A stretch of DNA of 9,768 nucleotides from a virus (taxonomy: Duplodnaviria > Heunggongvirae > Uroviricota > Caudoviricetes). Positions 1 through 9,768 of the stretch are shown here, piece by piece. The translations under genes were made by a program, and so were the position numbers. Every line of letters starts with the position of its first letter. Within the stretch, counting starts at the first letter, position 1. The DNA lies in the IMG/VR virus record IMGVR_UViG_2728369554_000006; one strand, 5' to 3'. Under the pieces are notes generated by a model. That model saw only the letters and a list, made by a program, of their open reading frames with translations. It searched no databases and was not told the origin of the DNA.

Positions 1-3000
1 ATCACGTCTGCAAACATCGACCGTCTGCGCTTTACCTTCGGTGTGCAGGCACTGGTGGAAACCACCTCAAAGGGGGACAGGAATCCGTCGGAAGTCCGTC
101 TGCTGGTTCAGATACAGCGTAATGGTGGCTGGGTGACGGAAAAAGACATCACCATTAAGGGCAAAACCACCTCGCAGTATCTGGCCTCGGTGGTGGTGGG
201 TAACCTGCCGCCGCGCCCGTTTAATATCCGGATGCGCAGAATGACGCCGGACAGCACTACAGACCAGCTGCAGAACAAAACGCTCTGGTCGTCATACACC
301 GAAATCATCGATGTGAAACAGGGCTACCCGAACACGGCACTGGTCGGTGTACAGGTGGACTCGGAGCAGTTCGGCAGCCAGCAGGTGAGTCGTAATTATC
401 ATCTTCGCGGGCGCATTCTGCAGGTGCCGTCGAACTATAACCCGCAGACGCGGCAATACAGCGGTATCTGGGACGGAACGTTAAAACCGGCATACAGCAA
501 CAACATGGCCTGGTGTCTGTGGGATATGCTGACCCATCCGCGCTACGGCATGGGGAAACGTCTTGGTGCGGCGGATGTGGATAAATGGGCGCTGTATGTC
601 ATCGGCCAGTACTGCGACCAGTCAGTGCCGGACGGCTTTGGCGGCACGGAGCCGCGCATCACCTGTAATGCGTACCTGACCACACAGCGTAAGGCGTGGG
701 ATGTGCTCAGCGATTTCTGCTCGGCGATGCGCTGTATGCCGGTATGGAACGGGCAGACGCTGACGTTCGTGCAGGACCGACCGTCGGATAAGGCGTGGAC
801 CTATAACCGCAGTAATGTGGTGATGCCGGATGATGGCGCGCCGTTCCGCTACAGCTTCAGCGCCCTGAAGGANNNNNNNNNNCAGTATCCGGATGCGCAG
901 GATGACGCCGGACAGCACCACAGACCAGCTGCAGAACAAAACGCTCTGGTCGTCATACACCGAAATCATCGATGTGAAACAGTGCTACCCGAACACGGCA
1001 CTGGTTGGCGTACAGGTGGATTCGGAGCAGTTCGGCAGCCAGCAGGTGAGCCGTAATTATCATCTTCGCGGGCGCATTCTGCAGGTGCCGTCGAACTATA
1101 ACCCGCAGACGCGGCAATACAGCGGTATCTGGGACGGAACGTTAAAACCGGCATACAGCAACAACATGGCCTGGTGTCTGTGGGATATGCTGACCCACCC
1201 GCGCTACGGCATGGGGAAACGTCTTGGTGCGGCAGATGTGGATAAATGGGCGCTGTATGTCATCGGCCAGTACTGCGACCAGTCAGTGCCGGACGGTTTT
1301 GGCGGCACGGAGCCGCGCATCACCTGTAATGCCTACCTGACCACGCAGCGTAAGGCGTGGGATGTGCTCAGTGATTTCTGCTCGGCGATGCGCTGTATGC
1401 CGGTATGGAACGGGCAGACGCTGACGTTCGTGCAGGACCGGCCGTCGGATAAGGTGTGGACCTATAACCGCAGTAATGTGGTGATGCCGGATGATGGCGC
1501 GCCGTTCCGCTACAGTTTCAGCGCCCTGAAGGACCGCCATAATGCCGTTGAGGTGAACTGGATTGACCCGGATAACGGCTGGGAAACGGCAACAGAGCTT
1601 GTGGAGGACACGCAGGCCATTGCCCGTTACGGTCGTAATGTCACGAAGATGGATGCCTTTGGCTGTACCAGTCGGGGGCAGGCGCACCGCGCCGGGCTGT
1701 GGCTGATTAAAACAGAACTGCTGGAAACGCAGACCGTGGACTTCAGCGTGGGTGCCGAAGGGCTTCGCCATGTACCGGGCGATGTCATTGAAATCTGCGA
1801 TGATGACTATGCCGGTATCAGCACCGGTGGTCGTGTGCTGGCGGTGAACAGCCAGACCCGGACGNNNNNNNNNNTACGAAGATGGATGCCTTTGGCTGTA
1901 CCAGCCGGGGGCAGGCACACCGCGCCGGGCTGTGGCTGATTAAAACAGAACTGCTGGAAACGCAGACCGTGGATTTCAGCGTCGGCGCAGAAGGGCTTCG
2001 CCATGTACCGGGCGATGTTATTGAAATCTGCGATGATGACTATGCCGGTATCAGCACCGGTGGTCGTGTGCTGGCGGTGAACAGCCAGACCCGGACGCTG
2101 ACGCTCGACCGTGAAATCACGCTGCCATCCTCCGGTACCACGCTGATAAGCCTGGTTGACGGAAGTGGCAATCCGGTCAGCGTGGAGGTTCAGTCCGTCA
2201 CCGACGGCGTGAAGGTAAAAGTGAGCCGTGTTCCTGACGGTGTTGCTGAATACAGCGTATGGGGGCTGAAGCTGCCGACGCTGCGCCAGCGACTGTTCCG
2301 CTGCGTGAGTATCCGTGAGAACGACGACGGCACGTATGCCATCACCGCCGTGCAGCATGTGCCGGAAAAAGAGGCCATCGTGGATAACGGGGCGCACTTT
2401 GACGGCGAACAGAGTGGCACGGTGAACGGTGTCACGCCGCCAGCGGTGCAGCACCTGACTGCCGAAGTCACTGCAGACAGCGGGGAGTATCAGGTGCTGG
2501 CTCGATGGGACACACCGAAGGTGGTGAAGGGCGTGAGCTTCCTGCTCCGTCTGACCGTAACAGCGGACGACGGCAGTGAGCGGCTGGTCAGCACGGCCCG
2601 GACGACGGAAACCACATACCGCTTCACGCAACTGGCGCTGGGGAACTACAGGCTGACAGTCCGGGCGGTAAATGCGTGGGGGCAGCAGGGCGATCCGGCG
2701 TCGGTATCGTTCCGGATTGCCGCACCGGCANNNNNNNNNNCCGCAGTGTGAACACCGTTGGCAAATCGGCATTTGTGGAGGCTGTTGGCCAGCCGAGTGA
2801 TGATGCATCCGGCTATCTGAATTTTTTCAAAGGAGAGATAGGGAAAACCCATCTGGCTCAGGAGTTGTGGACGCAGATTGATAACGGTCAGCTTGCGCCT
2901 GACCTGGCTGAAATCAGGACGTCCATTACGGGTGTCAGCAATGAAATCACGCAGACCGTCAATAAGAAACTGGAAGACCAGAGTGCAGCGATCCAGCAGA

Positions 3001-3854
3001 TACAGAAGGTTCAGGTTGATACAAATAATAACCTGAACAGCATGTGGGCTGTGAAGCTGCAGCAGATGCAGGACGGACGCCTTTATATCGCGGGTATTGG
3101 TGCCGGTATTGAAAACACCCCTGACGGCATGCAGAGTCAGGTGCTGCTGGCGGCAGACAGGATTGCGATGATTAATCCTGCGAATGGCAACACAAAGCCG
3201 ATGTTTGTTGGGCAGGGCGATCAGATATACATGAATGAAGTGTTCCTGAAATATCTGACGGCTCCCACCATTACCAGCGGCGGTAATCCTCCGGCCTTTT
3301 CCCTGACACCGGACGGGCGGCTGACGGCGAAAAATGCCGATATCAGCGGTAACGTGAACGCGAACTCCGGGACGCTCAACAACGTCACGATTAACGAGAA
3401 CTGTCGGGTTCTGGGAAAACTGTCCGCCAACCAGATTGAAGGCGATCTCGTTAAAACAGTGGGCAAAGCTTTCCCCCGGGACTCCCGTGCACCGGAGCGG
3501 TGGCCATCAGGAACCATTACCGTCAGGGTTTATGACGATCAGCCGTTTGACCGGCAAATTGTTATCCCAGCGGTGGCATTCAGTGGCGCTAAACATGAGC
3601 AAGATCATACTGATATCTACTCCTCATGCCGTCTGATAGTACGAAAAAACGGTGCTGAAATTTATAACCGAACGGCTCTGGATAATACGCTGATATATAC
3701 GGGTGTTATTGATATGCCTGCAGGCAGTGGTGTAATGACACTGGAATTTTCTGTATCGGCATGGCTGGTAAATGGCTGGTATCCCACAGCAAGTATCAGC
3801 GATTTGCTGGTTGTGGTGATGAAGAAAGCCACTGCAGGCATCACGATTAGCTGA
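1..3854 (+). CDS. J: Host-specificity / tail-tip protein J (lambda J-like), 5'-partial. Coding frame is broken by 10-N scaffold gaps at 873-882, 1865-1874 and 2731-2740. Coding segments are about 1-872, 884-1864, 1876-2730 and 2742-3854, with stop TGA at 3852-3854.
   Basis: Frame 1 from base 1 translates [44 protein letters not shown]..., which matches the lambda J protein as I remember it. Later segments continue the J sequence (…[33 protein letters not shown]…, …[16 protein letters not shown]…, …[21 protein letters not shown]…). The last ~150 aa diverge from lambda J. High-GC long ORF with antisense ORFs that look spurious. Confidence 0.9.
873..882. other. Assembly gap (10 N). Sequence after the gap re-starts about 660 bp back in J, so 883-1533 is a near-identical re-copy of 222-872.
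   Basis: Run of exactly 10 n; direct comparison of flanking sequence shows overlap with scattered single-base differences. Confidence 0.9.
1865..1874. other. Assembly gap (10 N). 1876-2097 re-copies 1643-1864 with a few mismatches.
   Basis: Run of exactly 10 n; flanking sequence is duplicated with single-base differences (for example gtcggggg/gccggggg, gtgggtgcc/gtcggcgca). Confidence 0.9.
2731..2740. other. Assembly gap (10 N) that hides roughly 75 codons of J, judged against remembered lambda J.
   Basis: The protein jumps from …[10 protein letters not shown] to RSVNTVGKS…; in lambda J these are separated by about 75 residues. Confidence 0.7.
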
Positions 3855-3872
3855 ATTTTATAACCCAGATAC

Positions 3873-3900
3873 GGGCGCCAGAAATGGCGCCTTTTTTATT
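3873..3900 (+). terminator. Rho-independent terminator downstream of J
   Basis: GGCGCC (3874-3879), loop agaaat, GGCGCC (3886-3891), followed immediately by TTTTTTATTT, 20 bp after the J stop codon. Confidence 0.65.
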
Positions 3901-3912
3901 TGTGGAGTGAAT

Positions 3913-5955
3913 ATGGCAGTACAGATTTCAGGTGTGCTGAAAGATGGTGCGGGAAAACCAATACAGAACTGCACTATTCAACTGAAGGCAAAGCGTAACA
4001 GCACCNNNNNNNNNNNNNNNNNNNNNNNNNNNNNNNNNNNNNNNNNNNNNNNNNNNNNNNNNNNNNNNNNNNNNNNNNNNNNNNNNNNNNNNNNNNNNNN
4101 NNNNNNNNNNNNNNNNNNNNNNNNNNNNNNNNNNNNNNNNNNNNNNNNNNNNNNNNNNNNNNNNNNCGCCATGACGGAAGATGATGTCATGCCGGAGGCA
4201 CTGCGCCGTTTTGAGCTGATGGTGAATGAAGTGGCACGTCATGCCGGAGCATCATCACAGAGCGCAGCGGCAGCAAAGAAATCCGAAACTGCAGCGGCAT
4301 CATCGAAGAACGCGGCGAAAACCTCAGAAACGAATGCAGCTAACAGCGCACAGGCGGCAGCGGCCTCGCAGACTGCATCGGCAAACTCCGCGACAGCAGC
4401 CAAAAAATCAGAAACCAGCGCGAAAAATAGCGAGACAGCCACAAAGGCCAGCGAAAAAAACGCAAAATCCAGCCAGACGGCAGCGAAAACCAGTGAGACG
4501 AATGCCAAAGACAGTGAAGCCAACGCAAAGGTGAGCGAAACAGCGGCGGCGAACTCGGCGAAAGCATCGGCAGCAAGCCAGACGGCAGCAAAAGCAAGTG
4601 AAGATGCTGCCAGAGAATACGCAAACCAGACAGCAGAGCCGTACAGATATGTTTTACAGCCGCTGCCGGATGTGTGGATACCCTTTAATGATTCGCTGGA
4701 TATGATTACGGGCTATTCTCCGGGTTATAAAAAAGTGAAGATTGGTGATAATGTGGTTCAGGTTGCCAGTGATAAACAGGTTAATTTCAGTCGCGCATCA
4801 ACGGCAACATATATCAACAAATCTGGCGAACTGAAAACGGCGGAAATTAATGAGCCGCGATTTGAGTGTGATGGCCTGCTTATTGAGGGACAAAGAACGA
4901 ACTACATGCTCAATTCGGAAAGTCCAGCCAGCTGGGGGAAGTCATCAAACATGGATGTGCCCGAAACCGGGACGGATAGTTTTGGTTTTACTTATGGAAA
5001 GTTTGTCTGCAACGATTCTCTGGTTGGGCAAACTTCGGCTATTAATATGGCATCAATTGCTGCAACAAAGTCAGTTGATGTCTCAGGCGATAACAAGTAC
5101 GTGACAACCTCATGCCGTTTTAAAACAGAACGACAGGTAAGGTTACGTATACGGTTTGATAAGTATGATGGTAGTGCAACAACTTTTCTTGGCGATGCGT
5201 ACATTGATACGCAAACGCTTGAAATTAATATGACAGGTGGTGCTGCCGGCAGAATTACGGCACGAGTCAGGAAGGATAAGACCACGGGCTGGATTTTTGC
5301 AGAGGCAACGATTCAGGCAATTGATGGTGAGTTAAAAATAGGCTCTCAGATACAGTATTCTCCTGAGCAGGGTGGGGCAACAGTATCTGGTGACTATATT
5401 TATCTTGCCACCCCACAAGTAGAGAATGGGCCGTGTGTATCATCATTTATTATTTCAGGAGGCAGCGCAACGACAAGAGCCAGTGATTTGGTTAGTATCC
5501 CCACCAGAAATAATCTTTATAAGTTACCATTTACTTTTTTACTTGAGATTCATAAAAACTGGGATATTGCACCAAACGCCGCACCCCGCGTGTGGGATAT
5601 AGCAGCAGCCAATACCGGGCAATCAGCAATTGCAGCAATCAACAGAGGTAGTGGTAAGTTATATATGAGTCTGTCAAACCCTTCAGGCTCGTATGTTAAT
5701 AGCGCAGCGACAGATGTATTTGCAGAGAAAACCACATTTGGATGTATTGCAAAAGCTGATGGTCACTTTCATGTGGTGACAAATGGTAAAGCGGTTAATG
5801 AAGTTTATTGTGAATATAATGGCGTGACCGCTGATAAAAATATCCGATTTGGAGGGCAGACGAATACTGGAGAACGACATCTGTTTGGCCATATTCGCAA
5901 TTTCCGCATATGGCATAAAGAATTAAATGACAGGCAATTAAAAGAGGTCGTATGA
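3913..5955 (+). CDS. stf: Side tail fibre protein (lambda Stf-like N-terminus, Ser/Ala/Thr repeat shaft, C-terminal LamG/concanavalin-like receptor-binding domain). N-terminal region is partly masked by Ns.
   Basis: ATG at 3913 is preceded by GGAG (3903-3906). N-terminus MAVQISGVLKDGAGKPIQNCTIQLKAKRNST and …AMTEDDVMPEALRRFELMVNEVAR resemble the lambda/O157 Stf N-terminus. The C-terminus …LFGHIRNFRIWHKELNDRQLKEV fits the typical ending of a LamG-like jelly-roll domain. The 681-aa ORF is in frame across the N run. Confidence 0.85.
   Translation: MAVQISGVLKDGAGKPIQNCTIQLKAKRNSTXXXXXXXXXXXXXXXXXXXXXXXXXXXXXXXXXXXXXXXXXXXXXXXXXXXXXXAMTEDDVMPEALRRFELMVNEVARHAGASSQSAAAAKKSETAAASSKNAAKTSETNAANSAQAAAASQTASANSATAAKKSETSAKNSETATKASEKNAKSSQTAAKTSETNAKDSEANAKVSETAAANSAKASAASQTAAKASEDAAREYANQTAEPYRYVLQPLPDVWIPFNDSLDMITGYSPGYKKVKIGDNVVQVASDKQVNFSRASTATYINKSGELKTAEINEPRFECDGLLIEGQRTNYMLNSESPASWGKSSNMDVPETGTDSFGFTYGKFVCNDSLVGQTSAINMASIAATKSVDVSGDNKYVTTSCRFKTERQVRLRIRFDKYDGSATTFLGDAYIDTQTLEINMTGGAAGRITARVRKDKTTGWIFAEATIQAIDGELKIGSQIQYSPEQGGATVSGDYIYLATPQVENGPCVSSFIISGGSATTRASDLVSIPTRNNLYKLPFTFLLEIHKNWDIAPNAAPRVWDIAAANTGQSAIAAINRGSGKLYMSLSNPSGSYVNSAATDVFAEKTTFGCIAKADGHFHVVTNGKAVNEVYCEYNGVTADKNIRFGGQTNTGERHLFGHIRNFRIWHKELNDRQLKEVV
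4006..4166. other. 161-nt N run (masked or unknown sequence) inside the stf 5' region; reading frame is preserved across it
   Basis: Contiguous n characters; the ORF continues in the same frame on both sides, suggesting 1:1 masking rather than a sized gap. Confidence 0.8.
4255..4615 (+). repeat. Tandem degenerate repeats encoding a Ser/Ala/Thr/Lys-rich fibre shaft (motifs such as AAKTSETNAK and AKKSETSAKNSETA)
   Basis: Reiterated gcagcgaaaaccagtgagacgaatgc-type units visible in the DNA; translated protein shows periodic K-x-SET-x-A motifs. Confidence 0.75.
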
Positions 5956-6230
5956 AAGATTTAACTTTGAAGTTTCATGACAAACTGCAGTTTAAGGCCT
6001 TCCTGTCATCTCTTGGCTGGGCGGAAGATGAAGACCTCCAGAATAAACTGTTAGTTGATGAAATTGGTTTCACCTACACAGAAACAGGGGTAACAGAAGA
6101 GGGAGAACCTGTCTGTATCCGGAATGATGGTTATTTTGTCAACATTCGCATTCTTGATGACTTGTTTGATGTTTCTGTATTCTCTGATTATGTCGTGGAG
6201 CTGGAAACACCGCTTCGGGAATGGAGCTGA
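5952..6230 (+). CDS. Hypothetical small acidic protein (92 aa), translationally coupled to stf
   Basis: ATG overlaps the stf stop (ATGA at 5952-5955); AGAGG lies 5 nt upstream; D/E-rich translation; ORF directly abuts the next gene. No family recognised. Confidence 0.6.
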   Translation: MKDLTLKFHDKLQFKAFLSSLGWAEDEDLQNKLLVDEIGFTYTETGVTEEGEPVCIRNDGYFVNIRILDDLFDVSVFSDYVVELETPLREWS

Positions 6231-6237
6231 AAGGAGG
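6231..6237 (+). promoter_or_regulatory. Shine-Dalgarno sequence (AAGGAGG) for the 97-aa ORF
   Basis: Perfect AAGGAGG with a 5-nt spacer to the ATG at 6243. Confidence 0.7.
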
Positions 6238-6242
6238 AAATA

Positions 6243-6536
6243 ATGGATATAAGCCCCTTACTTCATGCACTTTGTGCTGTGGCTGCGCAGATACTGGTTG
6301 GTCTTTTTACCGGAAACTGGGCTTACGGAGCGATAGCCGGTTGTACGTTCTTCATTGCGCGTGAACATACCCAGGCAGAATATCGCTGGATTGAAATGTT
6401 CGGGCATGGCAAGCGAATGAATATGCCGTGGTGGGGCGGTTTTGATCCGCGTGCTTGGGATGTGGCAAGCCTGATGGATTTTGCTGTGCCGGTGGTGGCG
6501 TGTCTGCTGGTCTGGCTGTTGGTTAATCGTGGGTGA
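6243..6536 (+). CDS. Hypothetical small integral membrane protein (97 aa, two predicted hydrophobic helices, Trp-rich loop)
   Basis: Strong SD; hydrophobic stretches LLHALCAVAAQILVGLFTGNWAYGAIAGCTFFIA and VASLMDFAVPVVACLLVWLLV separated by a polar loop (RMNMPWWGGFDPRAW). No family recognised. Confidence 0.65.
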   Translation: MDISPLLHALCAVAAQILVGLFTGNWAYGAIAGCTFFIAREHTQAEYRWIEMFGHGKRMNMPWWGGFDPRAWDVASLMDFAVPVVACLLVWLLVNRG

Positions 6537-6546
6537 AAAAAGGTGA

Positions 6547-6675
6547 GCTGTATATGCAACGGAGGAAGAAACCCCGTTGCTGGAAGCCAGGAAAAAGTAT
6601 CGGGTGTTGCTGAACCGGGTTGATACATCAACTGCACCTGATATTGAGTGGCCTGCTGTCCCTGTTATGGAGTAA
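6547..6675 (+). pseudogene. tfaD: 5'-truncated remnant of a tail fibre assembly gene (tfa C-terminal ~40 codons, no start codon)
   Basis: Translation [42 protein letters not shown] matches the conserved Tfa C-terminus (…[16 protein letters not shown]…). An in-frame stop lies immediately upstream (6544-6546) and there is no start codon. The symbol is tentative, taken from the position relative to ybcY in the K-12 DLP12 prophage as I remember it. Confidence 0.7.
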
Positions 6676-6729
6676 TCATTGGGATTATGCCGCAGCACGT
6701 CTTAAGCAAGAACGTGCTGTGGTTGGATG

Positions 6730-7386
6730 CTATTTTTTCCCTGAAGCGGAAAACATTACTACAGTACCTTGAACCTTGGTTTTAACATTCTCGAAATGCT
6801 CTGAGAGTATATGTGTTAAGCCTTCTTCGGAATCTTTTGTGTTTGAAAAGATGCCTTTCTGATTGTAAATGCGCATCAGTTTTTGACCGAAGCTATTGTG
6901 CACAACTCCATCGCCAAGAATTGTGGCTCCGTATAGAGTTCCATCGTCAGTTAAGGCCTGCGCCGCATTGCGTATTACACAGCTTTTTGTAGATATATTT
7001 CCAGGCAGGCAGTGAAGAAGGTAAAACATGGAAATGGAATCAAATTGACCATGTAACGCCGCGGGATAAGGTTCAAAAACATCATGGCTAATTTTATGTT
7101 TAATTTTTGATTCCCCTGCCCTTGTAGATGCCGCGTTCAGGCTAGCTTCGTTCAAATCCATTAAAGATATCAGACTACTCTCAGGTACGTGAGTAAGGTA
7201 AAACCCAGTTCCAACACCAATATCCAGATGGTTGTTACCTAAATGTTCCAGAAAGTGTGGAAGAAGGTGTTCCTTTGTAGGACATCCCCATGCAAGCCGA
7301 TTTGATACACCCAAAACCCACCAGTCATAAAGCTTTAGGGTAAGTGGTGTGTAAATTTTAGCCCCATCATCTGTGTTTTTTTTCAT
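6730..7386 (-). CDS. ybcY: Class I SAM-dependent methyltransferase (ybcY-like), apparently intact. A further in-frame ATG sits at 7396-7398.
   Basis: Motif I LDIGVGTGF, an acidic residue ending the next strand (SLMDLN), and a motif II-like FDSISMFYLLHCLP. GGTGA lies upstream of the MKKNTDDG start. Position and orientation between two tfa remnants match remembered ybcY in DLP12. No DPPY/NPPY motif, so it is probably not a DNA N6/N4 methyltransferase. Confidence 0.7.
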   Translation of the reverse strand: MKKNTDDGAKIYTPLTLKLYDWWVLGVSNRLAWGCPTKEHLLPHFLEHLGNNHLDIGVGTGFYLTHVPESSLISLMDLNEASLNAASTRAGESKIKHKISHDVFEPYPAALHGQFDSISMFYLLHCLPGNISTKSCVIRNAAQALTDDGTLYGATILGDGVVHNSFGQKLMRIYNQKGIFSNTKDSEEGLTHILSEHFENVKTKVQGTVVMFSASGKK

Positions 7387-7454
7387 TAATTTCACCATGT
7401 TATAGTTTTATTTATGAATTAAATCAATTATGGCGATGAATTACAAGGGGTTAA

Positions 7455-7760
7455 ATGCTGCCGCAGCATAGCGATATTGAAATAGCCTGGTATGCTTCGA
7501 TACAGCAGGAGCCGAATGGCTGGAAGACCGTCACCACACAGTTCTACATCCAGGAATTCAGTGAGTATATTGCGCCACTGCAGGATGCTGTAGATCTGGA
7601 AATCGCAACGGAGGAAGAAAGATCGTTGCTGGAGGCATGGAATAAATATCGGGTATTGTTGAATCGTGTTGATACATCAGTAGCTCTGGGTATGAAGCTG
7701 TTTGTAACTCATATTACAGTAACGGCCATTACTATATCGAAGGTGCAAAATGTATATTGA
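7455..7760 (+). pseudogene. tfaX: Truncated or chimeric tail fibre assembly protein fragment (tfaX-like, 101 codons)
   Basis: …[39 protein letters not shown] matches the Tfa C-terminal region, but the ORF then diverges ([14 protein letters not shown]…) and lacks the N-terminal half of a full Tfa of about 190 aa. Confidence 0.6.
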
Positions 7761-7889
7761 TTTGATATTTTATAAATTTGCTTCGAATCTGGCATGTCAA
7801 CTTTTGATTAAAGTAATATCAGTTTTCGGCGAAAAAAGGACCGTGTACATGAGACGATTTCATACAAGAATAACAAAAATATGAATATG

Positions 7890-7921
7890 CTCCCAATGCA
7901 ATATATGTTTTGCATTGGGAG
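7890..7921. terminator. Perfect 11-12 bp inverted repeat between the convergent tfaX-like ORF and the hydrolase gene; possible bidirectional terminator or regulatory hairpin
   Basis: ctcccaatgca (7890-7900), 10-nt AT loop, tgcattgggag (7911-7921). Flanks are AT-rich but the T-runs do not directly abut the stem on either strand. Confidence 0.35.
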
Positions 7922-7943
7922 CAAATAGCGGAATATTTTGAAG

Positions 7944-9428
7944 TTATTGTATTTCTGCTTCAGAATTTCCTGGGCAGTATATATTTTCTATTTTTTGTGG
8001 AGTGATCAGGTGATGTACAACTGCTTTATCTACACATAAATTAACTCCGGTGAGAGCTAATGTATGCCCATCACCATTTATTGTTAGTAACGGGCTGGAA
8101 AATTTCTCTGCCATCTTACGGGCATTAATCCAGGGCGTTGTTGGGTCGTATTTGTGTGCTACAAACAGTAAACCAGAGGGCAGAACAGTATTTTTCAGGC
8201 GAGTTTTGTTCAGGTCGCTATGTATTGGCCATAATTCACAAAAATCAGGTGAATCGGAACGTCCATTGTCAAAGTTAATAGCCGGGAAGGCATTCGCAAG
8301 AGCGTCTTTTCGGGATTTTCGCTCTTCTGGTGTTAATTGCTCATCCCCCTGATCTACACAAAGGATTACCCCCGAAGCATCGCTTGACTCTTCTGAGGCT
8401 ATCGGAGCACTGAGCGCAGTTTCAATTTCATTACTGACAATCCCCTGAGAGAACTGGCGTATGGCAGTTGCAAGGGTTGGCCATGATGAACGCCATAGCA
8501 GAAGGTCTGTTGTTAATGATATGAGTTCATCTGAAGATATATTTTCTCCCTTACTGTCTAATAAAGGTTTGTGATGTAATTTTGATAATAGCTCATGGAA
8601 CTGAGTTATTGCCTTATCTCTGTCTGAAGAAAGCGGGCAACTTTTTGTACGCGCACACCAGGATGCAAAGCGATCAAACGTTTCCTGATAACTCTGTGCC
8701 TGTTTGAGTTGCCATGTGAAGTTGTCCTCCAGGTCATCGATATCGACGACTCCATCAAGAACGATAGATCTTACGTTGTAGGGAAAACGTTCTGCATATA
8801 AGGCTGCAATTTGAGTTCCATACGAATACGCCACGGCTGTCAGTTGTTTATCCCCCAAGGCTTGCCTAATACGATCAATATCGTATACAGCCTCGTTAGA
8901 GCCGATATGGCGAATGACTTCGGCTCCGGTATTATGGATACAGGCATTAATTTTATTTAATACTTGTTGCTTTTCGGTTATGTTTTCCTGAGTCTCTGTA
9001 TCTGATTGCCGGCAGTTTATTGTCGGAGTGGACTGTCCGACGCCTCGAGGATCAAATCCAATAATATCCCATGACTCACGAAGATTTGTGACTGGCCAGT
9101 CAAAGTTAATATAAGGATTTATGCCTGGTAACCCGGGACCACCACTTATTATCAGGATACTTCCTTTATGCTTGCTTTTTGCCGGCAATTTTGTCAACGC
9201 TAGTTTGACTTGTGATTTTTTTTCATAAGAAGCATCTCCGCCTGTGTCTGTATATTTTAATGGAACAGACAAATAACCACATAGTAAGTCAGGAGACGGT
9301 TTTTCCTCACCAAACCAGTGGTTGAATTGACTGGCCATACAGGATTGCCACTGTATCTGCTGGGCAGATACGGTTACTGGTAGAAGTAACGTTAAAACAA
9401 CTTTGAAATGAGTAATTATTTTTCGCAT
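7944..9428 (-). CDS. Secreted alpha/beta-hydrolase, S33 (prolyl/tripeptidyl aminopeptidase-like) serine peptidase family, with N-terminal Sec signal peptide
   Basis: 494-aa ORF. N-terminus MRKIITHFKVVLTLLLPVTVSAQQ is signal-peptide-like. GFDPRGVGQS motif, nucleophile elbow AYSYGT (G-x-S-x-G-like) and C-terminal NGDGHTLAL (candidate catalytic His) are typical of the alpha/beta-hydrolase S33/TAP family. Markedly AT-rich relative to J. Confidence 0.8.
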   Translation of the reverse strand: MRKIITHFKVVLTLLLPVTVSAQQIQWQSCMASQFNHWFGEEKPSPDLLCGYLSVPLKYTDTGGDASYEKKSQVKLALTKLPAKSKHKGSILIISGGPGLPGINPYINFDWPVTNLRESWDIIGFDPRGVGQSTPTINCRQSDTETQENITEKQQVLNKINACIHNTGAEVIRHIGSNEAVYDIDRIRQALGDKQLTAVAYSYGTQIAALYAERFPYNVRSIVLDGVVDIDDLEDNFTWQLKQAQSYQETFDRFASWCARTKSCPLSSDRDKAITQFHELLSKLHHKPLLDSKGENISSDELISLTTDLLLWRSSWPTLATAIRQFSQGIVSNEIETALSAPIASEESSDASGVILCVDQGDEQLTPEERKSRKDALANAFPAINFDNGRSDSPDFCELWPIHSDLNKTRLKNTVLPSGLLFVAHKYDPTTPWINARKMAEKFSSPLLTINGDGHTLALTGVNLCVDKAVVHHLITPQKIENIYCPGNSEAEIQ

Positions 9429-9566
9429 TGTGTCTCTGAATATCGGAATAAAGATAAAATTTGAATATATTGAGGTCTTGTGTTGCGGTAAGAGATTACA
9501 CGTTATGACATAGGTTAAATGCTTACAAAATTAGTGGATATTGTCTACTTGTAACTGTAAACAAAT

Positions 9567-9595
9567 TCCCCGGGGTTATACAATACCACCGGGGA
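9567..9595 (-). terminator. Candidate intrinsic terminator of ompT
   Basis: On the minus strand: GC stem CCCCGG/CCGGGG (plus 9568-9573 and 9589-9594), a rather long ~15-nt loop, then AUUUGUUU, about 20 nt after the ompT stop. Confidence 0.4.
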
Positions 9596-9614
9596 GAAAA
9601 TCTGGTTAACTTCG

Positions 9615-9768
9615 TTAAAAGGTGTACTTAAGACCAGCAGTAGTGATGAAGTTATAGTTTTCTATGCCTGCACCATTTTTGCTGTAGTCTGAAGTGTTAT
9701 CATTGTGATCATAAAGTGAAGTATTACCTTTTTTATTCGTAACCCGATTCCATGCGCCTTCAACATAA
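9615..9768 (-). CDS. ompT: Outer membrane protease OmpT (omptin), C-terminal 50 codons plus stop; gene continues beyond the window end
   Basis: Reverse-strand translation YVEGAWNRVTNKKGNTSLYDHNDNTSDYSKNGAGIENYNFITTAGLKYTF* matches the remembered E. coli OmpT C-terminus, including the terminal aromatic beta-barrel signature. Confidence 0.85.
   Translation of the reverse strand, partial: YVEGAWNRVTNKKGNTSLYDHNDNTSDYSKNGAGIENYNFITTAGLKYTF

Follow-up and report, generated by a model that had tools for sequence, protein, structure and literature searches.

The stretch of DNA analysed here (the window: 9,768 nucleotides of the IMG/VR virus record IMGVR_UViG_2728369554_000006, Caudoviricetes) contains repeated and slightly diverged parts of a phage tail-tip gene, which raises the question whether this gene has really been duplicated in part or whether the repeats were created when the sequence was put together. 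Four runs of N occur in the window, three of 10 N each (873-882, 1865-1874 and 2731-2740) and one of 161 N (4006-4166), and they divide it into the five pieces A (1-872), B (883-1864), C (1875-2730), D (2741-4005) and E (4167-9768). Pieces A to D represent the lambdoid tail-tip gene J, the domains of which were found in order by a Pfam search. Our analysis indicates that the J repeats are very probably an assembly or scaffolding artefact, i.e. a false duplication across gaps that resulted from near-identical prophage repeats.

The J part of piece D (2741-3854) includes the stop codon and is followed on the same plus strand by a terminator-like hairpin with a T run (3873-3892) and by an open reading frame for a side tail fibre of the stf type (3907-5955; Pfam phage_tail_N), which is split by the 161-N gap. 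No lom (Ail/Lom) gene is present between J and the tail-fibre gene (3855-3906), a place where many close relatives carry one. Inside the tail-fibre gene, the repeat finder reported five diverged 41-nt direct repeats (4303-4616; 61-76% identity to the reference copy) with a start-to-start spacing in multiples of 21 nt, which would fit a 7-residue periodicity of the protein; this family looks like an ordinary repeat of the fibre shaft. Further downstream, small open reading frames and remnants of tail-fibre-assembly genes are followed by genes for a SAM methyltransferase (6730-7398) and an alpha/beta hydrolase (7944-9428), both on the minus strand. The methyltransferase gene is flanked by a 75-nt direct repeat (6556-6630 and 7605-7679; 84% identical), and both copies of it sit in tail-fibre-assembly (Caudo_TAP) remnants according to the annotation in two relatives (L043 and L047). 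The exact-protein look-up listed a protein identical to the 494-aa hydrolase in 13,736 blocks of the collection. In relatives the hydrolase gene adjoins ompT; hence, the window covers the right-hand end of a prophage that occupies the DLP12/ompT site in an E. coli-like chromosome.

The sequence-only reading had reported that 883-1533 repeats 222-872 with roughly a dozen differences and that 1876-2097 repeats 1643-1864. Both repeats were recovered by the repeat finder and by base-by-base comparison. The first one, on the plus strand like all J sequence in the window, has an offset of 661, extends over 651 nt and is 97.2% identical; the differences are real, but their number had been set too low, as there are 18 of them. 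The second repeat has an offset of 233 and 222 nt with 7 differences, and it gains one base (1642/1875) when inspected closely, giving 223 nt with 8 differences (1642-1864 in B and 1875-2097 in C). Two of the 18 differences in the first pair fall within its first three bases; the 'CAG' at 883-885 is the state of another natural allele, hence this overlap does begin at 883. The differences had been described as mostly synonymous, which agrees with 21 of the 24 classifiable sites. In the first pair 14 are synonymous and 3 non-synonymous, in the second 7 and 0, with one unclassifiable edge codon in each, and the differences sit almost wholly at third codon positions. Length and identity of the repeats are far beyond chance, and the copies are the same stretch of J. 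Moreover, both repeats abut a 10-N run exactly, since 222-872 is followed by the N at 873-882 and the second copy at 883-1533, and 1642-1864 by the N at 1865-1874 and the second copy at 1875-2097. A tandem duplication would be expected to show an uninterrupted, sequenced junction, but both copy-to-copy junctions consist of N only.

The true distances between the pieces were obtained by mapping them on about 40 independent J loci, comprising closed E. coli genomes, 29 IMG/VR contigs and 9 metagenome contigs, with J numbered according to the intact 3480-nt gene of strain 201609 (L002). In this numbering piece A corresponds to J nt 310-1181, piece B to 531-1512, piece C to 1290-2145 and the J part of piece D to 2367-3480. 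The spacing was the same at every locus covering both flanks, namely -651 for A/B, -223 for B/C, +221 for C/D and +179 for D/E, and the sole outlier (L028, for A/B) contains only part of J. The flanks of join 1 (873-882) and join 2 (1865-1874) therefore truly overlap by 651 and 223 nt, respectively. The third 10-N join (2731-2740), which the sequence-only reading had missed, hides a loss and not an overlap: approximately 221 nt are missing, equal to J nt 2146-2366. According to Pfam, this loss corresponds to the first 75 positions of the domain Ig_J_second, and piece D starts at profile position 76. The start of D was also considered as the edge of a naturally truncated J, such as the DLP12 remnant of E. 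coli B; this was rejected, because the remnant begins about 700 nt further upstream and not at J nt 2367. The 161-N run differs from the shorter ones, as its flanks, within the part of the side tail-fibre gene that encodes the N-terminal domain, lie 179 nt apart in 10 relatives, and it looks like a size estimate from read pairs. The closeness of 161 N to 179 nt points to a size-estimating scaffolder, for which 10 N would have acted as the floor value. The length of the 10-N runs is unrelated to the true distances and behaves like a fixed or minimum placeholder. The Velvet manual states that gaps below 10 bp are written as 10 N, and NCBI treats runs of at least 10 N as gaps; our search for a citable literature source of the 10-N convention found none.

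The geometry has direct consequences for the coding sequence. The offsets of 661 (3n+1) and 233 (3n+2) place the pieces A, B and C in the window frames 1, 2 and 1, and as neither offset is a multiple of three, the reading frame is broken at joins 1 and 2. The ORF finder returned four J fragments (43-1056, 893-1939, 1882-2751 and 2676-3854), and a continuous open reading frame of about 1130-1160 codons, as expected for lambda gpJ, is absent from the window owing to the frame shifts and the missing 221 nt. The domain Phage-tail_3 was found by Pfam in three pieces, with positions 1-62 in A, 1-162 in B and 99-162 in C. Piece A carries FNIII-A_GpJ and the start of Phage-tail_3, piece B the end of FNIII-A and the complete Phage-tail_3, piece C the end of Phage-tail_3 and Ig_J, and piece D Ig_J_second from position 76, Phage_Tail_Tip and Ig_GpJ_C. 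Across A to D the canonical domain order of J is thus kept, and intact J genes show it as well. The earlier warning that the J coordinates and frame in the window are not those of a faithful single gene was justified, given three joins, the frames 1, 2 and 1, and 221 lost nucleotides.

Intact J genes elsewhere gave no hint of such a structure. A tandem J duplication was not found in any of the approximately 40 comparator J loci. Ten further loci were fetched via the flanking hydrolase gene, and nine of them have one J each, of 1131-1230 aa and with a single domain set; in six of these nine, no inserted module separates J from the hydrolase and methyltransferase genes. J itself is common, since thousands of complete E. 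coli genomes match the J region at 95-99%, and a complete E. coli genome has J-like sequence at a median of 3 and at up to 15 places.

The comparison with these genomes also showed which allele each piece represents. Piece A is 99.8% identical to the J gene of E. coli BCE049 (L003, 9001-9872; 2 mismatches). Piece C aligns to this BCE049 gene with 99.2% identity (L003, 9981-10836), to that of JNEC-KY180 with 99.3% and to J in K-12-derived strains with 99.2%. The segments of JNEC-KY180 that match A and C best are separated by 108 nt, and both belong to the annotated gpJ. At all 26 discriminating sites A and C carry the BCE049 state (18 of 18 in the first pair, 8 of 8 in the second). Piece B is only 96.7% identical to BCE049 J, with 34 differing sites along its full length, some of them in the 108 nt that separate A from C. 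Its closest match, at 98.6%, is the J gene of strain 2009C-3133 (L004), which matches A at only 97.2% and C at only 95.4%, and B has the state of this strain at 20 of the 26 sites. Thus, A and C represent one lambda-type allele and B a different one. Among 5,426 complete E. coli genomes no close relative of B was found (best match 98.6%, while A reaches 99.8% and C 99.3%). A 61-mer specific for B (window 1320-1380) had 0 matches in the GTDB representative genomes; it led to the 29 IMG/VR and 9 metagenome loci, none of which is identical to the window, with a best identity to B of 98.0%. It may represent a mosaic allele of lower frequency, or a consensus built from two or more paralogues.

Each of the 26 discriminating sites is polymorphic among other J genes, with both states represented (51 loci; this set is biased to carriers of the B-specific 61-mer, and at four sites the A/C state is found within it only in BCE049, although A has matches of 99.5% identity or more in six closed genomes). 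Hence, the differences between the copies are inherited allele differences and neither errors nor mutations acquired after a duplication. The J part of piece D has a different type of 3' end, being 98.1-98.4% identical to the J genes of FUJ80154 and of E. coli B type (BLR(DE3)); BCE049 J barely matches it, and the alignment of the two is confined to window 3041-3404, at 76% identity. The J sequence of the window therefore runs from allele 1 to allele 2, back to allele 1 and then to a different type of 3' end, with join 3 linking the lambda-type 5' part to this end. A single closed genome with A/C, B and D together was looked for and not found; BCE049 and JNEC-KY180 are the relatives of A and C, FUJ80154 and E. 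coli B are those of D, and B has no close relative. As a separate observation, the first 737 nt of piece E (4167-4903) are 99.6% identical to the tail fibre of L047 (GCA_964050865.1); the J gene of L047 reaches only 82-84% identity to A, B and D. This pattern may reflect the usual mosaicism of prophages, or the 161-N gap may also join different prophages.

The geometry of the joins, the allele identities, the standing polymorphism and the absence of the structure elsewhere were observed directly, and from them a probable course of events inside the assembler can be reconstructed. The sample contained at least two J copies, about 97% identical over the conserved 5' two-thirds of the gene. The assembler would neither have merged them nor carried each of them through, which would have left separate contigs of 850-1000 nt. 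Pieces A and C come from the lambda-type allele, B comes from another one, and D has the different type of 3' end. A scaffolder, using read pairs or a reference, would then have ordered these contigs by their position along J. Finding no positive gap, it would have inserted the fixed 10-N placeholder, for the overlaps of 651 and 223 nt and for the hole of 221 nt alike. The outcome mimics two diverged tandem partial duplications with frame shifts. Two points speak against this account. Identical runs between A and B reach 146 nt, and the assembler would have had to phase across them with longer reads or pairs, which is plausible. Join 3 is odd if 10 N was a floor estimate, because about 221 nt are missing where zero or fewer would be expected; a better fit would be that C and D derive from different prophages, or that a second, reference-guided step used fixed spacers. 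The resident J of the prophage could be a mosaic of A, C and D into which B intruded, or B could itself be the resident gene.

The sequence-only reading had already suspected a scaffold stitched together from distinct J copies, as paralogues in one genome. The stitching is well supported by the allele order 1-2-1, by the colinear comparators, by the frame shifts at the joins and by the fact that the copies end at N runs. Besides the third join, that reading had overlooked that A and C share an allele from which B deviates, and that the tail-fibre gene contains the 161-N gap. As for the source of the copies, we infer that the two alleles are most likely paralogues in one multi-prophage genome. 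The same artefact could have arisen from the J alleles of two strains, in a mixed culture or a metagenome bin. The window by itself does not tell paralogues from strain variants, the B-specific 61-mer is present in contigs of human-gut metagenomes, and gaps of the same kind have been attributed to subspecies polymorphism (Tang et al., PMC3528712). However, every join and gap falls within J or within the sequence for the N-terminal domain of the tail fibre, both of which occur more than once in most E. coli genomes (median 2-3 places per genome), and several J copies per genome are the norm in E. coli. Moreover, a mixture of strains should also have fragmented the remaining 5.6 kb of the window from 4167 onwards, including the hydrolase and methyltransferase genes, yet this region has no N run and no long duplication. 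These points make a strain mixture improbable, although it is the best surviving of the alternatives.

Genuine tandem partial duplications within J, with the N runs as short unsequenced stretches, are far less probable still. Nothing positive was found in their favour, apart from the fact that the N runs block the direct view of the junctions. The copies stop exactly at the N runs, and the structure occurs in no comparator. Furthermore, the outer pieces carry one allele and the middle piece another, an arrangement that duplication followed by divergence does not yield. All differences between the copies are pre-existing polymorphisms and none of them is private, the frames are broken, and the third, similar join hides a deletion. 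The earlier judgement that a genuine tandem duplication is less likely than stitching is supported by the empty search of the approximately 40 loci, the 1-2-1 order and the lack of private differences. A comparably slight chance is left for a real tandem array of diverged J cassettes that could diversify the tail tip by recombination, the N runs then being short unreadable junctions. Finally, N runs as masks set by the data provider over real sequence, although masked stretches shown as N have been described for one collection, are the most improbable explanation of all and were rejected on the geometry of the joins, because masking would keep the flanks colinear and the length unchanged, but here we see overlaps of 651 and 223 nt, a skip of 221 nt and 161 N in place of 179 nt.

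The scaffolding artefact, our preferred explanation, has documented counterparts. Ko et al. (2022, PMC9516828) list a gap that separates the copies on the same scaffold among the hallmarks of false (heterotype) duplication, and for false heterotype duplications they cite Kelley & Salzberg 2010. As in the cases of Ko et al., diverged copies of one locus stand next to each other on a scaffold across a gap, have their own variants and break the gene models; unlike there, where diploid haplotypes were involved, the copies in the window are most likely paralogous prophage genes of a haploid bacterium. Of the features used to recognise false duplications, three are seen here, namely a gap between abutting copies, allele-specific variants and absence from independent assemblies. 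In bacterial scaffolds, Tang, Gong & Edwards (2012, PMC3528712) traced gaps with overlapping flanking contigs to repeats of 500-700 bp that are similar without being identical. Their Group A gaps resemble our joins in that neighbouring contigs overlap and yet remain unmerged, with repeats of a few hundred bp in two similar copies, although their case was a Newbler assembly of Dehalobacter from a metagenome. In addition, short-read assemblies of O157-type E. coli genomes are known to be broken up by the homogeneity of their lambdoid prophages (PMC7175801).

Compared with gpJ of bacteriophage lambda, the protein responsible for tip attachment and host specificity, the window has the domains FNIII-A, Phage-tail_3, Ig_J, Ig_J_second, Phage_Tail_Tip and Ig_GpJ_C in the usual order; it departs from a single gene in that three joins break the frame, two stretches are duplicated, one is missing and at least two alleles are mixed. 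A gene caller applied to the window would produce three or four J fragments or 'pseudogenes' as well as an apparent duplication of Phage-tail_3. Annotation, J typing, the inference of host range and the counting of copy number would all be wrong if based on this stretch. Draft genomes can be screened for false duplications in prophage modules by looking for the same pattern, near-identical sequence on both sides of a fixed 10-N run. Regarding phage biology, the J repeats are an ordinary artefact and bring nothing new.

Follow-up and report, generated by a model that had tools for sequence, protein, structure and literature searches.

The interval at 5952-6536, directly downstream of the side tail fibre gene stf, holds two intact genes, ORF92 and ORF97, which close the late operon and have separate evolutionary histories. 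ORF92 most likely codes for a fibre-specific assembly or accessory protein that fills the role of Tfa although unrelated to it. ORF97 most likely codes for an accessory, moron-type envelope protein, possibly serving superinfection exclusion. We favour this reading, in which the two genes are separate and probably do separate jobs, with a probability of roughly 0.55. The first-pass annotation of the window (the whole 9,768 nt stretch of IMG/VR record IMGVR_UViG_2728369554_000006 analysed here) treated the genes as one coupled module, to be read either as a fibre chaperone or adaptor pair or as a moron. Each of these proposals fits one of the genes, the fibre accessory ORF92 and the moron-like ORF97 respectively, but neither fits a coupled pair.

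All genes described here are on the plus strand. stf (3907..5955) codes for a fibre protein built from a phage_tail_N attachment domain, a coiled coil rich in Ala and, for receptor binding, a C-terminal region of about 430 residues; a 161-N gap lies within its reading frame (4006-4166). The 3' end of stf reads ...GTCGTATGA and overlaps the ORF92 start codon at 5952 in an ATGA. ORF92 (5952..6230) codes for an acidic alpha/beta protein of 92 residues, predicted to be cytoplasmic. Its stop codon at 6230 is separated by 12 nt from the ATG of ORF97 (6243..6536), which codes for an integral membrane protein of 97 residues, predicted to contain three helices, and is preceded by a Shine-Dalgarno sequence, AAGGAGG (6231..6237), 5 nt 5' of the ATG. 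Reading of the sequence confirmed these overlaps, spacings and coordinates as first annotated. A tfa 3'-end remnant without a start codon follows at 6547..6675, recognised by its translation, in RefSeq and in the alignment with phage 21. It had been counted as 40 codons and in fact has 42 plus a stop, translating as a 42-residue Tfa C-terminus; RefSeq labels the region 'tail fiber assembly protein, incomplete'. Next come a ybcY-like methyltransferase gene and a second tfa fragment. An antisense ORF of 146 residues (6258-6698) was rejected as a real gene: it is unsupported and overlaps both the conserved ORF97 and the tfa stump.

The arrangement is no local novelty, being native to phage 21 and to about one-fifth of complete E. 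coli genomes. At the DNA level it shares 99% identity with phage 21 (GenBank OL657228), which has the same three genes in unchanged order and with identical overlaps; there they are annotated as side tail fiber (CPT_21_22), hypothetical protein (CPT_21_23, 97% identical to the ORF92 product) and putative membrane protein (CPT_21_24, 100% identical to the ORF97 product). The 76 nt immediately 3' of ORF97 are also common to both, so that the first 66 nt (about 22 codons) of the tfa stump follow ORF97 in phage 21 as well. Beyond this point phage 21 continues with sitABCD, whereas the window has the rest of the stump, the methyltransferase gene and the second tfa fragment. The suggestion that the pair displaced tfa is thus correct in that tfa is absent apart from 3' remnants, but it is true only historically, as the ORF97/tfa junction is shared with phage 21.

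Both proteins had been described as unrecognised; they are, however, catalogued hypotheticals, in phage 21 and in PHROGs. Residues 1-91 of ORF92 align to positions 1-91 of the 92 in phrog_1361 (E 3e-42), and residues 1-96 of ORF97 to positions 1-96 of the 97 in phrog_1443 (E 2e-58); both groups are listed as being of unknown function. Close copies of ORF92 are present in 1131 of 5426 complete E. coli genomes and those of ORF97 in 1903 (about a third), often several per genome. A literature search by phage 21 topics, accessions, locus tags, PHROG/SEED ids and the UniRef name of ORF97, 'Ybl63', returned no functional statement on either gene. The phage 21 genome announcement does not discuss them, and the BASEL and DT57C papers describe lateral-fibre loci without describing the 92-residue gene.

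Neither ORF is a chance reading frame. Alongside the full-length PHROG matches, the median dN/dS values of 0.31 (ORF92) and 0.16 (ORF97) indicate purifying selection, and the AlphaFold models are confident (pLDDT 89.7 and 91.9). Neither protein matches Tfa/Caudo_TAP (PF02413) in Pfam, PHROGs or NCBIfam, or a family with known function in these collections, among PDB profiles or with Foldseek, in agreement with the first impression. Pfam, NCBIfam and PADLOC gave no informative match; sequence profiles searched against PDB chains had E values above 0.3 throughout, and Foldseek against viral models found uncharacterised proteins only. A tfaX-like fragment at 7455-7760 served as a positive control for the Pfam, PHROGs and NCBIfam search, matching Caudo_TAP with E 9e-18. 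No Tfa structure was present among the fold matches of ORF92.

The fibre gene itself matches phage_tail_N (Pfam, E 3e-21) and phrog_1419 (E 6e-298), and its C-terminal region is 98% identical to that of phage 21 Stf. The fibre tip had been called LamG-type. Its Laminin_G_3 match (Pfam, E 3e-5) is sub-threshold, with 24.5 bits against a curated cut-off of 27.6, whereas the match to the NCBIfam GTA head-spike-fibre domain, GTA_spike_fiber, passes its cut-off with 55.7 bits. No C-terminal Peptidase_S74 self-chaperone domain was found in the fibre type upstream of ORF92, and fibres of this C-terminal type lack tfa in every phage group examined.

ORF92 (pI 4.17, 20 D+E versus 8 K+R) is strictly associated with this fibre. 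The same fibre C-terminal domain is encoded upstream of the ORF92 homologue in all 80 IMG/VR loci, directly abutting it in 78, and in the 147 phage records containing ORF92 its neighbour is always a tail fibre gene. Carriers include the virulent phages tunus (T1-like), IrisVonRoten (T5-like) and KarlBarth (Dhillonvirus). Pairing with the phrog_1419/5939 C-terminal domain extends over lambdoid, T1-like, T5-like, Dhillonvirus and Seuratvirus phages, most of them without ORF97. In a second type of E. coli prophage, a 54%-identical ORF92 follows a 704-residue protein gene located between the head genes and the tail tube gene; the last 435 residues of this protein are 54% identical to phage 21 Stf, its N-terminus is unrelated, and ORF97 is absent. 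The co-occurrence with the fibre allele that had been proposed for both genes is therefore seen for ORF92, and ORF97 is independent of it.

We propose that ORF92 is a dedicated partner of the fibre family possessing the ~430-residue C-terminal region (phrog_1419/5939, GTA-spike/LamG-like). Translationally coupled to the fibre gene, it would act in the cytoplasm as a fibre assembly or folding factor, performing Tfa's job without kinship to Tfa; alternatively, it may stay on the fibre as a small accessory subunit. ORF92 resembles Tfa, Mu gpU and P2 gpG in being located immediately 3' of the fibre gene, in being co-translated with it and in travelling with the fibre 3' end, as expected of a Tfa-type gene inherited together with the fibre C-terminal region in at least five phage groups. 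It differs from them in being half the size and in having no sequence match to them. ORF97 does not behave in this way, as it follows unrelated receptor-binding genes; conversely, the neighbour-independent occurrence in accessory slots that characterises morons is not seen for ORF92.

Unlike Tfa, ORF92 does not track the divergence of the variable part of the fibre. In Lambda_2E9 the fibre domain is only 43% identical to that of the window versus 90% for ORF92, which counts against our proposal. We considered that ORF92 might diverge in step with the receptor-binding domain and rejected this, the identities being discordant. Any binding of ORF92 to the fibre must therefore target a conserved part of it.

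A second fibre gene is often found 3' of ORF92, and its product bears a Peptidase_S74 chaperone domain of its own, which the fibre upstream of ORF92 lacks; this favours our proposal. Such a gene follows ORF92 in most loci outside the phage 21 type, a layout which would suit an adaptor equally well. ORF92 could accordingly be imagined as a structural adaptor docking a second short fibre on the LamG-type fibre to give a branched structure, with the phage 21 type retaining it as a leftover. In virulent phages, and in roughly one-third of the prophage loci, ORF92 is immediately followed by a Peptidase_S74 fibre; several of these second fibres share a similar N-terminus (MATSTVIPDDIKTLK...), and the homologue of IrisVonRoten is labelled 'tail fiber protein' in BASEL. 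That lateral fibres can be branched is established for the T5-like phage DT57C (PMC4728585, PMC10713586). Its LtfA/LtfB locus, like that of IrisVonRoten (fibre, ORF92 homologue, second fibre), has two successive fibre genes with Peptidase_S74 in the second, but LtfA itself also ends in Peptidase_S74, and the DT57C branch is built without such a small protein, no small gene being described between ltfA and ltfB. Moreover, the second fibre is missing from the window, from phage 21 and from 46 of the 80 loci, and there ORF92 is nevertheless intact, overlaps stf and is under purifying selection. We regard the adaptor as possible but rather doubtful and prefer the assembly or accessory factor.

This fibre type with ORF92 is shared by lambdoid prophages and by T1-like, T5-like, Dhillonvirus and Seuratvirus phages used in host-range and phage engineering work. 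If ORF92 is indeed an obligatory fibre partner, it must travel with the fibre in swaps of receptor-binding modules.

Of the 80 IMG/VR loci, 46 have the order stf, ORF92, ORF97, the spacing is tight, and no promoter-like site separates the two small genes. A comparable trio recurs in Comamonas kerstersii, where a protein matching phrog_18574 is encoded between a phrog_5939 fibre and an ORF97 homologue. This 95-residue protein is probably a distant relative of ORF92, because both match phrog_18574; a direct hhalign comparison is weak (E 0.012). A 72-residue gene 5' of the ORF97 homologue of Comamonas testosteroni was rejected as another ORF92 relative (hhalign E 0.12). These arrangements would be expected if a cytoplasmic ORF92 and a membrane-bound ORF97 formed one functional pair maturing or delivering the LamG-type fibre. 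Their distributions make such a pair highly unlikely. ORF92 occurs without ORF97 in the T1-like, T5-like, Dhillonvirus and Seuratvirus phages and in the second prophage type; a tblastn search for ORF97 did not find it in the T1-like, T5-like or Dhillonvirus carriers of ORF92. P22-like tailspikes, a myovirus Tfa and other fibres are followed by ORF97 but not by ORF92, and ORF97 also exists as a chromosomal orphan. A second fibre gene is inserted between the two in 26 of the 80 loci, and mosaic breakpoints lie between them: ORF97 holds 96-100% identity (100% in Lambda_2E9) while the stf C-terminal domain drops to 43-72% and ORF92 to 54-90%. Given the independent distributions and the position of the breakpoints, ORF92 and ORF97 are not the coupled pair of the first-pass annotation.

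ORF97 is hydrophobic (GRAVY 0.53) and belongs to a large family. Its homologues fall into 577 clusters, and an exhaustive profile search gave 438 representatives at 50% identity; the 150 best matches are 58-146 residues long, and all of them are stand-alone single-domain proteins with no domain fusions. The strongly conserved core reads AREHTQAEYRWI..FG.GKR.NMPWWGGFD. When 68 diverse relatives were compared with Pfam, only scattered matches typical of transmembrane segments were obtained. The product was originally taken to have two helices; the AlphaFold model has three (4-23, 26-52 and 74-96). According to a TMHMM prediction cited in the phage 21 record, the protein spans the membrane twice and has both termini inside, in disagreement with the three-helix reading. 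Across the family, loop 40-73 has on average 5.25 K+R residues, and the turn joining helices 1 and 2 has 0.09. Since positive charges are concentrated in the conserved loop, a cytoplasmic location of this loop is favoured. In the model, H8 would form a polar site at the membrane interface with R40-E41..Q44-A45-E46, plus R58, W72 and P83; the H8-E41 pairing, as well as the topology, is to be taken as a prediction.

The homologues of ORF97 (54-79% identical at the compared loci where measured) are found next to receptor-binding genes of very different kinds. In JEP4 the gene directly follows a P22-like tailspike gene with an ATGA overlap and is followed by int. It is preceded by Tfa in the myovirus phiHAP-1, by phrog_2837 fibres in Pantoea, by a tail fibre or tailspike protein of 720 residues in Leclercia and by a fibre of 492 residues in Chelativorans. 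In Comamonas it is flanked by a 383-residue gene and a DGR avd gene, and HC6 has a partial copy after its tailspike. A few apparently virulent phages carry homologues. Lone chromosomal copies occupy a conserved position in Aeromonas and Leclercia, and sphingomonads have single chromosomal copies. ORF97 thus appears in accessory slots independently of its neighbours, in lambdoid, P22-like and phiHAP-1 contexts and as chromosomal orphans, which is how a moron is expected to behave.

Overall, ORF97 belongs to a family of ~100-residue proteins of bacteria and phages, predicted to be three-helix inner-membrane proteins, which phages of all three tail types place directly after the last receptor-binding gene, whatever its kind. 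As an accessory moron-type protein, it may act on a conserved component of the host envelope or inner membrane, most likely to keep out superinfecting phage or to modify the cell envelope. We do not think that it is a fibre chaperone. Accessory and conversion genes of such slots include lambda lom, phi80/N15 cor, P22 gtrABC, Sf6 oac and P2 Z/fun. ORF97 shares their positions after receptor-binding genes: P22-like phages have it between tailspike and int, a P2-like tail module has it between tfa and the sheath gene, and in lambdoid phages it closes the late operon. It shows no sequence kinship to any of these genes and differs from them in that it does not change along with the receptor-binding protein, is in many cases coupled in translation to structural genes and has chromosomal orthologues outside prophages. 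Neither ORF97 nor ORF92 matched known superinfection-exclusion or defence families in PADLOC, Pfam or NCBIfam, a result which excludes membership of those families and not an exclusion function.

A more specific version of our proposal is tentative, and we would not count on it. Ybl63/phrog_1443 would be an uncharacterised, strongly conserved family of inner-membrane proteins of Proteobacteria, recruited separately by sipho-, podo- and myoviruses beside receptor-binding genes; it would work as a new kind of receptor-independent exclusion or envelope-conversion factor through an interfacial His-Arg-Glu-Gln-Glu site acting on a single conserved host step, such as DNA entry or an LPS/lipid-linked-glycan pathway, with ORF92 founding a family of assembly factors distinct from Tfa, gp38 and gp57A. 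ORF97 is among the most conserved genes at the variable prophage end. If true, a generic membrane factor placed beside any receptor-binding gene would offer a new handle on superinfection exclusion and envelope remodelling.

A moron would be expected to have a promoter and a terminator of its own. No promoter-like or terminator-like consensus site was found at 5600-7000 of the window or in phage 21, and in several phages ORF97 is tightly or translationally coupled to structural genes, which is atypical for morons; the homologues in a few apparently virulent phages also count against this reading. In Gally, a P22-like phage, a terminator-like hairpin follows the tailspike gene, and the ORF97 homologue lies 3' of this hairpin and of a promoter-like site; promoter-like sites in Gally are no more numerous than in shuffled sequence. 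Siphoviruses, podoviruses and myoviruses alike have ORF97 directly behind their last receptor-binding gene, and in many cases its start codon overlaps the preceding stop. This position, the presence in some apparently virulent phages and the lack of a promoter-like site of its own in the window could also point to a general factor required late in infection for receptor-binding proteins as a class, for example one altering a common surface glycolipid so that new virions do not bind to the producing cell or its debris. We find this unlikely, as ORF97 is missing from many T1-like and T5-like phages having the same fibre and ORF92, chromosomal orphan copies exist, and the Gally copy is beyond the hairpin.

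Being small and having several membrane helices, ORF97 also invites comparison with lysis proteins, and some distant homologues are close to lysis genes. The Acidovorax copy is directly upstream of an endolysin gene, the Pantoea copy is one gene before an endolysin, and the Comamonas copy precedes two membrane-protein genes, a phrog_3108 gene and an Rz-like spanin. One of the 68 family members compared with Pfam weakly matches Phage_holin_8 (E 0.0036). A role as holin, antiholin or lysis regulator is nonetheless very improbable, and we retain the moron-type envelope protein. The window has no endolysin gene, and its ORF97 protein matches no holin family. The lysis genes of lambdoid and P22-like phages (lambda, phage 21, P22) are normally located at the opposite end of the late operon, far from ORF97. 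ORF97 ends in ...LLVNRG without a charged C-terminal tail, is far more conserved across genera than is usual for holins and persists as a single gene in the chromosomes of Aeromonas and Leclercia. What the non-enteric loci have in common is the upstream receptor-binding gene and not the downstream lysis genes.

The window is the tail end of an E. coli lambdoid prophage, and both the list of open reading frames and direct reading of the sequence bear out all structural statements of the first-pass annotation on 5952-6536. stf occupies 3907-5955 and its 3' end, which reads GTCGTATGA, forms an ATGA overlap with ORF92, the gene of an acidic 92-residue protein (computed pI 4.17), which has its ATG at 5952 and ends at 6230. 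AAGGAGG (6231-6237) lies between the end of ORF92 and the start, at 6243, of ORF97, the gene of a 97-residue membrane protein, computed to be hydrophobic. The reported 3' stump of the tail fibre assembly gene tfa is present as well: 6547-6675 translates as the Tfa C-terminus, lacks a start codon and is listed in RefSeq as a partial tail fiber assembly protein. ORF92 and ORF97 are real genes, as follows from the end-to-end matches of both to PHROG profiles, their median dN/dS (0.31 and 0.16, respectively) and the confident AlphaFold models obtained for both proteins. The ‘LamG’ label given earlier to stf, which contains a 161-N gap (4006-4166), needs correction: the Pfam Laminin_G_3 match does not reach its curated threshold, while a match to the GTA head-spike-fibre domain of NCBIfam is above the cut-off.

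The arrangement as such is not a novelty. The order stf-ORF92-ORF97 is common and known from the databases: phage 21 has the 1-kb region with 99% identity and lists its genes as side tail fiber, hypothetical protein and putative membrane protein, and ev207, Perceval, mEp460 and several lambda-like isolates are just as similar. Of 5426 complete E. coli genomes, 1131 contain a close DNA copy of ORF92, and 1903 contain close copies of ORF97, at 3932 places in all. In UniRef the exact sequence of ORF97 goes by the name ‘Ybl63’, and that of ORF92 is entered as ‘prophage protein’. No function is given for either by Pfam, PHROGs, NCBIfam or PADLOC, and literature searches found no paper that mentions them. 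Both families are widespread and uncharacterised, and can be tested directly in phage 21 and the BASEL phages.

The two genes had been described as a coupled module with two possible functions, fibre chaperone or adaptor on the one hand and a moron on the other. Each gene does fit one of these readings, but what was taken for a module is two independent genes side by side: ORF92 is found without ORF97 nearby, and ORF97 follows unrelated receptor-binding genes. These results do not overturn current views.

ORF92 is best explained as a putative assembly or accessory partner of the LamG-type fibre family. The same fibre C-terminal domain is encoded upstream of the ORF92 homologue in all 80 IMG/VR loci, directly abutting it in 78. 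In tblastn searches ORF92 was found in 147 phage records, adjoining a tail fibre gene every time, and among its carriers are virulent phages of the T1-like, T5-like, Dhillonvirus and Seuratvirus groups, such as IrisVonRoten, where the gene is bas32_0023. The fibre domain as such is present in 228 phage records, and the C-terminus of Stf has a conserved stretch (RHLFGHxRNxRxWHKxLxDxQL). A second E. coli prophage type, with no ORF97 near the ORF92 homologue, has a 54%-identical ORF92 between the head genes and the tail tube gene. It is preceded there by a 671-704-residue protein, the last 435 residues of which are 54% identical to phage 21 Stf while the N-terminus is unrelated. This constant pairing across loci, prophage types and phage groups means that the fibre 3' region and ORF92 constitute a unit which is mobile between phages, in the same way as stf and tfa cassettes are known to move. 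In the second prophage type just described (loci L010-L012, around 3887-7390), a short Peptidase_S74 fibre is encoded along with the fibre and the ORF92 homologue, and the head-proximal position is unusual for a fibre locus.

Neither a partner of the Tfa family (Caudo_TAP) nor a Peptidase_S74 domain was found for the LamG-type fibre family, while the short second fibres, often encoded next after ORF92, do have Peptidase_S74. Since ORF92 is constantly paired with a fibre family lacking both, a Tfa-like assembly role is the simplest reading. There are caveats: the ORF92 fold gave no informative structural match, and divergence of ORF92 is not in step with that of the variable fibre part. Relative to the window, Lambda_2E9 has a 43%-identical Stf C-terminal domain and a 90%-identical ORF92, and the L017 locus has 72% and 54%, respectively. 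ORF92 may also be an adaptor for the second fibre, as fibre, ORF92 and second fibre is a common gene order; however, the second fibre is absent from 46 of the 80 loci, including the window and phage 21, and ORF92 is intact and constrained there, which speaks against a pure adaptor. In the lambda-like isolates Lambda_4C10 (3554-5970 of its locus), phage D2 (2442-4564), 4A7, 1W and 3W, the stf 3' end is broken just upstream of ORF92 by an insertion element that encodes three proteins annotated as ‘mobile element protein’; despite the interrupted stf, ORF92 and ORF97 are intact and 100% identical to those of the window.

ORF97 is best explained as a candidate accessory membrane protein which would act on a conserved host component. 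Its homologues form 577 clusters and range over Enterobacterales, Aeromonas, Halomonas, Comamonas, Acidovorax, sphingomonads, Chelativorans and Desulfovibrio, with a striking 60% identity between the E. coli and Comamonas proteins. Of the 438 family representatives at 50% identity, the best 150 relatives are all stand-alone proteins of 58-146 residues. At least 90% of the family keep H8, R40, E41, Q44, A45, E46, R58, W72 and P83. The first-pass annotation had described two helices, but the AlphaFold model shows three: helices 4-23 and 26-52 form a hairpin, and another one spans 74-96. H8 would face E41 in the antiparallel hairpin turning at residues 24-25. Lysine and arginine are concentrated in the conserved loop 40-73 (family mean 5.25, compared to 0.62 in the C-terminal tail and 0.09 in the turn of the hairpin), and by the positive-inside rule this loop is predicted to be cytoplasmic, which disagrees with a TMHMM prediction cited for phage 21 in its record. 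The N-terminus is likewise predicted to be inside and the C-terminus outside.

In phages the shared context of ORF97 is the gene just upstream, in most loci a receptor-binding gene or its chaperone. In E. coli this is the LamG-type fibre, with ORF92 (41 of 80 loci) or a short fibre (36 of 80) in between. Elsewhere the homologues follow P22-like tailspikes (JEP4 and Gally), a tailspike in HC6, Tfa in the myovirus phiHAP-1 and fibres of phrog_2837 (Pantoea) or phrog_5939 (Chelativorans); in Leclercia the preceding gene codes for a tail fibre or tailspike protein of 720 residues. In Comamonas nitrativorans (locus positions 4785-6691) the homologue appears to be embedded in a diversity-generating retroelement cassette, being placed between a 383-residue gene and the gene of the accessory protein Avd (phrog_3206, E 1e-44). 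ORF97 homologues also exist outside prophages as lone chromosomal genes, with conserved neighbours in Aeromonas and Leclercia and varied ones in sphingomonads. In Aeromonas rivipollensis (locus positions 8001-11645) the homologue adjoins, in convergent orientation, a RIO1-type kinase gene and two lipid A acyltransferase genes, and a pirin gene is located upstream in at least three Aeromonas species; these neighbours are a weak hint at a link to LPS.

ORF97 is 96-100% identical where stf and ORF92 were exchanged. Together with the varied upstream genes and the chromosomal copies, this shows that ORF97 is not specific to any receptor-binding protein. It sits in the same slots as the conversion and exclusion genes lom, cor, gtrABC, oac and Z/fun. 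In phage 21 (locus positions 6929-10378) and its relatives ORF97 is directly followed, on the opposite strand, by sitABCD; these genes of an iron/manganese transporter are metabolic cargo located at that same end of the prophage.

Expression evidence for ORF97 is mixed. No promoter-like or terminator-like site was found in the window region examined or in phage 21, and in some phages the start of the homologue overlaps the stop codon of the upstream gene. In Gally (locus positions 3789-3855) the tailspike gene is directly followed by a strong, GC-rich 9-bp hairpin with a T-run, and the ORF97 homologue has a promoter-like site (TTAAGA, 18 nt, TAGAAT) some 145 nt upstream, suggestive of a moron-like layout; the related JEP4 has an ATGA overlap instead. 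The homologue precedes lysis genes in Comamonas, Acidovorax and Pantoea, but we give a lysis role low weight since lysis genes are located elsewhere in lambdoid and P22-like phages, chromosomal orphans exist and the conservation pattern is unlike that of holins.

Phage 21 and the window are identical over the first 76 nt past ORF97, which take in about 22 codons of the tfa remnant, so a single old recombination, common to both, swapped the stf 3' end and the tfa 5' end for the LamG-type cassette. The window is a later DLP12-like variant, which keeps the whole tfa stump, a ybcY-like SAM methyltransferase gene (6730-7398, minus strand) lying between two Tfa C-terminal fragments, and the second of these fragments (7455-7760; Caudo_TAP, E 9e-18). 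The layout of 6547-7760 is the same in phage PhiR49_1 and is similar to that at the right end of E. coli K-12 DLP12.

At the other end, window positions 1-4200 contain N-runs at 873-882, 1865-1874, 2731-2740 and 4006-4166, and the J gene shows up as overlapping pieces linked by 10-N spacers. Direct repeats of 97-98% identity surround the first two spacers (225-524 and 886-1185; 1643-1864 and 1876-2097). Rather than biology, the pattern seems to reflect an artefact of scaffolding or assembly, or mixed J alleles. Further downstream, 7944-9428 (minus strand) codes for a 494-residue TAP-like alpha/beta hydrolase (Abhydrolase_1 and Abhydrolase_4) with a hydrophobic N-terminus, maybe a signal peptide. 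It is possibly prophage cargo; PhiR49_1 has a 494-residue hypothetical protein at the corresponding place, just before ompT.

Follow-up and report, generated by a model that had tools for sequence, protein, structure and literature searches.

A probable exchangeable cargo locus with an intact methyltransferase gene between Tfa scars at the late-operon end of a lambdoid prophage

INTRODUCTION

Downstream of the tail fibre genes of a tailed phage, an open gene for a SAM-dependent methyltransferase lies on the minus strand between two partial copies of tfa. How did such an arrangement arise, is the enclosed gene functional, and on what kind of substrate might its product act? The DNA in question, hereafter the window, is a stretch of 9,768 nt from a Caudoviricetes virus (IMG/VR record IMGVR_UViG_2728369554_000006). 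An initial annotation, made from the letters alone, had read the region as a mosaic junction where tail-fibre modules recombined and a cargo methyltransferase was captured. Our analyses favour a related but different explanation, namely that the region is, with high probability, an exchangeable cargo locus at the late-operon end of a lambdoid prophage, containing an intact methyltransferase gene and Tfa scars. The features discussed below are the following:

3907..5955, plus strand: side tail fibre gene of phage-21 type, 682 aa, with a 161-N gap inside (Pfam phage_tail_N)
5952..6230, plus strand: orf92, small gene of the phage-21-type fibre module (PHROG 1361, 3e-42; in phage 21)
6243..6536, plus strand: orf97, putative membrane protein of the phage-21-type fibre module (PHROG 1443, 2e-58; phage 21 annotation)
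6537..6555, no strand: filler before the sharp old joint at which the fibre module meets mid-tfa
6556..6677, plus strand: Tfa 3′ scar A, the last 40 codons and stop, without a start codon
6678..6729, no strand: 52-nt spacer separating the stops of tfa and the methyltransferase gene; its positions 13-52 are part of the invariant core
6730..7386, minus strand: predicted SAM-dependent methyltransferase of class I, with 218 aa; corresponds to K-12 ybcY, here intact
7387..7454, minus strand: AT-rich spacer with sigma-70-like promoter candidates and the Shine-Dalgarno sequence of the methyltransferase gene (scan)
7455..7547, plus strand: 5′ part of the tfaX ORF, not derived from Tfa; the Tfa profiles of Pfam and PHROG match from about residue 29-31 onwards
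7548..7679, plus strand: Tfa 3′ scar B (tfaX remnant), cut off after ...NRVDTS
7680..7943, no strand: 3′ flank of the hydrolase module, in place of the last 13-14 Tfa codons; a terminator-like hairpin lies at 7888-7923
7944..9428, minus strand: secreted TAP-like alpha/beta hydrolase (Pfam Abhydrolase_1 and Abhydrolase_4; PHROG 20134; PADLOC C3a206; annotation)

RESULTS

Identity and prevalence of the locus

Positions 6556-7684 (1129 nt) are 96.7% identical to the tfaD 3′ end, ybcY and tfaX of K-12, with the homology to K-12 ending at 7684. The supposed correspondence to these K-12 genes is thereby confirmed, and the locus is the DLP12-type tfaD-ybcY-tfaX-ompT region of E. coli, which is already known and not new. 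Over positions 4659-9768, the window is 98.8% identical to E. coli Combat2C1. The arrangement is not particular to this window: the core formed by the methyltransferase gene and tfaX (6690-7679) was found in 3,798 of 5,426 complete E. coli genomes (~70%), at a median of two and up to six places per genome carrying it, and in 166 IMG/VR contigs, and lambdoid phages, among them the viable 2G7b, PhiR26_1 and Turner and also ev243 and PhiR49_1, have it between the fibre genes and int.

The right end of the cryptic K-12 prophage DLP12 (tfaD-ybcY-tfaX-appY-ompT) has the same gene order and orientation as the window, the same spacer hexamers and ompT downstream; in the window, ompT lies beyond 9560, after the hydrolase gene, with its 3′ end at 9565-9768. 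K-12 differs in having a full-length tfaD where the window has the phage-21-type fibre module and a 122-nt scar, and appY where the window has the TAP-like hydrolase gene. K-12 tfaX retains about 20 more Tfa nucleotides than that of the window, but has a stop after ...LLEA. In the five phages named above, the methyltransferase gene, tfaX, the hydrolase gene and ompT form b-region cargo by int, at 97-98.8% nucleotide identity over the cargo block. Phage 2G7b has orf97 and scar A in common with the window and a 7-nt deletion in tfaX, whereas PhiR26_1 has a full-length Tfa on the left and Turner has an invertase block.

Two truncated copies of the tfa 3′ end

A repeat search recovered 6556-6630 and 7605-7679 as an ungapped 75-nt direct repeat, identical at 63 of 75 positions (84%), with a spacing of 1049 nt and the first 16 nt, GCAACGGAGGAAGAAA, shared by both copies. 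Fewer than 1e-18 repeat pairs of such quality are expected by chance in the window, and the translations agree at 21 of 25 residues. The two direct tfa-like copies, judged by eye in the initial annotation to be roughly 80% identical with the same first 16 nt, therefore stand up to computational alignment. Both also match Pfam Caudo_TAP (PF02413), with 55.1 bits on the left and 65.1 bits on the right against a cut-off of 22.1; the left piece spans positions 95-130 and the right piece positions 75-121 of the 131-position profile. These matches identify both copies as C-terminal pieces of Tfa.

Neither piece possesses the N-terminal part and start codon of a full-length Tfa. Scar A has an in-frame stop at 6544-6546 and no ATG or GTG ahead of ATEEE, while scar B is joined to 30 unrelated residues at its N-terminal side and ends after VDTS. 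Both counterparts in E. coli Combat2C1 are annotated (RefSeq/PGAP) as pseudogenes missing the N-terminus. The true start of the right piece is 7548, with 132 nt at 88.6% identity to K-12 tfaD, and the 75-nt overlap is merely the stretch still common to both truncated copies. A read-through or frameshift fusion of orf97 to scar A was considered and rejected, as scar A is read in the +1 frame with respect to orf97 and the stop at 6544-6546 lies beyond the orf97 stop (6534-6536). Positions 4167-9768 contain no N run, so the arrangement is not an assembly artefact, and the region is collinear with a complete genome at 98.8%.

Breakpoints in related loci

The 3′ part of the side tail fibre gene is 99.6% identical to its phage 21 counterpart. 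Homology to genomes with a full-length tfa (K-12, PhiR26_1) begins exactly at 6556, and the joint 6555/6556 is also present in phage 21, 2G7b and Combat2C1. Since phage 21 has the identical left joint and the first 57 nt of scar A, followed by sitABCD and no methyltransferase gene, capture of the methyltransferase gene did not create the left scar. Across 92 loci, an invariant core is found between at least five left and at least three right flank types. The breakpoints, at repeat positions 1, 23, 75, 97/98 and 122 and spacer positions 7, 13 and 47, cluster in the tfa 3′ end; the 52-nt spacer is 94-98% conserved in most loci, with alternative left joints at its positions 7 and 13. About 20 of the 92 have other cargo to the left of the methyltransferase gene (IpaH effector, invertase or Mn-catalase genes) and no Tfa piece. 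By these comparisons, the two Tfa pieces did not arise as the two sides of a single capture; they appear to be scars without function, each left by an illegitimate join of its own. The mosaic of fibre modules with cargo that had been proposed is thus retained, but the origin of both Tfa pieces in a single capture is contradicted by the left scar of phage 21 and by the alternative left cargo.

Duplicated tfa copies are typical of the Mu G, P1 C and e14 P segments. The Tfa pieces and the methyltransferase gene might accordingly be the relic of a Gin/Cin/Pin-type invertible tail-fibre host-range switch, the methyltransferase gene being carried inside the former segment, and a DNA invertase gene does lie between tfa and the methyltransferase gene in Turner and about four related loci. 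However, the copies in the window are direct, not inverted, which largely refutes such an origin. Moreover, the window has no invertase gene and no inverted repeats bracketing the region, neither scar is accompanied by an alternative fibre C-terminus, and scar A occurs in phage 21 in the company of neither methyltransferase nor invertase. We consider it highly improbable that an invertible switch gave rise to this locus. Likewise, the methyltransferase gene, initially termed inverted, does occupy the opposite strand, but we found no sign of an inversion.

An intact methyltransferase gene

The minus-strand ORF between the Tfa pieces (6730-7398) is, as the initial annotation had it, open for 218-222 aa: 222 aa from an upstream ATG at 7398 and 218 aa from ATG 7386. 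The latter is the likely start, in view of the PHROG 2132 profile, whose positions 1-218 correspond to residues 5-222, the homologue length of 218 aa and the lack of the upstream ATG in three loci. An alignment with K-12 ybcY (648/653 identical, no internal gap) revealed no frameshift. The gene is indeed uninterrupted, unlike the K-12 ybcY pseudogene, whose ATG was removed by a 2-nt deletion (ATGAAAAAAAAC to ATAAAAAAAC). The 218-aa frame is intact in 84 of 86 copies, and the polymorphic codons comprise 17 synonymous against four conservative nonsynonymous ones (pN/pS 0.067, binomial p = 2e-8). In agreement with these counts, dN/dS lies at 0.09-0.20 against homologues of 68-90% identity, and 50 alignment columns are invariant over 49 homologues, down to 56% identity.

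It could be argued that the ORF is a decaying, functionless passenger that is open here by chance, given that K-12 has a null allele, that the region is bound by H-NS in K-12 and that the A8 run after the ATG is prone to mutation. The large majority of intact copies, the pN/pS and dN/dS values and the invariant columns refute this at the population level, and there is very little likelihood that it is correct. The comparison across homologues, which the initial annotation had proposed, shows instead purifying selection on a gene that would be functional.

Family, fold and substrate class of the methyltransferase

The protein exceeds the Pfam gathering scores of Methyltransf_12 (37.6 bits vs 30), Methyltransf_23 (28.8 vs 27), Methyltransf_25 (27.7 vs 27) and Methyltransf_11 (24.6 vs 21.2). 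Motif I, DIGVGTG, occupies residues 55-61. Across 49 homologues there is no variation at D55, G57, G59 and G61, nor at D77, the acidic residue that ends strand 2. The predicted structure (AF2, pLDDT 90.7) adopts the seven-stranded alpha/beta fold of class I SAM methyltransferases. Judged by its motifs and predicted fold, the protein is a class I (Rossmann-fold) SAM-dependent methyltransferase.

Phages often carry orphan DNA methyltransferases, and the enzyme might act on DNA, or on phage DNA, to shield the phage genome from host restriction. The sole PADLOC match of the protein, a weak one to mad2 (E 0.003, 14 bits), would fit this function. On the other hand, a regex search of the protein found neither [DNS]PP[YFW] (motif IV) nor PCQ, in line with the lack of DNA-methyltransferase motifs noted at the outset, and no DNA methyltransferase is among its Pfam matches or top fold matches. 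We therefore rejected this function, whose probability is minimal. The fold and motifs indicate rather a putative small-molecule or lipid methyltransferase, a class that we infer from fold matches that are weak (12-21% identity, TM 0.55-0.67) and whose ranking is flat. The bacterial PmtA, insect JHAMT, Plasmodium PMT, UbiG/Coq5, CouO/NovO and DhpI are just 12-21% identical to the window methyltransferase, whose family has invariant residues of its own: YDWWVL, H53, H101, HC125-126, N164 and YN174-175.

No family-specific NCBIfam model was reached (best 17 bits against cut-offs of 175-180), and shared neighbours, domain fusions and close structures gave no substrate clue. Clustering of the ORFs that lie up to 3.5 kb from 53 chromosomal homologues gave no neighbour cluster present in more than seven loci, and the contexts in Enterobacter and Salmonella are unrelated. 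Among the best 150 of 426 family representatives at E ≤ 1e-30, nearly all have about 215-235 aa, and the eight longer ones carry no informative extra Pfam domain, one being a eukaryotic-type RCC1 fusion. Literature searches on ybcY and tfaX turned up no functional study; what they gave were gene lists, a SELEX table and studies of the appY promoter island. Stand-alone chromosomal homologues with 50-65% identity occur in Enterobacterales, Pasteurellaceae, Pseudomonas and Xanthomonadales, and copies with 84-90% identity lie on plasmids and in IS-flanked islands. This distribution suggests that the methyltransferase probably derives from a stand-alone gene family widespread in Gammaproteobacteria.

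The tfaX remnant

The constant partner of the methyltransferase gene is the right-hand tfaX remnant, whose nucleotide homology to full-length tfa genes starts at 7548. Its presence beside the methyltransferase gene in essentially all loci raises the question of whether tfaX (7455-7760) and the methyltransferase gene move together as a two-gene divergent unit, with tfaX encoding a short chaperone or regulator that still functions. It has its own PHROG (2341), and an 88-89-aa ORF with a complete Tfa C-terminus is retained in 58 of 92 copies, which leaves room for residual function. The linkage is equally explained, however, if tfaX merely holds the promoter region of the methyltransferase gene. 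Furthermore, the polymorphism of tfaX is near neutral, with 13 synonymous, 18 nonsynonymous and two stop-containing codons overall, and 11 nonsynonymous or stop against two synonymous within codons 1-41, the non-Tfa part. Nonsense or frameshift alleles occur in about 13 of 92 copies, including those of K-12 and the viable phage 2G7b, and in the window unrelated sequence stands in place of the last 13-14 Tfa codons, which 58 of 92 other copies possess. tfaX thus evolves almost neutrally and appears to be decaying; a function in a two-gene unit is unlikely.

The promoter spacer

In the AT-rich spacer, promoters are predicted at 7427-7399 (TTGATT-17-TATAAC) and 7454-7427 (TTAACC-16-CATAAT), and a GGTGA Shine-Dalgarno sequence precedes ATG 7386 by 5 nt. 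The hexamers, which are predicted and not mapped, are conserved in 86 copies. For K-12, the same hexamers were reported for ybcY on the basis of a Genomic SELEX peak of RpoD, which lies together with H-NS in the spacer between ybcY and tfaX (PMC3946193). The −10 proposed there puts the transcription start too near ATG 7386, and the GGTGA sequence would thus be lost. Considering the H-NS binding, the methyltransferase gene may be silent under laboratory conditions. The cargo has a GC content of 39-43%, versus 51-55% in the adjacent 5′ part of the fibre gene and the orf97/tfa-scar stretch, and the methyltransferase gene lies on the strand opposite to the late genes. A scan found no intrinsic terminator downstream of the methyltransferase gene, so the classic promoter-gene-terminator layout of a moron is incomplete; apart from the hydrolase hairpin, the region contains no detected intrinsic terminator or known RNA.

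DISCUSSION

Lambda-like prophages are known to have exchangeable effector loci at their ends (PMC8112680). Lambdoid morons and effector loci such as lom, bor, sitABCD of phage 21, nle/esp effectors and ipaH occupy the same place as the window cargo, after the tail-fibre genes near the prophage end, and in relatives IpaH, sitABCD and catalase genes fill the same slot. Like the window cargo, they have a lower GC content and a pattern of presence and absence among otherwise similar phages, and likely an own promoter, for which the window cargo has predicted candidates. The window shows two marks of a moron, deviant composition (GC 39-43%) and presence or absence in close phages, phage 21 having sitABCD at the same joint. 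Unlike these morons, the window cargo encodes a cytoplasmic methyltransferase that lacks a secretion signal, and no terminator was detected. Our preferred reading is that the late operon of a lambdoid prophage ends here in a zone of cargo (a "moron" or exchangeable locus). The minus-strand gene in this zone would encode a class I methyltransferase that is functional and cytoplasmic and belongs to the small-molecule or lipid type.

In the order of joining events that we infer, scar A (6556-6677) would have formed when a phage-21-type fibre module (stf-orf92-orf97) displaced stf-tfa, and scar B (7548-7679) when DNA upstream of the methyltransferase gene was joined to the middle of another phage's tfa; scar B may later have been cut at 7679/7684 by a hydrolase-ompT module. 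Lambdoid phages share a conserved tfa 3′ end, and the scars could therefore serve as homology patches, which Rad52-like phage recombinases might use to exchange fibre modules and cargo. Recombination of lambda with Rac/Qin occurs through short stf-tfa homology that is roughly 12% diverged, mainly via Red-beta (PMC3945230). The two copies in the window are poor partners for mutual recombination, as their perfect identity extends over only 16 nt.

For its transcription, which runs counter to that of the late genes, the methyltransferase gene would use a sigma-70-type promoter of its own, located in the AT-rich spacer that H-NS binds. An own promoter directed against late transcription suggests that the enzyme may be made in the lysogen, as the product of a lysogenic-conversion gene and not as a virion function. 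A tentative and rather improbable further step is that it acts on a host envelope lipid or small metabolite, for example by PmtA-like N-methylation of phosphatidylethanolamine, or in the detoxification of phenolic or heterocyclic compounds.

The structure itself carries little weight, being textbook lambdoid mosaicism at a locus that is named in K-12 and automatically annotated in thousands of genomes. It is useful as a quantified example of how the conserved 3′ end of tfa links fibre modules to cargo by recombination. Few prophage cargo genes of E. coli are as widespread as the methyltransferase gene, which is under clear purifying selection, and knowing the substrate of the enzyme would fill an annotation gap. 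If the enzyme does modify a lipid or metabolite of the host, this would explain why the gene stays intact in ~70% of the genomes of E. coli, frequently in more than one prophage, with OmpT, IpaH and a secreted hydrolase as neighbours, and lysogens might have altered surface properties, altered susceptibility to antimicrobial peptides or phages, or altered fitness in the gut.

Organization of the locus

Sequence comparison identifies the locus as a DLP12-type region, corresponding to tfaD-ybcY-tfaX-appY-ompT of K-12. Identity to K-12 is 96.7% over 6556-7684, and the limits of homology are the outer edges of two remnants of the tail-fibre assembly gene (tfa), here called scars A and B, which enclose a minus-strand methyltransferase gene.

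Features of the locus
6556-6677: scar A, the final 40 Tfa codons and the stop
6730-7398, minus strand: methyltransferase ORF, open for 222 aa, between the two Tfa pieces
7455-7547: non-Tfa 5' part of the tfaX ORF, its first 93 nt, with no Tfa likeness
7548 to 7679/7684: scar B, with nucleotide homology to full-length tfa genes (132 nt, 88.6% to K-12 tfaD)
7944-9428, minus strand: TAP-like alpha/beta hydrolase, 494 aa, its N-terminus resembling a signal peptide; PHROG 20134, of unknown function

A repeat search of the window bore out the direct repeat that the initial annotation had noticed by eye: 6556-6630 and 7605-7679 align ungapped over 75 nt, with 63/75 bases the same (84%) and the leading 16 nt identical, and the chance expectation for such pairs is below 1e-18 given the window's size and composition. 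Both copies encode the conserved Tfa C-terminal block and match Pfam Caudo_TAP well over its cut-off, limited to profile positions 95-130 and 75-121 of 131. The frame of scar A carries a stop at 6544-6546, has no start codon ahead of ATEEE and differs from that of orf97. The right-hand segment had been correctly recognized as a Tfa piece but drawn too short, as its homology begins at 7548. An assembly artefact is excluded, since no N run lies within 4167-9768 and a complete E. coli genome is collinear with this stretch at 98.8%.

Several observations concern the rest of the window. It is a scaffolded draft, with 10-N spacers at 873-882, 1865-1874 and 2731-2740 and a 161-N gap at 4006-4166. The pieces 1-872 and 886-1863 map with few differences to overlapping parts of the J gene (1764-2635 and 1988-2965 of the compared record L001), which points to the joining of redundant contigs, probably from several prophages. 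The phage-21-type side-fibre module (3907-6536) comprises stf, whose C-terminus is Laminin_G_3-like, together with orf92 and the membrane protein orf97; a full-length Tfa is absent, and orf92 and orf97 may replace this chaperone. The 3' flank of the hydrolase begins past 7680, and ompT follows the gene (9560-9768). The hydrolase matches the PADLOC candidate-defence model C3a206 (6.8e-56), and the adjacent hydrolase and ompT lie within the phage genome beside int in 2G7b, PhiR26_1 and Turner.

The arrangement is commonplace, not peculiar to this window: the core 6690-7679 was found, at a coverage of at least 80%, in 3,798 of 5,426 complete E. coli genomes, at a median of two and a maximum of six places per genome. 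The entire block 5900-9768 occurs in 713 genomes, and the methyltransferase gene on 166 IMG/VR contigs. In the viable lambdoid phages 2G7b, ev243, PhiR49_1, PhiR26_1 and Turner, the block methyltransferase-tfaX-hydrolase-ompT has the fibre genes on one side and int on the other. RefSeq describes a 'class I SAM-dependent methyltransferase' and two truncated Tfa pseudogenes; the structure is of a locus type already known and annotated.

Origin of the joints

The sharp joint at 6555/6556 is the same in phage 21, 2G7b, Combat2C1 and several IMG/VR contigs, and against genomes whose tfa is full-length (K-12, PhiR26_1) homology begins precisely at 6556. Phage 21 has stf-orf92-orf97 and, past the identical joint, the initial 57 nt of scar A, followed by sitABCD on the opposite strand. 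Scar A is therefore judged to be part of the phage-21-type fibre module, and older than its link with the methyltransferase.

Among 92 related loci, the invariant core runs from positions 13-52 of the 52-nt spacer (6678-6729) through the methyltransferase gene, the promoter spacer and the non-Tfa part of tfaX to the 75-nt block, while the flanks vary.

Flanks of the core among the 92 loci
Left, longer tfa: 46 loci
Left, orf97 and scar: 11 loci
Left, other tfa joints: 13 loci
Left, unrelated cargo: 20 loci
Right, complete tfa 3' end, then the 52-nt spacer again (second copy): 39 loci
Right, tfa cut at position 97/98: 30 loci, K-12 among them
Right, hydrolase module directly after the 75-nt block (the window's type): 17 loci

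Loci with the complete right copy contain a duplication of ~226 nt around an insert of ~823 nt. Target duplications made by transposition are far shorter, and the structure is best accounted for by an illegitimate join of methyltransferase-upstream DNA to the middle of another phage's tfa. As the flank types show, breakpoints gather at the conserved tfa 3' end and close to it. This accords with experiments in which lambda swapped DNA with Rac and Qin by way of short, ~12%-diverged stf-tfa homology, chiefly by Red-beta (PMC3945230), and with an account of the ends of lambda-like prophages as exchangeable effector loci (PMC8112680). The initial interpretation, a mosaic junction of recombining fibre modules that captured a methyltransferase, is largely right, except that the Tfa pieces come from separate events rather than one.

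Unrelated left cargo includes an IpaH-type NEL E3 ligase, a type III effector (4973-6616 of the IMG/VR record L013, with ~18 similar loci; Pfam NEL 6e-77, LRR_TTSS). It sits directly 3' of the methyltransferase stop, before a DUF4376 fibre-chaperone-like gene, so the slot of the methyltransferase also takes genuine virulence cargo. The same post-tfa slot holds a DNA invertase block in phage Turner (L012 2354-2944), Mn-catalase, ferritin-like and stress genes in O157:H7 F6321 (L179 2331-4544), and sitABCD in phage 21 (L010 4729-8178). In O157:H7, an IS66 element parts tfaX from the hydrolase. Some loci have a third chaperone-like fragment past tfaX and ahead of a Rha-family gene (record L039, 685-966, minus strand), DUF4376-type by eye with no Pfam match, and chaperone 3' fragments thus accumulate serially at this prophage end.

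Selection on the methyltransferase and on tfaX

The methyltransferase proved intact, as initially claimed: the ORF at 6730-7398 is open and passes the Pfam gathering scores of Methyltransf_12, _23, _25 and _11. The most likely translation start is ATG 7386, for a product of 218 aa, since PHROG 2132 positions 1-218 pair with residues 5-222, homologues are 218 aa long, the upstream ATG is missing from three related loci that still keep the ORF, and a GGTGA Shine-Dalgarno sequence can be read 5 nt ahead. K-12 ybcY differs at 5 of 653 aligned bases and has also lost 2 nt at its start (ATGAAAAAAAAC to ATAAAAAAAC), which abolishes the ATG; the initial contrast between a K-12 pseudogene and an uninterrupted copy here was right.

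Purifying selection acts on this gene. The 218-aa frame is open in 84 of 86 close copies, whose 21 polymorphic codons comprise 17 synonymous changes and four conservative replacements (K/R, L/V, N/S, K/R), with pN/pS = 0.067 (binomial p = 2e-8 against neutrality). The proposed comparison across homologues gave dN/dS of 0.20, 0.17, 0.15, 0.09 and 0.09 at 90, 88, 84, 75 and 68% protein identity, respectively, and 50 alignment columns are invariant across 49 homologues reaching down to 56% identity. An A8 run immediately follows the ATG (7375-7386, minus strand), and the K-12 null allele is the 2-nt loss where the two meet; the run is kept in 84/84 intact copies, so this sample shows no hint of phase variation.

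By contrast, tfaX, the ORF holding scar B, looks unconstrained, although it accompanies the methyltransferase. Its polymorphic codons are 13 synonymous, 18 nonsynonymous and two with stops, and ~13 of 92 copies are nonsense or frameshift alleles. K-12 tfaX has a stop following LLEA, that of the viable phage 2G7b has a 7-nt deletion and is annotated as two ORFs, and in the window the final Tfa residues are swapped for unrelated sequence. In the non-Tfa part, 11 polymorphic codons are nonsynonymous or contain stops, against 2 synonymous. A residual function is improbable. We read tfaX as a scar, kept because it abuts the predicted methyltransferase promoter.

GC content is 39-43% in the methyltransferase gene and spacer, against 51-55% nearby, and a sequence scan predicted sigma-70-like hexamers in the upstream spacer and detected no terminator downstream of the gene. 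Genomic SELEX in K-12 marks the ybcY/tfaX spacer as an RpoD site with H-NS, and TTGATT-17-TATAAC was reported for it (PMC3946193); this element is conserved at 7427-7399 in the window and in 86/86 copies. The orientation of the gene against the late operon and its own predicted promoter would fit expression from the prophage, possibly silenced by H-NS.

Origin and nature of the enzyme

In Enterobacter, Salmonella, Yersinia, Erwinia, Pantoea, Proteus, Pasteurellaceae, Pseudomonas, Xanthomonadales and Oxalobacteraceae, homologues 50-65% identical occur as stand-alone chromosomal genes with no conserved neighbour beside them; no informative domain fusion was found among the homologues. Copies 84-90% identical lie at the end of a Citrobacter prophage, on a fragment of a Salmonella plasmid and in E. 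coli islands flanked by IS elements, and a 67%-identical homologue on ~600 Klebsiella plasmids. It is thus a reasonable reading of these sequences that mobile elements captured a member of a chromosomal gene family. In Klebsiella pneumoniae the carrier plasmids are large and often hold the homologue in two places each (H76, H77 and ~600 further records). Copies 99-100% identical in records labelled Bacillus sp. MAG and Planococcaceae MAG (L094, L103) and Bacillus thuringiensis plasmid (H71) most likely reflect contamination or mis-binning.

In the enzyme, motif I (DIGVGTG) is present and D77 is invariant. A motif search found neither [DNS]PP[YFW] nor PCQ, in line with the initial statement that DNA-methyltransferase motifs are absent, and 218 aa leave no space for a target-recognition domain. 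No NCBIfam equivalog model was satisfied, and PADLOC gave no meaningful match. From these features, we infer a class I methyltransferase of small-molecule or lipid type, bearing a family-specific signature (YDWWVL, H53, H101, H125-C126, N164, Y174-N175). That it is a lysogenic-conversion enzyme modifying a lipid or metabolite is a long shot. Intact copies of the gene persist in the prophages of ~70% of E. coli genomes, and its substrate and benefit are the sole point of some value raised by this locus.

Follow-up and report, generated by a model that had tools for sequence, protein, structure and literature searches.

A predicted exported hydrolase of the Hip1 branch encoded downstream of ompT, and its linkage to omptin genes in Escherichia coli

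The hydrolase gene and its surroundings

The DNA studied here, referred to as the window, is a stretch of 9,768 nucleotides from a Caudoviricetes record (IMG/VR IMGVR_UViG_2728369554_000006), and its right-hand part carries a ybcY-like methyltransferase gene, a tfaX-like remnant, a hydrolase gene, and the 3′ end of ompT (Table 1). The position, minus-strand orientation, and length of 494 aa that a first-pass annotation, made from the letters alone, had given for the hydrolase agree with the list of open reading frames, and the motifs GFDPRGVGQS, AYSYGT, and GDGH are all found in its translation. The reading frame is a real gene, a chance ORF being ruled out because Pfam domains, Hip1 of Mycobacterium tuberculosis (E 3.5e-51), and 2389 database proteins match it. 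An identical protein, WP_001226375.1, annotated as ‘alpha/beta hydrolase’, is encoded by DNA matching the window at 100% identity, and is also the O55:H7 protein.

The ATG of the hydrolase gene lies 186 nt downstream of the ompT stop codon on the same strand. Translation of window positions 9615-9767 (-) ends in ENYNFITTAGLKYTF followed by the stop codon, which is the C-terminus of OmpT (...ITTAGLKYTF), and RefSeq annotates ompT at 9615..9768 in genomes that are 100% identical across 7761-9768. On the other side, the tfaX-like remnant is a pseudogene without N-terminus according to RefSeq, and the ybcY-like gene is full-length in the window compared to a pseudogene in K-12. With a GC content of 40.8%, the latter is part of the same low-GC cargo region as the hydrolase, the coding sequence of which has 42.2% GC compared to 59% where the window carries tail genes.

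Table 1. Features of the window, with coordinates, strand, and the basis for each assignment.
Feature	Coordinates	Strand	Basis
ybcY-like class I SAM-dependent methyltransferase, intact	6730..7398	-	Pfam methyltransferase domains, RefSeq
tfaX-like tail-fibre-assembly gene remnant, left flank of the cassette	7455..7760	+	Pfam Caudo_TAP, residues 31-77 only
Segment absent from the CFT073-type ompT locus, 1976 bp	7482..9457	.	BLASTN vs CFT073
Segment without K-12 counterpart, 1880 bp, in place of the 1529-bp appY cassette of K-12	7685..9564	.	BLASTN vs MG1655
Terminator-like hairpin (14-bp stem, T-rich tail) 21 nt past the hydrolase stop	7888..7923	-	
Hydrolase CDS, 494 aa	7944..9428	-	ATG-started ORF, Pfam domains, Hip1 homology, RefSeq annotation
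His455 codon in GDGHT, equivalent to Hip1 His490	8064..8066	-	Invariant in alignment; aligns with His of Hip1 GTQHTV
Asp428 codon in YDPTTPW, equivalent to Hip1 Asp463	8145..8147	-	Invariant in alignment; aligns with Hip1 HDPATPY
Ser202 codon, nucleophile in AYSYGT, equivalent to Hip1 Ser228	8823..8825	-	Invariant in alignment; aligns with Hip1 GYSYGT
Predicted Sec (signal peptidase I) signal peptide MRKIITHFKVVLTLLLPVTVSA, codons 1-22	9363..9428	-	Sequence rules
ompT-hydrolase intergenic region, 186 nt, ompT stop to hydrolase ATG	9429..9614	-	
ompT 3′ end, last 50 codons and stop; gene continues beyond the window	9615..9768	-	Translation, RefSeq

The first-pass annotation had placed the hydrolase where K-12 carries appY, and the MG1655 gene order (tfaD-ybcY'-tfaX-appY-ompT) and the BLASTN boundaries both agree with this placement. 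Homology to K-12 stops at window position 7684 and resumes at 9565, and a match to appY was not found anywhere in the window (BLASTN against MG1655). The 1880-bp segment in between has a GC content of 40.1% compared to 28.9% for the appY cassette. CFT073 matches the window at 6559-7481 and then at 9458-9768 at 92% (BLASTN), and keeps 157 bp of the 5′ intergenic region of the hydrolase as a deletion scar. Protein-level remnants of the hydrolase were detected by tblastn in neither the K-12 nor the CFT073 locus, the latter keeping upstream non-coding DNA only, and a search for flanking repeats as a mark of recombination around 7685-9564 returned only short matches at chance level.

The hairpin downstream of the hydrolase was recovered both by the terminator scan and as an inverted repeat (94% complementary) and is kept in the plasmid copy of the ompT lineage. 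A further GC-rich hairpin at ~9568-9594, just past the ompT stop, is present in 4 of the 5 omptin lineages described below and weaker in the fifth. The minus strand of the 186-nt spacer gave no sigma-70 promoter match at the threshold of the scan, and inspection by eye showed weak promoter candidates and a lone PhoP-box-like half-site only. As no convincing promoter was seen in this spacer, we infer the transcription architecture of the pair. In arrays of O157 Sakai, the transcript of ECs1662, which the Sakai genome record identifies as the hydrolase gene, changes and falls into the expression cluster of ompT (-2.53 vs -2.72 log2; PMC2241611).

Family, catalytic residues, and predicted export

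The product was proposed to be an alpha/beta-hydrolase with a TAP-like C-terminal domain, and both corresponding Pfam domains pass their gathering cut-offs: Abhydrolase_1 (PF00561) with 115.9 bits (cut-off 25.8) over residues 91-460 and Abhydrolase_4 (PF08386, TAP-like) with 54.2 bits (cut-off 21) over residues 386-479. Hip1 (Rv2224c) of M. tuberculosis is matched by phmmer with E values of 1e-50 to 3.5e-51 over residues 21-475 of the hydrolase. The AF2 model (pLDDT 84.8, pTM 0.86) has an alpha/beta core and a large helical lid, with helices 236-380 inserted between core strands, and its best fold matches in the PDB are likewise Hip1 structures (Foldseek: 7SFM, 8E5W, 9MD8; TM 0.75-0.80).

Conservation of the Ser/Asp/His triad had been set beforehand as one of the points on which the first-pass reading could be refuted. 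In an alignment of 20 homologues, down to 27% identity, S202, D428, and H455 are invariant, as are GGPG 96-99 and DPRGVG 126-131; Thr431, which corresponds to Hip1 Thr466, is also invariant among the aligned homologues. The SGGPG oxyanion-loop motif is present, and ten cysteines (30, 50, 139, 163, 258, 264, 357, 397, 465, and 485) are invariant or nearly so across the same 20 homologues. Hip1 has been shown by experiment to be a serine protease and esterase, with the triad S228/D463/H490 and 5 predicted disulfides, and the primer for its S228A variant encodes LGY(A)YGT (PMC4022732). The alpha/beta core with its lid, the triad, the oxyanion motif, and the ten cysteines, shown or directly readable from the sequence, place the predicted protein among the serine hydrolases of alpha/beta-hydrolase fold in the Hip1/TAP branch.

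The first-pass annotation had further assigned the protein to family S33, and its placement there would follow from homology to the branch of Hip1 and the Streptomyces tripeptidyl-peptidases, which we take to be MEROPS S33, together with weak, sub-threshold matches to prolyl aminopeptidases. Prolyl aminopeptidase itself was rejected as an assignment (NCBIfam TIGR01249, 35.8 bits against an equivalog cut-off of 259.75, residues 167-263 only).

The claim that the protein is secreted is supported by an N-terminus resembling a signal peptide in charge, core, and cleavage site: the n-region carries a charge of +3, the hydrophobic core has a mean KD of 2.5, and V/A occupy positions -3/-1. Cleavage is predicted before QQIQW. 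The VSA|(Q/R) junction is kept in all 5 E. coli alleles despite differing upstream sequence, residues 1-18 of the AF2 model have a pLDDT <50, and homology to mature Hip1 begins at residues 21-24 of the hydrolase. A cleavable signal peptide without lipobox predicts a soluble enzyme that would be periplasmic or further released.

Hip1 (CaeA; PDB 5UGQ, 7SFM, 8E5W) resembles the hydrolase in full-length homology, fold, triad, the T466 equivalent, and ~10 cysteines, and both share an extracytoplasmic location, which for the hydrolase is predicted. However, the 2 proteins are only ~26-27% identical, and the host of the hydrolase has a Gram-negative envelope. Moreover, the aligned actinobacterial relatives have a cysteine ending the signal peptide, as in lipoproteins, whereas the signal of the hydrolase is of the signal-peptidase-I type, and neither the Hip1 substrate GroEL2 nor its immunomodulatory role is transferable to the hydrolase. 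The TAP-like C-terminal domain is also common to TPP A/B/C (Tap, SlpD, SlpE) of Streptomyces lividans, and the Streptomyces TPPs and Hip1 form one family (PMC4022732), although identity to the hydrolase reaches only 22-31% among actinobacterial homologues, whether on plasmids or on chromosomes. The next-best structural matches, with the same lidded fold, are TnmK1 and TnmK2 of tiancimycin biosynthesis (8E18, 8G5T; TM 0.73-0.76; sequence matches with E 4e-18 and 2e-08), which act in a natural-product gene cluster that is absent here. This similarity calls for caution, since it indicates that a Hip1-like fold is not always a protease.

Occurrence and linkage to omptin genes

Approximately one-quarter of complete E. 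coli genomes (1291 of 5426) carry the hydrolase gene, and 1213 of 1347 matching records have an identity of at least 99%. Together with the ompT 3′ end it occurs in 1223 of the 5426 complete genomes, compared to 827 with the appY cassette. Carriers next to ompT include O157:H7, O55:H7, and O111 genomes as well as prophages of urine and cerebrospinal fluid isolates, and the gene is also present in the moron region of sequenced, isolated temperate phages, some records of which label it ‘putative lactone hydrolase’. In the closest relatives of the window, the prophage adjoins yecD-aspS. In O157:H7 Sakai, prophage Sp8 carries the same gene, ECs_1662 (NP_309689.1, ‘hydrolase’), in the same place, where it follows ompT at a distance of 186 bp and the lambdoid prophage has its right end, and O157:H7 copies are 99.6-99.7% identical. 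In O157, an ISEc8 separates the hydrolase from the tfa remnant, and the prophage adjoins minCDE. The first-pass description of the gene as unusual or novel cargo therefore does not hold, as it is a common, annotated neighbor of ompT, an outcome that the annotation itself had named as refuting.

Beyond the chromosomal prophages, a ColV-like plasmid carrying iro has a 95% allele that adjoins an omptin gene, and plasmid F encodes YuaR (Swiss-Prot P34211, ‘Putative hydrolase YuaR’), a paralogue of 499 aa and ~77% identity that has the same signal-peptide junction and is likewise encoded directly downstream of an omptin gene, ompP. YuaR differs in being plasmid-borne, in its omptin spacer of 92 nt compared to 186 nt, and in its terminator. 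A functional study of the hydrolase or of YuaR was not found in the open-access papers searched.

In all 5 omptin lineages examined, the hydrolase gene lies directly downstream of the omptin gene on the same strand, with a spacer of 92-188 nt. The contexts are chromosomal prophages, the ColV-like plasmid, and ompP plasmids including an F' of K-12, and 2 further lineages sit on islands or plasmids. Homology between the lineages is limited to the omptin and the hydrolase, with different flanking genes in each context, and the identities of the 2 genes co-vary (omptin/hydrolase 99/99.6, 91/95.5, 79/82, 72/81, and 70/77%). Furthermore, their GC contents are near-equal (hydrolase 42.2%, ompT 43.6%; about 42-44% for the pair across lineages), and a dN/dS of 0.12-0.18 at a dS of 0.6-1.06 between lineages points to purifying selection on the hydrolase. 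The gene itself is already known; the only new point is its lasting linkage to omptin genes wherever these moved.

Outside this group, no omptin was found near homologues of 45-54% identity (Budvicia, Salmonella, Serratia, Pseudomonas, and Acinetobacter), and tblastn detected neither an omptin gene nor a remnant near the 53%-identity homologues of Budvicia, Salmonella, and Serratia plasmids. Among the matches listed for GTDB representatives, which are mostly Actinobacteria with proteobacteria thinly sampled, an omptin within 4 kb was absent at 79 of 80 loci (Serratia, Pseudomonas, Acinetobacter, and many Actinobacteria), the sole exception being an E. coli-derived contig. The omptin linkage thus appears confined to the E. 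coli clade, and it could reflect the hitch-hiking of a 1.5-kb neighbor. The ArlABC locus of AIEC was also considered as a carrier of the hydrolase and rejected, ArlB being a predicted epimerase.

Proposed function and history

We consider it likely that the gene encodes a functional, Sec-exported hydrolase of the Hip1/TAP branch, probably a peptidase, that forms the downstream half of a mobile omptin-hydrolase module. Judged from its family, its most probable activity would be the hydrolysis of peptide bonds and incidentally of esters, as in Hip1, and its substrates would lie in the cell envelope, such as peptides or the N-termini of unfolded proteins. Comparison shows that the module, 2.6-2.8 kb in size, has travelled as one piece between lambdoid prophages, IncF and ColV-type plasmids, and genomic islands of E. 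coli. It has its own predicted terminator, and a leaky hairpin may allow co-transcription of the omptin and the hydrolase. The hydrolase might, speculatively, further break down fragments made by the omptin, for example from cationic antimicrobial peptides. Within this history, the omptin-hydrolase pair looks ancestral because of its linkage in 5 lineages, the co-divergence, the shared GC content, the purifying selection, and the CFT073 scar, and K-12, where appY would have replaced the hydrolase, and the CFT073 type, where it would have been deleted, appear to be derived states.

More tentatively, the 2 genes may form a functional envelope module of two proteases on which selection acts jointly, a reading that we regard as possible and rather doubtful. 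Cationic peptides or proteins of the host would be cleaved at the surface by the omptin, an outer-membrane protease, and the exported hydrolase would then complete their breakdown, or take part in it, in the periplasm or inside vesicles that are released. Such a module would be consistent with the conserved linkage, the co-divergence, the purifying selection, and the expression cluster that the genes share, none of which proves it. A role of the hydrolase in host interaction is likewise a suggestion, drawn by analogy with Hip1. OmpT is fully active in K-12, a strain without the hydrolase gene, and the hydrolase was lost at least 2 times with ompT kept; any partnership would therefore be dispensable for omptin function.

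The gene in itself is ordinary: it clearly belongs to a known enzyme family, and entries for it exist from thousands of E. coli genomes, from phages, and from plasmid F. Its possible interest lies in its context, as an uncharacterized homologue, encoded beside ompT, of a virulence protease validated in M. tuberculosis, and it is worth noting that K-12 and CFT073, the 2 best-studied reference backgrounds, are exactly those that lost it. Differences in ompT context between strains include a second, predicted exported hydrolase, beyond promoter variation. If the two-protease reading were true, OmpT phenotypes of EHEC and of strains with F and ColV plasmids might stem in part from an overlooked partner that is absent from K-12 and CFT073; the context of the gene offers omptin researchers a cheap, specific, and testable hypothesis.

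The hydrolase could instead be mainly an envelope esterase or lipase, with lipids, lipoproteins, or acylated components of the envelope as its substrates in place of peptides. Hip1 hydrolyzes p-nitrophenylbutyrate (PMC4022732), the fold and triad are common to esterases, and the label ‘putative lactone hydrolase’ in phage records points in the same direction. However, the characterized relatives, Hip1 and the Streptomyces TPPs, cleave proteins and peptides (PMC4022732), the TAP-like C-terminal domain is present, and the weak NCBIfam matches are peptidases, so that we regard an esterase as unlikely. The peptidase reading nevertheless owes its preference to the family, from which we infer it, since a Hip1-like fold also houses non-proteases and Hip1 itself was reportedly first described as a carboxylesterase (‘carboxylesterase A’, Rv2224c). 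Concerning the origin of the gene, its low GC content had been read in the first-pass annotation as a sign of separate horizontal acquisition, which would make it an unusual prophage cargo inserted beside ompT in this strain, at the normal appY position. The gene does occupy the appY slot relative to K-12, and the cargo region around it, where the lambdoid prophage has its right end, is low in GC, both of which would suit such an event; this history is nonetheless improbable, given that the hydrolase arrangement is the commoner one, that the pair is conserved and has co-diverged in 5 omptin lineages, that the hydrolase equals ompT in GC content, the compositional outlier being the K-12 appY cassette (28.9%), and that the CFT073 scar retains hydrolase-side intergenic DNA.

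A component of prophage anti-phage defence or superinfection exclusion would fit the position of the gene among the morons of temperate phages and its full-length match to PADLOC PDLC01094 (‘C3a206, TAP-like protein’; E 6.8e-56, 188 bits). This model belongs to an uncharacterized candidate set, though, and the match is not specific, because its 188 bits reflect similarity at the level of the family, just as with Hip1. As PADLOC matches neither the adjoining methyltransferase nor the adjoining small ORFs and an exported periplasmic enzyme with an outer-membrane protease is an untypical architecture for defence, we consider this function very unlikely. Scarcely credible, finally, is a functionless passenger kept by its closeness to ompT: although the repeated loss of the hydrolase without loss of ompT would be expected of a passenger, its ORF is intact with a low dN/dS over a dS of ~1, its triad and cysteines are invariant, and its transcript is detected and regulated in O157 (PMC2241611).

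Family, fold, and predicted export signal of the hydrolase

The ORF listing and the translation of the window agreed with the position, strand, and length given for the gene in the first-pass annotation, and with its three motifs GFDPRGVGQS, AYSYGT, and GDGH. Pfam likewise bore out the proposed family, with matches well over the cut-offs to Abhydrolase_1 (115.9 bits, residues 91-460) and to the TAP-like Abhydrolase_4 (54.2 bits, residues 386-479). The best sequence matches among solved structures were chains of M. tuberculosis Hip1 (Rv2224c, "carboxylesterase A"; E 3.5e-51 to 7e-50, residues 21-475). AlphaFold2, run on a 20-sequence alignment, gave a confident model (mean pLDDT 84.8, pTM 0.86), low confidence being limited to residues 1-18, 67-69, and 489-494, and the PDB folds closest to this predicted structure were those of Hip1 (TM 0.75-0.80), followed by TnmK1/TnmK2 and then, much more weakly, by prolyl aminopeptidases. 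An identity as prolyl aminopeptidase was rejected, as the NCBIfam models stayed below threshold (35.8 bits vs a cut-off of 259.75).

Residue conservation was assessed in an alignment that comprised the window protein, three divergent alleles from E. coli, and sixteen homologues with identities as low as 27%. The catalytic Ser/Asp/His predicted in the first-pass annotation proved invariant across the 20 sequences as S202 (AYSYGT), D428 (YDPTTPW), and H455 (GDGHT), and these residues align with the experimentally supported triad S228/D463/H490 of Hip1. Within the same alignment, GGPG (96-99), DPRGVG (126-131), and T431 were also invariant, and ten cysteines were invariant or nearly so; for Hip1, which contains 11 cysteines, five disulfides are predicted (PMC4022732). 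By sequence and fold criteria, the hydrolase is a member of the Hip1/TAP branch of alpha/beta hydrolases, every defining feature tested being present.

The N-terminus, MRKIITHFKVVLTLLLPVTVSA followed by QQIQW, combines a positively charged n-region, a hydrophobic core, and V/A at -3/-1. All 5 E. coli alleles retain the VSA-(Q/R) junction, although the residues before it vary. No lipobox was found in the N-terminus, whereas several actinobacterial relatives in the alignment have a cysteine at the lipobox position. This rule-based reading suggests that the protein is exported, a view to which the conserved cysteines and the homology to mature Hip1 from residue 21-24 onwards lend support. The PHROGs entry for the hydrolase, phrog_20134 (function unknown), begins at ORF residue 31 (window 9336-9428 corresponds to codons 1-31); apparently, many phage annotations start at Met31, dropping the signal peptide and a conserved IxWxSC motif.

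The omptin-hydrolase pair and its surroundings

The last 153 bases of the window (9615-9767) encode the C-terminus of OmpT, ending in ENYNFITTAGLKYTF and a stop codon, and RefSeq annotates ompT at the same place in genomes that are 100% identical over window 7761-9768. The hydrolase lies downstream of ompT on the same strand (see table). Further along, the methyltransferase (222 aa, class I SAM-dependent, 40.8% GC) is the full-length form of the K-12 ybcY pseudogene; a close family was not found in the NCBIfam search. Between it and the tail-fibre gene lie two small conserved phage ORFs of unknown function, which gave no matches in the Pfam search.

Features of the window and their basis
Feature	Window position	Strand	Basis
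10-N spacers	873-882, 1865-1874, 2731-2740		
161-N run	4006-4166		
Phage ORFs, 92 and 97 aa (phrog_1361, phrog_1443)	5952-6536	+	
ybcY-like SAM methyltransferase, intact	6730-7398	-	Pfam, RefSeq
Tail-fibre-assembly remnant	7455-7760	+	Pfam Caudo_TAP, residues 31-77 only
Terminator-like hairpin, hydrolase's own	7888-7923		Terminator scan, inverted-repeat search
Hydrolase, ATG start, 494 aa	7944-9428	-	ORF listing
Spacer from hydrolase ATG to ompT stop, 186 nt	9429-9614		
Post-omptin hairpin, CCCCGG...CCGGGG	9568-9594	-	
OmpT C-terminus	9615-9767	-	Translation

All divergent E. coli hydrolase alleles that could be located have an omptin gene directly upstream, in the same orientation. On an iro-carrying plasmid, a 95.5% allele comes after an omptin with 91% identity to OmpT; on IncF-type plasmids, the omptin preceding a 77% allele is ompP. 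The latter pair was found in 156 PLSDB plasmids at a coverage of at least 80%, including an F' plasmid of K-12, whose copy is the Swiss-Prot entry "Putative hydrolase YuaR" (P34211, listed in PMC10557376); YuaR is a close paralogue of the window protein. Two more omptin variants, located amid fimbrial, autotransporter, or plasmid genes, precede the 81% and 82% alleles. The pairwise identities of omptin and hydrolase co-vary (99.1/99.6, 91.2/95.5, 79.2/82.0, 71.9/81.2, and 70.0/76.8%), and the GC contents of the two genes are equal within each lineage (42-46%). DNA homology between lineages is limited to the pair itself (approximately 2.6-2.8 kb), with different flanking genes in each context. 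With dN/dS of 0.12-0.18 at dS of 0.6-1.06 between lineages, the hydrolase is, at the level of coding sequence, under purifying selection.

Across the five lineages, the two genes are separated by 92-188 nt. A GC-rich hairpin stands directly 3' of the omptin stop in 4 of them and is weaker in the fifth; the sites equivalent to that of the window lie in the omptin-lineage loci L005, L006, L017, and L019, and the copies differ in loops and outer pairs and are followed by a weak T-tract only. As a leaky terminator or a stabiliser, this hairpin may determine how strongly the hydrolase is expressed relative to the omptin. The linkage appears to be confined to the E. coli alleles: among the matches listed, no omptin was found within 4-5 kb of the 45-54%-identity homologues from Budvicia, Salmonella, Serratia, Pseudomonas, and Acinetobacter or of the actinobacterial homologues.

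Direction of change and proposed function

The MG1655 record confirmed the K-12 gene order, tfaD-ybcY'-tfaX-appY-ompT-envY. In BLASTN comparisons, K-12 homology stops at window 7684 and restarts at 9565, so that 1880 bp of the window face a 1529-bp appY cassette, and appY had no match anywhere in the window; the hydrolase does occupy the appY slot. The first-pass annotation had further taken its low GC as a sign of separate acquisition, which is not supported. The appY cassette is the compositional outlier at 28.9% GC; the hydrolase cassette has 40.1% and K-12 ompT 43.4%. Moreover, in the CFT073-type locus, ompT lies 272 bp from ybcY (PMC6854850), and this locus (L024, 3030-4254) aligned by BLASTN to window 6559-7481 and then 9458-9768. 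What remains there of the hydrolase side is 157 bp of the DNA that precedes its ATG in the window, whereas 7482-9457 is gone, and with it the tfa remnant, the whole hydrolase gene, and 29 nt of leader; this pattern marks the locus as derived by deletion from the hydrolase-bearing arrangement. Together with the presence of the pair in all five omptin lineages, these findings speak for the pair as the ancestral arrangement and for a loss of the hydrolase in the K-12 and CFT073 reference strains, and they contradict its reading as separately acquired novel cargo. The remaining interest lies in a conserved, co-diverging two-gene module, with K-12 and CFT073 as backgrounds lacking the hydrolase.

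The hydrolase gene is intact, conserved, and transcribed, as shown or as read from its sequence. At least part of its transcription would be read-through from ompT, as the promoter scan called no sigma-70-like promoter in the 186-nt spacer and the ompP lineage leaves just approximately 45 nt between hairpin and start codon. The product would pass through Sec, be cleaved by signal peptidase I after A22, fold oxidatively in the periplasm, and, by analogy with Hip1, act as a serine hydrolase that cleaves peptides and, as a secondary activity, esters. That hydrolase and omptin cooperate to degrade cationic peptides is speculative, and an obligatory partnership is argued against by OmpT functioning in K-12 without the hydrolase and by two hydrolase losses in which ompT was kept.

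An esterase or lipase role is less probable; in its favour, Hip1 is itself a serine protease with additional esterase activity towards p-nitrophenylbutyrate (PMC4022732), and some phage records read "lactone hydrolase". Far less probable still is a component of a candidate anti-phage defence system: the protein matches PADLOC PDLC01094 ("C3a206, TAP-like protein") over its full length (E 6.8e-56), but this is family-level similarity, and the candidate system is uncharacterised. That the gene is a functionless passenger beside ompT is unlikely given the selection data.

Distribution, existing annotation, and assembly

The novelty proposed in the first-pass annotation was not upheld, since the gene is widespread next to ompT and already annotated there. 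Segment 7761-9768 was present at a coverage of at least 80% in 1223 of 5426 complete E. coli genomes, and approximately 3099 genomes matched at least its ompT-end part. The hydrolase gene alone was found in 1291 genomes, the K-12 appY cassette in just 827. Of 1347 hydrolase records, 1213 were at least 99% identical, including O157:H7, O55:H7, and O111. The gene is already known as WP_001226375.1 ("alpha/beta hydrolase", the identical protein) and as ECs_1662 ("hydrolase") of O157:H7 Sakai, adjoining ompT (ECs_1663) within the annotated lambda-like prophage Sp8. In a Sakai microarray, ECs1662 (-2.53 log2) and ompT (-2.72 log2) were both down-regulated, standing in separate parts of the growth-transition tables and in a common expression cluster (PMC2241611). 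The methyltransferase-tfa'-hydrolase-ompT block recurs at 98.7-99.1% identity in temperate phages 2G7b, ev243, PhiR49_1, PhiR26_1, and others. No functional study of the hydrolase or of its omptin linkage was found in the open-access literature. In the UPEC isolate cystitis 6, a gene "186 bp downstream of ompT" was reported as ymcE (Desloges et al. 2019, PMC6854850); the identical spacing suggests that this is the hydrolase under a wrong name.

Window 1-4166 is not colinear DNA. In reference genomes, its pieces 1-872, 883-1864, and 1876-2730 fall on overlapping parts of one gpJ gene, so that the same J peptide appears twice among the window ORFs. The region appears to be an artefact of scaffolding or of repeat collapse from several lambdoid prophages.

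Just past the window's right end, hydrolase-bearing prophages carry genes for an HTH protein and an acetyltransferase upstream of ompT (L001, 15306-16352; L003, 13307-14353), both absent from K-12. In some genomes, such a prophage adjoins yecD-aspS or minCDE instead of the DLP12 site, so that these strains can carry two ompT loci. Finally, a 4319-bp contig (L025, JBJEFM010000006.1) with 100% identical hydrolase and ompT, from a MAG labelled "Bacillus sp.", almost certainly reflects contamination of that bin with E. coli DNA.
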